Virus record (IMG/VR): IMGVR_UViG_3300025781_000011 | Span: 1,174 to 65,173 of that record | Reading direction: 5' to 3' (one strand) | Source: a virus | Lineage: Duplodnaviria; Caudoviricetes | DNA length: 64,000 bases | Part shown: piece by piece, positions 1 through 64,000 of the stretch | Numbering within the stretch: the stretch's first letter is position 1 | Layout: each line of letters begins with the position of its first letter | Notes under the pieces: model-generated | What the model was told of the DNA's origin: nothing | What the model saw: the letters and a program-made list of their open reading frames with translations, nothing else | Databases searched by the model: none | Program-made: the position numbers and the translations under genes

Positions 1-23
1 AATAGCGTAATATAATGAATACA

Positions 24-57
24 ATAAGGCTACTGCAAAAAGTAGCCTTATTTTTTG
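24..57 (+). terminator. Rho-independent terminator
   Basis: AATAAGGCTACT-gcaaaa-AGTAGCCTTATT followed by a T run. Confidence 0.75.
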
Positions 58-70
58 ACTAAATATCAGT

Positions 71-1159
71 ATGCAATACGTACGTCAAAAACCATTAGCA
101 TCCACATTCTTTAAAGCAAGAGGCGGACCTGCAACTGTATTTGGAGCCATTCCCAGATACAAATACATGTTCTATGCTAATTTTGTAGCTAGTCAGGCAG
201 CATTGAATAGATATCCAGATTATTATAGATTGGGTAGTTGGGAAACGGGGGTTAGTTTTAAAATACATACGGTTGATAAACCACAAATTGAGCTGAATGT
301 ACAAGAATTAAACCAGTACAATAGAAAAAGATACGCATATACAAAAATAAATTATCACCCATTTACTATTCGACTTTACGACACAGTTGATAACATACCA
401 TTAGAAATGTGGCGAAGATATTTTACATTCTATTTTGGGGATAGTAGAACAAAAGGTACCAGTGCCACTGGTGCAACAACTGTTTATAATCAAATGGTTA
501 CAGATCCAAACTTTGCATACGATACAGGCTGGGGATTAAATCCTAGAGATGAACACTATAACTTTTTTGATAGAGTTGAAGTTTATGCTATATATGGCGG
601 ATACTATACTCAGATAAATTATATCAACCCAAAAATTACCAGAGTTGATTGGCAACAATATGATTCTAGTTCAAGTGAAATGGCTGATTTACAAATGACA
701 TTATCATATGAAGCTATTGAATATCTACCAAGTACCCCAATTACGGCAATACAACTAGCTCAGTTTGGATTTGATATTGAGGCAGCTACAGAAGTACCGG
801 GTGTTCCGGTTCCTAATCAGGACATTACTAGCTCTATATATAGCACTTTAGGCGGTTTACAATCCACTTTATTACCAACAGATTTAGCGTCTAGTATTAA
901 TTCTGCTTTTCAGATCGCTAATACCACATTAAATTTGTTTAATAATTCTCCTCTGGGAATAATTTCCCCTACTGCTGGTAAAATTGTCGGGCAAACAACA
1001 CAAGGTGTTCAAGCTGCAAATACACTATTTGGTTTAACAACAAATCCATCTATTCCCAGTAACTATCTTGGTACAGGATATTCATTTATAAACTCTTATA
1101 ATACCTCTGCTAGTTCAACCTTAAGTCCGTATGGATCATTTAACTTTGGAAGATTATAA
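71..1159 (+). CDS. Tail tube / baseplate tail-tube-initiator-like protein (T4 gp19/gp54-like)
   Basis: N-terminal 220 aa resemble the tube fold (VDKPQIEL..QELNQYNRKR...YHPFTIRLYD...MTLSYE); S/T/G-rich tail; preceded by TAAATA late motif. Confidence 0.55.
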   Translation: MQYVRQKPLASTFFKARGGPATVFGAIPRYKYMFYANFVASQAALNRYPDYYRLGSWETGVSFKIHTVDKPQIELNVQELNQYNRKRYAYTKINYHPFTIRLYDTVDNIPLEMWRRYFTFYFGDSRTKGTSATGATTVYNQMVTDPNFAYDTGWGLNPRDEHYNFFDRVEVYAIYGGYYTQINYINPKITRVDWQQYDSSSSEMADLQMTLSYEAIEYLPSTPITAIQLAQFGFDIEAATEVPGVPVPNQDITSSIYSTLGGLQSTLLPTDLASSINSAFQIANTTLNLFNNSPLGIISPTAGKIVGQTTQGVQAANTLFGLTTNPSIPSNYLGTGYSFINSYNTSASSTLSPYGSFNFGRL

Positions 1160-1644
1160 TGGCATCAAACGATATTGTAATTAATAATATTAAAAAACAA
1201 TTAGCTCTCAATGCAGGACAATTAAATATTTCCAGCACAAATGGTTCATATAGTTTTGTTGACACTACAAATAATACAACTCTTCCGGGTAGTGCTAATG
1301 CAAGTAATTATGTACTTTCTAATGTTCCATCAACTTATCAATCAGGACTTAAAGCAGAAGTATACAACTATGCAAAAGGTGTATTCGGTGGACAAACAGT
1401 ACCACCCGAGTTAGTAGAGAGTCTTAGTAGTTTAGCTACTTATTATGTCAGTCAAACAGGTGTAAGTGTACAATCATTATTTAAAAATGGTCAGTTACAA
1501 TCAAATTTTCTTGCAACTATAAACACATTCTTAAATGATAGCGTACAGTTCGGTTATCAAAGCCTTAATACTACACAACCATGGGTTAACAATCCCACAC
1601 TACACGGAAATATAGCCGCTGCATTACAATCATCTTTAAAGTGA
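1159..1644 (+). CDS. Hypothetical virion protein
   Basis: 161-aa ORF coupled to the upstream gene by a TAATG overlap; N/S/T-rich. Confidence 0.6.
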   Translation: MASNDIVINNIKKQLALNAGQLNISSTNGSYSFVDTTNNTTLPGSANASNYVLSNVPSTYQSGLKAEVYNYAKGVFGGQTVPPELVESLSSLATYYVSQTGVSVQSLFKNGQLQSNFLATINTFLNDSVQFGYQSLNTTQPWVNNPTLHGNIAAALQSSLK

Positions 1645-1653
1645 AAATTAACA

Positions 1654-2100
1654 ATGAATCAAAAAACAACAAAATATAGCCAGGGAACATTTGTACCAAA
1701 AAATCCAAATAAACTTATTGGAAATGCTTCTCCAACCTGGAGAAGTTCATGGGAACTTGCGATGATGACCTTTCTTGATAACCATCCTAGTGTTATACAG
1801 TGGGCTAGTGAAAGTATCAAAATACCCTATGTAAATCCACTATCTGGTAAAAGAAGTCAATATGTACCCGACTTTTTAGTGCTATATAAAGATAAGAACG
1901 GTAAACAACATGCCGAACTTGTAGAAGTAAAACCCAAAAAAGAAGCACTTGCTGAAAATGCAAAGAGTAAAAGAGATAAAGCATTTTTAATAGTTAATAC
2001 GGCTAAATGGGCAGCCGCTATGACTTGGTGTAAGAAAAACGGGGTAACTTTTAGGCTCATTACTGAAGATTCTTTATTTTATCAAAAAGGTAAAAAATGA
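1654..2100 (+). CDS. Head completion nuclease (T4 gp4-like, TnsA-type PD-(D/E)XK)
   Basis: F.PKNP.K..G...RSSWE...W.SE...IPY......Y.PDF....LVEVKP motifs. Confidence 0.8.
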   Translation: MNQKTTKYSQGTFVPKNPNKLIGNASPTWRSSWELAMMTFLDNHPSVIQWASESIKIPYVNPLSGKRSQYVPDFLVLYKDKNGKQHAELVEVKPKKEALAENAKSKRDKAFLIVNTAKWAAAMTWCKKNGVTFRLITEDSLFYQKGKK

Positions 2101-2600
2101 GTAAGAGATTCAAACAGTTAGAGGATACATTTAATTTAGACAGTGTTGCAAGCGATAATGACACTGATGATGATTCTAACATAGAAACTGAAGTTGAAGA
2201 AACTCCTAGCCCAGAAGATTTAATGTCTGCACTTACGCAAGCTAAAGACTTAGAAAAACAATTTAGCAAGATGAATCATTATGATACTCATGATAAGGAA
2301 ATGGATGACCTTGCAGAACTAGCAATAGATGCACATAAAACACTGCAGGACCTTGGTATGAATGTTGAGATACGTCATGCCGGTGAAATCTTCAGCAGCA
2401 GTAGTCAAATGCTTAAAATAGCAGTAGATGCCAAGAACAGCAAGGTAGATAAGAAGTTACGATTATTAAAGCTACAGTTAGATAAGTTAAAGATAGACAA
2501 GCAATATCGTGACAGTGATGCTGTAGAAGGAACTGCTGTAAAATTGGATCGTAATGAGCTGCTTAAACAGCTTAAAGGTATTGACCAAGACGACAAGTGA
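2097..2600 (+). CDS. Putative terminase small subunit
   Basis: Helical/coiled-coil 167-aa protein with C-terminal DRNELLK, upstream of terL; assignment by position and general resemblance only. Confidence 0.45.
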   Translation: MSKRFKQLEDTFNLDSVASDNDTDDDSNIETEVEETPSPEDLMSALTQAKDLEKQFSKMNHYDTHDKEMDDLAELAIDAHKTLQDLGMNVEIRHAGEIFSSSSQMLKIAVDAKNSKVDKKLRLLKLQLDKLKIDKQYRDSDAVEGTAVKLDRNELLKQLKGIDQDDK

Positions 2601-2664
2601 TAACAGTTGTTGGTAATTCTCATTGGTATTGACATAAATAACAAAGCATTCGGAGTCTAAATCC

Positions 2665-3471
2665 ATGAAGAGTTTTATACAATATCTAGAAGAGTCTGTT
2701 AAAGAAAATGTCTATGCTATAAAGTTTGCTATGCAGCCAACTGACGATCAGTTTGACACAGTTGAATCATTCTTAAAGAAACATGATTTGATCAGCATCA
2801 GCAAACCAGAACATGTTGAACATGACAAGATGGACTTTTATGATATACCTAATAAGAATATTTGGCAGATTAGAGCAGTTACTGGTATGCCACTTAGCCC
2901 ATACATTATAATGCAGCAATTAAAAGCTGTGCTTAACATACCAGAAGATTATATAGTTGTCAGAGGTGCTAACGAACCCGTAGAACTAGAATCAAATGAC
3001 ACTGCATTTGAACATGATATGGATGATATGGCTGCTGATAAGTCATTGATGCCTGCTGCTAGATTAAGCACAGACAGATTTTATAATGATGCAGAAGAAC
3101 CAATTCTAACTGACGTATTTGGTAATGACTACAATAAGAAATTGTTAGATTACCTAAGATCAGTTGCTGATGATAGACAAACAGATCATTACGAAGCACC
3201 TGCTCCATTATTCAGTTGGATTGACATGGACAAGGTCATGGATGAACAAGCAGTTGAATCACATGACTTCAATGAAAGATTTGATACACCTAAGCCTGTT
3301 AACAAAGGCGCAGGTAAAGATGTACCACCAGTTGATCCCATAAACCTAGGACATCATGGTAATTTTGATGATGGTGCAGCACAGAAAATTAAATTAATGA
3401 AAGACAGTAAAGGCAAGCGTGAGTCAGTCTCGGCTCCAAGAGCTAGTCTAAAAGCCGAGAAAGTGAGGTAA
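2665..3471 (+). CDS. Hypothetical head-associated protein
   Basis: Late motif CATAAATA and GGAG RBS; N-terminus MKSFIQYLEES resembles T4 capsid-targeting sequences. Confidence 0.6.
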   Translation: MKSFIQYLEESVKENVYAIKFAMQPTDDQFDTVESFLKKHDLISISKPEHVEHDKMDFYDIPNKNIWQIRAVTGMPLSPYIIMQQLKAVLNIPEDYIVVRGANEPVELESNDTAFEHDMDDMAADKSLMPAARLSTDRFYNDAEEPILTDVFGNDYNKKLLDYLRSVADDRQTDHYEAPAPLFSWIDMDKVMDEQAVESHDFNERFDTPKPVNKGAGKDVPPVDPINLGHHGNFDDGAAQKIKLMKDSKGKRESVSAPRASLKAEKVR

Positions 3472-3475
3472 TACC

Positions 3476-4669
3476 ATGGAAAATAAAGATCTAATAAGAA
3501 AGTCACTTGATATTATCAACGAGTCTATGCTAGAAGATGGTAAAGAATGGAAGCGTACAAAAGCTCAACAAGATTTTGATCATGACCTAGACGGTGTTCC
3601 GCATGATCCAGAACATGATGACGAGGATCCAGATGCTGACCTAAAGCATAAAGAACGCAAGTACGACAGCGACGAAGAAGAAGATTTCGATGAGTCTGTT
3701 GAGGACGGTGACGAAGACGATGACGATTTAGAAGCTAGCGGATTTCCAAAAGATCCAAAGTACTATGACGAAAAAGGTCGTTATAAGTGGATGGAACCAG
3801 AAGATTTAGATCGTGATGAGGAAGAAGATCGCGAACACGACGACGAAGAGGATTTAGAAGAGGACGATGTCAAGGAAGATGCACCAAAAGCAAAATCTGC
3901 ACCAAAAGCTGATTCCGCTGGTACCAGTTTCCCAGGCATGGGTGAAGGTATTTACGAAGGCGACGAACTTGATGAAGGTATAAACATCACACTCGACGGT
4001 CCGGAAGCTGACGAGTTTGTTGCTAGATTAATGCAACTATCTGGTCAACCTGCTCCTGTTATGCCACATGATGCTCCAATTCAAGCAGTACCTGTGGATG
4101 TAGCTCCAGTTGCACCTGATATGGATGGTGCACCTGCTCCTGACATGGACGGACCGGTTGCACAAGCAGTTGATCAACCAGAAGTTGATGCTGACCACTT
4201 TGTAGCAGACGACAGCGGAACATGTGAAGTATGTCATATGCCAGAATCAATGTGCGAATGCCCAATGACTACACAAACATCGGGTCCATTATTAGGACAT
4301 GACGGTGTTACGATGGAAGAACATGCTGAATATGATCACGGACACTGTGAAGTCGACGATGAGGGTAAAGAAGTAGATCCAGAAACTTACATGTATAAGA
4401 TACCTACCCCTGCACAGAAAATGGTCAAGGGCATGATGGGCGACAATCCAATGGTTGAAGAATCAATGGAACGTTACAATAGAATCGTAAATGATTATGT
4501 AAAATTCCTAGGCGAAAGCGACATACCAAATGAAGATGGTGTAGCAAGTCCGTTAACAGCGGCTGATCGTCAAGAATTTGATAAGGATCCGCATGCAGGC
4601 CAAGAACCAAAAACAGACGGCAGCATGAGTCCAATGAGTCAAATTGATAGACAGGATGTAATGAAATAA
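3476..4669 (+). CDS. Highly acidic hypothetical protein (possible prohead core/scaffold-type)
   Basis: 397 aa with long D/E tracts; GAGG RBS. Confidence 0.6.
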   Translation: MENKDLIRKSLDIINESMLEDGKEWKRTKAQQDFDHDLDGVPHDPEHDDEDPDADLKHKERKYDSDEEEDFDESVEDGDEDDDDLEASGFPKDPKYYDEKGRYKWMEPEDLDRDEEEDREHDDEEDLEEDDVKEDAPKAKSAPKADSAGTSFPGMGEGIYEGDELDEGINITLDGPEADEFVARLMQLSGQPAPVMPHDAPIQAVPVDVAPVAPDMDGAPAPDMDGPVAQAVDQPEVDADHFVADDSGTCEVCHMPESMCECPMTTQTSGPLLGHDGVTMEEHAEYDHGHCEVDDEGKEVDPETYMYKIPTPAQKMVKGMMGDNPMVEESMERYNRIVNDYVKFLGESDIPNEDGVASPLTAADRQEFDKDPHAGQEPKTDGSMSPMSQIDRQDVMK

Positions 4670-4914
4670 TGATCATACGCCATAAACAATTGGTAACTAT
4701 TGATATATTTTATTTTAGAACTGATTATACATCAATAGTACAAGAATTTGTTTGGCAGACAGAAGATGTAGTTCCTGAACTATATCGTACACATAAATTT
4801 TTGAACTACTGGCATCAGAATATAGATGCCATAGTTCAAGAAGTGATTTTAAGTGTAAATGATAGGAAATACGGATCATATCGATCAGTTGACCATTTTC
4901 TACAGCTAAATTAA
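4669..4914 (+). CDS. Usg-like protein
   Basis: LVTIDIFYFRTDY.SIVQEFVWQTED..PEL...HKFL.YW..NID matches the alphaproteobacterial Usg family pattern as recalled. Confidence 0.7.
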   Translation: MIIRHKQLVTIDIFYFRTDYTSIVQEFVWQTEDVVPELYRTHKFLNYWHQNIDAIVQEVILSVNDRKYGSYRSVDHFLQLN

Positions 4915-4917
4915 TAT

Positions 4918-6513
4918 ATGAGCAAGTCTGATATTGATTTCACGTTAGTTAAACCAGCTAACCAAAAGACCACATACACACCTCATCAAATACGAGAAAT
5001 AAAAAAGTGTATGAGCGATCCACTATACTTCATGCAACAATACATGTGGATACAACATCCTACTCAAGGTAAAATACCATTCGAAGCATATCAATATCAA
5101 AAGAACCTAATAGAATGCTATTGGAAATACAAGGAAGTTATAGCACTACTTCCTCGTCAAAGTGGAAAGACTACGACTGCGGCAGGTTACTTATTATGGT
5201 ATACTATGTTTAATGACGACGTAACAGTGTTGATTGCTGCTAACAAATTCCGTGCTGCTACAGAAATTATGGATCGTATCAAGTTCGCATATGAAGAATT
5301 GCCCAACTGGTTACGTGCAGGCTCTGCAACATATAATGTGCAGGACATTAAGTTTGACAATGGGTCGAGAATCAAAGCCACAACTACTACACCAGATTCT
5401 GGACGTGGTATGTCTATTTCACTATTATACTTGGACGAGTTTGCGTTCGTTAAGCCTCGTATTGCAGAAGAATTTTGGACTGCTATGAGTCCCACACTTG
5501 CAACAGGTGGTAAATGTATTATTACATCTACCCCTAATAGTGATGAAGATAAGTTTGCTGAAATTTGGGTTGGTGCTAACAAGACAATAGATGATTGGGG
5601 CAATGATATACCAAATGGATTGGGTATAAACGGATTTAAAGCATTTACATCACACTATTCGGATGTTCCTGGTAGAGATGAAGAATGGGCTACAAGAGAA
5701 CGTAATAAGATAGGGGCAGATAAGTTCGACCGAGAGTACGGGTGTCAATTCTTAACTGCTGATGAAACACTTATTAATGCTGTAACATTGTTAAAGCTAC
5801 AGGGTGTTGACCCCATATATAAAACCAACGAAATACGTTGGTATGATCAACTAAAACCCAATATGACTTATCTAGTGGCATTAGATCCCAGTGCAGGTGT
5901 AGGTAAGGATCCTGCTGCTATTGAAGTGTTTAGTTTACCAGAAATGAAACAAGTAGCAGAGTGGACACACAATAGAACCAGTATACCTAATCAAGTAAAG
6001 ACTGTGCAGAACATTGTGAATTTTATCTACAGTGAATTAAAAAAGATGCCCGAGCACCGAGGCGATCCGGACATATACTTTACACTTGAAAATAACAGTT
6101 GGGGCGAGGCTGCATTATTAACCATAACAGAAATAGGCGAAGAACGCTTCAATGGTACAATGTTACATGAACAACGTGTTAGAGGACAAGGTCGTCCGCG
6201 ACGCGGTCTTAATACCAATACACGATCCAAAGCACAAGCCTGCACCAAGTTAAAAAGCCTAATTGAAGCAGAAAAAATGAAAATATTCAGTAGACCACTA
6301 GTACGACAACTTAAATTCTTTGTGAGTAAAGGTGAAGGCTTTGCTGCTAAACCTGGTGAGAATGACGATTGTGTAATGGCTACTATGCTCTGTGTGAGAA
6401 TGATGCAAATGGTTCAAAATTGGGATGACAGAGTCGGTGACCTACTGCGAGACGATTTTGGTGACGATTATGATCACGAAGAACCAATGCCAATGAGCGT
6501 GATCATCAACTAA
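4918..6513 (+). CDS. terL: Terminase large subunit (T4 gp17-like)
   Basis: Walker A PRQSGKTT, Walker B LLYLDEFAF, TSTPN motif, nuclease ALDPSAGVGKD and DDCVMA. Confidence 0.95.
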   Translation: MSKSDIDFTLVKPANQKTTYTPHQIREIKKCMSDPLYFMQQYMWIQHPTQGKIPFEAYQYQKNLIECYWKYKEVIALLPRQSGKTTTAAGYLLWYTMFNDDVTVLIAANKFRAATEIMDRIKFAYEELPNWLRAGSATYNVQDIKFDNGSRIKATTTTPDSGRGMSISLLYLDEFAFVKPRIAEEFWTAMSPTLATGGKCIITSTPNSDEDKFAEIWVGANKTIDDWGNDIPNGLGINGFKAFTSHYSDVPGRDEEWATRERNKIGADKFDREYGCQFLTADETLINAVTLLKLQGVDPIYKTNEIRWYDQLKPNMTYLVALDPSAGVGKDPAAIEVFSLPEMKQVAEWTHNRTSIPNQVKTVQNIVNFIYSELKKMPEHRGDPDIYFTLENNSWGEAALLTITEIGEERFNGTMLHEQRVRGQGRPRRGLNTNTRSKAQACTKLKSLIEAEKMKIFSRPLVRQLKFFVSKGEGFAAKPGENDDCVMATMLCVRMMQMVQNWDDRVGDLLRDDFGDDYDHEEPMPMSVIIN

Positions 6514-6543
6514 ATATTACTTGCAAACATTTGGAGTAACATA

Positions 6544-7800
6544 ATGAATTTTAATTGGTCAATCATTGGTGACAAAATTTTTGGAATCTTAAAGGGTTCT
6601 GGATTTACACTTCAAATGTTTGATAAGACTGGCACCAAGACACTTGATCCACATGAAGCTACACGATTTTTTGCTACTATAGCAAGCAACGATCCAGAAT
6701 TAGAAAAGTATAGTATTTTAATTGGTGTACATGATGAAAATCATAATAGTCACGTTGATATTAAAACACCTAACCTGGATAATAATGAGGATTTTGATTT
6801 CATACACAAATTAAAAAATAGTATTCAACGAAATGTAGGCGATCGAGAAGGTTTAAGTGTTAATTGGTTTAAATTTGATCATGCAATTACACCAAAAGAT
6901 GAAGTTGTTAACAACATTGTAGAAAGCAAAGATATCAGCAAACCATTTGGATCGACCAAAAGCAGCTATCAACGAGTTGGCAATAGTAAAATAATCATAC
7001 GTCATACAGATGCTATCAACGAAGAAAAAAAAGGTAGCCGCTGGAGACATGTACGAGCAATATTTGTTGAAAATGCACTAGGCGAAAGATTAATGTATCC
7101 ACATATGCATATCGCTGGTGCTAGAGCAATGGCCAGACACTTTTCAAATAATGGTGTGATGCACGATCAAATCGGTGAAGCTATTCAACAATTAAGTAGC
7201 GATTATATGGATCTCAAACGATCAGCTAAAATGATTCGTGCAACAGGCGATGAATCAAAAACCACAGCACTTAGAGAATCTCTACATAAAATCAATAAAG
7301 ATGTTAAGAAACTAAGCGGATCAAGAGGATACGTTTTGGCTTCGGGCGGCTTAAAAGAACAAAATATCAATGAAGATTCTAATGTTATCAATAAGATATA
7401 TGAAGAACTATTAGAGAAGTGCATGTGCGAACGTGATAGCAATGATGCTGCAACTTTATTGGTTGCTGCCAAGTATCTATCAACTGCTAATCTAGTAGAA
7501 GCACCCACTGTTAATTTTACAAGTAGACCAGATCTAACCAGCGAGTGTTCAAACTATCCTGATCAAAAGGATAGAATGGCTTGGCAAATTGAACAGTTAG
7601 CTGAGTGTGTTGATGATGACATGCTGAGATCAAAGCTGACCTCTGCTGCAGGTACACTGAGAACACATGGTGTAATGGATCCAGACGATGTTGAATTGGT
7701 TAAGATGGTGTTCAAAGCATCCAAGGGGATCAAGCATGAGCCTGAGGTACCGGTTGTTGATCCTGGGTTGGACCGTATCAAAACTTTGAGCGGGATCTAA
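6544..7800 (+). CDS. Conserved hypothetical phage protein (likely head-associated)
   Basis: 418-aa ORF after TAAATA with GGAG RBS. Confidence 0.65.
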   Translation: MNFNWSIIGDKIFGILKGSGFTLQMFDKTGTKTLDPHEATRFFATIASNDPELEKYSILIGVHDENHNSHVDIKTPNLDNNEDFDFIHKLKNSIQRNVGDREGLSVNWFKFDHAITPKDEVVNNIVESKDISKPFGSTKSSYQRVGNSKIIIRHTDAINEEKKGSRWRHVRAIFVENALGERLMYPHMHIAGARAMARHFSNNGVMHDQIGEAIQQLSSDYMDLKRSAKMIRATGDESKTTALRESLHKINKDVKKLSGSRGYVLASGGLKEQNINEDSNVINKIYEELLEKCMCERDSNDAATLLVAAKYLSTANLVEAPTVNFTSRPDLTSECSNYPDQKDRMAWQIEQLAECVDDDMLRSKLTSAAGTLRTHGVMDPDDVELVKMVFKASKGIKHEPEVPVVDPGLDRIKTLSGI

Positions 7801-7824
7801 TTTCAAAATAAAACTTATTGCTAC

Positions 7825-7848
7825 TTGACCTCCGATCTAGTATAAATA
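7825..7848 (+). promoter_or_regulatory. Overlapping sigma70-type and T4-late-type promoter for the SSB gene
   Basis: TTGACC at 7825 and TATAAATA at 7841. Confidence 0.55.
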
Positions 7849-7919
7849 TACTGTTACTGACAAGACAGAAAGATGACTTGTCAGTATCTTTATCTCAATG
7901 AGGCACAAGGAGGTCCCAA

Positions 7920-8966
7920 ATGGCACTTAGTTTAAAAGAAATTCAAGCAAAATTATTAGAGCAAGAAGCTCGCAAAGACCGCACAAAGAGCGGTGGGTTT
8001 TCGGGGGATAACAGTATCTACCCATTTTGGAATAACCCAGACGGAAGTTCAGCAACATTACGATTTGTTCCAGACGGTGATAATACAAACGACTTCTTTT
8101 GGGTAGAACGTTTGATTATCAAACTACCATTCCCAGGTGTAAAGGGTATGGATAACAGTCGTCCATGTGAAGTACAAGTTCCATGTGTTGACATGTGGAA
8201 ACCAGGTAGCTGCCCAATTACAGCAGAAATCCGCCCATGGTGGAAGGATTCAAGTTTAGAAGACCTTGCACGTAAGTATTATCGCAAGAAGAGTTTTCTA
8301 TTCCAGGGCTTTGTAGTGCAAAATCCTAACAAGGAAGACGCAACACCTGAGAATCCAATTCGCAGATTCATTATTAATCCTAGCGTATTTGATTCCATTA
8401 AAGCAATTCTAATGCGTCAGGATCTTGAAAATTCGCCGACTGATTATGAATCAGGACGTGACTTTTATCTCAGCAAGACCAAGAAGGGCGAGTATGCCAA
8501 CTACAGCTCCTCCAGCTGGAGCATGAAAGAGCGCCCACTCGGTGTAGAAGAACTAGAGGCTATTGATAAGTTTGGTCTTAACAATCTCAGCCAGTTCCTA
8601 CCAAAGAAACCAGATGATGCACATCTTGCTGTTATGCTTGAGTTGTTTCAAGCAAGTGTTGAAGAGCAACTATACGATCCAGATCGTTGGAGTCAGTTCT
8701 ATCGTCCAAACGGCATGCGATTTGATAGCGACACTGAAAACGGTGATGCAACTGTTGCAGAATCAGCACCTGCTCCGGTTAAATCAAACGTAACAGCAGC
8801 CAGCATCATGAACAAGGTTGCCAAGGTAGTACCTGCTAAAGCACCTGTTGTAGAAGCCGAAGATGAAACTCCTTGGGAAGAGCCAGCAGCAGAAGCACCT
8901 GCTAAGAAAGCTCAGAGTCCAGAAGACATCTTAGCTGCAATTCGCAGACGCCAGCAAGGAAAATAA
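7920..8966 (+). CDS. Single-stranded DNA-binding protein (T4 gp32-like)
   Basis: IYPFW....A.LRFVPD, Cys pair, YYRKKS, YANYSSS motifs; acidic/Ala-Pro tail; directly upstream of the recombinase. Confidence 0.85.
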   Translation: MALSLKEIQAKLLEQEARKDRTKSGGFSGDNSIYPFWNNPDGSSATLRFVPDGDNTNDFFWVERLIIKLPFPGVKGMDNSRPCEVQVPCVDMWKPGSCPITAEIRPWWKDSSLEDLARKYYRKKSFLFQGFVVQNPNKEDATPENPIRRFIINPSVFDSIKAILMRQDLENSPTDYESGRDFYLSKTKKGEYANYSSSSWSMKERPLGVEELEAIDKFGLNNLSQFLPKKPDDAHLAVMLELFQASVEEQLYDPDRWSQFYRPNGMRFDSDTENGDATVAESAPAPVKSNVTAASIMNKVAKVVPAKAPVVEAEDETPWEEPAAEAPAKKAQSPEDILAAIRRRQQGK

Positions 8967-8970
8967 TCCA

Positions 8971-9014
8971 ATAAAGACGAGGCGGTAGTATTGACTATCG
9001 CCTCTTTATATTTT
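8971..9014 (+). terminator. Probable terminator hairpin
   Basis: GAGGCGGTAGT-attg-ACTATCGCCTC followed by TTTATATTTT. Confidence 0.6.
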
Positions 9015-9038
9015 AAACAATAAGAGAAGGAGTTTCTC

Positions 9039-10115
9039 ATGAAGCCATTCGACGTATCAAAATTTAGAAAATCTATCACTAAAAGTATAGAAGGGTTAAG
9101 CATTGGATTCAACGATCCAACAGACTGGATCAGTACAGGTAGTTATGGATTAAATTATTTAATATCGGGAGACTTTTTCAAAGGAGTACCTTTAGGTAAA
9201 GTAACAGTACTCTCTGGTGAATCAGGTTCAGGTAAGTCATTTTTAGCATCTGGTAATATTGTTAGAAATGCACAAGAAATGGGAATATATGTTGTTCTCA
9301 TTGATACAGAAAATGCATTAGACGAATCTTGGCTTAAGGCTTTAGGAGTTAATACATCTGAAGATAAGTTAATGAGACTTAGTATGGCTATGATTGATGA
9401 TATTGGTACAGTTATATCTGAATTTGTTAAAAGTTATAAAGAAATATCTATCGAAGATAGACCAAAAGTTCTATTTGTTATTGATAGCTTAGGTATGGCT
9501 ATGGTTCCTACACAGGTGGACCAATTTCAAACTGGTGAAACTTCTAAAGGGGATTTTGGACGTAAGCCTAAGGCTCTTAAAGCATTAGTAACAAATTGTG
9601 TCAATATGTTTGGTAATTTAAATATTGGAATGATAGCTACAAATCATTCTTATGCATCGCAGGACCCTTATAATCCAGACCCAGTTGTATCTGGCGGATC
9701 TGGATTTATTTTTGCTTCTAGCATATTAATAGGTATGAAAAAATTGAAGCTTAAAGAAGACGAAGATGGCAATAAAACAACTGATGTATTAGGTATTCGG
9801 TCCGGGTGTAAAGTACTTAAAACTAGATACGCACAGCCATTTACTGATATTCAACTATATATACCATATGAATCGGGTCTTAACCCATATAGCGGATTAT
9901 TTGACTTGTTTGAAAAAAAGAAGTTAATTACTAAAGAAGGTAATCGTTATTATTATGTGGACTTAAATGGGGAAATACACAAGTATTATAGAAAAGAATG
10001 GAATCGTAATGAAAATAACATTATGGATTTAGTAATGAAAGAATTTAAAGATAAATTAGCTGTTACAGAATTAGATAATACAAAAATTGAAAACGATGAC
10101 TACGATGAAAGATAA
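9039..10115 (+). CDS. uvsX: RecA/UvsX recombinase
   Basis: ISTGS..LN..ISG, Walker A GESGSGKS, IDTENA, VIDSLG, SGGSG. Confidence 0.92.
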   Translation: MKPFDVSKFRKSITKSIEGLSIGFNDPTDWISTGSYGLNYLISGDFFKGVPLGKVTVLSGESGSGKSFLASGNIVRNAQEMGIYVVLIDTENALDESWLKALGVNTSEDKLMRLSMAMIDDIGTVISEFVKSYKEISIEDRPKVLFVIDSLGMAMVPTQVDQFQTGETSKGDFGRKPKALKALVTNCVNMFGNLNIGMIATNHSYASQDPYNPDPVVSGGSGFIFASSILIGMKKLKLKEDEDGNKTTDVLGIRSGCKVLKTRYAQPFTDIQLYIPYESGLNPYSGLFDLFEKKKLITKEGNRYYYVDLNGEIHKYYRKEWNRNENNIMDLVMKEFKDKLAVTELDNTKIENDDYDER

Positions 10116-10776
10116 TAACAATTTACCATATGGTTATATTTATAAAACAATATTACCAGATGATAGATATTATATAGGTCAACATAAAATTATAAGTCAA
10201 AAAACACTTGATCCTACTTATTTTGGGTCGGGTGTTATTATTAAAGACTATATAAAATCTAAAGGTATTAATAGTTTAAAAAAAGTTATTTTAGAATTTG
10301 GAAATAGTTTTGACGAAATGAACACATTGGAAAAGAAATATGTCACAGAACAAGTTATGTCAGACGAACTGAATATAAATTTAGATGTCGGTGGTAGACA
10401 AAATTATACACGTTGGCCAGATGTTAAAAAAAGAATAGGTCAAACTATATCTAAATTAAGATCAGAATCTCCTGATAATTGGCCATCAAAAAAAGGTAAA
10501 GATAATAATAAATCGACTAATTGGAAATTGATTTCTCCAACCGGAGAAGAATTTATTATATGTGGGGGATTAAATCAATTTTGTAAAAGTAAAGGAATAT
10601 CTGCTAATACGCTTAAAAAAGCTGTAATAGAAGGGTGGATTCCTAGAAGAGGTTGTTGTTCTGGTTGGAAAGCGTTTAACCTTGATAATGGTAAAGGAAC
10701 TTATAGAGAAACTCAGAATCACGGAGAAACTCATTCGGGGTTAAATAACCCTTGGTATAAAAATAAAAATATATAG
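10096..10776 (+). CDS. GIY-YIG homing endonuclease (Seg-like)
   Basis: YGYIYKT...YYIGQH...YFGSG; overlaps the uvsX end; start ATG at 10096 or 10105. Confidence 0.85.
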   Translation: MTTMKDNNNLPYGYIYKTILPDDRYYIGQHKIISQKTLDPTYFGSGVIIKDYIKSKGINSLKKVILEFGNSFDEMNTLEKKYVTEQVMSDELNINLDVGGRQNYTRWPDVKKRIGQTISKLRSESPDNWPSKKGKDNNKSTNWKLISPTGEEFIICGGLNQFCKSKGISANTLKKAVIEGWIPRRGCCSGWKAFNLDNGKGTYRETQNHGETHSGLNNPWYKNKNI

Positions 10777-10788
10777 GAGTAAGATACA

Positions 10789-11034
10789 ATGGATATAAAC
10801 ACTTCGGTAATTATTGATTTGTGGGAAATGATAGCAGAAAACGTGCCTAACAGCCGTAAGGAAGAACTATCAACAAAGCTGGTATCAATTTTTGCAAAAG
10901 AAGGCGTTGAAAAGAGCGAGTTCAACACAATTCTTGGCGAAGATGATTATATTGATAGCGCAGTTGAGCATTATTTTGCTGATGAAGAAGATGACGACTA
11001 TCCAGTATATGATTCAGACGATTACGACGAATAG
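10789..11034 (+). CDS. Small acidic hypothetical protein
   Basis: 81 aa with AGGAG RBS. Confidence 0.7.
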   Translation: MDINTSVIIDLWEMIAENVPNSRKEELSTKLVSIFAKEGVEKSEFNTILGEDDYIDSAVEHYFADEEDDDYPVYDSDDYDE

Positions 11035-11041
11035 GAATTAA

Positions 11042-11506
11042 ATGTGGTATAATCGGGTAGTAGAAGATATGGCAGAGATACCGTCTGCCATAGATTTCTA
11101 TAATAAAGAACTTGAGAAGGCCAAGAATGAACCACGTATAGTGGGTAACATTGAAAAGAATGCTCAAGAACTTGCTGGTATCATGAGCTACAGATTTACA
11201 CAATTACAAGAACTCGAAGCAATTCTAAAATTCCTTAATATTAATTATGATAAACTACGTTCTGATCATTATCGCAAGTATAATGAACGCTATAATCGTG
11301 AATTAAGCGATCGTAGTATTGAAAAATATATCGACGGAGAAGATGATATTGTTAGCATGAGTACAGTTATCAATGAAGTAGCACTGGTTAGAAACAAGTA
11401 TCTTGCACTTATAAAAGGACTAGACATCAAGCAATTTCAGATATCCAATATAGTAAAATTGAGGATCGTCGGAATGGAAGATGCACATCTCGATACTCGT
11501 GGGTAA
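11042..11506 (+). CDS. uvsY: Recombination mediator UvsY-like
   Basis: Coiled coil with IEKYIDGEDDI and C-terminal QISNIVKLR; located between uvsX and uvsW. Confidence 0.7.
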   Translation: MWYNRVVEDMAEIPSAIDFYNKELEKAKNEPRIVGNIEKNAQELAGIMSYRFTQLQELEAILKFLNINYDKLRSDHYRKYNERYNRELSDRSIEKYIDGEDDIVSMSTVINEVALVRNKYLALIKGLDIKQFQISNIVKLRIVGMEDAHLDTRG

Positions 11507-11508
11507 TC

Positions 11509-11742
11509 ATGCAGGTACTTTGTAGCAAGCAATATTTAAACACCATAGCTACTCGTCAGCAAACCATGAAAGACCAGGGTTGGCCTTATTATGCTCTTTT
11601 ACAACAAGTTGAAGAGCATTATGCTATTACAGATTGGTGTTATAAGTTTTTAAAACCAAATGAAACTGTTACATGGCACGGTATGCAATTTTGGTTTAAA
11701 AATGAACAAGATTTGATGTTGTTTACATTAACATGGCTATAA
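11509..11742 (+). CDS. Hypothetical protein
   Basis: 77 aa ending FWFKNEQDLMLFTLTW; same small family as 38590-38841. Confidence 0.6.
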   Translation: MQVLCSKQYLNTIATRQQTMKDQGWPYYALLQQVEEHYAITDWCYKFLKPNETVTWHGMQFWFKNEQDLMLFTLTWL

Positions 11743-11749
11743 AATCCCG

Positions 11750-11777
11750 TTGACATAACTCAAAAACCTGCTATACT
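11750..11777 (+). promoter_or_regulatory. Early sigma70-type promoter
   Basis: TTGACA...TGCTATACT. Confidence 0.65.
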
Positions 11778-11803
11778 CATTTCACGTTATAAAAAGGTGC
11801 AGC

Positions 11804-12202
11804 ATGTCTTTTACAGGTTATGATTCTCGTAGCGAAGTTTCTAATTTGGTAGGTAAGACCTTTACCAAAATTGAACGGTTTGAAGACGAGCTGATATTTT
11901 GGGCAGAAAACAAGTCCGACAGCTATGCACTGTTTCACGAGCAGGATTGCTGTGAAACAGTATATTTGGAAGATGTAATTGGAGATCTGGCTGATTTGGA
12001 AAATTCCCCAATACTGTTGGCAGAAGAAGCTAGTTCAACTGATCTGCCTCCTATCAGCGAAGATGACGAGTCGTACACTTGGACCTTTTACAAGTTCTCA
12101 ACCATAAAGGGATCAGTGACCTTGCGTTGGTACGGGGTATCTAATGGTTATTATTCAGAACGTGTAACCTGCGGACGGTGGAAGGATTCTTCGGGGGAAT
12201 AA
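11804..12202 (+). CDS. Conserved hypothetical phage protein
   Basis: H.QDCCE.V...SYTWTFYK..T.KG.VT.RW.G.SNGYYSE is a pattern widespread in phages. Confidence 0.75.
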   Translation: MSFTGYDSRSEVSNLVGKTFTKIERFEDELIFWAENKSDSYALFHEQDCCETVYLEDVIGDLADLENSPILLAEEASSTDLPPISEDDESYTWTFYKFSTIKGSVTLRWYGVSNGYYSERVTCGRWKDSSGE

Positions 12203-12203
12203 A

Positions 12204-12398
12204 ATGAAAACTGGCCTGCAAGATCTTGTAGACACACTCGAGGTCATATCTGATGAGTATGAAAATACCTTAAGAGAAGATGAACCCCCTACCTTTGAAG
12301 GTTTTTCCAAATATCTGATTGAACAATGTGGAATAACCGACAAATTACAAATTGTAGACAAAGAAAAATGGACAAGGTTTGTGCTATCTAGAGCTTGA
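12204..12398 (+). CDS. Hypothetical protein
   Basis: 64 aa with GGGG RBS, adjacent to the previous gene. Confidence 0.55.
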   Translation: MKTGLQDLVDTLEVISDEYENTLREDEPPTFEGFSKYLIEQCGITDKLQIVDKEKWTRFVLSRA

Positions 12399-12447
12399 CA
12401 AACCTTTAAAATCTGTTAATGTAACCCTATTAACTATGGAGAACCAA

Positions 12448-13485
12448 ATGCAGTCATATGTAAAAGTTGTCTCAGCTCGGTCCCGTCAGGGAGTAGACAT
12501 CCAGGATACAGTATTCAAAATGCTAGACCATCCACACAAGGACAAAGACGGTCTATACATTGTTGTAGACGGAACACCACACAGTAATCTTCGCAATGGA
12601 CGAGTCCGACTTTATATTGATTCACCAGGCGACTACCATCCAATTGATGCCGCAGCAGCAGAAAAGATTCTACGTCCGATTACAGATGCAACCAACGATA
12701 CTCGCGACGATGGTGAGATTGCAGCAGAACTCAGAGAGACTTTTAATATCCTCGAGGAAATGACCAAAGCAGTTGCTTCCAATATTGTTAAAGGTTTGGT
12801 AGTAAGTGGTCCAGCAGGTGTTGGCAAGAGTCATACAGTAGAGTCAACCTTGGTTAAGACTCTGGGATTGATGGCTGCATTTAAAAACGGAATGCCGCAA
12901 TTCGAGTTTATCACCGGTGGTATTAGTGCTCCTATTCTATATACCAAGCTTTGGAGTTATAGAGAAGAAGGACAGGTACTGGTGTTTGATGACTGCGACA
13001 GTGCGTTATATGATGAAGAAAGCCTTAACATCCTCAAAGCGGCACTTGATTCTAAAAAGGTGCGTAAAATTTGTTGGAACAAAGATAGCCGTATTTTAGA
13101 GAATAGAGATATTCCAAACTCATTTGAGTATAAAGGCGGAATTATCTTTATTACTAATTTAGATTTCAACAATCTAAGAAGTCCGAGAATTTCAAACCAC
13201 TTAGAAGCTATTGTGAGTCGTTGTCACTACATGCAGTTAGGAATGAATACCATTCGTGAAAAGTTAATCCATATTAAAGATGTTATCGAACGCAATGACA
13301 TGTTTCACGGATATGGATTTGAGGAAAGTGAAAAGAACGAGGTTGTTAAGTATGTTGAACTTAACGCAGCAAAAATGCGTGAAATGAGTCTTCGCACGGT
13401 TCTTAAAGTAGCCGACTTGCGTAAAGCCATGCCAGAACGTTGGGAAAAGTTTGCTAATAAGAATGTGTTGAAATCTGTAGCCTAA
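12448..13485 (+). CDS. AAA+/P-loop ATPase
   Basis: Walker A GPAGVGKS, Walker B VLVFDDCD, IIFITN; GGAG RBS before ATG 12448. Confidence 0.85.
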   Translation: MQSYVKVVSARSRQGVDIQDTVFKMLDHPHKDKDGLYIVVDGTPHSNLRNGRVRLYIDSPGDYHPIDAAAAEKILRPITDATNDTRDDGEIAAELRETFNILEEMTKAVASNIVKGLVVSGPAGVGKSHTVESTLVKTLGLMAAFKNGMPQFEFITGGISAPILYTKLWSYREEGQVLVFDDCDSALYDEESLNILKAALDSKKVRKICWNKDSRILENRDIPNSFEYKGGIIFITNLDFNNLRSPRISNHLEAIVSRCHYMQLGMNTIREKLIHIKDVIERNDMFHGYGFEESEKNEVVKYVELNAAKMREMSLRTVLKVADLRKAMPERWEKFANKNVLKSVA

Positions 13486-13501
13486 GAGCGTAAACTGTAG
13501 T

Positions 13502-14959
13502 ATGATAAAATCATGCAACATAATTATTGAAGACGAGTGCAACATAAAATTAGAAAATCTAGATCTATCTACACGAAAAGCGTGTGCCAATTCAGTCAAG
13601 TACTTCTTGCCTCATGCACGTTATAGCCCGGCATTCAAATTAGGCAGATGGGATGGAACTCAGAGTTTTTGTACACTTGGAGGCAGGACTTACTTAAATC
13701 TCTTGGACAAGATCCTGCCTATCCTAGAAGATAACAACTTTGAATTTGAAATTGAAGATCGTAGACAACGATATGAGTTTAACCTTGATCAGATCGACGA
13801 TCAATACCTAGCTGATATCACATGGCCAGAAGGTCATCGTATGGCAGGAGAACCTATTATTATACGCGACTATCAAGTAGCTGCTATAAATGAATGCGTT
13901 AATAATTTACAAGGGATAACGATTGCTCCTACTAGTGCAGGAAAGACAATCGTAACTTCTTGCCTGAGCAAACTTGCTGAAAAATATGGAAGAACTATTG
14001 TTATTGTTCCCAATAAGAATCTAGTACAACAAACAGAAGAAGACTACCGTAATATCGGATTAGACGTTGGTGTATTGTACGGTGATCGTAAAGAGTATAA
14101 TCGCACTCATACCATATGCACCTGGCAGAGTTTGAATGTATTAGATAAGAAAAACAAAGATGCACTTGATGATGATCAGCTAAAAGTATTTCTTGACAAC
14201 CTTGTTGCTGTTATATGTGATGAAGTGCATATGGTTAAGAATACAGGTGTACTACATACGCTATTAACAACTACATTTGCTAATGTGCCAATTCGCTGGG
14301 GATTAACTGGTACTATTCCAGAAGAAGAATACAACCAAGTTAGTTTGTACAGTGCCATTGGACCTATAATTGGTAAACTTACTGCTAAAGAATTACAAGA
14401 CGCAGGACATTTAGCACAGTGCCATGTTAATATTCTTCAAACTCAAGAAACATTGGTATATAATAACTATCAAGAAGAACTAAAGTACCTTGTTACCAAT
14501 AAAGAACGACTCGAGTGGCTAGCTACTAAGGTCAAGGAAATCGCTAAAACAGGTAATACTCTAGTCCTGATTGATAGAATTGAAACTGGACAAATTTTAA
14601 ACGAATTATTACCAGATGCTATATTCATTAGCGGTAAAATGAAAGCTACTGAGCGTAGAGAACATTATAAAGAAATTAACTTTGATAATAATGCGATTAT
14701 GATTGCAACTTATGGAACCACTTCAACAGGCATAAATATTAGTAGACTCTTTAATTTAGTTTTATTAGAACCGGGTAAGAGCTTTGTTAGAGTAATTCAA
14801 AGTATTGGTCGTGGTTTACGTAAAGCAGATGACAAAGAAGCAGTAGATATTTACGATGTGAGTAGCAAATGCAAATTCAGCAACAGACACCAATTGAAAC
14901 GACGGAAATTTTACACAGAAGTGCAATATCCGTTCACAATGAAAAAAATAACATACTGA
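13502..14959 (+). CDS. uvsW: SF2 DNA helicase UvsW-like
   Basis: RDYQ, APTSAGKT, DEVH, GLTGT, QSIGRGLR. Confidence 0.92.
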   Translation: MIKSCNIIIEDECNIKLENLDLSTRKACANSVKYFLPHARYSPAFKLGRWDGTQSFCTLGGRTYLNLLDKILPILEDNNFEFEIEDRRQRYEFNLDQIDDQYLADITWPEGHRMAGEPIIIRDYQVAAINECVNNLQGITIAPTSAGKTIVTSCLSKLAEKYGRTIVIVPNKNLVQQTEEDYRNIGLDVGVLYGDRKEYNRTHTICTWQSLNVLDKKNKDALDDDQLKVFLDNLVAVICDEVHMVKNTGVLHTLLTTTFANVPIRWGLTGTIPEEEYNQVSLYSAIGPIIGKLTAKELQDAGHLAQCHVNILQTQETLVYNNYQEELKYLVTNKERLEWLATKVKEIAKTGNTLVLIDRIETGQILNELLPDAIFISGKMKATERREHYKEINFDNNAIMIATYGTTSTGINISRLFNLVLLEPGKSFVRVIQSIGRGLRKADDKEAVDIYDVSSKCKFSNRHQLKRRKFYTEVQYPFTMKKITY

Positions 14960-16785
14960 AGCATATTGACGATCTTTTTGAAAAATACAAAAACAATGTT
15001 AAAGTAGCTAATTTGGTAATAAAACAATTAAAAGAATCAAATTATTGGGAAGAAATAACCTCAAAAATTGATTGTAATAAATTAGTTACAAGTAAAGATA
15101 TCGAAAAACTTTATGTATATGTCAATGGGTATAAACCCGAATGTCCCTTTAATAAACATATAAAATTTATAGGATATGCTGTAGGATATAGACGATGCGG
15201 TCCTGCTAGCAGGTGCAAATGTACAGAACAATCTGTATCCGATAATGTTTCGCGATCTAAACTTTCCTATTCTAATGATACAAAAAGTTCTATAAATGAA
15301 AAAAGAAAACAAACAAACATCGAACGATATGGTATTGATAATCCATTTAAAGACCAAGATAAGGTAAAAGAGTCGTATATAGCAAAATTGGGAGTCGATC
15401 ATCCTATGCATCTCGATTCAACCAAGGATAAAATCAAATCAACAAACATAGAAAGATATGGTGTCGATCATCCTATGCATCTCGATTCAACCAAGGATAA
15501 AATCAAATCAACAAACATAGAAAGATATGGTGTCGATCATCCTATGCATCTTGATTCGATCAAGGATAAAATCAAATCAACAAACATAGAAAGATATGGC
15601 GTCGATCATCCTATGCATCTTGATTCGATCAAGGATAAAATCAAATCAACAAGTTTAGAGAAATACGGTGTCGACAATCCGAGCAAAAGTGAAATAATCA
15701 AACAACAAATAAGAACAGCACAGCTTGATACCTATTATAGTAAATTATGTTCTAGATTAGAAATTCATAAAATAAGGCCCAACGACCAAGAGCCATTTAA
15801 TTTTACTTCAAACCATTTTAAATGGATATGCGATACGTGTAATAGTCACTTTGATGGTACTGCAATAAACGGCAGAATTCCTAGATGTCCTACATGCTAT
15901 CCAGCACATATTAGTTCTGGTCAACAAGAAATAGTAGATTACATCAAAGGTATAGTAGGAGTTGATCCTTTATTAATAAATGACAGAACTGTACTAGCAA
16001 ATAAAAACGATAAAAGAAAAAATAAAGAATTAGATATCGTAATAAAGGACAAAAATCTAGCAATAGAGTATTGCGGATTAAGATATCACACAGAAGGATT
16101 TGGCAATAAAAATAAATTTTATCATTATAATAAATGGTACGAATGTAACAATAAAAATATTCAATTAATAACAATTTTCTCAGATGATTGGTACGATAAT
16201 AAGTTGCTGATAAAAAGTATGATAAACGTTAGATTGGGAAAATCTGCAAAAATCCCTGCAAGAAAAACTATTGTTAGTGTCATAGACAATTATCAAGCAG
16301 AGGAATTTTTTGAAAATAATCATATCAGCGGTTATATAAAAAGTTCTTATAATATTGGGTTATTTTATGAAAATAAACTGGTAATGTGCATGAGTTTTTC
16401 TAAATCTAGATATAATAAATCATTTGAATTTGAAATAACTAGAATGGCTGCTATACGTAATACCGTTGTAGTAGGTGGTGCATCAAAACTATTCTCTTAT
16501 TTTGTTAAAAATAAAAATCCCAATTCTGTAATAAGTTATTGTGATCTTAGTTACGGTACAGGAAAAAGTTATTTAAAAATGGGATTTGCTTCTTTTGGAA
16601 AACCAACAATAGGATATCAATATGTTGAATTAAATAAACCCAATTGCAGATATGATAGATTGCAATTTCAAAAACATAAACTGGGAGAAACAAACGGTTT
16701 AACTGAAAAACAATTCATGTTGTCAAACGGTTTTGATGTTATATGGGATTGCGGGCATCAAAAATATATCTGGAAAAAGTCATGA
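14869..16785 (+). CDS. Hef-like / Vsr-type homing endonuclease with repeat domain, Zn ribbon and C-terminal GNAT-like module
   Basis: ERYGVD.P repeats, CxxC..CPxC, ELDI....NLAIEYCG..YH, ..GGASKLF...ISYCD; true start uncertain. Confidence 0.75.
   Translation: MQIQQQTPIETTEILHRSAISVHNEKNNILKHIDDLFEKYKNNVKVANLVIKQLKESNYWEEITSKIDCNKLVTSKDIEKLYVYVNGYKPECPFNKHIKFIGYAVGYRRCGPASRCKCTEQSVSDNVSRSKLSYSNDTKSSINEKRKQTNIERYGIDNPFKDQDKVKESYIAKLGVDHPMHLDSTKDKIKSTNIERYGVDHPMHLDSTKDKIKSTNIERYGVDHPMHLDSIKDKIKSTNIERYGVDHPMHLDSIKDKIKSTSLEKYGVDNPSKSEIIKQQIRTAQLDTYYSKLCSRLEIHKIRPNDQEPFNFTSNHFKWICDTCNSHFDGTAINGRIPRCPTCYPAHISSGQQEIVDYIKGIVGVDPLLINDRTVLANKNDKRKNKELDIVIKDKNLAIEYCGLRYHTEGFGNKNKFYHYNKWYECNNKNIQLITIFSDDWYDNKLLIKSMINVRLGKSAKIPARKTIVSVIDNYQAEEFFENNHISGYIKSSYNIGLFYENKLVMCMSFSKSRYNKSFEFEITRMAAIRNTVVVGGASKLFSYFVKNKNPNSVISYCDLSYGTGKSYLKMGFASFGKPTIGYQYVELNKPNCRYDRLQFQKHKLGETNGLTEKQFMLSNGFDVIWDCGHQKYIWKKS
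15394..15680 (+). repeat. 69-bp tandem repeat (four copies plus a degenerate fifth) encoding VDHPMHLDS(T/I)KDKIKSTNIERYG
   Basis: Copies begin at 15394, 15463, 15532 and 15601. Confidence 0.95.
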
Positions 16786-16815
16786 AAAATAATTTAAAAC
16801 TTACTGTGTTTTTAG

Positions 16816-16854
16816 GTTCAGTACCCTTTTACCATTGATAAAATTACATATTAA
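16816..16854 (+). pseudogene. Stranded second copy of the uvsW 3' end (VQYPFTIDKITY*)
   Basis: 10 of 12 residues plus the stop match the uvsW terminus VQYPFTMKKITY* at 14921-14959. Confidence 0.8.
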
Positions 16855-16929
16855 CAAAATAAATGAGCAAACTGGTGAAAATTTAGGTTAAATACTTCCG
16901 CATACCTAAAACAGTTTTAAAGGCTCAAT

Positions 16930-17430
16930 TTGAGAATCTTAACAAATGAAAATAAAGCATTTAATCTGAACGAATTACCTGATGTAGTAGATGACATCAG
17001 ATACTGTGTTCTTGATTATAGCGATCAAAATAATGTAGATTACTACTTCATGCCTCTGATATTCTTAGAGAGCTTTAATAGTCCATGTGTTGATATCAAA
17101 ATAGGCAAGTATAATATACAAATGCCATTAGATTGGAGTGTTATTATAGGCGACATAAACTTAGGCGAGATTGAGATAATGCCGTTGATTTATCTAAATG
17201 ATAAGGATTTTGATGTGTTCACACTTAATCCAATCAATGGTTATATGCCACGATTTATGAAATTTGAAATTATTAATATTTGGCCAGATGTGCGTTGGTA
17301 TTTCCCAAAATTAAAAAATGGACATATATTATCAGTACCACTAGATGACAGTGAAAGTCCACTCTGTGCATTTTTCTTAAAAGATATAGGAAAAATCCCC
17401 GAAAGTCTCGATATAAGAAAGCTGTTTTAG
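16930..17430 (+). CDS. Conserved hypothetical phage protein
   Basis: 166 aa, TTG start, TAAATA upstream. Confidence 0.7.
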   Translation: MRILTNENKAFNLNELPDVVDDIRYCVLDYSDQNNVDYYFMPLIFLESFNSPCVDIKIGKYNIQMPLDWSVIIGDINLGEIEIMPLIYLNDKDFDVFTLNPINGYMPRFMKFEIINIWPDVRWYFPKLKNGHILSVPLDDSESPLCAFFLKDIGKIPESLDIRKLF

Positions 17431-17436
17431 AAAAGC

Positions 17437-17472
17437 AAAACCCTTAGATTGCTCGGGCTCTCTAAGGGTTTT
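17437..17472. terminator. Bidirectional terminator between convergent genes
   Basis: AAAACCCTTAGA...TCTAAGGGTTTT. Confidence 0.8.
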
Positions 17473-17510
17473 ACTCGAGTCTGCTTGTTTGTCTTAAAAC
17501 AAGCTAAGTG

Positions 17511-17891
17511 TTATGAACTTGCTAGATATGCTTCATTACCGTATTGTATAGTATATGTACCGTCATTAAAATACCATTTATAATTGATTCCGTCAAAAGT
17601 TCTTACAGTGTTATCATAAATGACTTCTGCATACTTTGAGCCTTCTGCAAAAGTTGTAACAACAACACTAGCTTGACCGATGGCTAAATTACCGCCGTCG
17701 ATGTTAGCCAGTATAACTTCACCTTCGTGTGCACCGTCGTTACTGGTTACATAGTAACGACCTGTGCCAGTTTGGCGGTCTATATAACTTGCACGGGACT
17801 GAGTATCGCCTGGTACCCAAGCATAGCAAGCTATTTGACTACCGTTTATTGATACATTACCTATATAATCGTTTTTAATTGGACGTCCCAT
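17511..17891 (-). CDS. Virion structural protein (MGRP-start family)
   Basis: 126 aa starting MGRPIKNDYIG. Confidence 0.7.
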   Translation of the reverse strand: MGRPIKNDYIGNVSINGSQIACYAWVPGDTQSRASYIDRQTGTGRYYVTSNDGAHEGEVILANIDGGNLAIGQASVVVTTFAEGSKYAEVIYDNTVRTFDGINYKWYFNDGTYTIQYGNEAYLASS

Positions 17892-17904
17892 ATTCTATTC
17901 TACC

Positions 17905-19125
17905 TTATGAACCATTTCTTATTGATACTGCTACACCTGCTATAGCTGCATCGAAACTCCAAAGAACAATTTCGTCCTCAGCAAATTCGAAAGAACCTGA
18001 ACCTACTTGACCAACCACAGCTTTGTGTGACATGATCTTTTTGACCCAGTAGCTATTACCAGTACTATCTGTAGCTTGTATATATAAACCACTTGAACTA
18101 GTAGGAGGTGCTAATCCCAGTATGTATGGATAATCTTGTGTACCAAATACATAGAAACTGTTATTGCTTTCTTGTTTAACAATGTCAATTACAAGACTGG
18201 TAGCTAAATCAATACCAACAATAGCGTTGTTATATAAATTTGTCAATGCGTAAGTACCAGTTGCAACAGTTTCGCCACCACCTGGAGCAGTAAATGTCAT
18301 AGACTCTGATCCAAGGTATCCGTCGCCTGCTGTAGTAATCACTGCATGATCTGCTTGATAACTAACAGTTAATGTTGCACCTGAACCACCTGTAGGAGCA
18401 ACTGTAGTTGTTAATGCACCAAAATTAATTGTTCCAGAAAAACTTCCGCTGGCAACAACTGTAACAGCTTCTACACCGTATGTAAATGTTACAGAACCAC
18501 CAGTACCGTTATTATCACCTACTCCGGAACCATTATAGTCGCCTGTAGCACGAGTGTTATAACCAGTCGGTGTCATACTACCAGCAGTCGGACCTCCTAT
18601 AATGGTTTGTGCAGTTGTTGGGGCGTGAGTACCATCCGTACCGTCCCATACGCCATATATGCTTGCACCAGCATTATAACCAGTTAAATGATGTCCGCCG
18701 TCTGCTGTTACACCTTTAAGAATAGTAGGACTTGTCCAATGTGAATTAATGAACTGATCCCATACGATCCATTCTGTACCATCCCATGTTGTGCTACTAC
18801 CAGCAGTGTTTAATGATGCTGATAAAACACGTAGTTTTGTAACACGATATGTTGTTCCGTTGGTATCTGTTAGTATGTCACCAATTTGGTAACCTGAACC
18901 TTTTGCTGATAGTGTAGCACTTTTTGCTGTCGAATAAAGTACCCCAACAGCCTGTTGACCTAGCGGGAATGATGGAGTTGCAAATGATACTGTAGGAAGT
19001 CTATTGATATATGTTCCACCTGCAGTAATAGTAATGCTTGCTATGCCTTCACCGCCAATTTCTGCACCAGCTGGTGGAACTGAATTTGTTAAACCAAAAT
19101 ATTTTTTATTAAGTGGGCGTCCCAT
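17905..19125 (-). CDS. Gly/Thr-rich virion protein (MGRP-start family)
   Basis: 406 aa starting MGRPLNKKYFG; GSGY-type repeats; AGGAG RBS and late motif upstream. Confidence 0.75.
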   Translation of the reverse strand: MGRPLNKKYFGLTNSVPPAGAEIGGEGIASITITAGGTYINRLPTVSFATPSFPLGQQAVGVLYSTAKSATLSAKGSGYQIGDILTDTNGTTYRVTKLRVLSASLNTAGSSTTWDGTEWIVWDQFINSHWTSPTILKGVTADGGHHLTGYNAGASIYGVWDGTDGTHAPTTAQTIIGGPTAGSMTPTGYNTRATGDYNGSGVGDNNGTGGSVTFTYGVEAVTVVASGSFSGTINFGALTTTVAPTGGSGATLTVSYQADHAVITTAGDGYLGSESMTFTAPGGGETVATGTYALTNLYNNAIVGIDLATSLVIDIVKQESNNSFYVFGTQDYPYILGLAPPTSSSGLYIQATDSTGNSYWVKKIMSHKAVVGQVGSGSFEFAEDEIVLWSFDAAIAGVAVSIRNGS

Positions 19126-19226
19126 TCTTGGATCTCCTTGATATGCTTTGTAAGGTATTTATCACTCTTGTGGTTTTATTGTAAAGATGTAACAATAGTG
19201 AGTATACTTCTACAGGTGGATAGCGT

Positions 19227-19733
19227 ATGGCTAGTGAAAAAAAGAAATATAAACTTGAATTAAGTACAGTATTAGCTGAACTTGATCGAGGTAATAAATC
19301 ATTTTATACTAATTTAACACTGGATGAGAAGAAAGCATATGCACCGTTGGTACTGATGAGGTACATGAGTAGTCTCGGTGACCAAAGTAGAAATAAAGAA
19401 TACGCTATCATTGCAACAAATGATTTGGTTAATATTGGATTTTGGCAGTTAAGTAAATATCCAGATCTACAGCATCTACTGCTATGTGCAGCAAGTTTAG
19501 GTAGCAAACAGTATCATCAATGGATACCTAATAAAGGAAAGAAATCTGTTTCAGCAGCTCTTGATGAATTTTTCAGAGAATTATATCCAAGTTCAAATGA
19601 TATAGAATTAGCTATTCTTAAAGAAAATCACACTAGTGAAAGCTTTAAACAGCTAACTATAGATGCTGGTAAAAGTGAACGAGAAACAAAAGAATTAATG
19701 GATCATTGGAAGAAATACGCAAAGAATGGCTAA
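19227..19733 (+). CDS. Putative clamp-loader small subunit (gp62-like)
   Basis: Y.PLVLMRYMS...N..VN..FW.L...P.LQ..LL....QYHQWI loosely resembles gp62. Confidence 0.45.
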   Translation: MASEKKKYKLELSTVLAELDRGNKSFYTNLTLDEKKAYAPLVLMRYMSSLGDQSRNKEYAIIATNDLVNIGFWQLSKYPDLQHLLLCAASLGSKQYHQWIPNKGKKSVSAALDEFFRELYPSSNDIELAILKENHTSESFKQLTIDAGKSERETKELMDHWKKYAKNG

Positions 19734-20412
19734 TAAACATGCATGTGAGTTTTGCAGCAGACAGTTTCATGATGAGCGTAATCTCATTAACCATACTTGT
19801 GAAAAGAAACGTAGATGGTTCAGAAAAGACGATCCATCCAGCAGATTTGGATTTTTAGCATGGTCTAGATTCTACGAACTAACACAATCTAGCGGTACCA
19901 AAAAGAAAAACAACTATAAAGAATTTATTAACAGTAGATATTATATAGCTTTTATTAAATTTGGTAGACATATCATCGATATCAATGCAATTGAACCAGC
20001 AAAGTTTATAGATTTTGTAATCAAAAATAATTTGCCAATTGACAAATGGACGTATGATTTTGTGTATGAGCAATACATTAGAGAGATAACCAAGAAGGAG
20101 ACTCCCGAGCAAGCACTAGAACGTATGATATTGCTCATGCAACAATGGAGTATGCAAACAGGCGAACCTTGGCAGGACTTTTTCAGAAAAATCAACACAA
20201 ATTTAGCAGTACAATGGACACAAAGTGGTCGAATAAGTCCGTGGTTGTTGTACAATGTGGACAGTGCATTGGATTTGATAGACAGATGTAGTATGGAGCA
20301 ACAGGATATGATCAAAAAGTTTGCACCAGTGCCACAGTGGAAGATTAAGTTTATGAAAAATAGAGAGTCTATTGATTGGATCAAGAAGACCATGAAAGAA
20401 GCAGGAGTTTAA
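19726..20412 (+). CDS. C2H2/C2HC zinc-finger protein
   Basis: N-terminal CEFC...F.....L..HTC. Confidence 0.7.
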   Translation: MANKHACEFCSRQFHDERNLINHTCEKKRRWFRKDDPSSRFGFLAWSRFYELTQSSGTKKKNNYKEFINSRYYIAFIKFGRHIIDINAIEPAKFIDFVIKNNLPIDKWTYDFVYEQYIREITKKETPEQALERMILLMQQWSMQTGEPWQDFFRKINTNLAVQWTQSGRISPWLLYNVDSALDLIDRCSMEQQDMIKKFAPVPQWKIKFMKNRESIDWIKKTMKEAGV

Positions 20413-20413
20413 T

Positions 20414-20722
20414 ATGATAGACGATGATGCTATTAGTCAATATGATACAGATGATTATGAAAAACCATTACAAACAATCTCAACTCCTTTTTCTGTTAAA
20501 AAAGGTTCGTTTGTTGCGGAGATAAGATTAGGCGACCAAACATTTAACGTAATAAGTCCAGAATACATAGAATTTATAAATCGAAAAATTAATGAACTAG
20601 AATTAAAATGTAATTCACTGGAAAATGAAATTAGAACTTTGAAACAAGAATCTAGAAGAAGTGATAGTAAAATTAATAACGCAATAAATCAGATTAACTC
20701 GAGGTTTGGGTTTAATGGATAG
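20414..20722 (+). CDS. Hypothetical coiled-coil protein
   Basis: 102 aa with AGGAG RBS. Confidence 0.65.
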   Translation: MIDDDAISQYDTDDYEKPLQTISTPFSVKKGSFVAEIRLGDQTFNVISPEYIEFINRKINELELKCNSLENEIRTLKQESRRSDSKINNAINQINSRFGFNG

Positions 20723-21308
20723 AGGGGACGTTGATATAGACGTAGCAAACAGAGAGTTAGCTCTATCAAGTCTTACTCATGTTCCTGCTAGTATTATCCG
20801 TGATGGTAAGATAACCAAACATAACACCGGAGTATATTTTCATGCAGTACCAATAGACCCTGTAACAGAGCTATGCAGTATTGGATACGATCGTGCAGAA
20901 GATATGGGTTGCTTTAAGATAGATGTACTCAATGTCGGTGTTTATACCATGGTTAGAGATGAATCACATTTATTAGATTTAATGAGTCGAACAATTGATT
21001 GGACTGTGTTTGAAAAGCCCGACTTTGTTGGTAAATTATTCCATATCAACAATTACGGAGAACTAGTAGCCAAACTTAAACCAAAATCTATCAAAGACTT
21101 GGCTATGATATTAGCATTAATTCGTCCGGGTAAACGGCATTTACAGTCTAAATGTATTCAACAGGGATTTGATAGTATTTCTGACGAAATTTGGAAACAC
21201 GACGAAAACGGCTATGTTTTTAAACATGCACACGGTATATCCTATGCGGTATTGGTATATGTACATGCTAATTTGCTCATAGAACAAAATCCATTGACTG
21301 AACAGTAA
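20715..21308 (+). CDS. Miniature DNA polymerase III alpha (DnaE)-like protein
   Basis: DVDID, H.TGVY, G.FKIDVL, KP.S..DL...LALIRPG and YVFKHAH..SY motifs in DnaE order within ~198 aa. Confidence 0.75.
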   Translation: MDRGDVDIDVANRELALSSLTHVPASIIRDGKITKHNTGVYFHAVPIDPVTELCSIGYDRAEDMGCFKIDVLNVGVYTMVRDESHLLDLMSRTIDWTVFEKPDFVGKLFHINNYGELVAKLKPKSIKDLAMILALIRPGKRHLQSKCIQQGFDSISDEIWKHDENGYVFKHAHGISYAVLVYVHANLLIEQNPLTEQ

Positions 21309-21321
21309 TTACTGCTATAAT
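21294..21321 (+). promoter_or_regulatory. Early sigma70-type promoter
   Basis: TTGACT...TGCTATAAT, followed by AGGAGG. Confidence 0.75.
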
Positions 21322-21343
21322 AACAGTATTAGGAGGCGTTAAT

Positions 21344-21832
21344 ATGGCTAAACGTAAACTTTATTGGACTCGAGAAACAAATATTCTTGGCACTAATGTT
21401 TGGTTAGGTACTAGAGATAAGTCAGTAAACGAGCAGGTTGCTGCAAATTTAGAATTTGATCCTATTAAGAGGTTAAATTCCAAGCTCAAAAGTGGCTACA
21501 TGTTTCGTAGCCCAAATGTTGATCCAAATAGACTTGGTACAGTTTTTGGAACACTTGAACAAATCGCTGGGTCAATTAATATCTGGGCAGAGCGTGATAC
21601 CAAATCAGAAAAGATCACTGCCTATGCTATAGTCGAGGACAAAAGTGATGCTGCTATGTTTGCATGGGCACAAGTTGAACTGTTCCAAAAGTGGGACGAG
21701 GCCAAACAAGCAGAAGCTCGTGCAGAAGAAAAGCGCAAGCCGCAGAAGGTTAAGATCAACAAAGATGGAACTATTCGAGTCAAAGTTACTCAAACCATAC
21801 TTGAAGGCGATGAGGACGAGACTGGACTTTAG
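21344..21832 (+). CDS. Hypothetical protein
   Basis: 162 aa with AGGAGG RBS. Confidence 0.75.
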   Translation: MAKRKLYWTRETNILGTNVWLGTRDKSVNEQVAANLEFDPIKRLNSKLKSGYMFRSPNVDPNRLGTVFGTLEQIAGSINIWAERDTKSEKITAYAIVEDKSDAAMFAWAQVELFQKWDEAKQAEARAEEKRKPQKVKINKDGTIRVKVTQTILEGDEDETGL

Positions 21833-22203
21833 TCTACTGATCGAACAAGAGTAATTGTACGACGTTTGATTCTCTTGTTCATCAATTCTCTTAAATTGAT
21901 CACAGGACCCTGCAATACCTCGGCTTCTTTTTTGCTAAAGACTCTGAGGTAAGGTTTGAATTTTTTGAAATCATCCTGTAAAAACAAATTAATTGGGATT
22001 GACCTGTTGCTTTCCCACCAGTATACCTCGCCACATTCTAGAAATTCTCGTTTCATCTCAGTGGTAAAACTCTCATCTAGCACATACATGCTGATAAACA
22101 AATGATCAGCATTTTGAACTATGCCTATGTATTGTGACTTTAAGTATTTGACTATTGTTAAAAATGGAAAACGTTCTTGTAAAATTTTGTGTGTATTGTT
22201 CAT
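21829..22203 (-). CDS. Conserved hypothetical phage protein
   Basis: 124 aa, YWWESNRSIPINLFL; late motif upstream on the minus strand. Confidence 0.7.
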   Translation of the reverse strand: MNNTHKILQERFPFLTIVKYLKSQYIGIVQNADHLFISMYVLDESFTTEMKREFLECGEVYWWESNRSIPINLFLQDDFKKFKPYLRVFSKKEAEVLQGPVINLRELMNKRIKRRTITLVRSVD

Positions 22204-22292
22204 GATCGACGTGTGCCCGGTTAACCAGCTCTATTTATAAATCAAAAACTCACTTAACCATAAATATATCATTAACCCAGTGATGATTCTTA

Positions 22293-23132
22293 ATGTCCAC
22301 AGTATATCTTTACAAATATCGCGAATATATACATCTTCTACAGGATGATAAGAACGTCCCCAACATAAACATGCCCATGATCATATATGATACTAAAATC
22401 TACAAAGGCGTTACTAACACCATTGATTTTGTTATAAGAAACAATGATAGAAAGCCTATTAGCATGGTTGGATATACCATGATTGCACAAATAAGAGAAG
22501 TTGATAATCCCAGCGGTGCAAAAAATCCAACCGAAATATTGTTGGAAAAGAACGTAACAATGGTCGATGAAAGAACTGGTAAAGCAAAATTAGTATTAGA
22601 TCCAGAAGATATACAGGATTGGGAAACTGGTTATTATAGATTCAATATTAGAACTATCGATCAAAATGGACAATTAGGATTGTTATTCACTGATATTAAT
22701 AAAGAAACTTGGTGCTCGTTTGAATTAATTGAAGGAATATCAAGTAGCATGGTTCCTGCTGTTGAAATTTTAGGTAGTGATTTTACTCCAACTCCTGTTG
22801 GATACACATATGATACTAAGTGGGTGACTGGTGCTTTACCAGGTGATGCACAAGCACAACGAGCTAGTGGTACTCATACTATAGTAGCTTATACTACAAG
22901 TTGGCAAGGTAAGATTTGGATTGAGGGTAGTTTAAGTAATAATGCTCCTCTACCCAGTGAATGGTTCTATATACCATTAGATGTTAATCATGATTATATT
23001 GAACTAACTGATCAAAATAACCAAGGACCTAAATTAATTAATTTTACCATGAACTTATATTGGTTAAGAGTTAGTTATCAACCAAGTTCAATGAACAAGG
23101 GTAAATTTGATAAGATCTTGTATAAAACCTGA
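22293..23132 (+). CDS. Virion/baseplate beta-sandwich protein
   Basis: KIYKGV.N.I.F.IRN.DRKP; beta-rich; TAAATA upstream. Confidence 0.6.
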   Translation: MSTVYLYKYREYIHLLQDDKNVPNINMPMIIYDTKIYKGVTNTIDFVIRNNDRKPISMVGYTMIAQIREVDNPSGAKNPTEILLEKNVTMVDERTGKAKLVLDPEDIQDWETGYYRFNIRTIDQNGQLGLLFTDINKETWCSFELIEGISSSMVPAVEILGSDFTPTPVGYTYDTKWVTGALPGDAQAQRASGTHTIVAYTTSWQGKIWIEGSLSNNAPLPSEWFYIPLDVNHDYIELTDQNNQGPKLINFTMNLYWLRVSYQPSSMNKGKFDKILYKT

Positions 23133-23152
23133 TTTTGCTTTATATTTAAAGC

Positions 23153-24175
23153 ATGGCTCAAGTACATGAATTAGTATTAAACAATATCCCTGCAAAGCGA
23201 CGTCAAAGTCCCCGAGGATGGATTTTATTCAATGCTGTATGCTGTCATCACCGCGGACACAGTGTAGATAAACGTCACAGAGGCAATCTTATGGTATCTG
23301 CAGATGGCGTCATAGGATATAATTGTTATAATTGCGGATTCAAAACGAGATTTGACAACATCGAACTCAGTAAGAACTTTGAATTGTTATTGAATTGGCT
23401 AGGGGTACCGCACGAGGACATCCAGCAAGCCAAATTAGAACTATTAAAAAATAAAATCGATGGTGTAGAAAGACAGGGCGTTAATGAACTACTAATTTTC
23501 AACAGGAAATTCAAAGAAGTTAACCTACCACCGGGTGCAGCCACAATTGAAAGCATAACCGAATGGGAAGACATTCCCAATGATTATTTTGAAGTTGTTT
23601 CTTATTTGTTATCAAGAGGATCAGCTGTAGCAAATAATTATGATTATCATTGGACTTCTAGTACCAAGCATGATATGAATCACAGAGTAATTATACCGTT
23701 TTATTATGACAATCAAATTGTTGGATGGACTGCCAGATATGCTGGTACTCCTCCGCACGGTACGCCTAGATATTATAATAGCGAATTACAACCGGGGTAT
23801 TTGTTTAACAATGAGGCATTAGACAACCCCAATCGTAAATATGTATTATTAGTTGAAGGACCGTTTGATGCTATAGCTGTTGACGGAGTTGCTGTGTTGG
23901 GTAGTGAGTTATCCAAAGACCAGTTAGCTTGGTTATTGCAATGTGATAAAGAAATAGTTGTAGTACCAGATCGACAGCGTAAGAATCAGGGATTAATTGA
24001 TGCAGCATTAGATAATAACTGGGCTGTAAGTTTTCCAGAATGGGAGGACTCAATCAAAGACTCTGCACAAGCTAGTGCAAGATATGGTAAGATTTATACA
24101 CTTCGTAGCATACTTGCAAATAAGACTGCAAGTCCCCTACAAATAAATGTTAAAAGACAGATGTTCAAGGGATAA
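23153..24175 (+). CDS. DNA primase (gp61-like)
   Basis: N-terminal Zn motif (CC..H, CYNCG), RVIIPF, TOPRIM VEGPFDA and VVPDR. Confidence 0.9.
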   Translation: MAQVHELVLNNIPAKRRQSPRGWILFNAVCCHHRGHSVDKRHRGNLMVSADGVIGYNCYNCGFKTRFDNIELSKNFELLLNWLGVPHEDIQQAKLELLKNKIDGVERQGVNELLIFNRKFKEVNLPPGAATIESITEWEDIPNDYFEVVSYLLSRGSAVANNYDYHWTSSTKHDMNHRVIIPFYYDNQIVGWTARYAGTPPHGTPRYYNSELQPGYLFNNEALDNPNRKYVLLVEGPFDAIAVDGVAVLGSELSKDQLAWLLQCDKEIVVVPDRQRKNQGLIDAALDNNWAVSFPEWEDSIKDSAQASARYGKIYTLRSILANKTASPLQINVKRQMFKG

Positions 24176-24177
24176 CG

Positions 24178-25602
24178 ATGGCTAAAGAACAAGAAGATGA
24201 AATTAAAGAATACGGTGAGGACAAACAGAAACTACTAATAGATGTGCTGTTAAGTAGTGAGGAAGTGTTTGCAAGATGTCAAAACATCTTAGACTCTAAG
24301 TATTTTGTAAACAAGTATAGACCTTCTATGAGGTTTATACTCAAATATGCTAATGAGTTCAAAGTATTACCAAAGTTTGAACAAGTAAATGCAGAAACAG
24401 GTGGGGAATTTACAAAGATTGATAATATTCTTGTCCAACATCAAGATAGTTTCTTGAAAGAAATCGAAGAGTTTTGTAAGAATAGAGCACTTGCAGATGC
24501 GGTAACAAGTGCAGTTGCACTTATTGAAAAGGGTAATTACGGCGAAGTAGAAAAACGTGTTAGAGAAGCAATACTGATTAGTTTACAAAATGATCTTGGT
24601 ACAAATTATTATGCAGATCCTCGGGAAAGACTACTTAAAATTAAAGATAAAAACGGTCAGATTAGCACAGGGTGGAAGACTGTTGATGAGAAATTGTATG
24701 GCGGTGTTAACAGAGGTGAGATTACCATCTGGTGTGCGGGATCTGGTGTGGGTAAGAGCTTGTTCTTGCAGAACATGGCACTTAATCTGAGTAAACAGGG
24801 ACTTAATGTTGTTTACATATCACTAGAACTTAGTGAAGGTTTAACTGGTATGCGTATTGATAGTATGCTTACTGAAGTTGGTACCAGAGACATATTCCGT
24901 AACCTTGACACAGTTGAAATCAAAGTCAAGCAAGCAGGATTCAAAAGTGGTGATTTGTATATCAGACAGATACCACAGGGTAGTACAACTAATGACATTA
25001 AAGTATACTTGAAGAATTATGAGATCGAACGTCAAAAAAGACCAGATGTTATTGTGGTAGATTACCTAGACTTGCTTTACCCTAATAACAAAAAAGTAAA
25101 TCCTAGTGACTTGTTTATTAAGGATAAATTCGTTACAGAAGAACTTAGAGGTTTGGCAGTAGAAACAAATATGCTTTGTGTTACAGCAAGTCAGTTAAAT
25201 CGCAGTGCAACGCAAGAGCAAGAGCATGATCATAGCATGATTGCAGGTGGTATCAGTAAGATACAGACTGCTGACAACGTGATCAGTATTTTTGCCAGTG
25301 CAGCTATGAAAGAACGCGGTCAGTATCAAGTGCAGTTTCTTAAAACACGTAGTAGTAGCGGCGTCGGTAGCAAGGTATATTTGGGATTTGATCCAAATAC
25401 ATTGAAGATATTTGATCTTGAGGACGGTGGTGCTACTCTTATGGAAACAGGTAATGCTAGTGATGTATTTGCTGATTTACGTAGAAAGAATGCAAGTGCA
25501 GCTAAAAAGGAAGGAGCAGAAACTGATTCCGCTCCATCGAGTGTTCAAGCAACAAAAACCATTAAAGACTTAACCACATTGACGTCTTTGATTAGACGTT
25601 AG
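24178..25602 (+). CDS. Replicative DnaB-like helicase (gp41-like)
   Basis: STGW..D, AGSGVGKS, YISLEL, VVDYLDL, TASQLNR. Confidence 0.92.
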   Translation: MAKEQEDEIKEYGEDKQKLLIDVLLSSEEVFARCQNILDSKYFVNKYRPSMRFILKYANEFKVLPKFEQVNAETGGEFTKIDNILVQHQDSFLKEIEEFCKNRALADAVTSAVALIEKGNYGEVEKRVREAILISLQNDLGTNYYADPRERLLKIKDKNGQISTGWKTVDEKLYGGVNRGEITIWCAGSGVGKSLFLQNMALNLSKQGLNVVYISLELSEGLTGMRIDSMLTEVGTRDIFRNLDTVEIKVKQAGFKSGDLYIRQIPQGSTTNDIKVYLKNYEIERQKRPDVIVVDYLDLLYPNNKKVNPSDLFIKDKFVTEELRGLAVETNMLCVTASQLNRSATQEQEHDHSMIAGGISKIQTADNVISIFASAAMKERGQYQVQFLKTRSSSGVGSKVYLGFDPNTLKIFDLEDGGATLMETGNASDVFADLRRKNASAAKKEGAETDSAPSSVQATKTIKDLTTLTSLIRR

Positions 25603-25997
25603 TCCCCGCCAAAAAGACTGAAAACTCCGTTATGTATAACTATTGCTCCTTCATACGGTAGGGTACCGTCTTCTATTCTTTTCAAATCTTCTAAAGTTAA
25701 TCCAGATATATTTTCTAAGCTATCTAATGGAATATTTTCATAACAAGCATCATCGTATAACGCATTTTCATTTCTCCATTTTTTTAATTCTGGGAACTGA
25801 TCTAGATAGTCAACTAGGTCATTAACTTCTTTAACAGATTCCTTGTTAATGCCTGACGGGATATCTGTTTTCAATAGACCATCTACATCGTGAACTTCTG
25901 GAGTTTCATCATTATTTTCATTAGTATCAGTTTCTGTTAATATGTTTAATTTATCAAGTAAGTTTCTAAAATGTTCAGCTAAAAACGACTCAGACAT
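25599..25997 (-). CDS. Acidic hypothetical protein
   Basis: 132 aa with AAGGA RBS. Confidence 0.65.
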   Translation of the reverse strand: MSESFLAEHFRNLLDKLNILTETDTNENNDETPEVHDVDGLLKTDIPSGINKESVKEVNDLVDYLDQFPELKKWRNENALYDDACYENIPLDSLENISGLTLEDLKRIEDGTLPYEGAIVIHNGVFSLFGGD

Positions 25998-26083
25998 AAT
26001 TATTCCTTTTATTGCTAATTTAAGTATTATTTATTAGATTGTAGTTTGATACTAAATATTTAGAGAGGCATAGGAATTCTGAC

Positions 26084-26329
26084 GTGAGTAAAATTAAAAG
26101 TTTTTTAGATGAGCTTGATAAATGTGTACCGGCTAAGAGCAAACACACAGTTATAGAAAGTAGAGCAGCACATATAATAGCCAGTGCTGCAAATCTATCT
26201 CAGCTTATAAGAGAGAGTTATTCTGAGGAAGAAGCAAACGATTTGATCAAGCGATTGTATCGTAGCATAATGACCGAAGATGAACGTAAGTTCATGAGAA
26301 AAATAAAAGAATTAAGAAATCAGAAATAA
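26084..26329 (+). CDS. Hypothetical protein
   Basis: 81 aa, GTG start, late motif upstream. Confidence 0.65.
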   Translation: MSKIKSFLDELDKCVPAKSKHTVIESRAAHIIASAANLSQLIRESYSEEEANDLIKRLYRSIMTEDERKFMRKIKELRNQK

Positions 26330-26369
26330 TAATATATAGATTAGTAGTGACATCATATTAGGAGTAATC

Positions 26370-26579
26370 ATGCGTTTAACTGAATTTATAAAAAAGGACG
26401 ATAAGTTACTTCGTATATTAGAATCTGCAACCAGCGGATCATCGTCCGCAGGTTCAATTGCAAGTGTTCCTAATTCTGTAGGCGGAATGATCAGACGAAT
26501 GCCAACAGAACCTAACTTGTTTGGGTATGTTCCAGAATCTAAACCAAAGACCAAAAAGAAGAACCGTAAGCAGAAGTAA
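26370..26579 (+). CDS. Small hypothetical (putative internal head) protein
   Basis: MRLTEFIK...LESATSGSSSAGSIA; AGGAG RBS. Confidence 0.7.
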   Translation: MRLTEFIKKDDKLLRILESATSGSSSAGSIASVPNSVGGMIRRMPTEPNLFGYVPESKPKTKKKNRKQK

Positions 26580-26641
26580 TTTTGGTCAACAGCATAAATA
26601 GTTACGCAAAACAAGTTTGCATCTTTAATAGGAGATAAAAC

Positions 26642-27184
26642 ATGTCTTATAATACAGGCGTTAATAACAAAGTAAACGGCGGAGTCGCTGGTGGTGAATT
26701 CCTCAGCGGTAAAATGGACTTCTTCACTATCACAACAAGTAACTTATTTGATCAGACAAACGTTGAAACAAGAGTTGAAGATCTTTATCAGATCAGCTCA
26801 ACTGTTTGGTCACCAGTAACTGTTGTTGATGGTCACGGTACATCACATACATACAGCACAAAAGCTGATTATATCACAGCATGGAAAAAGCAACAGAACG
26901 TAAACATTCTTGTTAACGTATTTTCGCAACGTGCTAACCCAGTTATCGTTAGCATTCCATCATCAGGTGCAATTAATTTTGCAACTGAAAAAACTGGCTT
27001 ATGGTTCGTAAACGATGGTGTTGGTAACTACGGTAATGCAGCTACAGACACTAACTACACTGGTTATATGTTAGAAGATGCTATTGCAGAAGCTCTATTT
27101 TGGCAGGCAAGTGACGATGTTGTAACTGGTCATCCAACTGTAGCGTTCACAATCAGCAGTATTTCACGTCAGACATTCCTATAA
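26642..27184 (+). CDS. Abundant virion protein (putative)
   Basis: Own late motif, AGGAG RBS and terminator. Confidence 0.7.
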   Translation: MSYNTGVNNKVNGGVAGGEFLSGKMDFFTITTSNLFDQTNVETRVEDLYQISSTVWSPVTVVDGHGTSHTYSTKADYITAWKKQQNVNILVNVFSQRANPVIVSIPSSGAINFATEKTGLWFVNDGVGNYGNAATDTNYTGYMLEDAIAEALFWQASDDVVTGHPTVAFTISSISRQTFL

Positions 27185-27205
27185 TATCTAACGAGATATT
27201 CTACA

Positions 27206-27230
27206 CAAAAGGCGCCAATGGCGCCTTTTG
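27206..27230 (+). terminator. Rho-independent terminator
   Basis: CAAAAGGCGCC-aat-GGCGCCTTTTG. Confidence 0.85.
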
Positions 27231-27272
27231 TTGTTTTATAAGATAAATATTCTACTTAGTAGGATAAAATCA

Positions 27273-27434
27273 ATGTTATTAGATCAGGTTTTTGACAAAT
27301 TTGAAAATGTAAAATGGGTGTTTGTACGTAAAGATGGAAAGCTAAAAAAGGTTCGTCGTGTAATAACTGCTCCACTAAAATTCGCCACGAAACAAGAAAA
27401 ACCATTATTTCCTATTTCTAAGGAAAGAAAATGA
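27273..27434 (+). CDS. Small basic hypothetical protein
   Basis: ATG 27273 follows TAAATA and AGGA; ATGA-coupled to the next gene. Confidence 0.55.
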   Translation: MLLDQVFDKFENVKWVFVRKDGKLKKVRRVITAPLKFATKQEKPLFPISKERK

Positions 27435-28435
27435 AGAAGCTCACAGAATATTTTAATGAATTAACTGAATCAGTTGAATTAAAAGACAACATGCTAAAGA
27501 TAGGTGATTGGACATTAGATCTATCCGGTCAGAATATAGCAACTGTGAAAGCACCTCATTCAGACAACTTGGTGAAAGTACATTATAACACATCAATAGA
27601 TAACTCAGTACCAGAATTAGTTAAATGGGCTATAAAAGCACACATCGGGGGAAAGCCTATATACGATATCGCAAAGATAGTGAATCGTTTATATAAAGAA
27701 GGCAACCGAGATCCCAAATTATTTGCAGTAAATGAGGTGGATGCAATGAGAAAACTAAAAATAACCACAGAAGTAGATCTAGAAGAAACTGAAGGTTTCT
27801 ACAACACCACCGACGATCGCTGGAGTCGTCGTGCAAAACACCAATTGAGCAAAACAGAATTAATGAACGCAGCTGACACAAGTGATTTCTCCAAAGGTGA
27901 TACAGCCGTTTATGAAGGACAAGAAGTAGAAGTGCGTATTCCTGTTGGACCAAATGGTACAGCTGGTATTATGTTAGAAGGACATCTTAAAATGGTAAAG
28001 CGTGGTAGCCTTTCAAAGCTAGATGAAAGTATGGGAGTTATGGGCGGAATGAAGCCACTAGGACCCCTGAACAGAATCATGCAATTAGCTGGACTAGAAC
28101 ACAGCGGAGCAGTTGTAGAAGATGTTGATACTGCTGAGGAAGAAGTAGTTACAGGAGAAACGGTTGAGGAAGCTGCTGGTGCAGGTACAATGTTTAACCA
28201 ATTGCTTACAGCTAATACCAACAACCCTGCTTATAAAAATAATCCAAATGCTGCTAAAGTTGCTACAGTTGGACAAGTACTAGCAGGATTACAGAGCATA
28301 ATCGGTGAGTTGCCCACTGATTTACCACCAGAAATTATGAATCACATGAAAATGGTTCCGGGTATTGGTGCAGAACTTATCAAGACTGCTACAGCAATGA
28401 CCAAGCCATCAACTGCACCGGGGACGCCTGAATGA
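27431..28435 (+). CDS. Putative internal head protein
   Basis: MKKLTEYFNELTES start; repeated hxE sites; RIMQLAGL motif. Confidence 0.65.
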   Translation: MKKLTEYFNELTESVELKDNMLKIGDWTLDLSGQNIATVKAPHSDNLVKVHYNTSIDNSVPELVKWAIKAHIGGKPIYDIAKIVNRLYKEGNRDPKLFAVNEVDAMRKLKITTEVDLEETEGFYNTTDDRWSRRAKHQLSKTELMNAADTSDFSKGDTAVYEGQEVEVRIPVGPNGTAGIMLEGHLKMVKRGSLSKLDESMGVMGGMKPLGPLNRIMQLAGLEHSGAVVEDVDTAEEEVVTGETVEEAAGAGTMFNQLLTANTNNPAYKNNPNAAKVATVGQVLAGLQSIIGELPTDLPPEIMNHMKMVPGIGAELIKTATAMTKPSTAPGTPE

Positions 28436-28662
28436 GATTTATGGAGATAAGAGGTAATACTCTGGTTCCTGTAAGCAACGAGGAAGTATTACTGATAGAA
28501 AAAGTGAAAGGTTCAATCGAACCTCTCATTTCAAAAACACTAAATGAACGAGAAGGCGAAGTTGCACGTCAATTGGTGCACCGAGGGGTGTTGTCCAGAA
28601 TTAAAGTTGACGGCGATCAATGCCTTGTCTATAATGAATTAGAGGATATCTGGAGTAATTAA
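28432..28662 (+). CDS. Small hypothetical protein
   Basis: 76 aa, ATGA overlap. Confidence 0.65.
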   Translation: MRFMEIRGNTLVPVSNEEVLLIEKVKGSIEPLISKTLNEREGEVARQLVHRGVLSRIKVDGDQCLVYNELEDIWSN

Positions 28663-28664
28663 TT

Positions 28665-29321
28665 ATGACTGTATCACCCGAAGAACGCGATGCAATGGCT
28701 AATATACTGAGAACTCTTAACGGAGAAGCTTCAGTTAAGCCCACCACTAATTCAAATGCTAGTAATGCAGTTGAACTAGCAGGTCCTGGTCAAGTTACTA
28801 ATGCTGATATCAGTGCTATGGCCGACGTGCTTACCAAATTGAATAGTGTTAGTAATCAAGTTGTTGGTGAGATGATCACTGAAGCAGAACATAGCCCAGT
28901 AGTTGATTTAGCGTTAAATACAAGTAGGAACGATGACGGTGTTAAAGTTGGAAAATACCAAATTATGATCAAAGAAGATCCTAAACGTCTAGCAGGCAAG
29001 CAGTATTACAGCATTTACAATACAAGAACAAATGACATTATAGCGGATGATCTAAGTCTTTATGAAACAGCATTATCTGTTGTTAAATTATTAAATAATG
29101 GTAGATATGCTAATAGTTCAGATGTTAGATCATTATTTGAACATGATCAAACCTATACTAGTCATAAACAGGACGCTGTTAGATATAAAAGAGCTATGAT
29201 TGTTGCTGAACGTAAAGGTGACTTTACTAAACATGGTATCTATGAATCAAGACAGCAGGCAAGTATTGATCGTGCCATGGTAGCTAAGAGACAGATCAAA
29301 AACTTCCGATCTGACGTATAA
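28665..29321 (+). CDS. Hypothetical protein
   Basis: 218 aa within the late operon. Confidence 0.7.
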   Translation: MTVSPEERDAMANILRTLNGEASVKPTTNSNASNAVELAGPGQVTNADISAMADVLTKLNSVSNQVVGEMITEAEHSPVVDLALNTSRNDDGVKVGKYQIMIKEDPKRLAGKQYYSIYNTRTNDIIADDLSLYETALSVVKLLNNGRYANSSDVRSLFEHDQTYTSHKQDAVRYKRAMIVAERKGDFTKHGIYESRQQASIDRAMVAKRQIKNFRSDV

Positions 29322-29425
29322 TACAATATATCAATTATCCAAATAGATAATTTTCCTAACGGTATTCGATAAATAAATACCAGCAGCAATATATTGTCAT
29401 GGCCGCAGAGCCGGGGAAGGTTATC

Positions 29426-32400
29426 ATGATAGTCAATGAATTCGAAAACAGCAAAGAGTATAGATTACAGCAAATTATGCATACTTTAGAAAGTGTACAT
29501 GGTGTTAAATTAGATTTTGATTCTAGTAGTGAAGATGAAATCAGGACCTTAGGCGAAAGCTGTGAAATTATTAAGAACAGCATTGTACATGAGGGTGCAT
29601 TTAACACAGCCATGCAGAATCCAGAATACACCAAGAACATGTTGATCATGGAAGCTGTTAAGATTTACCTAGCTGAAATTGCCCCAAAACGTATGAGCAA
29701 GAAGAAAAAGGCTGTTAAAGAAGGACTAGATCCCGACAATATGGTAAAACTAGCTAACTTTGGTCGTAAGATGATGGACTACGCACAGAATGCTCGTAGC
29801 ACAGACGACAAAGAACTACGTATTCTTAATGCAATTAGTCAGGTTGGTGATAAACTAACACAGGTTGGTACACCATTTGGACCAACTACACTTACTGACA
29901 TTGACAAGAAAGTTATTGAAGTTGCACGTCGTAGAATGTCGGCGCAGAAAGTAGCAGAAACAGTTCCCGGTCAAGAAGTAAAACTACAACCAGGTATGCT
30001 AAAAGTTAAAAAAGATGGTTCGAATCAAGAAGAAGTTATCGATGCTAAGGATCTTGCTAATAAGCAGAAACAAGGCTTTCAGCCAGTTGCCGAAGACGAC
30101 GAACTAGGCATGCTTTACAAGAAGTATGGTATCGACGAAGCAACTGATCAAGACCATGATGGTGATAATGACTTTGCTGACGTTATGATTGCTCGTATGA
30201 TGAAAAGTGGTATGAGCAGAGAAGATGCTATTGCCAAGACCAAAGATAAATCATATAACAAGGAGTCTATGATGGAAGCTAAGAAGCCAGATCTTGAAGC
30301 TCTAAAAAAGAAAAAAGCAGAGCTAGAAGATAAAATGGACAAAATTGTTAAAGATGGCGGAAAAATGTCAAAAACAGATCCGTTACACAAGCAATATGAT
30401 AAAGTATGTGATGATATCAAAGCTGCTAAGAAAAGTTTAAAGGAATCAGCTCACATGGAAAATCACGATGATTATCAAGCAAGCATGGCACGTAGCGAAT
30501 TATATCGCAACACCAAGTATGCTATGGACATGATGAAAATGATTGGTCCAGATGACAGTGTTGTGCCATGGATTGCTACAAACCTAACCAAAGCAGCCGA
30601 AATACTTGATAAAGTATTTCATTACATGGACTATCATATCACATTTGAAAAGCCAGAACCTTCCTCAGATCTTGCAGCAGGTCCTGTAACAGTTGACGAA
30701 GAAGCTGACATGATCCCAGGTGATGATGGCAGTATTGCACGCCAAAACCTAATGATGATCATGGAATACAGTACCAAACTATTCCGCATGATCCATCCTG
30801 GTGATAAACTAGAAGGTTGGGTTGCTATGAAGCTGACAGTTGCTAGCGAAGCAGTCAGCAGTAGCAAGCATCACTTAGACTACGTACAGTTCGAAAAACA
30901 TGCGGGTGACATGATGGGCGAAATGCCTGAAATGCCAGCTGAACCTGTTGCAGAAGGCAAAAAGAAAGCAATCAAGGAAGGAAAAATGGTTACTATTGGT
31001 AACTTACTAATGACCATGATGCTCAACGAAGAACAGGATCTAGCACAAGCTGAAACATTGCTTGCTGCTAAGAGTATGAGTGACGACCTACAGGGTATTG
31101 CCGAGAAGCTTGCTAAGATGGGTGTTGACGACCTTATGCCACTAGTTGATACCATGAAGGAACAGTTTGGTCAAGAAGCTGCTAACGGCTTCAACGAAAC
31201 TGTTAAGGCAGTGATTGATGCAGCTCTTGCTAGCATTACTGATGCTAAAGATACCGCTGACAACGCTATACTTTCTATGCAACAGGGACAAGTCCCGGGT
31301 GTTGCTAGTGACTTAGCTACTGCTGATCTTGCTGCTCCGGCAGGTGACGAAGAGGATATGGGTGACGATTTTGGTGCAACACCTGCTGCGGCTGGTGACG
31401 AAGAAGAGCCATTAGGTCGTGCTAAGAAAGACGAGGAACCAGCTGATCTTGCAGAGGGTCGTATGCCAGCTAGTGTTATCAAGCATAAACAAAAAATTGA
31501 TAATATGAGCAACGCCGAAAAAAAAGAATATTTTTCAGGTAAGTCAGTTGAACAGTTAAAGTCAATGGCTTACAGACACGGACACGGAAAGGATAGCACT
31601 GTTTATTCTAAATTCCATGACGGTAAAACTGGTGTTGACAAGGTAGATGAAGCTTGGGATGCCAAGATGAAGACTGCTGAAAAAGACAAAGGCAAGTGGG
31701 AAGGCTATACAGTAGCTGAGCTAAAGGCTAAGAAAAAGAAGTTAATGGACAAAGAGTCCCGTACTGCTGCTGAGCAAAAAGAAGTAAAGCAGATCAATTT
31801 TGCTCTACGTGCCAAGTCAGGTTGGGGTAAAGTTGCAGAAGGCAAAGACAAAGAAGTAAACAAGGCTAAGAAAAAGGAAGTTGTTCCACCTAAAAGCCGT
31901 GCTAAAGACGTTAAGAGTGCCTTTGATCCACGTACTGATCTAAAGCCTGTTAAGAAAGTTAGCGAAACTGCAAAGCCAGACTTTCCAGATATCGACGGGG
32001 ATAAGGATACAAAAGAGCCTATAAAAAAGGCTGCTGCTGACAAGAAAAAAGCTGATGCTAAGAAGGTCGACGAAGGCAATAAAATGAAGCAGAACTATAT
32101 TGATGCTGCTGCTGAAAAGCTTCCAGGCCTTAAGAAAGCTGGTTGGAAGAAGGACATGACTCCTAAAGCTGGTAAGAAGGCTGAAGATGCTCGTAAAACA
32201 GCAGACAAGCGTATTGCAGGCATGACCAAGGCTGCTATGACCATGAAGGAAGCTACAGATGAGCCAAAGACTTGGAGAGTTTGGGGCGAATATGGTCCTA
32301 CTGCTCATGATAAAGTAGAATACAAAATTAAAGCAGCTACCAAGGAAGAAGCTAAGAAAAAGGGTATCGAAAAGCTCAAGAAGACTATTCATTGGGATAG

Positions 32401-33079
32401 AATTGGTGTAAGCAATGTATATGTTAATAATTCGCCTATTAAAGAGTCCAAGATCAACGAAGTAGCACCTCCAGGCAAGAAGGCTGAGGACTTTATCAGG
32501 AAGAACAAGGCAAGTTTTAAGGATCGTTATGGTAAGCGTTGGGAAGAAGTTCTTTATGCCACAGCATGGAAGAAGTTTGGTCCGAAAAGCGAAAGCTACG
32601 TGAAAGCTGAAGCAATGCTGGAATCAGTACAAGACAAGCGTAAAACACTTGTTAAGGCATTTGATGCTCACAAGGCAAAATATGCTCGTATGGTTAGCGA
32701 AGGCACTGCTGCTGATCCGCTAAAGGCTGGTTATGGGTTAGAAGGTCAAACATTGCTTGATCAAATCAGTGACACTGACAGCATGATTGCCAAGTTAAAG
32801 GAAATGATCCGCACAGAAGTTAAAGCAGGTATGCAGGAGTTGTTTGTTGCAGAACAGAACAGTGAACTTGCTGCGAAGCTAGCTGAGTCAAAGGCTCGTG
32901 CACCATATGGTATACTTTGGAAAGACACTGCCGGTAAGAAGAATCAGAGATTTTTTGAATCAGACGATTTAAGAAAATATTGGATAGATCTTAACCGTGA
33001 CTCATTAATTGAACACAAATTGGTTAATCCAAGTGACTTTGATAAGCGTATAGGATCTTTAACTGCAAAGAAGGGATAA
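29426..33079 (+). CDS. Large charged head/prohead-core-like protein
   Basis: ~1217 aa, K/E/D/A-rich, many (V/L/I/M)xE sites; start 29426 (GGAAGG RBS) or 29399. Confidence 0.75.
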   Translation: MIVNEFENSKEYRLQQIMHTLESVHGVKLDFDSSSEDEIRTLGESCEIIKNSIVHEGAFNTAMQNPEYTKNMLIMEAVKIYLAEIAPKRMSKKKKAVKEGLDPDNMVKLANFGRKMMDYAQNARSTDDKELRILNAISQVGDKLTQVGTPFGPTTLTDIDKKVIEVARRRMSAQKVAETVPGQEVKLQPGMLKVKKDGSNQEEVIDAKDLANKQKQGFQPVAEDDELGMLYKKYGIDEATDQDHDGDNDFADVMIARMMKSGMSREDAIAKTKDKSYNKESMMEAKKPDLEALKKKKAELEDKMDKIVKDGGKMSKTDPLHKQYDKVCDDIKAAKKSLKESAHMENHDDYQASMARSELYRNTKYAMDMMKMIGPDDSVVPWIATNLTKAAEILDKVFHYMDYHITFEKPEPSSDLAAGPVTVDEEADMIPGDDGSIARQNLMMIMEYSTKLFRMIHPGDKLEGWVAMKLTVASEAVSSSKHHLDYVQFEKHAGDMMGEMPEMPAEPVAEGKKKAIKEGKMVTIGNLLMTMMLNEEQDLAQAETLLAAKSMSDDLQGIAEKLAKMGVDDLMPLVDTMKEQFGQEAANGFNETVKAVIDAALASITDAKDTADNAILSMQQGQVPGVASDLATADLAAPAGDEEDMGDDFGATPAAAGDEEEPLGRAKKDEEPADLAEGRMPASVIKHKQKIDNMSNAEKKEYFSGKSVEQLKSMAYRHGHGKDSTVYSKFHDGKTGVDKVDEAWDAKMKTAEKDKGKWEGYTVAELKAKKKKLMDKESRTAAEQKEVKQINFALRAKSGWGKVAEGKDKEVNKAKKKEVVPPKSRAKDVKSAFDPRTDLKPVKKVSETAKPDFPDIDGDKDTKEPIKKAAADKKKADAKKVDEGNKMKQNYIDAAAEKLPGLKKAGWKKDMTPKAGKKAEDARKTADKRIAGMTKAAMTMKEATDEPKTWRVWGEYGPTAHDKVEYKIKAATKEEAKKKGIEKLKKTIHWDRIGVSNVYVNNSPIKESKINEVAPPGKKAEDFIRKNKASFKDRYGKRWEEVLYATAWKKFGPKSESYVKAEAMLESVQDKRKTLVKAFDAHKAKYARMVSEGTAADPLKAGYGLEGQTLLDQISDTDSMIAKLKEMIRTEVKAGMQELFVAEQNSELAAKLAESKARAPYGILWKDTAGKKNQRFFESDDLRKYWIDLNRDSLIEHKLVNPSDFDKRIGSLTAKKG

Positions 33080-33080
33080 T

Positions 33081-33416
33081 ATGCGCTATAGTGAAATTGC
33101 TGCATTACCTGGTACACCGGAAGAAGCTAAAAATGCTATTTTAGACCTTGTTGCGGTGTACCTAGCTAACAATAAAACAGAGATTCCGTTAGATGTAGTG
33201 TTAAAAACACTGCATAGGCAGAATTTTGATGTAGATCGCAGATTAATAATAGATATTATTAAAACTACACCCGCAATCAAACGCATAAGCGGCGATACCA
33301 TATATCTCCAGGGTGAGAACCCAGAAGACGCACTTGGTAAAGATGAAGCTGAAAAAAGCAAAGACAAGGTGAAAGATATGGCCAAAAAGACCATTAAGAA
33401 AGCAGCAGGTGAGTAA
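33081..33416 (+). CDS. Hypothetical protein
   Basis: 111 aa starting MRYSEI. Confidence 0.7.
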   Translation: MRYSEIAALPGTPEEAKNAILDLVAVYLANNKTEIPLDVVLKTLHRQNFDVDRRLIIDIIKTTPAIKRISGDTIYLQGENPEDALGKDEAEKSKDKVKDMAKKTIKKAAGE

Positions 33417-35710
33417 TGGCCAGTTCAAGTATAATGATAACAGCTACAGATGCTAGACAAAATCCAATCAGAGAATCAGTAGTACATGACGAAGCTCGTG
33501 CTATTGAATCAGCTATATTAGAAGCTGTTAAAAACGGATTGTTTGAAGCAACCTTGACAAGTGGGTCACCGATGACTGGAAATGGTGCAGTAACCGCTAC
33601 CGTAAATTCAGTTGATTTAAACACTAATCAAATGTATGTACCTGCTCACTCATTTAAAACAGGTGATATCGTTACTGTAAGTAGCAATACTACTTTACCG
33701 TCACCGTTAAACTCTACAACATTTTATTCAGTTATCTACATAGATGCTGATCACATTAAATTAGCCGGATCATATGCAGATGCTGTTAATTCAATACCGA
33801 TGAGTATTGATTTTGGTGTCGGTGTCACAAACATCAATGTTACAAATTCTGGTAATGGTTATGTGTCAACACCTTCAGTAACAATTAATTCTAGCCCAAC
33901 TGGTAGTACAGCAACCGCAGTTGCCAATCTAATGCCATGGGGAGATGTCGATAGCATATCTGTTCTAAGCTACGGCAGCGGATATACTCGTGTTCCAGAA
34001 GTACAACCAACTTCTCAGGGCACCGGAGTTACAGGACATGCTATTACTTTTATTGTAATTAATGTAAGTGTATCAAGTGGCGGAACTAACTATAGATTAG
34101 GTGATGTACTGAGTGTCGTAGGTGGTACGGGTACACATACTGCTGCAACAGTAACAGTTTCTAGTGTATCAGCTGGAGGTGTTGTAACTGGTATAAATCT
34201 TAGTAACCCTGGTGCGTATACAACAAGTTTACCAACCCTGAGCAGTGTTTCAACAACTGTTTTGCCAGGGGGAGGCACAGGCTGTACTTTAAATTTGGTT
34301 ATGGGAATTGGTTCAATTTCTGTAACATCAGTCGGCACAGTTGGATATGATGCACCACCGGTAGTGTTAATATCGGGTGGGGGTGCTGCGGTTAATGCAA
34401 CAGCAACAGCAATAGTAAGCGGGGGAGCAGTAATTGGATTTACTGTAACTTCTACTGGTAGTGGATATACAAATATCAATGCAAGCATTGCATTATGGTC
34501 AGGATATGGACTATCAGCTAAAGCAGTTATACAACCGACTAGGATAGGTAATATCACAGTTCTCAGTAGTACTAATACCTATACAAATCCCCCAAATGTA
34601 ACCGTAGAAGCAGCCGGCAGTGGTGCAACAATTTCCGCAATATATATGTCAATTGTCAGCGCAATGTTGTCCAGTAGTGGTGGTGGATACAGCGTGGGTG
34701 ACGTACTATTGGTAGCCGGTGGCAGTGGCACTTCTGGTGCATCTATACAGGTTACAACTGTTGGTAATTTTGGAGAAATTTCTAGTTATAATTTAATAAC
34801 AAGCGGACTTTATGATGTATTGCCTATTCTAAATAATAATAGTGTATTAGGCGGCACGGGTAATTCGGCTACATTTAATCTCGCAATTGGTCTCGGACAG
34901 ATTAATATTTCGGCGAGCGGATCAAATTATACATACCCACCAACAGTGATTATTGCCCCAAGTGACAATAATGGAACTGGTGCAGTTGCTAAAGCAGTTT
35001 TAGATACTGCTACATACAGTATAGTTGATCACATAAAGGTATTTTCGGCTGGTAGTGGATATACTGCGGTTCCCAATGTATCAATAACTAGCGGAAGTGG
35101 TGCAACAGCTAACGCTACTATAAGCAATGGTTATGTAACATCAATTACTGTTACCAATGCTGGAGAAAATTACACATCTCCGCCGAATATAATAGTAGAT
35201 TCTGGATCAGTCAGTACAATTGTTTATTTTAAACCAACTGGTATTGACAGAATAGATGTTGTTGAACCAGGAACATACTACACATCGATACCAGAAATTC
35301 AAATAATACCAAACCCTCAAGAACTTAATCCTGCTTCCATAATTCAACCAGCAACAGCTACAACTCTGGGATATGGTGTGAATAATATAGTGGTTACTGA
35401 TGCCGGATCAGGATATGTTAATATACCAAATGTTACAGTTGCAACGCCAACTGGTAATTTCGGTAATGTGGCAACTGCTACAGCTACAATCGGTGCTAGC
35501 ACAGGGACAACTGTTTTAACTCTGTACGATAACAGTAGAGACTACTATAAAGTTTGGAAGAACCAAACCCCTAGCAACACCCTGTATACAAGACCATACC
35601 AAGAAAGAATGGACACAGTTATTGCATACTTTACTAACCTAGGCTACACTATTAATAGACAGACAAATCCTGCAACAGGAAACACAATTCAGTGGTCTGT
35701 AATGTGGTAA
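33416..35710 (+). CDS. Gly/Ser/Thr-rich repeat virion (baseplate/tail) protein
   Basis: Many I.V...GSGYT..P.V.I.......ATA repeats. Confidence 0.75.
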   Translation: MASSSIMITATDARQNPIRESVVHDEARAIESAILEAVKNGLFEATLTSGSPMTGNGAVTATVNSVDLNTNQMYVPAHSFKTGDIVTVSSNTTLPSPLNSTTFYSVIYIDADHIKLAGSYADAVNSIPMSIDFGVGVTNINVTNSGNGYVSTPSVTINSSPTGSTATAVANLMPWGDVDSISVLSYGSGYTRVPEVQPTSQGTGVTGHAITFIVINVSVSSGGTNYRLGDVLSVVGGTGTHTAATVTVSSVSAGGVVTGINLSNPGAYTTSLPTLSSVSTTVLPGGGTGCTLNLVMGIGSISVTSVGTVGYDAPPVVLISGGGAAVNATATAIVSGGAVIGFTVTSTGSGYTNINASIALWSGYGLSAKAVIQPTRIGNITVLSSTNTYTNPPNVTVEAAGSGATISAIYMSIVSAMLSSSGGGYSVGDVLLVAGGSGTSGASIQVTTVGNFGEISSYNLITSGLYDVLPILNNNSVLGGTGNSATFNLAIGLGQINISASGSNYTYPPTVIIAPSDNNGTGAVAKAVLDTATYSIVDHIKVFSAGSGYTAVPNVSITSGSGATANATISNGYVTSITVTNAGENYTSPPNIIVDSGSVSTIVYFKPTGIDRIDVVEPGTYYTSIPEIQIIPNPQELNPASIIQPATATTLGYGVNNIVVTDAGSGYVNIPNVTVATPTGNFGNVATATATIGASTGTTVLTLYDNSRDYYKVWKNQTPSNTLYTRPYQERMDTVIAYFTNLGYTINRQTNPATGNTIQWSVMW

Positions 35711-35713
35711 ACC

Positions 35714-35950
35714 ATGAGAAGTACACTACACGGTCCAGAAGCATTCCTACTCAAAAGTAAAAAACCACACATACAAGAACTAGTCGAACGTGCTAAAACC
35801 ATGACGGAGGACGAGATTCGAGCTCTTCCAGAAAAGTCAGACGTTATAAAAGGCCTGCTCAATATCCGCAAACAAGCAGACCAAACAAGAGCAGCATCAG
35901 TTGCAGAAAAATTAGCAGATATGATGCAAGCCGCTTATAATAAGTCATGA
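35714..35950 (+). CDS. Hypothetical protein
   Basis: 78 aa within the operon. Confidence 0.6.
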   Translation: MRSTLHGPEAFLLKSKKPHIQELVERAKTMTEDEIRALPEKSDVIKGLLNIRKQADQTRAASVAEKLADMMQAAYNKS

Positions 35951-36255
35951 AAACATTTGTCACCAAAGCCGTTAACAGTTTCGTCGATTATATTAAAACA
36001 GATTGGGCTAGTAGCAAAACTAGAACCATTGCCGAAGTTTACAGCTGGATTGCAAGTGCAGTCAGCGGTATAATAGTTTCAAGCACAGTACCGAATCCGC
36101 CGTGGGAAGTATTTTATCCACTGTGGCTAAGCGCACTATTCTGCATGATGTTCTGTTCATACAGCAGAGGTAGCTTTGGTATGTTAGCGTTTAATTTGAG
36201 TTTGTTTTGTATTGATATAACTGGTTACATTAGAATCCTACTAGCAAAGCATTGA
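35947..36255 (+). CDS. Small membrane protein
   Basis: About three hydrophobic segments. Confidence 0.65.
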   Translation: MKTFVTKAVNSFVDYIKTDWASSKTRTIAEVYSWIASAVSGIIVSSTVPNPPWEVFYPLWLSALFCMMFCSYSRGSFGMLAFNLSLFCIDITGYIRILLAKH

Positions 36256-36258
36256 AAC

Positions 36259-36948
36259 ATGGGCGTTAAACTTAATCCACTTTATGAATATAAGAAACTT
36301 GGTAGACACGACGGCGATGGAAACGGTCGAGTCTATGTAGATGAAATTGGTAATAAAATTCCATCAGTTACGACAATTTTGTCGAAAACAAAAGACATTA
36401 CACATTTGATTGCTTGGCGCAAGCGTGTCGGCGAAGATAAAGCCAAACAGATCACCGAAGAAAGTGCCGGACTTGGCACAACTTTTCATAGTCACTTAGA
36501 ATCATACCTTTTGGGACAAGAACGTCCGGGCGGTAATAACTATGGCCGACTTATGGCTAAACGTATGGCTGACACCGTTATTCAAAATGGTTTTATAGAT
36601 GTTGATGAGATTTGGGGAGTTGAATCTCATTTATATTATGACACAATATGGGCAGGTACCACTGATTGTGTTGGCATTTATAAAGGTAAACCAGCTATTA
36701 TCGACTTTAAGACAACAAATAGACCAAAAAAGATTCAATGGATTGAAGATTATTTTTTACAATTATGTGCTTATGCAATGGCACATGATAACACATTTGG
36801 AACAAATATAGATAGAGGTGTTATTTTTATGTGCAGCAGAGATTGTGAGTATCAACAGTTTGAAATTGGTGGATATGAAATGGAAGAATTTAAATTAAAA
36901 TGGTGTCAACGTGTTGACGAATATTATAATAAATTTGTTTTTAAGTAA
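36259..36948 (+). CDS. PD-(D/E)XK exonuclease (RecB/MGME1-like)
   Basis: PSVTTILS, GT.FH..LE, AGTTD, IIDFKT, YFLQLCAYA. Confidence 0.85.
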   Translation: MGVKLNPLYEYKKLGRHDGDGNGRVYVDEIGNKIPSVTTILSKTKDITHLIAWRKRVGEDKAKQITEESAGLGTTFHSHLESYLLGQERPGGNNYGRLMAKRMADTVIQNGFIDVDEIWGVESHLYYDTIWAGTTDCVGIYKGKPAIIDFKTTNRPKKIQWIEDYFLQLCAYAMAHDNTFGTNIDRGVIFMCSRDCEYQQFEIGGYEMEEFKLKWCQRVDEYYNKFVFK

Positions 36949-36967
36949 AAGTATAATAAAATTATGT

Positions 36968-38029
36968 ATGGAAACAGAAACAGATTATACACCTTTTATT
37001 AATAACAAATATACTGACTTATATTTTAAAATAATTGAAAAATCAAAAAATAGAATCATTAATGATTATGTTGAGGTACATCATATCATTCCAGATTGCT
37101 TTTACATTAAAAGATCAAGAAAAGGTCAGAAAGGATGCTTACACGGAGATCCGAATAATAGAATAAATTTAGTTAAACTTCAGGCAAGAGAACATTATAT
37201 ATGCCATTGGTTATTAACCAAAATGGTACCAAATGGACCCATGTACTACAAAATGGAATTAGCATTTGGAAAACTTAAACAAAAAGGAATAGGTCAGAAA
37301 AGGAATTAGAATTCCAGACAGTATGAACGATTAAAATTGGCCACGATAAACGGATTAAAAGGACAACGATGGTACAATAATGGTACAGAAGAACAATTAT
37401 CACATACCCCAATTCAAGGCTGGCAGCTAGGTTGTTTATCTAACGCTTTTAATTGGTACAATAATGGATTGGTTGAAATAACAGCTCAAATATGTCCAAA
37501 TGGTTTTAAGCCGGGAAGATTAAACAGTCCAACTTCAGGAACATTATGGTTCAATAATGGTGTAATTGAATGTATGAACGTTAACTGTCCAGAAGGTTTT
37601 ACGCCCGGTAGACTAGCAAGTAAAATCAAAAATAAAAAGTGGTATAATAACGGATTTGAAGAAGTTCTAAGTGAATCTGTACCAATAGGATGGACACTTG
37701 GGAAAATTAATATAATAGGAAATAACAAAGATAAAAAACTATATAATAACGGAATTGAACAAATATTATCAGTTGATAAACCAGACGGGTTTGTAGAAGG
37801 AGCACTTAAAGGAACTTACGGTAAATCGCGTGGTAAAAAATGGTACACAAATGGTATAAACCAAACATTAGCATACGAATCGCCGAATGGGTGGTACTCA
37901 GGCAGGTGTAAAGGCGGAGCAGTTGGATTGAAATGGTATAATAACGGAAATCTTAATATTATGGCCAAAGAGCAGCCTAACGGATTTATTTCAGGAAAAG
38001 TAAAAAGAAAGCCAGATAGACTGGAGTAA
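36968..38029 (+). pseudogene. HNH (MobE-like) homing endonuclease with seven WYNNG repeats, interrupted by one in-frame TAG
   Basis: ORFs 36911-37309 and 37337-38029 are in the same frame, separated only by TAG 37307-37309; EVHHIIP...NLVKL..REH..CH.LL motif. Confidence 0.75.
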
Positions 38030-38072
38030 CAGAGTATCTGACTATTATACTAAGCATGTATTCAAGGACTGA
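38022..38072 (+). pseudogene. Stranded second copy of the exonuclease 3' end (WSNRVSDYYTKHVFKD*)
   Basis: Aligns without gaps to WCQRVDEYYNKFVFK* at 36901-36948. Confidence 0.75.
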
Positions 38073-38089
38073 TACACTATAAATACCTT

Positions 38090-38593
38090 ATGCGTATCAG
38101 TGAACTTTTAGAAGCCGTTGGAGCCAACCTCTTATACCACAGTGTATACAGTTTTTCTATATTAGAAAAGATCCTACAAAGTGGTAAGATTCTCCCTCGT
38201 GTAGCCACACATGGTTCTGAAATGGGTAGAACTAATCCTGTTATTAGTCTAACTCGCGATCAATTCTATCGCTTCCCTAATTATGAAGGTGCTGCTCAAT
38301 TTGCTATAGATCGTGATGCTTTAAGGAGAGCAGGCATAAAAGTACAACCATTTGGGTGGTCACCTTATTACACGAGCACTCCTAAAGGTAAGGATCCAGA
38401 AAAGGAAGAAGAAGTCTTAGTACCAATCCCTCTTAAACAACCTTTCATAAGTCACATAGAAATCAATCCTGATATCCCACAAGACAAGATACTGCCTAGC
38501 ATTATTAAACTTGCTGCTGAAAGAGGAATACCAATCAGGAGCATGAAATCATATCAAGGTCAGCGTAAAGTATCTAAAGGTTTTACCAACTAG
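38090..38593 (+). CDS. Putative ADP-ribosyltransferase-fold late protein
   Basis: LYH...IL.SG.I...ISLTR...EKEEEV arrangement; TATAAATA at 38078; MRISELLE start. Confidence 0.5.
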   Translation: MRISELLEAVGANLLYHSVYSFSILEKILQSGKILPRVATHGSEMGRTNPVISLTRDQFYRFPNYEGAAQFAIDRDALRRAGIKVQPFGWSPYYTSTPKGKDPEKEEEVLVPIPLKQPFISHIEINPDIPQDKILPSIIKLAAERGIPIRSMKSYQGQRKVSKGFTN

Positions 38594-38841
38594 TCCCATT
38601 TCAATAACCAAAATGTAAAAGCGTCTCTATTTTCAAATTCTAATTGATTCCAAACAACACCCGAATATGCTGGGTGTTTATGTACTTTGATATTATATTC
38701 TTTTTTCATTTCATCTATAAGTTGTTCGTAATATTCTAATCCAACGATACTTTTACGAGTTATACTATTTGCTATATGTCCAAGGCACTTGGTGAAAGGC
38801 TTCTCATATTGTTCAATATCAACTATATAGGACATTATCAA
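38590..38841 (-). CDS. Hypothetical protein
   Basis: 83 aa ending LEFENRDAFTFWLLKW. Confidence 0.6.
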   Translation of the reverse strand: MIMSYIVDIEQYEKPFTKCLGHIANSITRKSIVGLEYYEQLIDEMKKEYNIKVHKHPAYSGVVWNQLEFENRDAFTFWLLKWD

Positions 38842-38859
38842 GAGGTTCCTTGAATTATT

Positions 38860-39060
38860 TTACCACTCGCTATAGTCTGTTAGCAGTTTCCATTGACCAC
38901 TACTACCGTCAACATTTGTAGTGTATACTTTAACAATATTCCCAATACCAGTTGGTTCACCTTCTTCTATGATAATGTTCATAGGTGCAGTTGGTAGTGT
39001 CTTTAACCATTCAACTAGTCTGTTCAATTCATTTGGTGTTATTTGTACCTTGCTGGTCAT
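38860..39060 (-). CDS. Hypothetical protein
   Basis: 66 aa with AAGGAG RBS. Confidence 0.65.
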   Translation of the reverse strand: MTSKVQITPNELNRLVEWLKTLPTAPMNIIIEEGEPTGIGNIVKVYTTNVDGSSGQWKLLTDYSEW

Positions 39061-39107
39061 TTTGTCTCCTTTGTTTATGCGTAGATGGCATTTTGATAAT
39101 TGTAAAT

Positions 39108-39527
39108 TTAAGTCATAGATGATTTAGCTTGCGAAATATGACGACAAAACCTGTTAAATTTACCCGCAACGCAATCACAAACAAATTTATCTCCGTTTAG
39201 TGTAACTGTATACACATTACCTTTACTACCTTCAATAGTCCAGATTCGAACCTGCGGACGATCATCGGGCGCAGCAACGGCTGTTGACCCATCCTGATGT
39301 TTGAGTGCCAGTATCAGTTTACTGTCTAGAATTCTCACAGGAGAATCTGCAATACCAGTCGACAAACAAAAGTCATCTACATCGACCCATTTGAACGGAG
39401 TTAGCACTGTACCTCGGTAAACTGATCTAGAGGGCATACCAGGATAACGAGCACTAACCATAAGAGGATTGGCCATTTCAACTTCGATAACGCTACCAAC
39501 AGCTGGTATTGCAAACGTCGTATTCAT
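39108..39527 (-). CDS. SWIM zinc-finger protein
   Basis: GSKGNVYTV.....CDC.......CRH. Confidence 0.75.
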   Translation of the reverse strand: MNTTFAIPAVGSVIEVEMANPLMVSARYPGMPSRSVYRGTVLTPFKWVDVDDFCLSTGIADSPVRILDSKLILALKHQDGSTAVAAPDDRPQVRIWTIEGSKGNVYTVTLNGDKFVCDCVAGKFNRFCRHISQAKSSMT

Positions 39528-39634
39528 CAGAAACCTCTTTTTTTCTTTTGAGCACGTTTAACTTTAGCATTTTCATTTTTACGAATTCTTTTGATTTTTG
39601 CTTTTTTTGCTTTAAGACTTCCAACTCTAGCCAC
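39527..39634 (-). CDS. 35-aa very basic peptide (not in the ORF track)
   Basis: GAGG RBS, GTG start, MARVGSLKAKKAKIKRIRKNENAKVKRAQKKKRGF*; TGATG-coupled to the SWIM gene; promoter upstream. Confidence 0.7.
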   Translation of the reverse strand: MARVGSLKAKKAKIKRIRKNENAKVKRAQKKKRGF

Positions 39635-39664
39635 GATATACCTCATATGCTTAATAAAATAATG

Positions 39665-39695
39665 TTTATAATAGCATCTGATAAAGTACTGTCAA
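39665..39695 (-). promoter_or_regulatory. Early sigma70-type promoter
   Basis: Minus strand TTGACA...TGCTATTAT. Confidence 0.7.
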
Positions 39696-39762
39696 CCAAA
39701 ATATTAAAAATTTTAGAAGTTTAATATCAACTACTTACAAGTTGAATAAATGTAAACAAATA

Positions 39763-40389
39763 TCAGACTAGCTTAGATGCCTGATCTTTAAAGGCCGCAG
39801 CAACTTCTGCCGCTTTGGCATATGAGCCAACCTTTAAAAATCCCAGATCTTCAAATGAGTTAGTCATAATATCAGTTGAGTCGTCAACTTTCTTGTATAG
39901 TTGGTATAAGTACTGTCCTGGTCTATGTTCTTCTGCACTGAGCAGTATACTTCCCACTGGTAAAGCAGCACCGTCGTGTTTGCTTTTAACATGATGTATC
40001 TGTCCATCTGGTGTCATTGCAGATATAAAGCCTAATTCATATGCTCTTGAATAGTGTGGTCCTGTAGCATCCTCGCCGAATTGCTTGCGATATGAATTAG
40101 GATCGGTGCTGTGTCTAGTACCAATAACAGAGTGCCCTTCTCCGCTTAACATCATGTCCCATAACATTTTGGTTAGTTTTTGTACACTGGTAGCACCACG
40201 TATAGCACGTTCAAACCATGCTCTTTTAGCAGTAGTCAAAGGTTTTTTGCTGGGTTTATTGATTAAGCTTAGTGCGAATTCTTGCGCTTTGCTGAGATCA
40301 CGTATTTTTGAAAGATGATGCAGGTCCTCTGCTGTGAAATTGTCATCTGGACGATTGTCTAATTCTGATAATATCTCGTCAATTTTCAT
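39763..40389 (-). CDS. Hypothetical (putative internal head) protein
   Basis: Likely start MKIDEILSE after GAGG; TAAATA upstream. Confidence 0.65.
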   Translation of the reverse strand: MKIDEILSELDNRPDDNFTAEDLHHLSKIRDLSKAQEFALSLINKPSKKPLTTAKRAWFERAIRGATSVQKLTKMLWDMMLSGEGHSVIGTRHSTDPNSYRKQFGEDATGPHYSRAYELGFISAMTPDGQIHHVKSKHDGAALPVGSILLSAEEHRPGQYLYQLYKKVDDSTDIMTNSFEDLGFLKVGSYAKAAEVAAAFKDQASKLV

Positions 40390-40493
40390 AGTAACCTCGG
40401 TAATTATGCTGATGTGATATTTAGCAGGACATGGTATACGTCGAACATCATTAGTTATTAAATAAATACTAGGCATACCTTTAGGATAAAATT

Positions 40494-42032
40494 ATGGCCA
40501 TAACAAAAATTAGCCGTTTACAAAATCGACGCGGTCTTAAGAGTGATTTACCCACTAGTTTATATGAAGGAGAGATTGGATGGTGTTTAGATACTCGAGA
40601 ATTGTTCATAGGTAACAGCGACGGTTTTGGCGGAAATAGTCAAATACTCACAGAATGGACCCCAAACGATGCACTCATACAGCATACATATCGTGGGTCA
40701 AATGGAATTCGATCCTCTGCAATGCCTCGTAGTATAGGTTCTAAATTAGATGATTTTGTTTCAGTTAGAGATTATGGTGCAATTGGAAATGGACTTGCTG
40801 ATGATACTGCTGCTATACAAGCAGCTATCGAAGATCGATACGCAGTAATAGCTGCTTCCGGTTATAGTCCACTTGGTGGATATGCGACCATTTGGATACC
40901 AGCTGGCACATACGTGATATCACAACCTATAAAACTGTACCCTTATGTTAAATTACAGGGAGAAGGCAGTAATAGAACTTTAATAACTATGAATAATACA
41001 GTTGCGAATTGTATGTTTCAAACAGTGGACGGTAATGGAAATACCGCAACAAATATAGGTATGAATTCTGCTACACTACCTCAATATATTGATTTGGTTG
41101 ATCTTTGGTTAAATCAACCAAACAATAATAAAGATGTTATTTTGTTACAACGAGCAAAGAATGTCACGGTAACTGGTGTAAAAATAACAGGACCGTGGGT
41201 CAATAGTAGTAACATACAAATAGACACAAATGGTATTAGTATAGAAAGTCTTGGCAGTACATATATACCAGACAATATTTCAATACAAGATTGTGAAATA
41301 TCAGGAATGGGTTATGCAGTTTTTTCAAATGATCCAATTACTAATTTAAGAATTAATCTATCAAATATGCACAATTGTTGGAACGGTGTAGTTCTAGGAC
41401 AAAGCTCGTATCTAGGTGGGCCGTCAATGATCAAAATAACCAACTGTGTATTTACTGATATAGATTCATATGGTATTGCATGTTACTCAACCAATCCTGG
41501 AGTAATTAGCACCGGTAATAGCTTTAACGGGGTAGGAGTGTATTACTCAAATCCTCCCATATTATGGAGTGCCGGTACAAGTAGTTGTGCTAGTATAGGT
41601 GATCAGTTTATTAATTCACAACAATTGGTTCAAGATAATAATCCTGCCCTTAATATTACTATCAATCCTCAAAAATATAGTGTAATAAGTAATTTGCCTG
41701 ATATAGCAGGACCAATACTTTTATTAGACAATAATCCGTCATCGGCAGTTGATACTGAAATATTTTTCTATATAAGAGAGTATAATACAATTAATATAAT
41801 CTATAGTATATCTAGAAATAATAACAAAAGAACTGGTACAATAACCATGTTAACTGACGGTGTTAATACTGTATTACAAGATGAGTACACAACATTAAAA
41901 GATGATGTTGGGATCACATTTGGATATAGATTAGACAGTGCTAATGGAAAATTGATAATAACATATCTTAGCACTACTACAGGATATGATGCATCATTTT
42001 TCATAGTTTCTTCATCATCATGGTTAACCTGA
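40494..42032 (+). CDS. Tail fiber/spike with pectate-lyase-like beta-helix
   Basis: N-terminal Q.RRG...DLP..L..GE.GW..DTRELFIG; SVRDYGA.G.G..DDTAAIQAAI; IPAGTY. Confidence 0.8.
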   Translation: MAITKISRLQNRRGLKSDLPTSLYEGEIGWCLDTRELFIGNSDGFGGNSQILTEWTPNDALIQHTYRGSNGIRSSAMPRSIGSKLDDFVSVRDYGAIGNGLADDTAAIQAAIEDRYAVIAASGYSPLGGYATIWIPAGTYVISQPIKLYPYVKLQGEGSNRTLITMNNTVANCMFQTVDGNGNTATNIGMNSATLPQYIDLVDLWLNQPNNNKDVILLQRAKNVTVTGVKITGPWVNSSNIQIDTNGISIESLGSTYIPDNISIQDCEISGMGYAVFSNDPITNLRINLSNMHNCWNGVVLGQSSYLGGPSMIKITNCVFTDIDSYGIACYSTNPGVISTGNSFNGVGVYYSNPPILWSAGTSSCASIGDQFINSQQLVQDNNPALNITINPQKYSVISNLPDIAGPILLLDNNPSSAVDTEIFFYIREYNTINIIYSISRNNNKRTGTITMLTDGVNTVLQDEYTTLKDDVGITFGYRLDSANGKLIITYLSTTTGYDASFFIVSSSSWLT

Positions 42033-42033
42033 T

Positions 42034-42489
42034 ATGAACAACCCTTTCTTTGAAAGCCCACAAAATCTAAGAAAAGAATGGAAACAACTAAGAAATAGCT
42101 TGAATGATACTCTAACTGACTCTGAACAGTTAAATATTGTAGCAAAATGGTGGGCACAATGCCCAATTTCAAAATATTGGTTAAACTGGGACGATCGAGC
42201 AACATGGCCTGATCCCTGGGAATTAATTGCTACAAAAAATTTAGACTACAGTGCTATAGCACTGGGCATGCAGTATACTTTATTGTTAAGCGGAGGCGAA
42301 CGATGGACTTCGGATAGAGTACAAATTGGTCTAGCCAGTGATACCGAAAAAACTATGCAGCACTTGGTTGTAATTGTAGATAACAAGTTTGTGCTGAATG
42401 TTAGTCATGCAAATGTAATAGATTTTGACAATGCATTGATTATACATAGTAGATACAGGTATAATGACAAAAAATATATTCAAATTTAA
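42034..42489 (+). CDS. Conserved hypothetical protein
   Basis: 151 aa, WPDPWEL motif. Confidence 0.7.
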   Translation: MNNPFFESPQNLRKEWKQLRNSLNDTLTDSEQLNIVAKWWAQCPISKYWLNWDDRATWPDPWELIATKNLDYSAIALGMQYTLLLSGGERWTSDRVQIGLASDTEKTMQHLVVIVDNKFVLNVSHANVIDFDNALIIHSRYRYNDKKYIQI

Positions 42490-42581
42490 TAATTAAATTT
42501 TAGATATTATCTGTTATAATTTGTAAATAGAGTTACTTTCCAAAAAAAATCCGCTATTGAAAATTTAAATTATTGAGGTAA

Positions 42582-44243
42582 ATGATGTCATCGATTCGAG
42601 TTGTAAAACGTAGCGGAGCAAAAGTGCCGTTAGATGTTACTAAATGGCAAAATCAGATCACCAAGGTCTGCACGGGCATAGCTGACGTTAGTCAATCAAT
42701 GATAGAAATCAAAGCACAACCACATTTTTATGATGGTATCAGCACCAGAGAAATAGATGAAATAACCCTACGTGCTATAGTTGATCTAATCGATATAGAA
42801 TCTAATCCAGATATCGGACATACCAATTATCAATTTGTAGCCGGCAATCAACGACTTGGTATGTTGCGTAAGGATGTCTACGGTCAGTATAATCCGCCTC
42901 ACATATATGAAATTGTTAAACATAATGTGGAATTAGGATTATATACCCGAGATTTATTAGATTGGTACACAGTTGATGATTGGAATCGAATGAACGATAT
43001 CCTTGATCATACCAAAGATGAAGCGTACAGCTATGCAGCAATTGAACAATTAATTGAAAAATACTTGATACGTAATCGTGCCACTAAACAGATATACGAA
43101 ACACCGCAGATTAGGTATATTGTAGCAGCCGCAACAGTGTTTCATAGAGAAGAACCTAGTCAAGCTAGAATGAAATATATTAAAGAATACTATAATGCTG
43201 CCTCAGACGGATTGTTTACTCTAGCTACACCTGTGCTAGCAGGATTAGGAACACCAACTAAACAGTTCAGTAGTTGTGTTCTCATACGTGCTGACGATAA
43301 TCTAGACAGTATTTTTGCTGCTGGCGAAATGATGGCCAAGTATGCAAGTAAACGAGCTGGTATCGGGTTAGAAATTGGTAGACTACGTCCCCTTGGTAGT
43401 CCAATTAGAGGCGGGGAGATTACACATACAGGTATGATTCCGTTCCTAAAGAAGTGGTTTGGTGATCTACGTAGCTGTTCACAAGGTGGTATTAGGAATT
43501 CCAGCTGTACTGTTTACTTCCCAATATGGCACTATCAATTTGATGATTTGATTGTATTAAAAAATAATCAAGGTACTGAAGAAACTCGTGTACGTCATAT
43601 GGATTATGCAGTAGTATTGAACGCATTCTTTTGGCGTCGCTTTAAGAACAAAGAAAATATCACATTCTTTGATCCGAACGAAGTACCAGATTTATTTGAA
43701 GCATTTTATGGAGATACGGAACTATTTGAAAACCTTTATGTTAAGTATGAAAAACGTAAAGATATACGCACTAAGACTATGAGTGCAGAAGAAGTATTTA
43801 AGGGCGGTATTTTAAAAGAACGTACTGATACTGGTCGAATTTATTTGATGTATACTGATAATGTTCAGAATCAAGGACCGTTTGATCCCAAGGTACATCC
43901 AATTTACCAATCAAATCTCTGTTGTATTACAGGCGATACTCGCGTAACCTTTTTACATAAAAGCGGGAAAATTGAAACAATGTCGGTTGCTAGTGCAGTA
44001 GAAAGATTTGAATTAGGCGGCCTTACTGAATCAAAGATTAAAAGTTTTAAGAATGACAAAGTAATATGGGCTGATATTTCAGGTGCAATGAAAACTAAAA
44101 CAGTAACAGAACTTTATGAGATCACAGATGAAAGTGGTAAGATTATCCAATGCACTGCTGATCATTTAATTTATACCAAAAATAGAGGTTATGTTAGAGC
44201 GGATGAACTTGTAGAAACGGACGAGTTATGTATTGAAAACTGA
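42582..44243 (+). CDS. nrdA: Ribonucleotide reductase class Ia alpha, N-terminal part fused to an N-intein
   Basis: ATP cone VVKRSG, LATP..AG, QFSSC, CSQGG.R, extein ends YQSNLC. Confidence 0.93.
   Translation: MMSSIRVVKRSGAKVPLDVTKWQNQITKVCTGIADVSQSMIEIKAQPHFYDGISTREIDEITLRAIVDLIDIESNPDIGHTNYQFVAGNQRLGMLRKDVYGQYNPPHIYEIVKHNVELGLYTRDLLDWYTVDDWNRMNDILDHTKDEAYSYAAIEQLIEKYLIRNRATKQIYETPQIRYIVAAATVFHREEPSQARMKYIKEYYNAASDGLFTLATPVLAGLGTPTKQFSSCVLIRADDNLDSIFAAGEMMAKYASKRAGIGLEIGRLRPLGSPIRGGEITHTGMIPFLKKWFGDLRSCSQGGIRNSSCTVYFPIWHYQFDDLIVLKNNQGTEETRVRHMDYAVVLNAFFWRRFKNKENITFFDPNEVPDLFEAFYGDTELFENLYVKYEKRKDIRTKTMSAEEVFKGGILKERTDTGRIYLMYTDNVQNQGPFDPKVHPIYQSNLCCITGDTRVTFLHKSGKIETMSVASAVERFELGGLTESKIKSFKNDKVIWADISGAMKTKTVTELYEITDESGKIIQCTADHLIYTKNRGYVRADELVETDELCIEN
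43923..44240 (+). other. Split intein, N-fragment (106 aa)
   Basis: Block A CITGDT; block B CTADH.IYT.NRGYV.A.EL...DEL, then a stop. Confidence 0.9.
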
Positions 44244-44250
44244 TTGCTAA

Positions 44251-44281
44251 CATAAATACATATGGAGAAATTCATATGTAT
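44251..44281 (+). promoter_or_regulatory. Late promoter overlapping an RBS/AUG-sequestering hairpin
   Basis: CATAAATA; stem ATACATATGGA-GAAA-TTCATATGTAT. Confidence 0.7.
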
Positions 44282-45217
44282 AAAAAGTTGTATAAAAATA
44301 TTATTGATAATGCTAGAAAAGAGAATAGAATGAAGAATCAAGGAATATATTATGAAGTACATCATATTATTCCAGATTTTCTATTTAAAAACCGGAGGCG
44401 ACCCGGACCTAAGGGACATTTAGATGGGAACCCAAACAGTTCTGATAACTTGGTTTTTCTAACATTTTCTGAACATTTAATAGCACATTATTATTTGTAT
44501 GAAATATATAAAGATTCAAGATATGCATATTCAGCTGGCTCAGCATTGCAATTCTTTTTTGTAAAAGCCACAGGGAATCATAAAAGACAGAAAAATTTAT
44601 CAGAGATTGATAGTAATTTTTTGAAAGAGATGGAACACTTGCGTATGTTGGGAATCGAGAGTATTAGTAAAGCAAAAACTGGAAAAATGCCGGTTGTGGA
44701 TGCACTAACTCGGAAAAAAATAGGTTCTGTGCCAATAGATCATCCGAAAGTATTATCCGGCGAATGGATTCACCATTGTAAAGGTCTTCCAGCAAAAACA
44801 GCAAATAGAAAGTCACAAGTAGGTTCAAATAACACTAATTATAAAGAGCTAACCCTTGAAAGACGAGAAAGATTATTAAATTGTGTAGTTAATTCTTGTC
44901 AAGACAGGTATTTAAAATTGTCACTACTTACTTCTGCAATAAAAAAAGAATTTTCAGAGTTTAAAAAAATATCATTAGCTTGGATTTGGAATAATTATGA
45001 TTCTGTGAATGATTTATTAAATGAAGTTAACTCAGTAAAAGGTACTCAAATTAAATATGATTCATATCATAGAAGCAATGCACAAAGAAAATTAGCATCT
45101 GCGCATTCTTCAAAACATCGTTGGTACAATAATGGAGTGAAAAATATAAAAGTCACAAACGAAGCAGAATTTTGTAAACATAATCCAGATTTTAAATTAG
45201 GAAAATTAAAAATATGA
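44276..45217 (+). CDS. Free-standing HNH (MobE-like) homing endonuclease inside the fractured nrdA
   Basis: YEVHHIIP...NLV.LT..EH..AH..L; C-terminal WYNNG. Confidence 0.88.
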   Translation: MYKKLYKNIIDNARKENRMKNQGIYYEVHHIIPDFLFKNRRRPGPKGHLDGNPNSSDNLVFLTFSEHLIAHYYLYEIYKDSRYAYSAGSALQFFFVKATGNHKRQKNLSEIDSNFLKEMEHLRMLGIESISKAKTGKMPVVDALTRKKIGSVPIDHPKVLSGEWIHHCKGLPAKTANRKSQVGSNNTNYKELTLERRERLLNCVVNSCQDRYLKLSLLTSAIKKEFSEFKKISLAWIWNNYDSVNDLLNEVNSVKGTQIKYDSYHRSNAQRKLASAHSSKHRWYNNGVKNIKVTNEAEFCKHNPDFKLGKLKI

Positions 45218-45315
45218 TCAAAATTAAAAAAATCAAAGTTAAACAAACTGACGTATACGACATTTCTGTTCCAGAAACAGAATGTTTTTTTGCTAACGAT
45301 ATATTGATTCATAAT
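45214..45315 (+). other. Split intein, C-fragment (34 aa)
   Basis: MIKIKKIK...VYDISV....FFANDILIHN followed by Cys+1. Confidence 0.9.
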
Positions 45316-46302
45316 TGTGAGATCACACTACCTAACAAGCCGTTCAAGCGTTTAGATGATGCAGAAGGTCGTATTTCCCTATGTACACTTGGATCAATTA
45401 ACTGGGGTGCATTCCGCAATCCAGAAGACATGAGACGTGCTTGTAGAATTCTGCTTAGAAGCTTGAATAACATTTTAGATTATCAGGACTTCTTGAGTAT
45501 CCAATCTAAATTATCAAATGACGAGATACGTCCGATTGGCATAGGTGTCACTAATCTAGCATACTTCTTAGCCAAGAGAGGATTGAAGTATGGTGATCCA
45601 GAATGCTTAGCAGAAGTAAAGACATTTATAGAGCATCAGGCATTTTATTTAACTGAAGCAACAGTAGAGCTGGCAAAGGAACGCGGTCCTTGTTTAGATA
45701 GTGCTAAGACACGCTATGGCCAAGGCACGTTTCCTTGGGAGTTAAGAGCAAATGGTGTTAATGAGCTTACAGACTTTACACCAGAACTTGACTGGGAATC
45801 ATTAAGAAATGAAATAAAACAACACGGAGTACGTAATGCTACGCTGCTAGCAGTTGCTCCTGTTGAATCAAGTTCAGTTTGTATTAATTCAACAAATGGT
45901 ATAGAAATGCCAATGAGTTTGATTGCTACTAAAGAAAGCAAGGCTGCATCACTTACGCAAGTGGTTCCGGAATATCACAGACTCAAGAACAAGTATCAGT
46001 TGATGTGGGATCAAACAGACTGTATCGGATATTTGAAAACTGCTGCGGTGTTAGCTGCATATGTTGATCAGGCTATTTCAGTGAATACGTTTTATTCGCC
46101 TAAACATTTTCCAGATCGCAAAGTCCCAACCACATTGATAGCTAAAAATTTAATGCAGGCACATAAATGGGGATTGAAGACCTTGTATTATAGCCTAATG
46201 GATAAATCTGGGTCAAAAGTTGATGACCTTGATCTAATTAAAGAACTGGCACCGATAGACTACAGTGACGATGATTCAGACTGCGAAGCTTGTAAGCTAT
46301 AA
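45214..46302 (+). CDS. nrdA: C-intein fused to the ribonucleotide reductase alpha C-terminal part
   Basis: CEI, LCTLGSIN, RPIGIG, RNATL.A.AP.ESSS, KTLYY, C-terminal CEAC. Confidence 0.93.
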   Translation: MIKIKKIKVKQTDVYDISVPETECFFANDILIHNCEITLPNKPFKRLDDAEGRISLCTLGSINWGAFRNPEDMRRACRILLRSLNNILDYQDFLSIQSKLSNDEIRPIGIGVTNLAYFLAKRGLKYGDPECLAEVKTFIEHQAFYLTEATVELAKERGPCLDSAKTRYGQGTFPWELRANGVNELTDFTPELDWESLRNEIKQHGVRNATLLAVAPVESSSVCINSTNGIEMPMSLIATKESKAASLTQVVPEYHRLKNKYQLMWDQTDCIGYLKTAAVLAAYVDQAISVNTFYSPKHFPDRKVPTTLIAKNLMQAHKWGLKTLYYSLMDKSGSKVDDLDLIKELAPIDYSDDDSDCEACKL

Positions 46303-46323
46303 TAATGGATAACGGAGTAGACA

Positions 46324-47424
46324 ATGTCAACGGCTCAATATAATTTAAAAACAAAAACTGATTATCTTAATCGAAAGATGTTTCTAGATCCTGCTGGACC
46401 AGTAACTATTCAACGATTTGAAGAAGTGCATTATCCTAAGATACAAAAGTTCGAAGCAACTCAACGAGGTTTCTTCTGGGTCCCAGAGGAAATATCACTA
46501 ACCAAAGATGCCAATGATTTCAAAGATGCAAGCGATGCAGTAAAACATATCTTTACCAGCAACTTGCTGCGTCAAACAGCTCTGGACAGTATACAAGGCC
46601 GTGGCCCGGTGCAGGTATTCAGTCCTGTGGTAAGTGTTCCAGAATTAGAAGCGTTGGTACTGATTTGGTCAATGTTTGAAACAAACATCCATAGCCGCAG
46701 TTATAGTCATATCATTAGAAACATCTATAATGTACCAAAAGATGTGTTTAATACGATTCATGATACACAAGAGATTGTTGATATGGCTTCTAGTGTGGGT
46801 AATTATTATGATAGATTGCATCAAATAAATTGCCTAAAAGAAACTGGCGCAACTGTATCTGAAAAAGACCATGTTAAGGCAGTTTGGTTGGCATTACATG
46901 CTAGCTATGCACTAGAAGCGTTTCGTTTCATGGTATCATTTGCTACTAGCCTAGCTATGGTAGAGAACAAAATCTTTATTGGTAATGGTAATATTATCAG
47001 CTTAATTTTACAGGATGAAATATTGCATAAGGAGTGGACTGCTTATATTATTAATCAAGTAGCAAAAGACGACGCTAGATTTGCTGATGCAAAAGCAGAA
47101 TGTCAAGACGAAGTCTACAGAATGTACATGAGTGTGATACAGGAAGAAAAATCCTGGGCAGATTACTTGTTTAAGAAGGGTCCTGTAATTGGGCTCAATG
47201 CTAACATTCTAAAAGATTTTGTTGATTATACAGCAATGCTTGCATTGAAAGAAGTTGGCATTAAATATCAAGGTTTTGGTCCTAAGACTACTCCTATACC
47301 TTGGTTCAATAAGCACAGTGATCCTAGCAAGAAGCAAACTGCATTGCAAGAGTCTGAAAGCACAAATTATATAATAGGTGTAATGGATTCTGTTATTGAT
47401 TACAACGAGCTTCCAAACTTGTAA
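46324..47424 (+). CDS. nrdB: Ribonucleotide reductase class Ia beta subunit
   Basis: FFW.PEE, ETNIHSRSY, LEAFRF..SF, DEILH, ALQE.E...Y. Confidence 0.95.
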   Translation: MSTAQYNLKTKTDYLNRKMFLDPAGPVTIQRFEEVHYPKIQKFEATQRGFFWVPEEISLTKDANDFKDASDAVKHIFTSNLLRQTALDSIQGRGPVQVFSPVVSVPELEALVLIWSMFETNIHSRSYSHIIRNIYNVPKDVFNTIHDTQEIVDMASSVGNYYDRLHQINCLKETGATVSEKDHVKAVWLALHASYALEAFRFMVSFATSLAMVENKIFIGNGNIISLILQDEILHKEWTAYIINQVAKDDARFADAKAECQDEVYRMYMSVIQEEKSWADYLFKKGPVIGLNANILKDFVDYTAMLALKEVGIKYQGFGPKTTPIPWFNKHSDPSKKQTALQESESTNYIIGVMDSVIDYNELPNL

Positions 47425-47441
47425 TTTAGAAAAGATACAAA

Positions 47442-48170
47442 ATGAAAGTAGCCATAATTACTCCTTATTATAAGGAGTCTATCAAATGTCTGAAAAAGTG
47501 TCACGACAGTGTTGTGAATCAAACACATCCAAATGTAACTCATTTGATGGTCGCTGATGGGTTTCCTAATCCCAAATGTAAATCATGGAATGTAGAACAC
47601 GTAGAGTTACCTCACTCTCACGTAGATGCAGGTGCTACACCCCGAGCATTGGGTGCAATTTCAGCATTTAGTAGAGGATATGATGCAGTAGGATTTTTAG
47701 ATGCAGACAACTGGATCGATTCGGATCATATTGAAAATATGGTTAAAACACTAAAAGAATCTGGTGCTGCAGGAGTTATAGCTACTCGTAGAATACATGC
47801 ACTAGACGGTACAGAACTTTATGTGGATAGAATAGAGAGCAACGGTGAGAACATGGTTGATACCAACTGCATGTTTTTAACTCGTGCAGCTTTACATTTG
47901 ATGTCATATTGGGTTACTGATCCGGGGTCTAGATTATGGAGTGATAGATATTTTTGGGAAGCTGTTAAACAAAGTAAGTTATCAATAGTTCAATGCCTTA
48001 AACCCACAGTTGCCTATGTTAGCAAGTGGGCGTGGCATTATCAACATGCTGGAGTGGAACCGCCGCCAGATTCAGTGTGGATTGGTCAAGACGCGGTGGG
48101 AAATCTCATACACATTAAACATAAGGATTCAAAGGAATATCATGAAAGCAGAAATTTGGACAAAGCCTAA
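47442..48170 (+). CDS. Glycosyltransferase family 2
   Basis: IITPYY, SV..QT, VADG, FLDAD. Confidence 0.85.
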   Translation: MKVAIITPYYKESIKCLKKCHDSVVNQTHPNVTHLMVADGFPNPKCKSWNVEHVELPHSHVDAGATPRALGAISAFSRGYDAVGFLDADNWIDSDHIENMVKTLKESGAAGVIATRRIHALDGTELYVDRIESNGENMVDTNCMFLTRAALHLMSYWVTDPGSRLWSDRYFWEAVKQSKLSIVQCLKPTVAYVSKWAWHYQHAGVEPPPDSVWIGQDAVGNLIHIKHKDSKEYHESRNLDKA

Positions 48171-48408
48171 TTGCCCATATTGTGATAAGGCTAAGAATTT
48201 ATTTAAAATCAAGGGCGTAGAATACGAAGAAAAAATAATAAAGTTGACAGAATCACAAGGTTCGGATCTTAAGCCAAATCAAGAATTGGTTTCTCGCGAA
48301 GCATTACTCGAACGAGCTCCTAATGCCAAGACTGTACCACAAATATGGCTAGACAATAATTATATAGGCGGCTATAATGAATTAATAGCATTTTGGGGTA
48401 TTAACTAA
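48142..48408 (+). CDS. Glutaredoxin
   Basis: CPYC, TVPQI, IGGY; AAGGA RBS before ATG 48142. Confidence 0.9.
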   Translation: MKAEIWTKPNCPYCDKAKNLFKIKGVEYEEKIIKLTESQGSDLKPNQELVSREALLERAPNAKTVPQIWLDNNYIGGYNELIAFWGIN

Positions 48409-50030
48409 GGCCATTTTGCGCCGGGATATACAAAACTTTGTCCTATTAAAATACCATCTACACCGCTGCGTTTTGCAGCGGTCTTACCTATAGCTGAATC
48501 AAAGTAGTAGTTGTTTTTTGGGATAGAGTTTAAATCTTTAACTATTAAATCATTAATAATATATTCTTGATCAAACGCAGGTCCGTTTATAAACTTTTCA
48601 GACCATGTATTGTCAAGAAATGATATTATTGCAGTAAATTGGCCAGGTTGTTTTAAAATATCTGTCACACTTAATCCTGTTAATCGACTGCGATTTAATA
48701 TAGTTCCAATTGCCCACACATATTCTGTTAGATCAGATCCAGACACCGCATGTGCAGCAGCAATCAAATGGTTCCAATCTGTGACTGATATAGGTTTACC
48801 TAAATATTGTTGTACAGTTTGAAAACCAGTACTAACAGATGATGAAAAATTTGTTAATTTGTAAACGCCATTTACTAAAAATTCAAGTTCAGCACCGGCC
48901 ATTTGCATAGATGTAGTTGTGACTGTGGTATTGGTAATCCCTGGCTGAATAATCTGTGTAGTAGTACTAAGTGGTCCTACTGTACCAAGTGAACCCAAAC
49001 TATTATTAAATGAATTGATAGCAGAAACTCCGGCATTCAATTGGGAATTTGTTGACGATAGTTGACTTATTAATGAATCAACTGACAAGTTGTTGGGCAA
49101 TGAACTGATAAAACTTTGATTAGATAATGACCCAATGGTTGACGTAATAGATGAACTGATTGCAGTTAAATCTTGTGTGATACAACCAAGCTCGCTAGTA
49201 ATATTGGATAATCCTCCTGTTAATTCCCCTTTAATGCTAGACAGCCCGCTGGTAATACCTTTGATTCCCTTGGTGAGTTGACTTAATATTGTACCTGTTG
49301 CACTATATGGTAACCCTGGTAATAAAGTTGATATCATTTTTGTCATATTAGTCAACTCTTGAGTTTGTTTAGATAAATCCATAACAAGTGCAGTCAACCC
49401 ACCAGGGGTAAGTCCACTCAACATATTAGATATATCAGGAGGTAAACAAGGTGTGTTATTAAGAGGACCAATACCTAAACTTCCATATGCAGAAATTGCT
49501 TGATTTACAATTCCGGTACCTCCGCCACTTGTGGACCCGCTTGCAGATGATCCCCCAGCAGAAGATTCAGGCGGAGGTACATCTGTACTGGTGTTGCCAT
49601 AGGTAATATTATTAAATGTTGGTATTCCGGCAGCAGTGCTAGCACCACCAGTTGCGCTAACCGTACGTCCAGTTACAGCAGTATTACCAAGACTAGATCC
49701 ACTACTACCATCGCTGCCGTCACTTAGTTTGTTCGGGGCGTTGGTACTTTGTACTAAACCTGCTGGGTTAACAAGAACAAATTGTAAATTATGTGTTCCG
49801 TTACTGGCCCATAGTTTATTATCTTGTGAGTAGATTCTCCATTCTTTCAATTGTAATGTATCAGTTACAACAGGTGTACCAATAATAGGGGACCCTATTA
49901 AAGGTACATTGCCAGAATCTGGCAATGCAGTAGGCAACGGTGCAAAAGTGCCTTTGAATGCAGTTGCATAGCTTGGTACCGCTCCCTGCCCGTTAGATGG
50001 ATCATTAATGCCACCAAAATCATTACTCAT
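48405..50030 (-). CDS. Virion protein with a C-terminal SleB/Hydrolase_2-like domain
   Basis: TILNR......DIL.QPGQF motif; S/T/G-rich middle; likely start MSNDF. Confidence 0.6.
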   Translation of the reverse strand: MSNDFGGINDPSNGQGAVPSYATAFKGTFAPLPTALPDSGNVPLIGSPIIGTPVVTDTLQLKEWRIYSQDNKLWASNGTHNLQFVLVNPAGLVQSTNAPNKLSDGSDGSSGSSLGNTAVTGRTVSATGGASTAAGIPTFNNITYGNTSTDVPPPESSAGGSSASGSTSGGGTGIVNQAISAYGSLGIGPLNNTPCLPPDISNMLSGLTPGGLTALVMDLSKQTQELTNMTKMISTLLPGLPYSATGTILSQLTKGIKGITSGLSSIKGELTGGLSNITSELGCITQDLTAISSSITSTIGSLSNQSFISSLPNNLSVDSLISQLSSTNSQLNAGVSAINSFNNSLGSLGTVGPLSTTTQIIQPGITNTTVTTTSMQMAGAELEFLVNGVYKLTNFSSSVSTGFQTVQQYLGKPISVTDWNHLIAAAHAVSGSDLTEYVWAIGTILNRSRLTGLSVTDILKQPGQFTAIISFLDNTWSEKFINGPAFDQEYIINDLIVKDLNSIPKNNYYFDSAIGKTAAKRSGVDGILIGQSFVYPGAKWP

Positions 50031-50128
50031 CGAAAAACCTATTAAATTGTAATATAATATATTTACTCCTAATTTCAACTAAAAATCAGTTATAAATATC
50101 AAAACAATATAATTTTAAGGATGCTAAT

Positions 50129-51037
50129 ATGCCATTAAATCCTCCAACATATGCAGGATTAGATGTTTTTTACAGCAACAATGTGTTTGTTAATAAAGTA
50201 CCAGTGGCTCTCTGGAGACCGCCTGCTGGTGCGTTTAATGATGGTTCTCCTGGTACAGCATCAGTTGGCGGTTTGACCATGTATAGTTCCAACGAAAGTG
50301 GTCATGCTGCTATGTTAAGAAATGAAGCTGCACTCATGGGGGAAGGTGCTAAAGGTGATGACAATGGCGGTGATCCAGCTAGTAGCGGAATCAGTTCTAG
50401 TGCAGGTGCAACCGGTGCATACAATGATTTTAGCGCCACAGGCCCTAATCCAAATCCCAGCGCACCGTCGGGTACGTATGAGTTATCAGTTGATAATCTT
50501 CCCAATAGTTTCCCAACTGATATATCTGATCCATTTTATAATAAACAAATAAGTCAATATTTTAAAATGGCACATATTAGAAACCCACCTCAAAATGAAT
50601 CAACATTTAACTTATCAGCTAGACAAGTTGCAGCAAATTTTATTGAACTTTGTTTAAATGTATTAGATCCAGTTTATGCACAATTTCATTTCAACAAAGA
50701 TCCACTTAATAGTGCTTATAGATCTACAGCATATAATCAAAGGATAGGCGGCTCGTTAACAAGTGAACATATCACCGGTTGTGCAGCAGATATTAGCCTA
50801 GGAACTCCTAGCGGTAATGTAGCAATGTTTAAATGGATATTGAATAGCGGAATAAAATTCCGTCAGTTGCTATATGAAAAGTCCCCAAGCGGAAGTGCAG
50901 CAGGTTGGATACATGTATCATATAACAGAGGTATTCCAAAAAGTGATGCATCAAGAGTAGGATACACAACCAACCCACCTAGTATTATCAGCGCCGGCCA
51001 AAATGGAGAAAACTTACCAAGTTATCTCAAAGCTTGA
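50129..51037 (+). CDS. Peptidase M15 (Zn D-Ala-D-Ala-type) cell-wall hydrolase
   Basis: SAYRS..YN..IGG...SEH..G.AADI...WIHVS. Confidence 0.85.
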   Translation: MPLNPPTYAGLDVFYSNNVFVNKVPVALWRPPAGAFNDGSPGTASVGGLTMYSSNESGHAAMLRNEAALMGEGAKGDDNGGDPASSGISSSAGATGAYNDFSATGPNPNPSAPSGTYELSVDNLPNSFPTDISDPFYNKQISQYFKMAHIRNPPQNESTFNLSARQVAANFIELCLNVLDPVYAQFHFNKDPLNSAYRSTAYNQRIGGSLTSEHITGCAADISLGTPSGNVAMFKWILNSGIKFRQLLYEKSPSGSAAGWIHVSYNRGIPKSDASRVGYTTNPPSIISAGQNGENLPSYLKA

Positions 51038-51094
51038 TTGATCTCGACGATATTAACATGGTATACTAAAATATCATTTACCCAAGGATTGATC

Positions 51095-51433
51095 ATGTTA
51101 ATAGAAAAAGCTATCGAAGCCAATGATGTTGTAACCATTAAGTTGGTTACTCAGGAAGAAATTGTTGCTAAATTTGTGTCACAAGATACCAATACAGTTA
51201 CCATTCAAAAGCCAGTACTACTGAACGTGTCAATTGACGAAAAAACAGGAAGGCCTGGTATACAAATGCTCCCATTTTTTGTGCTGGGTGCTAATAGCGA
51301 TTCAAAAATAACCTTAAAACATATTCATATTATAACCATGCTTACAGCAGCTGATGAAGTTAAAAGTGGATATATCCACAACACGAGTGGTATTGCTGTA
51401 CCAAGAGCAGGAGAAAAAGGTCTTATTGTATGA
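51095..51433 (+). CDS. Small Sm-like-fold hypothetical protein
   Basis: DVVTIKLVT.EEIVA, ending TSGI.VP. Confidence 0.65.
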   Translation: MLIEKAIEANDVVTIKLVTQEEIVAKFVSQDTNTVTIQKPVLLNVSIDEKTGRPGIQMLPFFVLGANSDSKITLKHIHIITMLTAADEVKSGYIHNTSGIAVPRAGEKGLIV

Positions 51434-52446
51434 TATCTAAACCATTTCAAGGTTTACGTACATTTTGTAAAACATCCGACGATACAACAAAACGTTTTGC
51501 AGTTATAGGATTACCTAGCGATACTGCTACATCATATAGACCGGGTGCAAGATTTGCACCTGCTGCTATACGAGAATCAAGCATGATGCTAACGGATGGG
51601 TATCACCCTTATTTCAATGTCAACATTCGAGATCATACAGTGGATCTCGGCGATGCTGACATAACTGTCGGTAATACATTGAAAATGTTAGAACAAGTTG
51701 AAACAGTTACAAATAATGTATTAAATTGGAACAAGCATACAGTATTTCTGGGCGGTGATCACACAGTTACCATTGGAATACTACGTGCTATGAACAAGCG
51801 ATATGGTAAGATAGCTGTTGTACATTTTGATGCACACTGTGATACATGGCGTACAAATTTTGATGAACCTGTTGGCCACGGAACTTGGTTGTATAATGCT
51901 ATCACAGAAGAACTGGTTGATCCCACAAAGATTATTAGCATCGGAATACGAAGTCCTTCCGATAGTAAGTCCAGAAACTTTCTAGATCACCATGGTGGTA
52001 CTACATTTACTGCTAGATATGCACAGACTAACTTAATGGCCGTGATTTCAAACACAATTAAAATTATTGACCATACTCCGGTTTATCTTACATTCGATAT
52101 TGATGCACTAGATCCTGCATATGCACCCGGTACCGGAACACCAGAAATTGGTGGACTATCCAGCATGTGGGTGTTAGAATGCTTGGAATATTTGGCTGGA
52201 TTAAATTGGATAGGTATGGATCTAGTAGAGGTTTCACCTCCGTACGATCATGCTGAAATAACCAGTTTAGCTGCTGCTACCATTTGTTGGACTTATCTCA
52301 GCATGGTAATAGCCAAAAACCTACAACAATCAACAGAAATCGACGATGTACACGACTGTGGTGCTGATGTAGATGACAATACAGATTTCCGTCCAGTTGA
52401 AAAACCCGCTGTTACAAGACCAACAGGACCAACAGGTCCAAGTTGA
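51430..52446 (+). CDS. speB: Agmatinase (ureohydrolase family)
   Basis: RPGARFAP.AIR, GGDH, FDAHCD, FDID.LDPA.APGTGTP..GG, DLVEVSP.YD. Confidence 0.9.
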   Translation: MISKPFQGLRTFCKTSDDTTKRFAVIGLPSDTATSYRPGARFAPAAIRESSMMLTDGYHPYFNVNIRDHTVDLGDADITVGNTLKMLEQVETVTNNVLNWNKHTVFLGGDHTVTIGILRAMNKRYGKIAVVHFDAHCDTWRTNFDEPVGHGTWLYNAITEELVDPTKIISIGIRSPSDSKSRNFLDHHGGTTFTARYAQTNLMAVISNTIKIIDHTPVYLTFDIDALDPAYAPGTGTPEIGGLSSMWVLECLEYLAGLNWIGMDLVEVSPPYDHAEITSLAAATICWTYLSMVIAKNLQQSTEIDDVHDCGADVDDNTDFRPVEKPAVTRPTGPTGPS

Positions 52447-52477
52447 CAACTTAGATATTTGAAGTAATAGTTAAACA

Positions 52478-52605
52478 GCCGGATACAGATATCCGGGACC
52501 TTCGCAAAGATACAATTCCGGAGGACTGAACAATTTATAGGGTTGATCTCCTATAATTCAGTCTGTGACGGTAAGTATCTTTGCAGAAGGCGATTCTGAG
52601 GGTCC
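52478..52605 (+). ncRNA. Unassigned structured RNA or leader (long imperfect rod hairpin)
   Basis: Nested helices CCTTC/GAAGG, GCAAAGATAC/GTATCTTTGC, GACTGAA/TTCAGTC, TTATAGG/CCTATAA; TTGACA promoter at 52443. Confidence 0.55.
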
Positions 52606-52608
52606 AAA

Positions 52609-52797
52609 ATGCAGAACGAAATTCGCGATCAAAATGCACGTGATATTAATGCATTAATCAAATATGTCATGTGGTCTAAAGATAAAATTGCTGGTGGTGT
52701 CAGACAAGAACTAGCAATAGAAGCACTGTCTCGTATTGTGGATTATCCCATATCATTGATGAGATCCATTTCTGGCAAAGAAGACAGCGTTGATTGA
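52609..52797 (+). CDS. Hypothetical protein
   Basis: 62 aa with GAGG RBS. Confidence 0.55.
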   Translation: MQNEIRDQNARDINALIKYVMWSKDKIAGGVRQELAIEALSRIVDYPISLMRSISGKEDSVD

Positions 52798-52829
52798 CAA
52801 TTTAAAATAAGACACTATAAATAAATTAC

Positions 52830-53148
52830 CATTGTTGATAGCAATGTAATAAAACGTTATGGACCCCGGGGCAGTACCGGGCTGATCTACCATAGTAACA
52901 TTGTTTCCTAGGCTTAGCCCACGAAATCGCCCTTTGCGGTTGGCAATGTTACTATGATGGGCCAGACATAGGATTAACAAGCGAATAAAGATTGAAGTAG
53001 ATGGTCCGGCGAAAGCTTGGTTAATGCAATAAAACTAATAAATGCTAACGCATTTGCAAATGACAATACACCTGTTGTAGAGATGAAAATCGCTGCTTAA
53101 GGTTTAAGGTCTGCGGTCAGGGGAGAACCGTATTAAACAATCTCCCTA
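52830..53148 (+). ncRNA. ssrA: Circularly permuted (two-piece) tmRNA
   Basis: T-arm CCGG-GGCAGTA-CCGG then CTGATCT-A-CCA (to 52892); intervening hairpin; coding piece starts GGGCCAG (52959) giving G3-U70; tag ORF ANAFANDNTPVVEMKIAA* at 53044-53100. Confidence 0.88.
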
Positions 53149-53234
53149 TTACTTTAAAAATCACAACAAGAGTTGACTTTTTTTGAACTATAAGTAAATA
53201 TTGACGAACACTATTTGTAGTTGGAGTAACGTCC

Positions 53235-53429
53235 ATGTTGACAGCAAGAAATATAATAATAAAAGAAGTCATAGAATTTGTGGTAATCGAAGGCGTTATG
53301 TTCCTGGTTAAACGTGTGTTCAAAATCAACAAAAGACGTAAGACTGTTACAGCAATATTGAAGATAATTTCCAACATCGGCGTTATGGTTGCATCACGAT
53401 ATGTGACTGCTGCTGTTGCAATTATCTAA
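53235..53429 (+). CDS. Small hydrophobic/basic protein
   Basis: 64 aa with GGAG RBS; two hydrophobic segments flanking KRRK. Confidence 0.55.
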   Translation: MLTARNIIIKEVIEFVVIEGVMFLVKRVFKINKRRKTVTAILKIISNIGVMVASRYVTAAVAII

Positions 53430-53470
53430 CCAACGGTTGCAATTTTAAACTTATCTATTATAATGATCTT

Positions 53471-53675
53471 GTGGGTCTGGAGGAAAGACGAGTCACAGAT
53501 CCTAATCGTAGAGGAACAGCACGACCCAAATTTAGATCACCCGTAACAGGGGAGTAGCAGGTGCCAGGTAGGACAACTGGCTGAAAGATCTAATATTGGG
53601 AATCTGCGGTAGCCGGTGGACTACACTAGTAAGAGTCATTAGGACTGCGGATTTTAAACAGGTTACGATACCCAC
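53471..53675 (+). ncRNA. Unassigned ~205-nt highly structured RNA
   Basis: TTGCAA-16-TATAAT promoter puts +1 near 53471; terminal pairing GTGGGT/ACCCAC; several internal helices; GC-richer than its surroundings; no ORF. Confidence 0.7.
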
Positions 53676-53684
53676 ACTTTAAAC

Positions 53685-53719
53685 TTGACAGTTAATGCCA
53701 CTGAATGGTACTATAAATA
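53685..53719 (+). promoter_or_regulatory. Dual sigma70/late promoter
   Basis: TTGACA at 53685 and TACTAT/TATAAATA at 53709-53719. Confidence 0.6.
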
Positions 53720-53897
53720 ACATTGCTTGGTATTAACCAGACAAACAGTTGATATCAAGTGATGTTTGATGAAACTTATTGTAGCGTAAATTATTTTTGT
53801 ATTATTCAATCAGCCACGTGTATGCGTTGAATTGATTGAAATTTAACTTAATTATTTTTGTAAAAACTCGTAATATATTAACCTTATTAACTCGAAA

Positions 53898-53937
53898 GAA
53901 GCGATGTTGTACAGTTACAGCATCGCTTCAATCTTTT
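53898..53937 (+). terminator. Terminator-like hairpin
   Basis: GAAGCGATGTTGTA-cagt-TACAGCATCGCTTC then ATCTTTT. Confidence 0.7.
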
Positions 53938-54015
53938 CAGATGACAAATAAATTAATCGAAGTTAAAGTACTATATTGTACAAGTTACTGATAAAAGGTA
54001 TAACTAACAACTGTC

Positions 54016-55902
54016 ATGTCAGAAGAAATTATCAAACTCACAGATTACCAACATCATCGCAAACGTACAGAAATGTACCTGGGCAGTAGAACTGCTCATA
54101 CACAAAACATAGTACATTGGAATGGAACCAAATTACTGCCAATGGATCTAACCTGGACACCTGCTGTTTATTGTGCATTTAGAGAGCTACTAGATAATGC
54201 ACTGGACGAGGTAATCGGTCACAAGAAAGGTTCCAAGATTGACATAACCTTTGAACCAAAAGAAATGGTGTTCTCAGTTACTGATGATGGTCGCGGTATT
54301 CCAATTGACTGGGATGAGAATGAACGTATACACAAAGCTACACTGGCACTAACACAAGCCCGAGCTGGTCGTAACTTTGGTGATCGTCAAGAAGTACGTG
54401 GTACCAACGGCATTGGTGCAAGCACGGTTGTAAACTGCTCTGAATGGTTTCATTTAGAAATACATCGTGACGGCAAGAAGTTTATACAAGAGTTCAAAGA
54501 AGGATCCGACCTATTTCCAGAATTAATAATCAATGAACCAAAGATTACCAAGAACGGTGGTCATAGCGGAACACAAGTTAAATTTAAATTAAGCAAGACT
54601 GTGTTTAAAAATGCCAAGTTACCTTTGGCATTTATGCAAGCACGTATACATGAAATAGCCGCTAACCATCCCAGGGTTAAATTTACGTTCAATGGCGAAC
54701 GTATTATGGTCAAGCACTCAATTGAACGCACATTCTTTAATGACAAAGAAGTTATTAAACTAAGCGTCGATGATAAGAACTTTAATAGTGCGTTCTATCT
54801 TGTGAGTAACTTTGCCAAAGACGGCGAGTATATACATACCACTGTAAATGATATTCCTGCGTTCAATGGCGGTACTCATATTGATACATTCAAGAGAATG
54901 TTCTATAGCGGGCTTATTCGAGCACTAGAACGTGAAAGCAAACGTCGAGGATTAACTCCTAATCGGTCTGACATCAGCGAGGGGTTGTTAATTTATAACG
55001 TGACGACTATGTTTTCTCCAGACTTTGACTCACAATCTAAATCCAGACTCATTAATGAGAATGTTGACAGTTATATCAAAGCATACTTCGATAATGAGGA
55101 AGTGTTTAAGGACATTATCAAAAAGCACAAGCCGTGGATTGACGAAATCTACGCAAGGTGTGCAGCTAGAACACAAAAACGAGATGACGCAGACTTGGCC
55201 AAGATTGGTCGCAAGCTCATGCGTAACAAAGTACCAAAATTACTAGATGCCAATGGTAAAGACAGATCCACTTGTATTCTTATTATTACAGAAGGTGATT
55301 CTGCTAAAGGAATGATAAGTGCTGTACGTGATCCAGAAGTACATGGCGCTTTACCCCTACGTGGTAAGATTCTAAACGTACGTGGCGAAGCACCCAAGGA
55401 CATTGTAGAAAATCAAATCATACAGGATCTAATGACCAGTATTGGTTGTGTGTTAGGCCAACGAGCTGAACGCAAAGATCTACGCTACGGTAAAGTATAC
55501 TTGGCAGCGGATCAGGATCCAGACGGTGCTAACATTACTGCATTGTTGATCAACTTCTTTTATTTGTATTGGCCGGAGTTGTTTGATCCCAAACAGGAAC
55601 CCTACTTTTATGCATTTCAAACTCCTTTTATTATTCAGGAGAAGGCCAAGAAACGTCACTACTGGTATGCTCACAACTATCACGAGTATGATCCTAAGGA
55701 TTGGAAAAACTGTCCAAAGCCGACCAGAGCCAAGGGCCTGGGTAGTCTTGAAGAAGAAGATTGGATACACAGTTTAAAGGTACCTCAGTTGATTCCTATC
55801 ACAGATGATGGTAAATTAGGTGAGGCACTGGATTTGATATTTAATTCAGCAAGGGCTGATAATCGCAAGGAGTGGATTAGCTTAGATAATAAAATTAATT
55901 AA
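54016..55902 (+). CDS. Type IIA topoisomerase ATPase/TOPRIM subunit (gp39+60 / GyrB-like)
   Basis: ELLDNALDE, DDGRGIP, GTNGIG, EGDSA, PLRGKILN, DQDPDG. Confidence 0.95.
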   Translation: MSEEIIKLTDYQHHRKRTEMYLGSRTAHTQNIVHWNGTKLLPMDLTWTPAVYCAFRELLDNALDEVIGHKKGSKIDITFEPKEMVFSVTDDGRGIPIDWDENERIHKATLALTQARAGRNFGDRQEVRGTNGIGASTVVNCSEWFHLEIHRDGKKFIQEFKEGSDLFPELIINEPKITKNGGHSGTQVKFKLSKTVFKNAKLPLAFMQARIHEIAANHPRVKFTFNGERIMVKHSIERTFFNDKEVIKLSVDDKNFNSAFYLVSNFAKDGEYIHTTVNDIPAFNGGTHIDTFKRMFYSGLIRALERESKRRGLTPNRSDISEGLLIYNVTTMFSPDFDSQSKSRLINENVDSYIKAYFDNEEVFKDIIKKHKPWIDEIYARCAARTQKRDDADLAKIGRKLMRNKVPKLLDANGKDRSTCILIITEGDSAKGMISAVRDPEVHGALPLRGKILNVRGEAPKDIVENQIIQDLMTSIGCVLGQRAERKDLRYGKVYLAADQDPDGANITALLINFFYLYWPELFDPKQEPYFYAFQTPFIIQEKAKKRHYWYAHNYHEYDPKDWKNCPKPTRAKGLGSLEEEDWIHSLKVPQLIPITDDGKLGEALDLIFNSARADNRKEWISLDNKIN

Positions 55903-55961
55903 AAATAAAATTTATCGCAGTGCAAATATATATTATAATTATACTAGCGATAAGGAAAATC

Positions 55962-56846
55962 ATGAAACAAGTTTATAAAATTACAAATATTAAGAATAAC
56001 AAGTCTTACATTGGAATAGTCATAGCAAGAGATAAAGATTATCTTAAACGATTTCAGGAGCATATGACCGGTAAAGGCGGAGTTTATTTATGGAATGAGT
56101 TAAAATCAGGTAGCGCAACTGTTGAAGATTTTGTAGTCGAGTTGTTAGAAGAAGGCAATCAGGATGATTTATATTTTAAAACTCAGGAGGAATTTTACAT
56201 AGAATATTTAGGAACATTATGGCCCAATGGTTATAACGGTAATAAAGGCAATTATATTGTAAAAACACCTGAGATATTACAAAAGGCTCGCAAAACTCGG
56301 TTTCAAAATCATCAAGCAGGACTACATAAGTCAACTGGACGATCAGGTATGGCAATTTATAGATATCCAGACGGTAGCATTAAAAAATTATCTATAAATC
56401 ATCCAGATGTTCTAAATAATACAGTAAAACATATTAATTATAATCCTGAATGTAAAACACGATTACTAGAACAAGAGATAGCAGAACAAAAAGAAAGAAA
56501 CAATGGTTTAACAGATAAACAAGTTGCATGGAAGGTAAAAATAGCTAAGTTGGCTAAACAATATCCGAATTTAGAATCCTGGCAACACGGCAGAGAGAAA
56601 TTTAAAGAACGAATGGCAATGAAAGATTTTACTGAAAAAGAAAAAGAACTGTACTATGAACGACGCTCTAAAATTGTAAAAGCAAATTGGGACTCTATGA
56701 CACCTGAACAGCGACTTGAAAAATGTGGTCCTGGATTGCGGGCTCGAAATGCTCGTAAGGTATGCCCACACTGCGGAATAGAAACAAATTTAGGAAATTA
56801 TACAAGATGGCACGGAGATAATTGTAAAAAGGCATCAGCAACATGA
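55962..56846 (+). CDS. GIY-YIG homing endonuclease
   Basis: VYKITN..N.KSYIG...RF.EH...PNGYN; C-terminal CPHCG...TRWHGDNCK; AT-rich insert between the two topo genes. Confidence 0.85.
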   Translation: MKQVYKITNIKNNKSYIGIVIARDKDYLKRFQEHMTGKGGVYLWNELKSGSATVEDFVVELLEEGNQDDLYFKTQEEFYIEYLGTLWPNGYNGNKGNYIVKTPEILQKARKTRFQNHQAGLHKSTGRSGMAIYRYPDGSIKKLSINHPDVLNNTVKHINYNPECKTRLLEQEIAEQKERNNGLTDKQVAWKVKIAKLAKQYPNLESWQHGREKFKERMAMKDFTEKEKELYYERRSKIVKANWDSMTPEQRLEKCGPGLRARNARKVCPHCGIETNLGNYTRWHGDNCKKASAT

Positions 56847-58213
56847 CAATAACAATGTACCAGGATACTACAGATTATATTAAAACTACTAGTCGGGAAT
56901 ATTCCATATATGTATGCCAAAACCGCGGCATTCCTAGTATCAGTGATGGTCTTAAAGATGCACAACGTAAAGCTTTATTTGTTATTAAACCAATTAGTGA
57001 AAAAATTAAAACTATTTCTTTAGCAGGATCAATGATATCAAGCGGTTGTTACCTCCATGGTGACGCAAGTGCTGCTGATACTTTAAGTTTAATGGCTGCT
57101 ACGTACTGTAATAATGTCCCGTTCTTGCAAGGCATTGGTGCATTTGGTACCAAGGTTGGACCTACTGATTGGGGTGCTCCTCGTTATACCTATCTCAAAA
57201 AGAACGGCATAACAGAGGCACTAATATATCCTGACTACGATATTATTCCACTAAAAGAAAACTATGATGGTTCAGTATTAGAACCCAAGAACTTCTTACC
57301 GCTTGTACCTCTGGTGCTATTAAATGGTATTAGTGGTATTGCTGTGGGTTGGAGTACAGAAATACTACCACGCAAGTTAGAAGATCTAATTGAATCATGT
57401 ATTAAGGTATTAGACGGTAAGAAGTTTGATCGACTGATTCCAACATATGATTACCTTGATTGTAAGACTCGTAACCTGGGCGGCAATGCCTGGGAGTTTA
57501 CTGGTAAAGTCAGACTAGACGGCAGCACAGTTTGGGTTGAAGAATTGCCACCTGATCTAACACTAGAAAAATTCAAAGCACGTCTTAACAAAATGGAAGA
57601 CGATGATCAAATACAAACTTACATTGATCGCAGTACAAAAGAGATCAAGATTGAAGTACGGTTCAAGCGTGGCACTATTAACGGTTGGACAGAAGATAAA
57701 GCAATCGAATTCTTCAAACTCAAGAGTAAAACAACTGAACGATTGGTTGTTCTTGACTGGGACGGTGATAGTATCAAGCAGTATGAAGATGCAGAAATAC
57801 TGTTAACAGAGTTTGTGGCTTGGCGATTGGGTTGGTATGTAACTCGTTATGAAAAGTTAGTTGCAGATGCTACCTATACACTGTGTTTCAACTTGGCACT
57901 TAAAGAGTGTATTGACAAGAACTTGCCCAAGTTTCTACCCACGGCCCAGAATAAAGCAGAAGTAGTTGAACAAATTAAAACCATATGTAACAAGGCTAAG
58001 ATACCACTTGATGATGATCAAATAGAACGTATTGCAAGTCTACCCAGCTATCGCTGGGCCCGGGATGCATATGATGAAATAGCCAAGCGCATTGCAGAGT
58101 TGACAGCTACTATTGCAGACTACCAAGACATACTGGGTGATCCCACCAGACAACGAGCAATTTATAAGAGTGAGTTGCAAGCACTAAAGAAACTGCCAAA
58201 GATAGATCGTTAA
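56843..58213 (+). CDS. Type IIA topoisomerase breakage-reunion subunit (gp52 / GyrA-like)
   Basis: R.IPS..DGLK..QRK, YLHGD, APRYT (catalytic Tyr), LLNG.SGIAVGWST. Confidence 0.95.
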   Translation: MTITMYQDTTDYIKTTSREYSIYVCQNRGIPSISDGLKDAQRKALFVIKPISEKIKTISLAGSMISSGCYLHGDASAADTLSLMAATYCNNVPFLQGIGAFGTKVGPTDWGAPRYTYLKKNGITEALIYPDYDIIPLKENYDGSVLEPKNFLPLVPLVLLNGISGIAVGWSTEILPRKLEDLIESCIKVLDGKKFDRLIPTYDYLDCKTRNLGGNAWEFTGKVRLDGSTVWVEELPPDLTLEKFKARLNKMEDDDQIQTYIDRSTKEIKIEVRFKRGTINGWTEDKAIEFFKLKSKTTERLVVLDWDGDSIKQYEDAEILLTEFVAWRLGWYVTRYEKLVADATYTLCFNLALKECIDKNLPKFLPTAQNKAEVVEQIKTICNKAKIPLDDDQIERIASLPSYRWARDAYDEIAKRIAELTATIADYQDILGDPTRQRAIYKSELQALKKLPKIDR

Positions 58214-58233
58214 ATAATTCTATAAATATCAGT

Positions 58234-58683
58234 ATGAGAGCAAGTGACTTGAATCCAGATATACACAGAGCAGCAGGTTGTCTTATACACGCTCGTGATA
58301 CCAACAATTGGTTGTTTGTTCTCCGCGGTGAATATGTGGACAATCCGCATACCTGGGGCATACCTGGTGGTAGAGGATCTGCCAGAGAAGACTATGTAAC
58401 CACAGCAATCAGAGAAACCCTTGAAGAAATCAACTATGATGTTGCTGATTGTCCTATGAAAATGATTTATGCTCTCAAGACCGAGTGGCCAATGAGCATT
58501 TACAAAGTCTATGCAGTTCAAGTTGAAAAACAATTCAAGCCAATACTTGATTGGGAGTCTGCTGAATATAAATGGTGCGGGTTAGACGACCTTCCAACTC
58601 CCCTGCATTGGGGACTAGATGCCATGTTAAACAGCGATAAGTCAGCTGAAATTCTACATGAATGGTTAGAGTCTCTGGTCTAG
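58234..58683 (+). CDS. NUDIX hydrolase
   Basis: WGIPGG......AIRETLEEI; TATAAATA upstream. Confidence 0.88.
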   Translation: MRASDLNPDIHRAAGCLIHARDTNNWLFVLRGEYVDNPHTWGIPGGRGSAREDYVTTAIRETLEEINYDVADCPMKMIYALKTEWPMSIYKVYAVQVEKQFKPILDWESAEYKWCGLDDLPTPLHWGLDAMLNSDKSAEILHEWLESLV

Positions 58684-58747
58684 GCATTGACAATCAATAC
58701 AATAGGTTATAAGTTAATACTAGTTAATTTCAATAGGAATAGTGTTA

Positions 58748-59704
58748 ATGCAGCCGCATGAGTTAAAAGAATTACGAGAACTACTAGCACCGGGCAAAAA
58801 AATCATTGTTGGAGTCAGTGGCGGTGTTGATAGCATGGTACTAGTTGACATTTTACACAGAAATCGCAATTATTTTCAAAAAGATTTCAAGGTGTTACAT
58901 GTGGATCATCAAATTTCTCCAAATTCAGCAACTTGGGCCAAGTTTGTTGAAGATTACTGTATTGAAAGATCTATTCCCTGTGAAGTTGTGCGAGTAGATG
59001 TCAAGCAGTTTGGAAACAATTTAGAACGTGCAGCCAGACAGGCTAGATATCAAGCATTTACTGAGCAACACTCTGATATGATTGTACTTGCTCACCATTC
59101 TGACGATCAATGCGAAACCTTTTTCTTAAAATTATTCCGAGGCAGTGGATTAAAAGGCCTACGCTGTATGACCAAAACTGGACCAAGTTGGATCGATCCA
59201 CAGGTATTATTAGTAAGACCTTTGTTGAATTGGGACAAGGATAGAATTAAAAATTATGCTGCAGATAATCTGGTTCCCAATATTGAAGATGCTAGTAATA
59301 TGGATACAAATTTTGATCGTAATTGGATCAGACATGAGTTATGGCCTGTGATTATAGAACGCAATGAGATCGCAGACATTAACCTACATCGCTCTATTGC
59401 GTTGATTAACGAGGGTTGGGAACTGACACAGGATCTGGCACGTATTGATTTAGAGTCATGTTCTAACAGTGACGGATCGTTAGATTGGCGTAAGGTCAAA
59501 TTATTATCCAGACGTAGATTAAAGAATTTACTTCTACATATTTTAGATCAAAATCACATCACAGGGTTTAGTACACATCAAGTTGAAGAGTTTGCAAAAA
59601 GTCTTACGGTGGCTGATTTAGATTCCAGAAATGAATTAAAAATCAAGAATTTTGTAATGAGGAAACACGGCAAGAAGATTGTGTATGAGACTGTGAATTG
59701 TTAA
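58748..59704 (+). CDS. tilS: tRNA(Ile)-lysidine synthetase
   Basis: SGGVDSM, HVDH, E..AR.ARY, LAHH.DDQ.ET...RGSG, RPLL, ED.SN...RNWIRH. Confidence 0.92.
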   Translation: MQPHELKELRELLAPGKKIIVGVSGGVDSMVLVDILHRNRNYFQKDFKVLHVDHQISPNSATWAKFVEDYCIERSIPCEVVRVDVKQFGNNLERAARQARYQAFTEQHSDMIVLAHHSDDQCETFFLKLFRGSGLKGLRCMTKTGPSWIDPQVLLVRPLLNWDKDRIKNYAADNLVPNIEDASNMDTNFDRNWIRHELWPVIIERNEIADINLHRSIALINEGWELTQDLARIDLESCSNSDGSLDWRKVKLLSRRRLKNLLLHILDQNHITGFSTHQVEEFAKSLTVADLDSRNELKIKNFVMRKHGKKIVYETVNC

Positions 59705-59716
59705 TATAGTAGTTAA

Positions 59717-59934
59717 TGAGCTCATTGAGATGGTAAATATCCAACGAGCTCTTGCATAGATTGCTGTTTTTTCAGTGTTTTATGCAGTGTGTGCGGGTTA
59801 AACAAAGGATATACACAAGCCTGCACAGATGTTGATCGATGGCAAGACAACATCTTTGGGTAGACTAACACGCGAATTAGTTCTACCTCTTTGAATCTCA
59901 CCCACCAAGAGATTCTGCGTCGCAATTCCGCGGC
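59717..59934 (+). ncRNA. Seven-hairpin structured leader or sRNA
   Basis: Back-to-back inverted repeats downstream of a TATAGT -10 element; no convincing ORF. Confidence 0.55.
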
Positions 59935-59955
59935 TTTAAAATTGAGGAGAGTGAA

Positions 59956-60660
59956 ATGAAGACAGGCAAGAGAAGCCTTATGAGTACCTTTGTAGCAGTT
60001 GTGGGACTATTTGGTCTTGCAGCATTTGCAACAGAAGTACAGGCAAGGCCCTATCATGGCCATCATTATGCGCGACACGCTGGTCGTGTCGCTGCACCAC
60101 AGGCACAATGCACTGACTTGTTTGGTGATTGTTCAAACAGTAACGCAACTGCGTCTACTGGCTGGGATCCAGTAAATGGATATACCAATGAACAGCCAAC
60201 AACCAGAGCAACACGCAAAGCATCAAGACATGCACGTTATGCTGCACCAGAATCTGAGTCAACTGATTCATGGGGCTGGAGCGGTGGTTCTAACGTATTG
60301 TCTCGTGCCCAGGCATATATGGGCATGAGCGAGCGTGGTAATCGCGGTTCGTTAACGCGAACACTTGGTGTTGATCCAGCTCGCACCCCTTGGTGTGCAG
60401 CATGGGCTAATGCAGTTCTACGTCAAAGTGGTCATAGAGGAACTGGTAGCAATATGGCTAGAAGTTTCTACCGTTATGGTACACCATCAAATGGTAATGC
60501 TGGTGACATTGCGGTAATGCCACATCATGTGGGATTTGTTGCAGGTACTTCCTATCGTAACGGACGCAAGTACGTCAGCGTTATAGCAGGTAATACCAGC
60601 AATAGAGTTAAGACTGTTTGGTACCCTGCAAGCCGTATAGCTTTTAGAGATCCAAATTAA
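59956..60660 (+). CDS. Secreted NlpC/P60-CHAP-type cell-wall hydrolase (TIGR02594-like)
   Basis: Signal peptide; PWCAAWAN...S.MARSF...GDIAV..HHVGFV....AGN. Confidence 0.8.
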   Translation: MKTGKRSLMSTFVAVVGLFGLAAFATEVQARPYHGHHYARHAGRVAAPQAQCTDLFGDCSNSNATASTGWDPVNGYTNEQPTTRATRKASRHARYAAPESESTDSWGWSGGSNVLSRAQAYMGMSERGNRGSLTRTLGVDPARTPWCAAWANAVLRQSGHRGTGSNMARSFYRYGTPSNGNAGDIAVMPHHVGFVAGTSYRNGRKYVSVIAGNTSNRVKTVWYPASRIAFRDPN

Positions 60661-60685
60661 CATAATAACATAAAATCAAGCTCAG

Positions 60686-60724
60686 TAGCCGGGTCATTAT
60701 GGTGGTAGATCCGGCTATTTTTTT
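60686..60724 (+). terminator. Rho-independent terminator
   Basis: TAGCCGGGTC...GATCCGGCTA then T7. Confidence 0.8.
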
Positions 60725-60726
60725 GA

Positions 60727-61052
60727 AATCAATGACTTATAACACCCTTGTTTACATACAGATTTCGATTGACAACCCGGTTAATTGTGCTATTATAAGC
60801 ACATAACAAAGGAGTATACGATGTCAAAGGCGATGGATAAGTTCCTAGATAGAGCAGCACCCCAATTCACCCAAGCTCTCAAGAGCAACGACCCCGCCCA
60901 GCGTGACGCTGCGATAGATGCTCTGCTTGTAGAGTTCCTGAATGTAAACAGCAGTAAGCGTAAACCTGCTGCACCTAAACGCAAAGTCCGCAGAGGTATC
61001 GGGTCCTATTGACAATACCCACAATGGTGCTATAGTAAACTTATAAACAAAG
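60727..61052 (+). repeat. Direct repeat, copy 1 (promoter + 63-aa gene + next promoter)
   Basis: Highly similar to 63165-63482. Confidence 0.85.
60821..61012 (+). CDS. Small early protein, paralog A
   Basis: AAGGAG RBS; MSKAMDKFLDRAAPQ...RRGIGSY. Confidence 0.8.
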   Translation: MSKAMDKFLDRAAPQFTQALKSNDPAQRDAAIDALLVEFLNVNSSKRKPAAPKRKVRRGIGSY

Positions 61053-61061
61053 GAGGCTACT

Positions 61062-61295
61062 ATGTCAAATGTATACGGAGTGTGGTACCGAGCCGGGCAC
61101 TTTGACGAGTTGCTGGGTTTATTTACTACCATCGATCGTGCCCGTCGTGCTCGTATCCGCTATCTAGAGGCTGATGAAGATCCCGACAATCTCTATATCA
61201 CTCGCATGGCATTAGATAAGGCTTGTGAGTTCCCATTTGACATCAACGGTGACCTGGTTGACAATGTGGCAAAGTCTGCTAAAGTAACAGCATAA
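61062..61295 (+). CDS. Small early protein
   Basis: Own promoter and AGGAGG RBS. Confidence 0.75.
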   Translation: MSNVYGVWYRAGHFDELLGLFTTIDRARRARIRYLEADEDPDNLYITRMALDKACEFPFDINGDLVDNVAKSAKVTA

Positions 61296-61311
61296 ACAAA
61301 GGAGCAATGAC

Positions 61312-61971
61312 ATGGCTAAACGTAAAGCTGCTGAAGTTCCTATGATTGATGCGAACCTTGTGTGGGCTGCGGCGTGTGCAGCTCTGCGTATTAACGGCAA
61401 GTACCTTAAAGAGCCAGAAATTACCGAAGATACAAACACTGTTACGTACCCTAATAAGGTAATAATGCGCGATATCCTGTTTGCTCCAGAATCCATTACG
61501 AATGAAGATCGCACTCAAGCAGAAGTTGTGCGCACCTACTGGCGCAACAAGATGATGGAAGTGCTGTCAGGTACTGCTAATCAGTTTACCACACAGGCTA
61601 TAGAATTAGCCAACCGTACAGAGTTTGCAGCCAATGATTGGTTGGGACTTGCTACAGTTGCATTCCTTCCAGAAGGCTATGTTCGCGGACAGAAGCGCGA
61701 CGAGCAGCGAGTTAAGAAGCAAGAAGCCACTTTTGGTAGCAACCATTTTGGCAAAATTGGTGAAAAGGTTGTCGGCAACGCCACTGTAATTGAAAGCCGT
61801 TACAGTGAGAAGTGGGGTACCCACTATGTTACTGCACAGTTTGGTACCAATGTAATGTTCTTTGCATATCGCAATAAGCTGGAGGATGGTGTTACAATAG
61901 CGTTTAAAGGCACAATCAAAGCACACCGCGATGATGGTATTACGCAACTCAACCGTGTGCGGATCTTGTAA
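61312..61971 (+). CDS. Early protein with a C-terminal OB-fold-like domain
   Basis: S.HFG.IGEK...KGTIKAH....TQLNRV. Confidence 0.7.
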   Translation: MAKRKAAEVPMIDANLVWAAACAALRINGKYLKEPEITEDTNTVTYPNKVIMRDILFAPESITNEDRTQAEVVRTYWRNKMMEVLSGTANQFTTQAIELANRTEFAANDWLGLATVAFLPEGYVRGQKRDEQRVKKQEATFGSNHFGKIGEKVVGNATVIESRYSEKWGTHYVTAQFGTNVMFFAYRNKLEDGVTIAFKGTIKAHRDDGITQLNRVRIL

Positions 61972-61983
61972 CAGGAGAGTATA

Positions 61984-62217
61984 ATGAAAGCATTCTTAAC
62001 CATTAAGATCATGGGTGTCTTATCGGCAGTAGTTGGGCCCATGCCCGACTGGAATGCTTGTACAGCATACCTACCTGACTTTGAAAAACGTGCAGATGCA
62101 GTGTTTACAAAACCTGATTATTTGGCTAAACTTCAAGCACAGTATCCGGGTATCAAACGAGAAAACATTGTGCATGAGTGTGTAGAGAGTGATACAAAAC
62201 CAGTATTCAACAAGTGA
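61984..62217 (+). CDS. Hypothetical protein
   Basis: AGGAG RBS. Confidence 0.65.
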   Translation: MKAFLTIKIMGVLSAVVGPMPDWNACTAYLPDFEKRADAVFTKPDYLAKLQAQYPGIKRENIVHECVESDTKPVFNK

Positions 62218-62229
62218 TAGGGGTTGTGA

Positions 62230-62487
62230 ATGTCTGAAGTTGATAGTAAAGTAGATGTCTGGCCGTTTGTTGTTGAAAACAAACTACCAGATGAAGATTA
62301 TCAATCTAAAATGGATTTGCCCATGGGCGATCTTGCTACTGCGTTATGGGGCATAGATAGTGGTCCGGAAGGTTTAGAGGATTGGCAGATTGTGGAAATA
62401 GCAGCAGAAAAGATCAAACTGTTACAGAAAATGATCATAGCTACAGGATTTAAAGAAGATTTGCTCAAAGCAATCATGGAGGAATAA
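62230..62487 (+). CDS. Hypothetical protein
   Basis: 85 aa within the operon. Confidence 0.65.
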   Translation: MSEVDSKVDVWPFVVENKLPDEDYQSKMDLPMGDLATALWGIDSGPEGLEDWQIVEIAAEKIKLLQKMIIATGFKEDLLKAIMEE

Positions 62488-62491
62488 TAAA

Positions 62492-62737
62492 ATGATAAAT
62501 TGGTTATTTAATAAACTCATGCCGGTCCCTAAGGAACCGTTAGTCAATGGCAAGACACCTGAAGAATTAGAACAAGAACACCTCAACCGAATAGAGCAAC
62601 AGATTCTCGCTGAAGAAGAAGTTCAAAACATGAGATTTATAATTGCCTTGAGTAAAGAATTATTCCCCGGCGACAACTCAGCTATCGATCGGGTAGAAAA
62701 AGCTGTAGAGGCAGCAGTTAAAGAAATTGAAGAATAA
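62492..62737 (+). CDS. Hypothetical protein
   Basis: GGAGG RBS. Confidence 0.65.
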   Translation: MINWLFNKLMPVPKEPLVNGKTPEELEQEHLNRIEQQILAEEEVQNMRFIIALSKELFPGDNSAIDRVEKAVEAAVKEIEE

Positions 62738-62808
62738 CTTGACAACTGCACCAAACTCAGCTAAATTTGTGCGATGCAATAAATATCCAAAAACAGGGAG
62801 ATTTAGCT

Positions 62809-63021
62809 GTGACAACTGCCCTTGATCAATATCTTCAAGATTGGAATGAAGCCTGTGCATATGCTTATGAGTGTGGTCCAGATCTGGGATTTTTAGTACC
62901 ACCAGAGCCATGGACGACTCTTGCAGTAGTTGCAGGAGTGTGCTACTATGTTTGGAGACATAACGAGCGGAGTATTCAAAATGTCAGAGCTGACAGAGCA
63001 GAGAGTCCAGACGCTGATTGA
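62809..63021 (+). CDS. Small membrane-anchored hypothetical protein
   Basis: One TM segment; probable GTG start after GGGAG. Confidence 0.5.
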   Translation: MTTALDQYLQDWNEACAYAYECGPDLGFLVPPEPWTTLAVVAGVCYYVWRHNERSIQNVRADRAESPDAD

Positions 63022-63166
63022 TCTTGCTGTAGAATACGCTACCAAACGCAATCTAAGTCCAGTCTCGTATGTAAACGGTATGCTAGATGTAAACACGCTT
63101 GGCTCAGCAGATGCTGGTCAGATAGTAGAAACATTGATAAAATACCACAAAGAATGGCTAAAATAA
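62981..63166 (+). CDS. Hypothetical protein
   Basis: GGAG RBS before MSELTEQ. Confidence 0.55.
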   Translation: MSELTEQRVQTLIDLAVEYATKRNLSPVSYVNGMLDVNTLGSADAGQIVETLIKYHKEWLK

Positions 63167-63482
63167 TCAACGACTTACAACACCAAAAATAACGGTTGAC
63201 TAGTCAGCATAAGATGCTATTATATACTCATAAACAAAGGAGAGTTAAATGTCTTCTAAGGCAATGGATAAGTTCCTAGATAGAGCAGCACCCCAATTAG
63301 CCCAGGTTCTCAAGACCAACGACCCTGCCCAGCGTGATGCTATGATGGATGCCCTGCTTGTAGAGTTTCTAAATGTAAACATCAGCAAGCGTAAACCTGC
63401 TGCTCCTAAACGCAAAGTCCGCAGAGGTATTGGGTCCTATTGACAACACCCGCAAAGGTGCTATTATAAACTCATAAACAGG
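63165..63482 (+). repeat. Direct repeat, copy 2
   Basis: Highly similar to 60727-61052. Confidence 0.85.
63249..63443 (+). CDS. Small early protein, paralog B
   Basis: Near-identical to 60821-61012. Confidence 0.8.
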   Translation: MSSKAMDKFLDRAAPQLAQVLKTNDPAQRDAMMDALLVEFLNVNISKRKPAAPKRKVRRGIGSY

Positions 63483-63492
63483 GGAGCATGAT

Positions 63493-63879
63493 ATGACTGA
63501 CTATTCAGACCTTGTTGAGAGATTGCGTCGTGACGGTATTGCTGCCCGAGACACATTGAAATGTGTGGAAATGGCGCCTACGGTTGACCCAGAAGATGCG
63601 CTTAAAGCCGCTGATGCTATTGAGGCACAAGCAAAGCGGATTGAGGAACTAGAGGCTTCTATTGATAAAAACGACGAATGGGTAAAGTGGTTTATTGAGA
63701 AAACTGACGCCCGCATTGCGGAACTTGAAGCGGCGCTGAAACCGTTTGCTGATTATTGGGAACCGGGCACGGGACTTCACTGCCAGAATGTGGATACCAA
63801 AGAAGTGGGTGCTCGTGCTGCCGCTGATGTGTTCAAGCGGTATGGATTCACAGCCTATGCTGGCTCGAGACTGGACTAA
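63493..63879 (+). CDS. Coiled-coil hypothetical protein of a type common in temperate phages
   Basis: DLVERLR...AADAIE....RIAELEAALKPFA; GC-richer than the rest of the window. Confidence 0.7.
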   Translation: MTDYSDLVERLRRDGIAARDTLKCVEMAPTVDPEDALKAADAIEAQAKRIEELEASIDKNDEWVKWFIEKTDARIAELEAALKPFADYWEPGTGLHCQNVDTKEVGARAAADVFKRYGFTAYAGSRLD

Positions 63880-63890
63880 GGAGAACATTG

Positions 63891-64000
63891 ATGCGCAAGA
63901 CTGTTGCTGCTAGCGTTATTGCTGCTACATTAATATCTGCTGCACCTGCAAATGCCTGGTATGGAGGATGGGGGTACGGCGGTGGTTGGGGATATGGGGG
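63891..64000 (+). CDS. Secreted Gly/Trp/Tyr-rich protein (truncated by the window end)
   Basis: AAGGAG RBS; signal peptide MRKTVAASVIAATLISAAPANA then WYGGWGYGGGWG. Confidence 0.7.
   Translation, partial: MRKTVAASVIAATLISAAPANAWYGGWGYGGGWGYG

Follow-up and report, generated by a model that had tools for sequence, protein, structure and literature searches.

A free-standing homing endonuclease cassette very probably lodged in the last codons of uvsW of a freshwater jumbo phage, together with a replacement gene end

Mobile endonuclease open reading frames of fungal mitochondria (mORFs) form "gene hybrids" with the genes that they enter, as described for atp6, atp9, cox2 and nad3 of Glomus sp. 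(PMC3630166), a paper that also cites, as its reference 48, the mORF case in atp6 of Allomyces macrogynus. In these hybrids, the endonuclease ORF lies in the 3′ coding region of the host gene; upstream of it stands an inserted replacement C-terminus in phase with the gene, and downstream the displaced native one. The free-standing Seg, Mob and Hef endonuclease genes of T4-type phages, which occur sporadically among relatives, adjoin conserved genes of DNA metabolism that are the presumed targets in phages lacking the endonuclease (PMC2988022). Among them, the GIY-YIG enzyme SegE, listed between inh and uvsW, adjoins uvsW and cuts it, and five of the 12 free-standing endonuclease ORFs of T4 overlap the upstream ORF, by 1 to 24 bp (PMC2988022). 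A third system is I-Bth0305I (PDB 3r3p), an intron-encoded enzyme in recA and the founding member of the "EDxHD" homing endonuclease family (PMC3239194).

Here we analyzed a stretch of 64,000 nucleotides from a freshwater (lake) jumbo phage (IMG/VR record IMGVR_UViG_3300025781_000011; the whole stretch is hereafter called the window), in which a free-standing homing endonuclease cassette (about 14845–16815) very probably lies within the final 12 codons of uvsW and carries a replacement uvsW end. The order of replacement end, endonuclease ORF and native end is that of the mORFs, and in both cases the native copy is nearer to the closest relative than the inserted copy is (91–98% versus 64–81% in Glomus, 82% versus 69% here; PMC3630166). 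In contrast to the mORFs, the host is a phage genome and not a mitochondrion, the predicted nuclease fold resembles Vsr and I-Bth0305I instead of LAGLIDADG or GIY-YIG, the duplication comprises just 12 codons, and the endonuclease ORF, instead of being fused in phase to the host gene, has its start 91 nt within the replacement tail and out of phase with uvsW, so that the tail is read in two frames. As in the Seg, Mob and Hef cases, a stand-alone and sporadically distributed endonuclease gene adjoins a conserved gene of DNA metabolism; however, the T4 genes sit between genes, with overlaps of 1–24 bp as against 91 nt here, and the consulted part of PMC2988022 describes no duplicated host-gene end. 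With SegE the present enzyme has in common the neighborhood of uvsW, here its 3′ end, but not the fold. With I-Bth0305I it shares a Vsr-like catalytic fold, a phage host and a recombination or repair gene as target (a predicted one here), whereas no sequence similarity between both proteins was detectable, and the present protein has DUF7487 repeats and, at its C-terminus, a GNAT-like domain in addition. In open-access texts, keyword searches retrieved no phage homing endonuclease accompanied by a duplicate end of its host gene, and a study of aquatic jumbo phages mentioned uvsW just as a core gene (PMC12619734).

The uvsW gene (13502–14959, plus strand) is present in the ORF list as an uninterrupted frame of 485 amino acids with Pfam matches to ResIII, DEAD and Helicase_C, and its product is 50% identical to jumbo-phage helicases annotated as UvsW. 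It ends with VQYPFTMKKITY and a stop codon (14921–14959, plus strand), a working tail that is also read in a second frame as part of the endonuclease N-terminus. As the initial annotation had claimed, the tail is duplicated across the endonuclease gene: VQYPFTIDKITY and a stop codon follow at 16816–16854 (plus strand) as a non-coding remnant that has no start codon and is directly preceded by a TAG stop (16813–16815). The two peptides have 10 of 12 residues in common and the underlying DNA 27 of 39 bases, with no in-register identical run longer than 5 nt; the third base differs in eight of the 10 codons for the common residues, which agrees with the annotation's remark that most shared codons differ at that position. 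A direct-repeat search at the DNA level did not detect the tail duplication, consistent with the lack of shared seeds between the two copies.

With a length of 12 residues, the second tail could in principle be a chance resemblance or a product of mis-assembly, and its shortness is the sole point in favor of such an origin. Using a position-specific score made from 57 distinct uvsW tails of relatives, the remnant reached 33.9 bits, against a best value of 9.4 among 323,404 other 12-residue frames in related loci, and the local alignment of the DNA behind the endonuclease gene with the uvsW tail of the closest relative, L034, scored higher than those of all 500 shuffles. Logan contigs from other freshwater runs showed the same arrangement over both junctions with zero differing letters. 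In run X2, records of 17,467 and 22,697 nt span 13400–15423 and 15623–17600, and in run X8 short contigs bridge 14938–15139 and 16782–17050; the runs with matching contigs all date from 2017 and may stem from one campaign. The tail score, the shuffles and the contigs of other runs refute chance or mis-assembly, to which we assign a practically negligible probability.

The initial annotation had taken the downstream copy for the old terminus of uvsW, stranded by the insertion, and had predicted that endonuclease-free relatives would join this copy of uvsW straight to the next gene. Both points held in the comparison with related loci. The distance from the uvsW stop codon to the next gene was −4 to 234 nt in 66 of 71 endonuclease-free loci; three of the others carry different inserts of 805–834 nt, and in two the contig ends first. 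In the window, 75 nt separate the remnant from the next gene, very close to the 79 nt found in L034, which is endonuclease-free and 88% identical at the amino acid level. These 75 nt (16855–16929, plus strand) form the native intergenic region, with a conserved motif TTTAGGTTAAATA (16882–16894), and are collinear with L034 and with the endonuclease-bearing relative L088. They lead to a conserved gene of 166 amino acids with no assigned function (16930–17430, plus strand; phrog_11279, E 2.1e-52) that adjoins uvsW in nearly all related loci. Window DNA after the endonuclease gene aligned without a break with the tail, the intergenic region and the next gene start of L034 (score 85, reached by 0 of 500 shuffles). 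The remnant is identical to the L034 tail at 32 of 39 positions (82%) and the working tail at 27 of 39 (69%); since the remnant departs from L034 by just two amino acid exchanges, both I/V, and four changes that are synonymous, it looks recently coding. Over the 39 nt, the remnant was closer to the tails of 13 relatives and the upstream copy to those of 15, with four ties (32 relatives), a comparison that does not discriminate family-wide, so the case for the downstream copy being the native one rests on position and collinearity and not on identity.

A near-identical endonuclease-free genome was found neither by megablast against 50,697 phage records, which gave only a 51-nt match, nor in IMG/VR and JGI metagenomes, where the best relative had 88% protein identity. 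Likewise, the Logan contigs of four runs (X2, X8, X9 and X10) contained no joint that skips the endonuclease gene, a result that does not argue against the existence of empty alleles; those from X8, X9 and X10 have low depth and represent pieces of the window's arrangement or of relatives. The insertion event itself would therefore be a reconstruction from comparison, with a nearest empty site 88% identical in protein.

The endonuclease ORF (14869–16785, plus strand) encodes 638 amino acids and matched phrog_3339, "homing endonuclease" (E 2.8e-107), and DUF7487 (E 6.5e-29). It overlaps uvsW by 91 nt, its ATG being the first possible codon past an in-frame stop, and its G+C content of 0.299 is the lowest of 125 equal-sized windows. 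Proteins matched by tblastn had been annotated by their depositors as homing or Hef-like endonucleases, the "Hef-like" ones with 27–39% identity. In the DUF7487 region, a repeat search detected four to five 69-nt tandem repeats (15358–15702, plus strand) that code for 23-residue modules, helical in the structural model and probably DNA-binding; the Logan contigs break within these repeats. No nuclease family of Pfam or NCBIfam matched the protein (NCBIfam gave no family at all), and phmmer against all PDB chains returned no nuclease match at E values up to 1. When residues 338–466 (15880–16266, plus strand; pLDDT 81) were folded alone, the model aligned in VIA-align with 3hrl (Z 10.7), with Vsr (1cw0_A, Z 9.7) and with the catalytic domain of I-Bth0305I (3r3p_A, Z 10.3, rmsd 2.8 Å, 94 of 97 residues), while the Foldseek E values for these fold matches were just 0.02–0.4, that is, above 0.001; full-length structure searches returned the GNAT domain only. 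Residues E387, D389, E400 and H407 are invariant in seven homologues and are candidates for the conserved acidic and histidine residues of the EDxHD family. The C-terminal part (residues 465–638; 16261–16782, plus strand) resembles GNAT and Mom proteins, with 2bsw_A as a match (Z 13.1, rmsd 2.6, 126 residues) and a Foldseek E of 6.6e-5 to phage Mu Mom (8bv8); the Pfam Mom match was weak and below the cut-off. In the models, a nuclease domain of the Vsr/I-Bth0305I type is thus followed by a C-terminal domain of GNAT-like fold. An A+T-rich spacer of 30 nt (16786–16815, plus strand; G+C 0.167), which contains three stops in frame (TGA, TAA and TAG), separates the endonuclease stop codon from the remnant and closes the cassette on the right. 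Promoter-like sites in 14600–17100 numbered 14, against 15.6 expected, and a terminator scan of the same region found none.

A group I 5′ splice site is preceded by a U. If the interval were an intron, or a stretch skipped by translational bypass, the downstream copy would be the true last exon of uvsW, and it is indeed undamaged and shares its frame with the endonuclease ORF; moreover, uvsW genes of relatives do bear other intervening elements. On the other hand, the upstream copy is complete and has its own stop codon, the endonuclease ORF occupies all but 30 nt of the interval, the three stops of the spacer, including the TAG directly upstream, part this ORF from the remnant, and an A, not a U, precedes the supposed 5′ junction. 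Rfam searches gave no intron in 14000–18000 at E values up to 1, nor in the relatives at the gathering score. We consider such an intervening sequence highly improbable. Neither is the endonuclease an intein, because its ORF starts at its own ATG and is out of frame with uvsW, and the annotation's view that neither type of element is involved was upheld. A nuclease domain, presence or absence at one locus, a position outside intron and intein, and a co-converted flank (see below) are the traits of a free-standing homing endonuclease that were found here, the first by modelling.

Homologous endonucleases (43–49% amino acid identity) occur at the same site in L088, L063/L082 and L064–L068, where they also start about 90 nt inside uvsW. 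The gene is absent from 71 of the 77 first-batch loci that include the uvsW 3′ end, and from all loci of the second batch but L088. A closer donor was not found: a scan of IMG/VR gave five loci with a best identity of 43%, and the best overall was L088, with 49%. In L088, a shorter remnant (DKITY and a stop codon; 16 of 18 nt identical to L034) leads into an intergenic region that is collinear as well; its score equalled or exceeded those of 494 of 500 shuffles for the tail by itself, and of 499 of 500 when the intergenic region was included. In L063 and L064–L068 no remnant above chance was found (score reached by 33–497 of 500 shuffles), so the duplication is not obligatory or it decays. A downstream "VQYP" in L008 was rejected as a remnant, as it aligns equally well with the conserved intergenic motif GGTTAAATATCC.

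The endonuclease frame across the uvsW tail is free of stops in all four distinct endonuclease-bearing relatives, compared to four of the 71 loci without endonuclease (Fisher, 5.8e-5), a value that overstates independence, since the four bearers are two related pairs. As the ORF begins 91 nt inside uvsW, the third position of each uvsW codon there is the first position of an endonuclease codon. Spelled ATT GAT AAA, as in the native tail, the sequence produces TGA and TAA in the endonuclease frame; the working tail has ATG AAA AAA instead. The third-base differences noted in the initial annotation are therefore real, and the overlapping frame, which that first reading had not seen, would be an additional cause: it largely accounts for the recoding of the working tail. 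That the spare uvsW end also encodes the endonuclease N-terminus would thus offer a mechanistic account of most of this "synonymous recoding".

The annotation had further proposed that the element supplied the replacement tail, a claim on which the sequence comparisons are divided. Over the whole last 984 nt of uvsW, the window groups with L088 at 85 of 228 informative sites and with L034 at 143. Within a block of 72 nt (14845–14916, plus strand), which is common to the window and L088 and holds the endonuclease start codon and the bases upstream, it groups with L088 at 18 of 19. The maximum chi-square of this mosaic structure was 29.3, a value reached by 0 of 500 permutations; in the same test, ten control relatives gave nothing comparable (7 of 200 for L010 and 16–188 of 200 for the others). 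The block is likely the co-converted left part of the cassette. In the last 43 nt, by contrast, the working tail agrees with L034 at eight informative sites and with L088 at just three. A foreign origin is therefore supported for the block that includes the endonuclease start, whereas the last 12 codons themselves lend it no support.

The agreement of the last 43 nt with L034 fits another explanation, in which the tail was duplicated locally during repair, for example by template switching or staggered-end fill-in, and selection for an open endonuclease frame and against recombination between the copies subsequently changed the spelling of the upstream one where it stood; the endonuclease could have entered the tail, or the intergenic region first. 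Such a course would also suit L063 and L064–L068, which hold the endonuclease at the site without a remnant, and the two amino acid differences between the copies (I/M and D/K), which exactly remove the TGA and the TAA from the endonuclease frame. Nevertheless, the copies differ at 12 of 39 nt although the remnant is undecayed and as near to L034 as the rest of the gene is, the adjoining block has a separate history common to L088, and L088 itself has the same architecture with a different junction. Hence we regard a local duplication as unlikely, if clearly less so than an intron.

According to the preferred reading, insertion of a cassette with its own uvsW end, the copy of the uvsW 3′ end brought by the cassette would complete the helicase, with no need for an intron or intein, and would at the same time encode, in the +2 frame, the endonuclease N-terminus up to residue 30. 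The initial annotation had called uvsW an essential gene; mutants of uvsW are viable in T4. The 12 codons that originally ended the gene would have been pushed 1.9 kb downstream, where they are untranslated but remain contiguous with the native intergenic region and the next gene. The enzyme would cut the native uvsW tail of endonuclease-free phages, and repair from a cassette-bearing, co-infecting genome would then copy the cassette in; the left junction may arise by homologous recombination within uvsW, and the right one may coincide with the cut or lie close to it, or else result from recombination in the remnant and the DNA downstream. Carriers, whose target is split and re-spelled, would resist cutting, and the lack of identical runs above 5 nt between both tails would hinder loss of the cassette by recombination.

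It is conceivable, though we hold this only tentatively and rather doubt it, that the cassette acts as a homing unit which repairs itself and is hard to lose. Overprinting on the replacement gene end would in that case be an adaptation by which phage homing endonucleases anchor themselves, and not a by-product. The endonuclease would be hard to delete because the replacement uvsW end contains its start and its first 30 codons: neither a clean deletion nor a free mutation of the start would be possible without damage to uvsW. The re-spelling would also destroy the target of the enzyme and the homology for recombining out, and L008 and L010, which lack the endonuclease and have the overlapping frame open, would be rare scars of loss.

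If the preferred reading is right, a conserved phage gene of replication and repair can be entered at its coding end by a homing endonuclease that needs neither intron nor intein, since it brings a spare gene end. Because spare ends are documented in fungal mitochondria too, this solution would have arisen in very different genomes; the additions to the known pattern would be the endonuclease N-terminus encoded in the spare end and the series at one site among relatives. The remnant boundary predicts the region of the enzyme's cut site. Remnants and two-frame tails may mislead gene callers, and may also mark recombination hot spots in jumbo-phage genomes. Taken in order, the window and its relatives could form a natural series that traces the life cycle of the element: empty sites still naive to it, a cassette with a 12-codon remnant in the window, one with a 6-codon remnant in L088, cassettes with no remnant and, possibly, scars of loss.

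The DNA analyzed makes up most of a 65,173-nt IMG/VR virus record that is estimated to be 15% complete. It carries a gene for a uvsW-type helicase (13502-14959, 485 aa; Pfam ResIII, DEAD and Helicase_C) whose product is about 50% identical to helicases of jumbo phages, among them Sinorhizobium phage Phosso, Pseudomonas phage PA5oct and Agrobacterium phage Atu_ph07. Because of this jumbo-phage-like helicase, and because the runs containing the window sequence are labelled freshwater metagenome, we consider the source to be an uncultured freshwater jumbo phage. The C-terminal UvsW motif V/A-x-Y-P-F/Y-x-x-x-K-I/V-x-Y, directly followed by the stop codon, is retained in relatives down to about 52% identity, an argument for the tail being important to the protein.

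Reading of the sequence located both uvsW endings exactly where the initial annotation had placed them: the working tail VQYPFTMKKITY plus stop codon at 14921-14959, and the displaced native tail VQYPFTIDKITY plus stop codon at 16816-16854, with an endonuclease ORF of 638 aa (14869-16785) between them. The two tails are identical at 27 of 39 bases and, by inspection, share no in-register run longer than 5 nt, so that a DNA repeat search with 7-nt seeds failed to detect the pair. By contrast with the best score of 9.4 bits among 323,404 other frames, the downstream copy reached 33.9 bits against a profile built from 57 distinct tails of relatives. A TAG immediately 5' of this copy, and a TGA and a TAA further upstream in the same frame, preclude its translation by read-through from the endonuclease ORF. 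Both junctions were matched without a differing letter by Logan contigs assembled independently from other runs, all of them from 2017 and perhaps belonging to one campaign. The 30-nt spacer that follows the endonuclease stop (16786-16815) includes CTTACTGTGT, which resembles the sequence after the endonuclease of the relative L063 (L063:6250-6290) and the 88-nt intergenic region of the endonuclease-free L131; this may reflect a conserved right cassette end, or chance.

UvsW scans provided 80 IMG/VR loci (of 98 confirmed) and 64 metagenome loci, some of them being one contig counted twice. The endonuclease was absent from 71 of the 77 first-batch loci containing the uvsW 3' end. At 66 of these 71 the next gene (phrog_11279) begins -4 to 234 nt past the uvsW stop, three have other inserts (805-834 nt), and in two the contig ends first. 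In the closest relative, the endonuclease-free L034 (88% aa identity over residues 158-485), uvsW ends with VQYPFTVDKVTY and a stop codon, and the next gene follows after 79 nt, compared with 75 nt from the downstream copy in the window. The DNA after the endonuclease aligns with L034 without a break: the alignment starts in the tail, crosses the intergenic region, where both have the motif TTTAGGTTAAATA, and extends to where the next gene begins, with a score reached by 0/500 shuffles. The downstream copy is thus the one contiguous with the next gene, as had been predicted for empty sites. It matches the L034 tail at 32/39 bases (upstream copy, 27/39), and the six codons that differ, four synonymously and two by I/V changes, show the pattern expected of DNA that was coding until recently. 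In a 39-nt comparison with 32 relatives, 13 were closer to the downstream copy and 15 to the upstream copy, with 4 ties; this is uninformative, since 39 nt at 65-80% nucleotide identity give too little signal. The case for a displaced native tail is one of position and collinearity, not of tail identity in the wider family. A candidate phage promoter, TTTAGGTTAAATA(T)CCGC (window 16882-16894; L034 about 1020-1037; L088 about 4600-4620), is conserved in several relatives about 40 nt 5' of the gene that comes after uvsW; this motif is similar enough to the uvsW tail start (GTTCAATATCC) to confuse remnant searches. The gene that usually follows uvsW is on the opposite strand in L095 (2264-2764), which indicates a local inversion.

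We also compared three-way informative sites in the last 984 nt of uvsW among the window, L034 and L088, a relative with a homologous endonuclease at the same site. Overall, 143 sites join the window to L034 and 85 join it to L088, whereas at 14845-14916 the window groups with L088 at 18/19 sites (maximum chi-square 29.3; 0/500 permutations). This block takes in the endonuclease start codon with the bases 5' of it and extends through the first 16 codons of the endonuclease. No comparable block appeared when ten other relatives were substituted for L088; with L010, 13/16 sites agreed at nearly the same place (7/200 permutations), and the remaining controls gave 16-188/200. The replacement tail had been read in the initial annotation as imported. 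The block supports this, but a foreign source is not demonstrated where the last 12 codons are concerned: across the terminal 43 nt, the working tail agrees with L034 at 8 sites and with L088 at 3. The latter count favors an upstream copy produced by local duplication and subsequently re-spelled, an origin that we regard as improbable. A foreign origin of the block, part of the uvsW 3' end travelling with the endonuclease, is supported by the 18/19 sites.

The endonuclease ATG (14869) is the first possible codon after an in-frame stop and lies 91 nt 5' of the uvsW stop. In L088 (49% aa identity), L063/L082 and L064-L068 (43-44%), homologous ORFs occupying this site also begin about 90 nt inside uvsW, directly after an in-frame stop, and no ATG, GTG or TTG was found in the sequence examined just 3' of their starts. 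Over the last 90 nt of uvsW, the overlapping frame is stop-free in 4/4 distinct endonuclease-bearing sequences versus 4/71 without the gene (Fisher 5.8e-5, in which independence is overstated because the four form two related pairs); the remaining 67 endonuclease-free sequences have 1-7 stops each. In the overlap, each third base of a uvsW codon is the first base of an endonuclease codon, and the native ATT GAT AAA gives TGA TAA in the endonuclease frame, where the working tail has ATG AAA AAA. The recoding noticed initially is real, but much of the apparently synonymous change, together with both amino acid differences (I/M, D/K), therefore follows from the need to leave the second frame free of stops. 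As additional benefits of the re-spelling, immunity to cleavage and suppressed tail-to-tail recombination would be plausible.

A second remnant was found in L088, where a sequence encoding DKITY and a stop directly follows the endonuclease, is identical to the end of the L034 tail at 16/18 nt and leads into a collinear intergenic region; its score was reached by 6/500 shuffles for the tail alone and by 1/500 for the tail plus intergenic region. The L088 endonuclease ORF extends into this remnant and stops inside it. The remnant retains the family consensus, from which the L088 working tail (...MEKVHF plus stop codon) has drifted. In L063 and L064-L068, no remnant above chance was detected by shuffle comparison. 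The relatives thus show naive empty sites, the cassette with a 12-codon remnant, with a 6-codon remnant, and without a recognisable one. Endonuclease-free loci with an open overlapping frame (L008:3677-3871; L010:3455-3761, equal to L091; L005; L108) may be scars of endonuclease loss. The working tail of L008 is identical to the upstream tail of the window at 32/39 bases, L008 and L010 have longer intergenic regions (234 nt in L010), and L010 is the locus sharing the 14845-14916-type block.

The endonuclease ORF matches phrog_3339 'homing endonuclease' (E 2.8e-107), phrog_559 and Pfam DUF7487, while an NCBIfam search and a sequence search of the PDB gave no match. By tblastn it hit 429 phage records, often with several copies per genome, and homing or Hef-like endonuclease is the annotation of many of them. 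The full-length model (pLDDT 68.6) shows helical repeats of 23 residues and two folded domains in the C-terminal part, whereas its N-terminus is disordered, with residues 1-32 scoring below 50. Residues 338-466, modelled alone (pLDDT 81), adopt a predicted Vsr-like nuclease fold, with matches to 3hrl (Z 10.7), the I-Bth0305I catalytic domain (Z 10.3, rmsd 2.8 over 94/97 residues) and Vsr (Z 9.7), at Foldseek E-values of only 0.02-0.4. Residues E387, D389, E400 and H407 are invariant in seven homologues. In the model, residues 465-638 (16261-16782) form a GNAT/Mom-like C-terminal domain, a feature of this endonuclease family; it matches 2bsw_A with Z 13.1 and the Mom protein of phage Mu (8bv8) with a Foldseek E-value of 6.6e-5. 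We consider the ORF a putative Vsr-like homing endonuclease. Among 125 stretches of equal size across the 64 kb, the ORF has the lowest G+C content (0.299). It contains four to five tandem repeats of 69 nt (15358-15702), three of them encoding identical or near-identical 23-residue modules (NIERYGVDHPMHLDS.KDKIKST); Logan assemblies break there, and the near-identity of adjacent units suggests recent expansion.

Most likely, by analogy with what is established for free-standing phage homing endonucleases (PMC2988022), the enzyme would cut the native uvsW tail of a co-infecting phage without the cassette, and the break would be repaired from the cassette-bearing genome. The left junction would be a homologous exchange within uvsW, with a tract reaching back here to about 14845. 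The right junction would be placed at the break or close to it; in later transfers it could instead fall in the remnant and the DNA downstream of it, which would act as the right homology arm. Since the target is interrupted by the cassette, which also brings a re-spelled end, a carrier should be uncuttable with uvsW still whole. The cut site is predicted in the last dozen uvsW codons, because the boundaries of both remnants lie there (codon 474 in the window, about codon 481 in L088). The overall reading of a cassette in the uvsW end with the old terminus downstream is, with these qualifications, supported by collinearity with empty sites.

The closest match to this arrangement is provided by mobile endonuclease ORFs of fungal mitochondria, found in the 3' coding region of Allomyces atp6 and Glomus atp6, atp9, cox2 and nad3, with an inserted C-terminus before the ORF and the native one, nearer to the sister species, after it (PMC3630166). 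The present case differs in its phage host, its putatively Vsr-like enzyme, its short duplication (12 codons) and its two-frame overlap of 91 nt, where the mitochondrial ORFs are fused in phase. In T4, SegE adjoins and cuts uvsW, and the overlap of several endonuclease ORFs with the gene 5' of them amounts to 1-24 bp (PMC2988022). Keyword searches of open-access text did not turn up any published phage in which the end of a host gene is duplicated. The locus is a clean, well-contextualised example with a two-frame twist and a testable cut-site prediction, rather than a new principle.

Other inserts were observed at uvsW in relatives. Many (L036-L040, L056, L059, L063-L069, L072, L106-L108, L118, L127, L132) have an in-frame insert of about 1.1 kb after residue 148 (370 codons in L072), absent from the window, that carries a LAGLIDADG_3 domain (Pfam E 1.8e-10; ORF read in L037:28-1875) and most likely represents an intein within the ATP-binding region of the helicase. 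A second interruption (0.6-1.3 kb, residues about 236-265; L073-L081, L137-L142) is not in frame in L079 and gave no Rfam intron at gathering score in L073 or L079; in L073 and L075-L077, its flanking matches overlap by as many as 29 residues. In L037 (1878-2597), and likewise in L038, a 239-aa ORF starts 3 nt past the uvsW stop and has a NUMOD3 motif (Pfam E 1.5e-7) and, by eye, an HNH-like motif; as it differs from the 638-aa-type endonuclease, the uvsW 3' flank in this clade hosts at least two unrelated endonuclease-like genes. The mirror image occurs at the 5' end in L026, L027 and L029, where the first ~50 uvsW codons are present as a truncated copy (62% identity to the uvsW start of the window) about 1 kb 5' of the complete gene, with an antisense 238-aa NUMOD3-bearing ORF in between (in L027, 4953-5201, 5153-5869 on the minus strand, and 6001-7458); the arrangement may represent a homing cassette whose insertion duplicated the start of the gene. 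Finally, L064-L068 (e.g., L065:8990-9880) have between the endonuclease and the next gene an extra ORF of about 300 aa, beginning with MKIYDCFTFFNELD, which may resemble glycosyltransferase family 17.

Follow-up and report, generated by a model that had tools for sequence, protein, structure and literature searches.

An HNH homing-endonuclease gene between two diverged copies of an exonuclease gene end in a jumbo-phage genome fragment

Free-standing endonuclease genes, among them SegF, SegG and MobE, undergo intronless homing in T-even phages. As set out in the available text on ICP1 phages, intronless homing spreads by break repair with co-conversion of the flanks, and inactivated copies are common (PMC10448857). 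Gene hybrids created by mobile ORFs are described from fungal mitochondria, namely in atp6 of Allomyces macrogynus, atp6, atp9, cox2 and nad3 of Glomus sp., atp9 of Rhizopus and cox2 of Mortierella (PMC3630166, in which the 1994 Allomyces paper is reference 48). [quoted passage not shown]

The locus described here shares the in-phase substitute and the endonuclease ORF in the 3′ part of the gene, and appears to share the stranded native portion. It was found in a 64-kb window, i.e. the whole stretch of DNA that was analysed, which is a fragment of the genome of a giant freshwater phage (jumbo phage). An MGME1-like exonuclease gene is followed by an HNH homing-endonuclease gene and then by a second copy of the exonuclease gene end, referred to below as the stranded copy (Table 1). 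In the literature outside subscription journals, no phage study was found that describes an endonuclease gene at which the end of a gene is duplicated or replaced.

Table 1. Features of the exonuclease locus (positions in the window)
Feature	Position	Strand	Details
MGME1-like PD-(D/E)XK exonuclease gene	36259..36948	+	229 aa, complete, own TAA stop
Current exonuclease tail WCQRVDEYYNKFVFK and stop	36901..36948	+	15 codons, in phase with the gene body
AT-rich spacer, exonuclease stop to endonuclease start	36949..36967	+	19 nt, GC 10.5%
Free-standing MobE-like HNH homing-endonuclease gene	36968..38029	+	353 codons, single frame, one internal TAG
In-frame TAG interrupting the endonuclease gene	37307..37309	+	frame open on either side; homologues align across
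About seven repeats of ~31 aa (WYNNG...P.GF/W..G), C-terminal part of the endonuclease	37370..38000	+	direct-repeat families spaced 84-102 nt
Stranded exonuclease tail WSNRVSDYYTKHVFKD and TGA	38022..38072	+	outside every ORF
Gene of unassigned function, right flank of the site	38090..38593	+	167 aa, no Pfam or PHROG match

The exonuclease and endonuclease genes

The exonuclease matches phrog_298 'exonuclease' (2.4e-57) and, at the family cut-off, Pfam PDDEXK_1 (1.8e-4), and a profile built from 48 exonuclease homologues matched human MGME1 chains at 7.7e-18. The AF2 model has a pLDDT of 92.9 and its top Foldseek match is MGME1 (TM 0.72/0.83). In this model the terminal helix spans residues 206-227, with blocks at pLDDT 89-97; the current tail makes up most of the helix, the insertion site falls in its middle, and the tail is predicted to be a structural element of the enzyme. 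The current tail keeps the family residues W215, R218, V219 and Y223, which are conserved at 90% or more in 48 exonuclease sequences. The motif W..[RK]V..YY was present at the C-terminus in all 21 viral exonuclease loci that were read out of 26 (in the other 5 the match stopped short of the C-terminus), as well as in most of 41 metagenome loci. Both tail copies are genuine and typical tails of the exonuclease family.

The endonuclease gene starts with an ATG 19 nt past the exonuclease stop, in a different frame. Its N-terminal part matches phrog_655 'homing endonuclease' (3.1e-22) and its C-terminal part phrog_10820 (8.2e-16), and among annotated tblastn matches the best are to MobE homing endonucleases from Sinorhizobium phages (38.9%). 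The HNH catalytic motif (His-His ... Asn ... His) is present, with H38, H39, N67, H76 and H80 invariant across 12 aligned sequences, which comprise the window's own endonuclease and 11 relatives; for alignment, 12 of 24 endonuclease loci were chosen by the authors. Pfam HNH is matched by 4 of these 12 (best 4.7e-5) and NUMOD3 by 6; the 113-aa part from the window itself matched no Pfam family and no PDB sequence. The repeats in the C-terminal part likewise match no Pfam family and, HNH homing endonucleases being modular, are presumed to form a DNA-binding module. Counts of promoter-like sites were uninformative (11, against 11.6 +/- 3.7 in shuffles).

The gene appears as two ORFs in the ORF list because of the in-frame TAG. 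Recoding of TAG was considered and rejected, TAG being a normal stop in this phage, where it closes 8 of the 51 ORFs of at least 150 aa in the window; only the TAG in the endonuclease gene opens a long extension (239 codons). No tRNA gene was found within the 64-kb window. A 1269-nt contig from another run shows no difference across the TAG site. A database entry derived from a 1269-nt contig (P0249) gives the 353-aa form with Q in place of the stop and, since the contig compared with the window is identical to it, the entry probably comes from a gene call that reads TAG as Q. As it is broken by a stop, the endonuclease gene would be a fossil of the event and not an active element, and no activity can be assumed for it.

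The initial annotation held that the HNH ORF takes its last codons and its stop from the stranded tail, and the positions agree with this. The frame ends ...AGA CTG GAG TAA, and this TAA, at 38027-38029, lies inside the stranded tail, so that the last 8 nt of the endonuclease gene overlap codons 1-3 of the tail in another frame. The stranded tail has no start codon, and an in-frame stop lies 9 codons upstream. The 167-aa gene on the right flank has an 89% homologue in another viral contig (a 95-kb record), in which there is no exonuclease gene. Elsewhere in the window, a 39%-identical paralogue of the HNH endonuclease accompanies nrdA (42582-46302), an example of a fractured gene.

Likeness and divergence of the two tails

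The likeness of the two tails that was reported initially is confirmed. The exonuclease ends WCQRVDEYYNKFVFK and the segment at 38022-38072 reads WSNRVSDYYTKHVFKD, and in an ungapped alignment they share W, R, V, Y, Y, K, V, F and K, or 9 of 15 residues, and 64% of their bases (29 of 45 nt). In a six-frame scan of the window with the 14-residue tail (127,918 positions, mean -16.7, sd 8.3), the score at 38025 was 43 and that of the runner-up 28. The tails of ORFs of at least 80 aa were also each compared with their own 3 kb downstream. Among the 289,461 comparisons in the window, the exonuclease pair scored 54 and a uvsW-like pair 47, and the third score, the best that is not an outlier, was 34. 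The same scan of 114 other loci (644,023 bases, 2,725,155 comparisons), which are not all independent as several are the same contigs in two collections, gave no pair scoring 40 or more; 45 of these loci are centred on related endonuclease genes, and L001, L002, L030 and L031 were left out. Chance resemblance of the tails is excluded.

The arrangement of tail, endonuclease gene and tail is also no accident of assembly. The exact exonuclease and the exact N-terminal part of the endonuclease each occur on 9 contigs from three sources, and the 1269-nt contig, which comes from a run not flagged as a source, covers 36872-38140, including both junctions, with 0 differences. Among the contigs of runs X6-X9, where neither missing cover nor a missing joint was counted as absence, none skips 36901-38021; X8 has a joint from 37227 to 38111, but it comes from another phage, which has the HNH motif and the right-flank gene in common with this one.

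When 16 random substitutions were placed in 45 nt, at least 9 of 15 residues were kept without a stop in 23-133 of 20,000 trials (0.1-0.7%), and the observed tail score was reached in 4-40 of 20,000. The 16 differences between the copies thus spare the protein far beyond random expectation, so the copies diverged as working gene ends, under purifying selection, rather than by decay in place. Eight of the identical residues have degenerate codons, and 5 of these are encoded differently in the two copies. Identities by codon position are 10, 12 and 7 of 15, counts that are too small for significance alone, for which reason the simulation was used instead. The uvsW-like pair in the same window behaves like the exonuclease pair, its tails agreeing at 11 of 12 first, all 12 second and 2 of 12 third codon positions. 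Relatives of the uvsW-like helicase do not decide which of its copies is native, with 14 nearer to the stranded copy, 13 nearer to the current one and 68 ties (counted on the 95 of 119 homologues that are 484 or 485 aa long, the 24 with a different length being left aside). The reading in the initial annotation is upheld in part; its proposal that such replacement is a general route has two cases in one window behind it (exonuclease and uvsW-like), and the 114 other loci gave no further example.

The native copy, the origin of the insert and alternative explanations

Comparison with relatives indicates that the stranded, downstream copy is probably the native one. The comparison is made at the protein level over 15-16 residues, the relatives being known as 228- or 230-aa proteins, and the close homologues are not independent, four being near-identical to one another. 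All ten of the closest full-length homologues end ...FKD, with KD directly before the stop as in the stranded copy, and match it at 11-14 of 16 residues. The current tail lacks the final D that is present in all ten and is identical to them at 9-12 of 15. Nine of the ten are nearer to the stranded copy, including P0245, the closest by body (87.4%), at 14/16 against 10/15 for the current tail; the relatives thus carry the downstream version at the protein level, as the initial annotation had anticipated. The exception, P0243 (85.4% body identity), matches the current copy at 12/15 and the stranded copy at 11/16, and leaves the native status of the stranded copy at probable only. Of the best 120 homologues, 60 are nearer to the stranded copy and 24 to the current one, with 36 ties. 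At S2 and H12 the stranded copy departs from all seven members of the closest cluster, which carry C and Y there, and it is equally near to P0245 and to the 73%-identical P0017 (14/16), so it could itself have been co-converted from a donor. GC content is 26.7% in the current tail, 36.3% in the exonuclease gene body, 35.4% in the stranded copy and 28% in the AT-rich 5′ part of the insert; in base composition the current tail is nearer to this part of the insert than to the gene body, which is weak evidence for the same assignment.

Neither endonuclease-free sibling DNA nor a second locus with the same combination was recovered in viral, metagenome or genome contigs. None of the 26 viral and 41 metagenome exonuclease loci (best 72% in each set) carries the endonuclease or the right-flank gene, and these loci are too distant to serve as empty-site relatives. 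In the distant cultured relatives fHe-Yen9-04, PA5oct and XaC1, the next gene begins 2-31 nt past the exonuclease stop and there is no insert. Searches with the N- and C-terminal parts of the endonuclease returned 24 and 21 loci, all at 54% or less, and just one of them (L055) includes an exonuclease gene, which lies downstream of the endonuclease gene. Scans with degenerate DNA patterns of the tails had 0 matches in viral and 0 in metagenome contigs, and none of their 64 matches in genome contigs is a relative; since the second pattern missed the genes of some JGI proteins that it should match, the metagenome collection is evidently incomplete for these. A donor of the current tail was not found, no homologue among the matches listed exceeding 11/15, and a search for a donor tail with residues 190-229 gave one candidate, P0001. 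As no empty-site DNA, donor or second occupied locus was recovered, the identity of the native copy is probable, not proven, and generality among phages is not shown.

The arrangement is well accounted for if a MobE-like HNH gene was copied into the stretch encoding the last helix of the exonuclease, at W215, and brought a substitute tail with it, and we consider this likely. The inserted block would comprise the substitute tail (15 codons and a stop), the 19-nt spacer and the endonuclease gene. Its most likely origin, we infer, is the repair of a break. In a mixed infection the endonuclease would cleave the conserved tail-coding DNA, or a site next to it, in a genome lacking the endonuclease gene, and the left end of the break would be repaired by homology with the donor exonuclease gene, copying the donor's tail, its stop codon and the endonuclease gene. 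At the right end the break would be closed by a homology-independent join to the tail of the recipient, which would still be intact. With substitute codons for the last 15 positions ahead of the insert, the exonuclease is of full length and depends on no intron or intein, while the earlier tail lies untranslated on the far side of the insert, consistent with the splicing-free replacement of the 3′-end initially proposed for this locus. As the tails share 64% of their bases, the occupied allele would have no intact target, and the diverged copies would be poor substrates for recombination that deletes the insert. The nonsense codon would have been gained by the endonuclease gene later, making the locus a recent fossil. 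It is a more speculative possibility, and one we hold with some doubt, that substitute gene end and endonuclease gene together form a self-contained mobile cassette of jumbo phages, in which a heavily recoded tail would keep the gene whole, remove the endonuclease target and block loss of the insert by recombination.

The polarity may instead be the reverse, the current tail being the exonuclease's own and the stranded copy having arrived with the endonuclease as its 3′ flank, from a donor that was already split. The tail of P0243 (12/15 to the current copy) points in this direction, as do the 'WC' common to the current copy and all seven members of the closest cluster and the 'WS' and 'H12' that the stranded copy has in common with the more distant P0003 and P0017, and homing from an occupied donor would take the stranded tail as its right homology arm. 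We nevertheless regard reverse polarity as unlikely, because the KD end of the stranded copy and of all ten closest full-length homologues is absent from the current copy, nine of the ten are nearer to the stranded copy, and the GC content of the current tail fits the insert. Reverse polarity would also require a prior tail replacement in the donor, and would therefore change the history but not the mechanism. Illegitimate insertion commonly yields direct repeats flanking the insert, and the stretch in question is short, with its start exactly at the junction, as would be the case if insertion had doubled ~45 nt of the target and the copies had then drifted within the genome. Such a duplication in place is improbable, however, given that the observed conservation of the protein arose in at most 0.7% of random trials. 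The untranslated copy, free to decay, would have remained intact and at 14/16 to a relative while the copy under selection changed most, and the tails are too diverged for detection as DNA repeats, yet the 1062-nt endonuclease gene has a single disabling change.

The usual housing of an endonuclease gene within a phage gene is an intron or intein, and a split-intein arrangement lies 5 kb away in nrdA, so removal of the insert at the RNA or protein level (by a group I intron, an intein or ribosomal bypass), with the downstream copy as the real end, has to be weighed. It is very improbable here. No intron family was found in 36000-38600, where a search with 4227 Rfam families gave a single sub-threshold match, snoTBR5 (19 bits, cut-off 44, E 0.27). 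In the upstream copy the conserved tail is complete and closes with a TAA, for which an intron would have no need, and the stop 9 codons upstream in the frame of the stranded copy and the lack of intein-like residues at the junctions, as judged by reading, likewise speak against removal. The endonuclease gene is thus not housed in a group I intron or intein, there being no intron family and the host ORF being closed by its TAA before the insert. The window is a metagenome-assembled fragment, and contigs break near the left junction in two assemblies, P0246 ending or diverging at codons 213-214, as might be seen with an assembly artefact; an artefact or chance resemblance has the smallest probability of all, because the tail scores are far above those of all scan controls, the same proteins occur on 9 contigs from three sources and one contig covers both junctions without a difference.

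Comparison with known systems

If insertion together with a substitute tail is the correct reading, bringing a spare gene end would be a third way, besides introns or inteins and the splitting of genes, for an endonuclease gene to sit in an essential-type gene that is kept intact. Short orphan peptides that follow endonuclease genes could then serve as datable scars of horizontal transfer, chimeric 3′-ends may occur among phage DNA-metabolism genes, the tails of the exonuclease family being visibly mosaic, and the junction offers a testable guess at the endonuclease target. Should the cassette prove real, unrelated families of free-standing nucleases could colonise coding sequence without an intron or intein, and with the two cases in the 64-kb window a phage class that is widespread but unannotated would have been seen for the first time.

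In the intronless homing of ICP1 phages, a free-standing endonuclease gene adjoins a conserved DNA-metabolism gene, as it does here, but the endonuclease genes sit between genes, and a duplicated gene end is not described in the text available (PMC10448857). [quoted passage not shown] The T4 MobA element in the topoisomerase genes 39/60 is an HNH element with a segment, HomR (~16 aa), that is homologous to the site in the host gene (bioRxiv 10.1101/2022.08.31.505936). As at the exonuclease locus, HomR is diverged at the DNA level and the endonuclease is often a pseudogene, whereas in T4, in the account available, deletion has removed the native stretch, the gene consists of two ORFs that have gained termini and a 50-nt bypass is required (bioRxiv 10.1101/2022.08.31.505936). 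The exonuclease gene, in contrast, is in one piece and has no bypass, and the older stretch is kept (38022-38072).

The closest likeness is to the fungal mitochondrial hybrids. Judged on sequence, four features of C-terminal replacement of the Allomyces atp6 type are found at the exonuclease locus, the one concerning relatives at the protein level over 15-16 residues. As to a further feature, expression of just the upstream copy with the gene, no run on record as RNA contains the stretch (0 of 11 rows). In the accessible text on the fungal hybrids, the DNA identity of the copies is 64-81%, compared with 64% in the phage, and protein similarity is high in both (PMC3630166). The phage locus differs in lying in a jumbo-phage genome and not in mitochondrial DNA, and in its nuclease, which is HNH and not LAGLIDADG or GIY-YIG; its insert is read in a separate frame up to a stop of its own, unlike some of the fungal ORFs, which are fused in phase (PMC3630166). 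It also differs in that just 15 codons are replaced and the nuclease gene is broken, and it is known from sequence alone. The footprint is established in fungal mitochondria and, with the mechanism established there, what is gained is its occurrence in a phage and with an HNH nuclease rather than a new principle.

Two exonuclease ends around an endonuclease gene

The exonuclease gene is followed by an HNH endonuclease gene and then by a second exonuclease-type end, here called the stranded tail, which is untranslated. Both ends read as the initial annotation had them, aligning without gaps at 9/15 residues and 29/45 nt, and the endonuclease stop also lies where it was placed, within codons 2-3 of the stranded tail but in a different frame (final codons CTG GAG TAA, with TAA at 38027-38029). 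The stranded tail has no start codon and an in-frame stop 9 codons upstream, and is therefore not a gene.

Features of the three invaded loci
Feature	Position	Description
uvsW-like SF2 helicase gene (ResIII/DEAD/Helicase_C)	13502..14959	ends ...VQYPFTMKKITY*
638-codon ORF	14869..16785	DUF7487 repeats; between helicase end and its second tail
Second uvsW-like tail	16816-16854	reads VQYPFTIDKITY*
Exonuclease gene	36259..36948	229 aa; ends WCQRVDEYYNKFVFK*
Spacer		19 nt, between exonuclease TAA and endonuclease gene
Endonuclease gene	36968-38029	one frame, single in-frame TAG at 37307-37309
Stranded tail	38022-38072	reads WSNRVSDYYTKHVFKD*
nrdA, ribonucleotide reductase large subunit	42582..44243 + 45214..46302	two ORFs (locus 42582-46302)
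Intact HNH paralogue	44276..45217	313 aa; between nrdA halves

The initial annotation had left the similarity of the tails to be checked against controls, and these exclude a chance resemblance. A 14-residue tail searched against all six frames (127,918 positions) scored 43 with the stranded copy and 28 with the runner-up. When each ORF tail in the window was compared with the 3 kb that follow it (289,461 comparisons), the exonuclease pair ranked highest at 54, ahead of the uvsW-like pair at 47 and a third at 34; applied to a further 114 loci (644 kb, 2.7 million comparisons), the tail-versus-downstream scan yielded no score of 40 or more. The motif W..[RK]V..YY forms the protein end in 21/21 viral loci read and in most of 41 metagenome loci, and both copies are thus homologous tails of the exonuclease family.

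The host gene encodes an MGME1-like PD-(D/E)XK exonuclease that matches phrog_298 (2.4e-57) and, by profile, human MGME1 (7.7e-18), which is also the top structural match (TM 0.72/0.83) of its AF2 model (pLDDT 92.9). The insertion point, W215, falls in the middle of the terminal helix of the model (residues 206-227), in which W215, R218, V219 and Y223 have a conservation of 90% or more among 48 exonuclease sequences. Truncation at W215 would remove a conserved structural element, and we infer that it would harm the enzyme.

The single endonuclease frame with its in-frame TAG was missing from the initial annotation. The N-part matches phrog_655 'homing endonuclease' (3.1e-22), the top annotated matches are MobE homing endonucleases, and the C-part consists of ~7 WYNNG repeats. 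H38, H39, N67, H76 and H80 are invariant in the N-part and 11 relatives; Pfam HNH matches 4 and NUMOD3 6 of these 12 sequences, with the window's own part matching neither. Homologues align across the TAG uninterrupted, and a contig from another run has zero differences there. TAG is the stop of 8/51 window ORFs of at least 150 aa, only the one in the endonuclease gene opens a long extension, and the phage thus uses TAG as a normal stop; the gene is broken. A full-length endonuclease form on record, P0249 (353 aa; Logan contig, 1269 nt; equivalent to window 36968-38026), equals the window's read-through with Q at the TAG position. It is probably a gene call reading TAG as Q rather than an intact allele, since its contig has the same size as a 1269-nt contig that matches the window without difference, but may be a real CAG variant.

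Origin and divergence of the tails

The window's exonuclease is one of 8 proteins in a 90% cluster, and its 10 closest full-length homologues (six cluster members, P0002, P0003, P0004 and P0017) were compared. The initial annotation had made its reading depend on empty-site relatives carrying the downstream-type tail, and at the protein level these homologues favour it: all ten have 16-residue tails ending in FKD, like the stranded copy, the current tail being one residue shorter, and nine of the ten are nearer the stranded copy. The closest by body, P0245 (87.4%), agrees with the stranded copy at 14/16 positions, as predicted from 87% identity, and with the current copy at 10/15. Among the best 120 homologues, 60 are nearer the stranded copy and 24 the current one, with 36 ties. 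Against this, P0243 (85.4% body) is like the current copy at 12/15, and the stranded copy reads S2 and H12, against C and Y in the closest cluster. On these comparisons, the older, native-type end is probably the stranded copy, and the current copy probably arrived with the insert, although the stranded copy may itself have been co-converted. Metagenome loci L097-L113, from a ~50%-identity exonuclease clade, share ...WL.KVEEYY followed by divergent ends (TTGLQGYKQLLTQ*, KLGR*, NSLR*, ALSR*); at its extreme 3' end, this gene family is a mosaic among close relatives.

If the tail had been duplicated in place and had then drifted in the window's genome, the untranslated copy should be decayed, but it is intact. 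In simulations, 16 random substitutions in 45 nt left at least 9/15 residues and introduced no stop in 23-133 of 20,000 trials; the similarity score of the actual pair was reached in 4-40 of 20,000. Of the 8 identical residues that have degenerate codons, 5 are encoded differently in the two copies. The tails therefore diverged each as a working gene end, that is, in different genomes, which also argues against duplication in place. An intron would be a further explanation of the insert, but no intron family was detected at the exonuclease-endonuclease locus and the upstream tail copy is complete and closed by TAA. An assembly artefact is unlikely, as exact matches to the exonuclease and to the endonuclease N-part each occur on 9 contigs (JGI, Logan, ENA; longest 305,602 bases), and a 1269-nt contig, assembled from a run other than those flagged as the source, covers 36872-38140 with no difference. 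Two assemblies have a break no more than a few bases from the left junction. The protein P0246 (ENA contig, 1221 nt; equivalent to window 36259-36903) differs in one residue up to L212, then reads 'NH' and ends, and a Logan contig from sequencing run X6 begins at 36872, 30 nt before the junction. These breaks may mark alternative alleles or continuations at the left junction, or mere assembly ends.

Acquisition of the endonuclease gene together with a donor tail would begin when a genome lacking the endonuclease is cut within or next to the DNA that codes for the tail. The left end of the break would be repaired by homology with a donor exonuclease gene, copying the donor tail, stop and endonuclease gene, and the right end would be joined non-homologously to the tail already present in the recipient. 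With 36% of their DNA different, the tails would leave the occupied allele without the target and would protect the insert from deletion between repeats, and the endonuclease gene would later decay through one nonsense codon. The earlier interpretation, a splicing-free invasion of the gene terminus, holds at this locus, with its polarity only probable.

Searches of viral, metagenome and genome contigs recovered neither endonuclease-free sibling DNA nor a second locus with the same cassette, and a homologue search recovered no donor of the current tail. In distant cultured relatives the next gene lies 2-31 nt past the exonuclease stop, which shows the ancestral layout at the family level only. 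At L055 (2998-4630 of a 347-kb viral contig from a distant jumbo-phage relative), an HNH gene (293 aa, 39% identical in the N-part) is directly upstream of the exonuclease gene, between it and a homologue of the 764-aa structural protein encoded in the window; this locus showed no gene-end duplication. The only close homologue (89%) of the window gene that comes after the stranded tail is at L032 on contig G001, in a different neighbourhood that includes two further HNH-type ORFs, 692-1492 (+) and 3098-3814 (-), one with W(W/Y)NNG repeats like the window endonuclease. The 95-kb record of L032 has no exonuclease gene.

Other invaded genes and known systems

The IMG/VR record (65,173 bases, the window being bases 1174-65173) is rated ~15% complete, and the window is thus a fragment of a very large phage. 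The runs containing it are freshwater metagenomes, and the nearest cultured relatives of the exonuclease gene (~68% nt identity over ~200 nt) are in the jumbo phages Yersinia fHe-Yen9-04, Pseudomonas PA5oct and Xanthomonas XaC1.

The fragment is heavily colonised. The uvsW-like tails, proposed in the initial annotation as another such pair, form a second pair in the window and agree at 11/12 first, 12/12 second and only 2/12 third positions of their codons, which points to divergence under selection even more clearly than in the exonuclease tails. Among the tails of 95 helicase homologues, 14 are nearer the stranded copy and 13 the current one, with 68 ties, and they favour neither copy as the native one. 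Helicase homologues P0189, P0193 (849 aa), P0199 (788 aa) and P0226 (737 aa) are 250-360 residues longer, and a precomputed Pfam list gives PF14528, a LAGLIDADG family, for two of them, which suggests that in other phages this helicase carries intein-type inserts. The inner ends of the nrdA ORFs resemble a split intein (...CITGDTRV... and ...ILIHNC, blocks recognised by eye), and the paralogue between them is 39% identical to the exonuclease-locus endonuclease; this is the 'fractured gene' layout of PMC2677866. A general route for nuclease invasion, as first put forward, has the two pairs in the window in its favour, but none of 114 loci outside the window, including 45 centred around genes for related endonucleases, had a further tail pair, and a general route in phages remains a proposal.

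A full-text literature search found no phage report of such gene-end duplication or replacement. In ICP1 phages, nuclease genes occur at exchange boundaries and broken endonuclease genes are found, duplicated gene ends being unmentioned in the sections available of PMC10448857. In T4, according to excerpts of bioRxiv 10.1101/2022.08.31.505936, MobA encodes a stretch of its own that is homologous to the host stretch it replaced; unlike at the exonuclease locus, the native stretch has been deleted, the host gene is split and bypass is required. This kind of event is already known from organelles. In fungal mitochondria, the first case being Allomyces macrogynus atp6, an endonuclease ORF lies between two C-terminals, an inserted in-phase one in front and the native one behind, the copies being 64-81% identical in DNA and near-identical in protein, with the native copy nearer to relatives; as portrayed in extracts of PMC3630166, this is the same footprint as at the exonuclease locus.

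What the first reader, a model, noticed from the sequence alone, without database searches (positions are those of the whole stretch)
53471..53675. Unassigned ~205-nt multi-domain structured RNA with possible pseudoknots
Seen: the predicted +1 coincides with the first base of a closing helix GTGGGT/ACCCAC. Other pairings are ATCGTA/TACGAT, a 5' hairpin GGGTCTG/CAGATCC, a branched domain CCCAA.TTAGATC/GATCTAA.TTGGG enclosing GCCAG/CTGGC and a CTGAAAG T-loop-like segment, and a 10-bp AATCTGCGGT/ACTGCGGATT helix. TCCTAAT/ATTAGGA and GACT/AGTC offer long-range or alternative pairings. Purine-rich linkers include GAGGAAAG and GAGGAACAG. It matches no class I can confirm. Inference: a candidate new ribozyme or tRNA/protein-binding RNA next to the tmRNA.
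Basis: partly seen in the sequence, partly recalled or inferred. Interest (0 to 1): 0.85.

Follow-up and report, generated by a model that had tools for sequence, protein, structure and literature searches.

The report
Orphan structured non-coding island in jumbo phage
A 205-base non-coding, GC-rich stretch behind a good promoter in a jumbo-phage fragment folds into a stable 129-base core, but it matches no known RNA family and has no relative in any collection searched, so it stays an unproven small-RNA candidate of modest interest.

Summary
The window is a 15%-complete fragment of a jumbo phage related to Agrobacterium phage Atu_ph07 and Sinorhizobium phage Phosso.

For an RNA gene:
- The element has no open frame and sits behind TTGCAA-16-TATAAT.
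- It is 49% GC between 25-38% GC flanks.
- Its 129-nt core (53525-53653) folds better than 199 of 200 shuffles and better than all but 2 of 221 GC-matched windows of the same genome.

Against:
- The whole 205 nt is ordinary for this genome: 26 of 116 GC-matched windows fold as well.
- There is no Rfam match.
- I found no homologue in 41 syntenic relatives, two complete related genomes, IMG/VR, JGI metagenomes, GTDB genomes or 151 alphaproteobacterial genomes, so covariation cannot be tested.
- The closest relative lacks the element. It sits in a hypervariable slot between a clade-conserved permuted tmRNA gene and the topoisomerase gene.

Two motifs recall RNase P RNA, but covariance-model, profile and shuffle tests do not support membership.

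Verdict: a plausible lineage-specific phage small RNA. A ribozyme role is unsupported, and interest is low to moderate.

The parts
53437..53464 (+). sigma-70-type promoter-like site, TTGCAA-16 nt-TATAAT, 10 of 12; predicted +1 near 53471
   Evidence: read directly. Sites of this quality occur 61 times in both strands of the window.
53471..53675 (+). candidate non-coding RNA: 205 nt, 48.8% GC, 60% purine, no open frame of 30 codons or more on the + strand
   Evidence: Single copy in the 65,173-base record.
53473..53502 (+). 5' hairpin with GGAGGAAAG in its loop; competes with the terminal helix 53471-76/53670-75
   Evidence: pair probability about 0.6-0.8; alone z -1.53, 20 of 200 shuffles as good
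53525..53600 (+). three-way-junction domain: a 5+7-bp stem enclosing hairpins CCC/GGG and GCCAG/CTGGC, with junction strands GAGTAGCAGGT and TGAAA
   Evidence: pair probabilities 0.89-1.0 for the stem; z -3.43, 0 of 200 shuffles as good
53601..53653 (+). long hairpin closed by a 10-bp helix with two G-U pairs, which makes it specific to the + strand
   Evidence: z -2.27, 4 of 200; G-U pairs at 135/179 and 138/176
53505..53510 (+). 5' strand of the long-range helix ATCGTA/TACGAT (partner 53664-53669). With GTGGGT/ACCCAC it would make a 12-bp closing stem with a continuous 3' strand.
   Evidence: probability about 0.55
52790..53150 (+). permuted (two-piece, alpha-type) tmRNA gene with tag reading frame ANDNTPVVEMKIAA*
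   Evidence: RF01849 61.9 bits, RF04321 65 bits; tag; conserved upstream of topoisomerase in 17 of 19 related loci scanned
53235..53429 (+). 64-codon ORF (hydrophobic product) between the tmRNA and the candidate; no Pfam family, no relative found
53685..53714 (+). second promoter-like site TTGACA-18-TACTAT. Homology with the closest relative L002 resumes here, about 5-10 nt after the candidate's 3' end.
53898..53929 (+). 14-bp terminator-like hairpin, identical in L002, 86 nt before the topoisomerase start codon
54016..55902 (+). DNA topoisomerase II large subunit (GyrB-like), the downstream gene

Best explanation
The stretch is a lineage-specific, promoter-driven, non-coding transcription unit: an orphan phage small RNA gene.

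It lies in a hypervariable slot between the clade-conserved tmRNA gene and the topoisomerase II gene. Other relatives carry small accessory ORFs in that slot.

Inferred mechanism, none of it shown: host sigma-70 RNA polymerase starts at about 53471. The transcript folds co-transcriptionally into a 5' hairpin, a three-way-junction domain (53525-53600) and a directly abutting long hairpin (53601-53653). The ends can then be closed by ATCGTA/TACGAT plus GTGGGT/ACCCAC. No terminator follows, so the 3' end would come from processing at the closing stem or from read-through.

The most likely role for such a compact RNA with paired ends is a stable trans-acting RNA that binds a protein or an RNA of the host or phage. 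Its exposed purine-rich GGA/GAGGA loops are the obvious contact sites.

Nothing indicates catalysis.
For: - No open frame of 30 codons or more on the + strand, and all frames are broken.
- A 10/12 promoter with a perfect -10 box places +1 at the foot of the terminal helix.
- GC is 0.49 against 0.25-0.38 in the flanking intergenic DNA and 0.376 for the window. Purines are 60% on the + strand.
- The core 53525-53653 has z -3.55 (1 of 200 shuffles). It ranks 20 of 1486 among the genome's own windows, and 2 of 221 GC-matched windows fold as well.
- Four G-U pairs, two of them in the 10-bp helix, make the fold specific to the + strand, which matches the promoter direction.
- The 3' end of the closing helix (53675) lies within about 5-10 nt of the point where homology with relative L002 resumes. 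So the variable segment that L002 lacks ends just after the RNA.
- It sits in an RNA-gene neighbourhood, with the tmRNA at 52790-53150.
- GGA occurs 9 times against 5.2 +/- 1.9 expected; 81 of 2000 shuffles reach 9, which is only marginal.
Against: - No homologue was found, so there is no covariation and no evidence of purifying selection.
  - None by nhmmer in the 41 topoisomerase-syntenic IMG/VR loci. blastn gave only a 28-nt chance match (E 0.06) in 4 of them, far from the syntenic place.
  - None in 4 related records including 2 complete genomes.
  - None in Phosso, Atu_ph07 and 3 further records.
  - None in the INPHARED phage records by blastn.
  - Only chance seed hits in IMG/VR, JGI metagenomes and GTDB genomes.
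  - 1 of 151 alphaproteobacterial genomes at E 0.9.
- The closest relative (88% topoisomerase identity) has an unrelated small ORF at this place.
- The full 205 nt folds no better than the genome background.
- Other intergenic stretches of the same phage fold far more strikingly: z -6.21 at 52440-52620 and z -4.76 at 4665-4920.
- There is no terminator, and promoters of this quality are frequent.
Confidence: 0.4

Rival explanations
1. Non-functional filler. The stretch is a remnant of horizontally acquired or decaying DNA in a hypervariable accessory slot. Its promoter-like site and fold are fortuitous and it produces no RNA with a function.
For: - The tmRNA-topoisomerase spacer differs in length (about 260-2250 nt) and content among 17 related loci. 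None of the 17 carries the motifs searched there (GGAGGAAAG, GTGCCAGG, GAGGAACAG).
- The element and the adjacent orf64 have no relatives anywhere searched.
- The whole-element fold is average for this genome.
- 10/12 promoter-like sites occur about once per 2 kb.
Against: - The core fold is an outlier: 2 of 221 GC-matched windows fold as well.
- A decayed gene should leave protein similarity. tblastn of 4525 open frames from the relatives gave at most 23.9 bits over 20 residues on the element.
- GC is higher than both the coding and non-coding averages of this phage, which argues against relaxed drift toward AT.
Confidence: 0.3
2. Cis-acting 5' leader. Transcription from 53437-53464 runs through the structure and on toward the topoisomerase operon. 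The fold then acts as a 5' stabiliser, a processing site or an attenuator partner of the terminator-like hairpin at 53898-53929.
For: - There is no terminator between 53675 and the 14-bp hairpin at 53898-53929.
- The element has the same orientation as the downstream topoisomerase genes.
- In the fold of 53471-53945 the two core domains persist inside a longer structure with z -4.23.
Against: - The topoisomerase gene has its own promoter at 53685-53714. Both that promoter and the terminator-like hairpin are conserved in L002, which lacks the element, so topoisomerase expression does not need it.
- 340 nt of AT-rich sequence separate it from the start codon.
- No riboswitch or leader family matches.
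Confidence: 0.12
3. A drastically reduced derivative of bacterial RNase P RNA, carried next to an RNase P substrate gene (the tmRNA). It would act either as a minimal catalytic RNA or as a decoy for the host RNase P protein.
For: - GGAGGAAAG (53479-87) and GGTGCCAGGTA (53560-70) both occur, in this order, in a true RNase P RNA fetched here. That locus, L162, scores 327.9 bits to RF00010.
- Further short resemblances (TGAAAG, TGCGGTA, ACAGG..TTA) follow in the same order as in the four RNase P RNAs aligned. This is my own reading.
- GCCAG/CTGGC forms a 5-bp hairpin at the P8-like motif.
Against: - RF00010 and RF02357 (RNaseP-T) give no match at E<=10 in the record. No RNase P family appears in the permissive Rfam scans.
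- A profile of 33 RNase P RNAs finds nothing at the locus even at E<=1000.
- The colinear k-mer chain score is only z 1.9 (12 of 300 shuffles as high) for k=6, and z 1.5 (21 of 300) for k=7.
- I could find no complementary strand for a P4 helix opposite GGAGGAAAGAC, by inspection.
- The spacing between motifs is wholly different: 72 nt against about 18.
- No RNase P RNA is found in 4 related phage records.
Confidence: 0.05
4. A DNA-level element: a replication origin of the promoter-plus-unwinding-region type. A G-rich structured transcript would form a persistent R-loop ahead of the AT-rich 53700-53900 stretch and prime replication. This is recalled from T4 oriF/oriG and ColE1 RNA II and was not tested here.
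For: - A promoter is followed by a purine-rich, G-over-C segment (GC skew up to +0.33 at 53550-53649). After that come about 220 nt of 25-29% GC.
- The location is upstream of the topoisomerase genes.
Against: - There is no inflection of cumulative GC skew at the locus; it rises steadily across the window.
- It is absent from the closest relative and from complete related genomes. An origin should be conserved.
- No repeats or iterons were seen.
Confidence: 0.05

Closest known systems
Bacterial RNase P RNA, type A (Rfam RF00010)
   Same: It shares two of the family's conserved words, GGAGGAAAG and GGTGCCAGGTA, in the same order. Both were seen in a true member fetched here. It also has a 5-bp hairpin at the second word, paired 5' and 3' ends, and a position beside a gene whose RNA is an RNase P substrate (that last point is recalled).
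   Different: It is 205 nt against about 350-480 nt for the members fetched. There is no covariance-model or profile match. No P4 pairing partner was found, the motif spacing is different, and overall similarity is not above shuffles.
Phage-encoded small stable RNAs of unknown function clustered with tRNA/tmRNA genes (for example T4 RNA C and RNA D; recalled, not fetched)
   Same: It is a short non-coding gene with its own promoter in an RNA-gene neighbourhood of a large T4-like or jumbo phage, it is dispensable in relatives, and no function is assigned.
   Different: There is no sequence relation to any deposited phage genome (no blastn match in 50,697 records). Expression and stability are unproven here.
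GGA-motif protein-sponge RNAs (CsrB/RsmZ type; recalled)
   Same: Several GGA/AGGA words lie in predicted loops or single strands: the 5' hairpin loop, the J41-54 junction, and the GUAGGACAA loop.
   Different: Enrichment is marginal: 9 against 5.2 expected, with 81 of 2000 shuffles as high. No Rfam CsrB/Rsm match was found. The host is unknown, and whether it has CsrA was not tested.
Permuted alpha-type tmRNA (RF01849 / RF04321), the neighbour
   Same: Same strand, a similar GC rise, and both are RNA genes in the same intergenic cluster.
   Different: The tmRNA is complete without the candidate; the model is matched end to end at 52790-53150. It is conserved in 17 of 19 related loci, whereas the candidate was found in none of the 41 syntenic loci.

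Membership tests
Any Rfam 15 family (4227 models) | Covariance-model score at or above the family's gathering score | tested here: not met
   the only matches in the window are two tmRNA models at 52790-53150. (E<=10, permissive filters): 4 and 1 matches. The one inside the element is RF01107 at 13.7 bits against a gathering score of 39; RF01104 (15.2 bits against 39) merely touches its 3' end on the minus strand.
RNase P RNA, bacterial type A (RF00010) / Pyrobaculum type T (RF02357) | Covariance-model match | tested here: not met
   0 matches at E<=10 in the 65,173-base record. The RF00010 control rang in 11 of 14 known genomes.
RNase P RNA, bacterial type A | Conserved CR-I word GAGGAAAG and the P8-region word GGTGCCAGGTA | tested here: met
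   Both are present at 53480-87 and 53560-70. The same words are seen in true RNase P RNA L162/L171.
RNase P RNA, bacterial type A | P4 pseudoknot: the CR-I strand paired with a CR-V strand (ACAGAA..CCGGCTTA in the members aligned) | tested here: not met
   Inspection found no complement of AAAGACG(AG) in the element. The best option is 4 weak pairs with TTTT at 53652-55, which overlaps the 10-bp helix. The CR-V word is absent.
RNase P RNA, bacterial type A | Overall sequence similarity to family members above chance | tested here: inconclusive
   nhmmer with a profile of 33 members gives no hit at the locus at E<=1000. The colinear k-mer chain gives z 1.9 (12 of 300 shuffles as high) and z 1.5 (21 of 300).
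tRNA / tmRNA | Cloverleaf or tRNA-like domain detected by ARAGORN or by Rfam tRNA/tmRNA models | tested here: not met
   ARAGORN finds 0 genes in the window; it also misses the permuted tmRNA; no tRNA or tmRNA model hit in 53150-54050.
Riboswitch / cis-regulatory leader | Aptamer directly upstream of a regulated ORF, with an expression platform (a terminator or a sequestered RBS) | tested here: not met
   The next ORF starts 340 nt downstream and has its own promoter (53685-53714), which is conserved in L002 without the element. No riboswitch model hit.
Conserved structured RNA (any new class) | Homologues with compensatory base changes | not testable with these tools
   No homologue was found. 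The searches used exact seeds and a single-sequence model, so divergent relatives can have been missed.
Expressed small RNA | A discrete transcript with defined ends | not testable with these tools

The most novel reading that the evidence does not exclude
The element is a functional, previously unseen class of compact structured RNA made early in infection by one lineage of freshwater-type jumbo phages. One possibility is an extremely reduced RNase P-derived RNA that keeps the CR-I and P8 words and acts on, or competes for, the machinery that matures the phage's own two-piece tmRNA. The other is a new protein-binding RNA with exposed GAGGA loops.
Probability: 0.07. Interest if true: 0.75.

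Novelty: new member of a known kind. Interest (0 to 1): 0.25.

Why it matters
If it is real, this would be one more lineage-specific small RNA of a jumbo phage, sitting beside a phage-borne tmRNA. Non-coding genes of jumbo phages are barely charted, so it would be useful to know that the variable accessory-gene slots of these phages can carry RNA genes as well as small ORFs.

The RNase P-like words would matter only if biochemistry showed binding or cleavage. A 205-nt phage RNase P relative would be remarkable, but the tests run here do not support it.

As it stands, the finding has one sequence, no conservation and no expression data. It cannot yet open any question to direct test.

Tried and rejected
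1. Known family. Rfam at gathering score and at E<=10 and ARAGORN found nothing for the element.

2. RNase P RNA. This was my own recalled lead from GGAGGAAAG and GGTGCCAGGTA.
- RF00010 and RF02357 on the record and RF00010 on 4 related records gave no match.
- I fetched RNase P RNAs: 4, and 40 of 41 alphaproteobacterial genomes, of which 30 became loci. I used 33 of these 34 loci and left out L189, because its genome G049 is flagged unpublished.
- The MAFFT alignment placed only the GGAGGAAAG block sensibly.
- nhmmer with the profile gave 4 weak hits in the window, none at the locus.
- The chain-of-k-mers test was marginal.
- Rejected as membership; kept as a 5% rival.

3. Homologues by synteny. 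There are 41 IMG/VR loci with the topoisomerase gene.
- nhmmer found none.
- blastn gave only a 28-nt, 85.7% match (E 0.06) to L029/L030/L031/L038, far from the syntenic place.
- The CM found none.

4. Homologues by seeds. All hits match only the seed itself, except L162, a true RNase P gene with an assembly duplication.
- IMG/VR: 62 hits; 14; 17; 1; 0; 5.
- JGI metagenomes: (14 hits).
- GTDB genomes: (17 hits).

5. orf64 as an anchor for synteny: 25 pattern hits, 0 relatives.

6. Decayed gene. The six-frame reading is broken in all frames. tblastn of 4525 frames from relatives gave at most 26.6 bits in the 867-nt region and at most 23.9 bits on the element.

7. Internal repeats or a DGR-type template: no second copy in the window.

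8. Retron, group I intron, tRNA with intron, Y RNA, SRP, 6S, and CsrB-type sponge were considered by inspection. The reasons against them:
- There is no reverse transcriptase, flanking exon or T-arm.
- There is no Rfam hit.
- GGA enrichment is only marginal.

9. Replication origin: no skew inflection.

10. Literature. Two searches were seen as listings only. None of the 15 papers listed contains 'RNase P RNA'. One paper, PMC10690425, was examined with 'find' only: its single 'tmRNA' occurrence is in the reference list, and 'RNase P', 'jumbo' and 'topoisomerase' do not occur. I make no claim that such an RNA is absent from print. Supplements were not opened.

Full report
**What the window is**

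The record behind the window is a 65,173-base IMG/VR virus contig, estimated 15% complete. The element occurs in it once.

The gene downstream of the finding (54016-55902) is a GyrB-like topoisomerase II large subunit (Pfam DNA_gyraseB, Toprim, HATPase_c). Its best named relatives are:
- Sinorhizobium phage Phosso: 55% identity
- Agrobacterium phage Atu_ph07: 51% identity
- then the large Escherichia jumbo phages (2288 records matched)

Nearby genes:
- Upstream: a Peptidase_M15_3 protein and an arginase-family protein.
- Downstream: a 308-codon ORF with no Pfam family, then the topoisomerase A-like subunit.

The only Rfam matches at gathering score in the 64 kb are two overlapping tmRNA models at 52790-53150 on the + strand (alpha_tmRNA 61.9 bits, tmRNA_permuted 65 bits). 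The tag frame reads ANDNTPVVEMKIAA*. ARAGORN reports nothing in the window.

**The observation**

- The stem of the three-way-junction domain (element positions 55-130) has pair probabilities of 0.89-1.0.
- The long hairpin (131-183) has 0.7-0.88.
- ATCGTA/TACGAT has about 0.55.
- The terminal GTGGGT/ACCCAC helix has only about 0.36, because it competes with the 5' hairpin (0.62).
- Forcing the terminal helix costs 0.8 kcal/mol (-58.6 against -59.4).

The promoter-like site TTGCAA-16-TATAAT at 53437-53464 scores 10 of 12 and puts +1 at about 53471. Sites of this quality are frequent, however: 61 on the two strands of the window.

The element has these further properties:
- 48.8% GC, against 37.6% for the window and 25-38% in the flanking non-coding DNA.
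- 60% purine on the + strand.
- No open frame of 30 codons or more on the + strand, and broken frames throughout.
- Four G-U pairs, two of them in the 10-bp helix, so the fold belongs to the + strand.

**Is the fold more than chance?**

Taken as a whole, barely.
- z is -2.06, with 4 of 200 shuffles as good. The minus strand does slightly better, z -2.61.
- Against all 205-nt windows of the same genome it is ordinary: -0.44 sd after GC regression, rank 509 of 1595.
- 26 of 116 GC-matched windows fold at least as well.

The 129-nt core 53525-53653 does stand out.
- z is -3.55, with 1 of 200 shuffles as good.
- It ranks 20 of 1486 windows, and 2 of 221 GC-matched windows fold as well.
- The three-way-junction domain alone has z -3.43 (0 of 200) and the long hairpin z -2.27. 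The 5' hairpin, at z -1.53, is not significant.

For scale, two other intergenic stretches of this phage fold more strikingly: 52440-52620 (z -6.21) and 4665-4920 (z -4.76).

**Known families**

Permissive Rfam scans gave only chance-level matches far below the gathering scores. These were E<=10 scans on 901 nt and on 221 nt.

I followed a lead of my own. GGAGGAAAG and GGTGCCAGGTA are conserved words of bacterial RNase P RNA. A gapped pattern scan of GTDB genomes confirmed this by accident: among 16 chance hits it returned one true RNase P gene, L162, which scores 327.9 bits to RF00010. The tests of membership nevertheless fail:
- RF00010 and RNaseP-T give no match at E<=10 in the record.
- A profile built from 33 RNase P RNAs finds nothing at the locus even at E<=1000. 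I left out one further locus, which comes from an unpublished genome.
- A colinear k-mer chain score is only z 1.9 (12 of 300 shuffles) or z 1.5 (21 of 300) above shuffles.
- I find no strand that could form the P4 helix.
- None of the 4 related phage records searched encodes an RNase P RNA.

The resemblance is real as two words in the right order. It is not shown to be homology.

**Relatives**

This is the weakest point of the finding.
- The 41 IMG/VR loci that carry the topoisomerase gene (26-88% identity) contain no homologue. nhmmer and a single-sequence covariance model found nothing, and blastn gave only a 28-nt chance match (E 0.06) in 4 loci far from the syntenic place.
- Four related records do not contain it either, including complete genomes of 452,799 and 518,643 bases.
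- Phosso, Atu_ph07 and three more contigs lack it.
- The 50,697 deposited phage records give no blastn match.
- Exact-seed scans gave only matches to the seed itself. The scans were of IMG/VR, JGI metagenomes and GTDB genomes. The hits were checked.
- 1 of 151 alphaproteobacterial genomes gave a covariance-model match, at E 0.9.

These searches can only find close relatives, because they use exact words of 16-18 bases or a one-sequence model. 'Not found' is therefore not 'absent'. It does mean that covariation cannot be assessed.

**Context**

The permuted tmRNA upstream of the topoisomerase gene is a clade feature: 17 of 19 loci scanned have it, and L005 and L006 do not. The spacer between the two genes is about 260 to 2250 nt long and carries different small ORFs in different relatives. 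None of the 17 spacers has the three motifs searched there (GGAGGAAAG, GTGCCAGG, GAGGAACAG).

In the closest relative, L002 (88% topoisomerase identity), the gene order is tmRNA, small ORFs, then the conserved TTGACA promoter, the terminator-like hairpin and the topoisomerase gene. Homology with the window resumes about 5-10 nt after the element's last base.

So the segment that holds orf64 and the promoter-plus-element, bounded on the right by the point where homology with L002 resumes, occupies an accessory slot. orf64 itself has no relatives and no Pfam family.

**Reading**

The best-supported reading is a lineage-specific, promoter-driven, non-coding gene for a compact RNA. Its ends can pair, and its 129-nt core is genuinely stable. 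I put this at about 0.4.

Shown:
- absence of coding potential
- the promoter pattern
- the composition island
- core stability
- the strand assignment
- the 3' boundary coinciding with the synteny break

Inferred:
- that it is transcribed
- that it is stable
- that it acts in trans, probably by binding a protein or an RNA through its exposed purine-rich loops

GGA is only marginally enriched: 9 against 5.2 expected, with 81 of 2000 shuffles as high.

The rivals are:
- non-functional filler in a variable slot (0.3)
- a dispensable 5' leader of a long transcript toward the topoisomerase genes (0.12)
- an RNase P-derived RNA (0.05)
- a promoter-type replication origin (0.05); the cumulative GC skew shows no inflection there

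Nothing supports a ribozyme.

**Limits**

No transcript evidence could therefore be sought.
- The literature was only skimmed. Searches were seen as listings, and one search gave one passage in one paper.
- Supplements were not opened.

**Verdict**

The description is accurate and the core fold is real. The RNA is plausible but unproven, no class can be assigned, and interest is low to moderate (0.25).

Noticed in passing
window 52440-52620 (+): A very stable long hairpin lies between the arginase-family gene and the 62-codon gene at 52609. MFE is -59.2 kcal/mol, z -6.21, and 0 of 200 shuffles fold as well. It begins just after a TTGACA-17-AATAGT promoter-like site at 52443. It is the strongest + strand fold outlier of the whole window in my scan.
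   Followed up: partly
window 52790-53150 (+) and loci L002-L040: A permuted alpha-type tmRNA gene (tag ANDNTPVVEMKIAA) lies upstream of the topoisomerase II gene. It is conserved in 17 of 19 related IMG/VR loci scanned. The spacer between the two genes is hypervariable. ARAGORN misses this tmRNA.
   Followed up: partly
window 4665-4920 (+): This 250-nt AT-rich intergenic stretch has several strong hairpins. z is -4.76, and 0 of 200 shuffles fold as well.
   Followed up: no
window 53719-53767 (+): A 19-bp imperfect hairpin lies right after the second promoter (53685-53714), at the predicted 5' end of the topoisomerase leader. The same shape was not recovered in L002.
   Followed up: partly
window 53898-53929 and L002: A 14-bp terminator-like hairpin 86 nt upstream of the topoisomerase start codon is identical in the window and in L002, while the sequence around it has diverged.
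   Followed up: no
window 55920-56846 (+): A 308-codon ORF with no Pfam match sits between the two topoisomerase subunit genes. Its N-terminus looks to me like a GIY-YIG homing-endonuclease motif; that is my own reading, not tested. In several relatives the topoisomerase match stops at about residue 428-442, which suggests split genes or insertions there.
   Followed up: no
L162 / L171 (GTDB gammaproteobacterial MAG): The RNase P RNA gene carries a tandem duplication of its first ~40 nt (GGAGGAAAG...GGTGCCAGGTA twice), probably an assembly artefact. This is why it matched my gapped pattern.
   Followed up: no
window 60700-63500 (+): There is a cluster of near-consensus TTGACA promoters at 60769, 61009, 61237, 61258, 62739, 63196 and 63440. 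They sit in a region of raised GC (44-46%) with short ORFs, which looks like an early-gene block.
   Followed up: no
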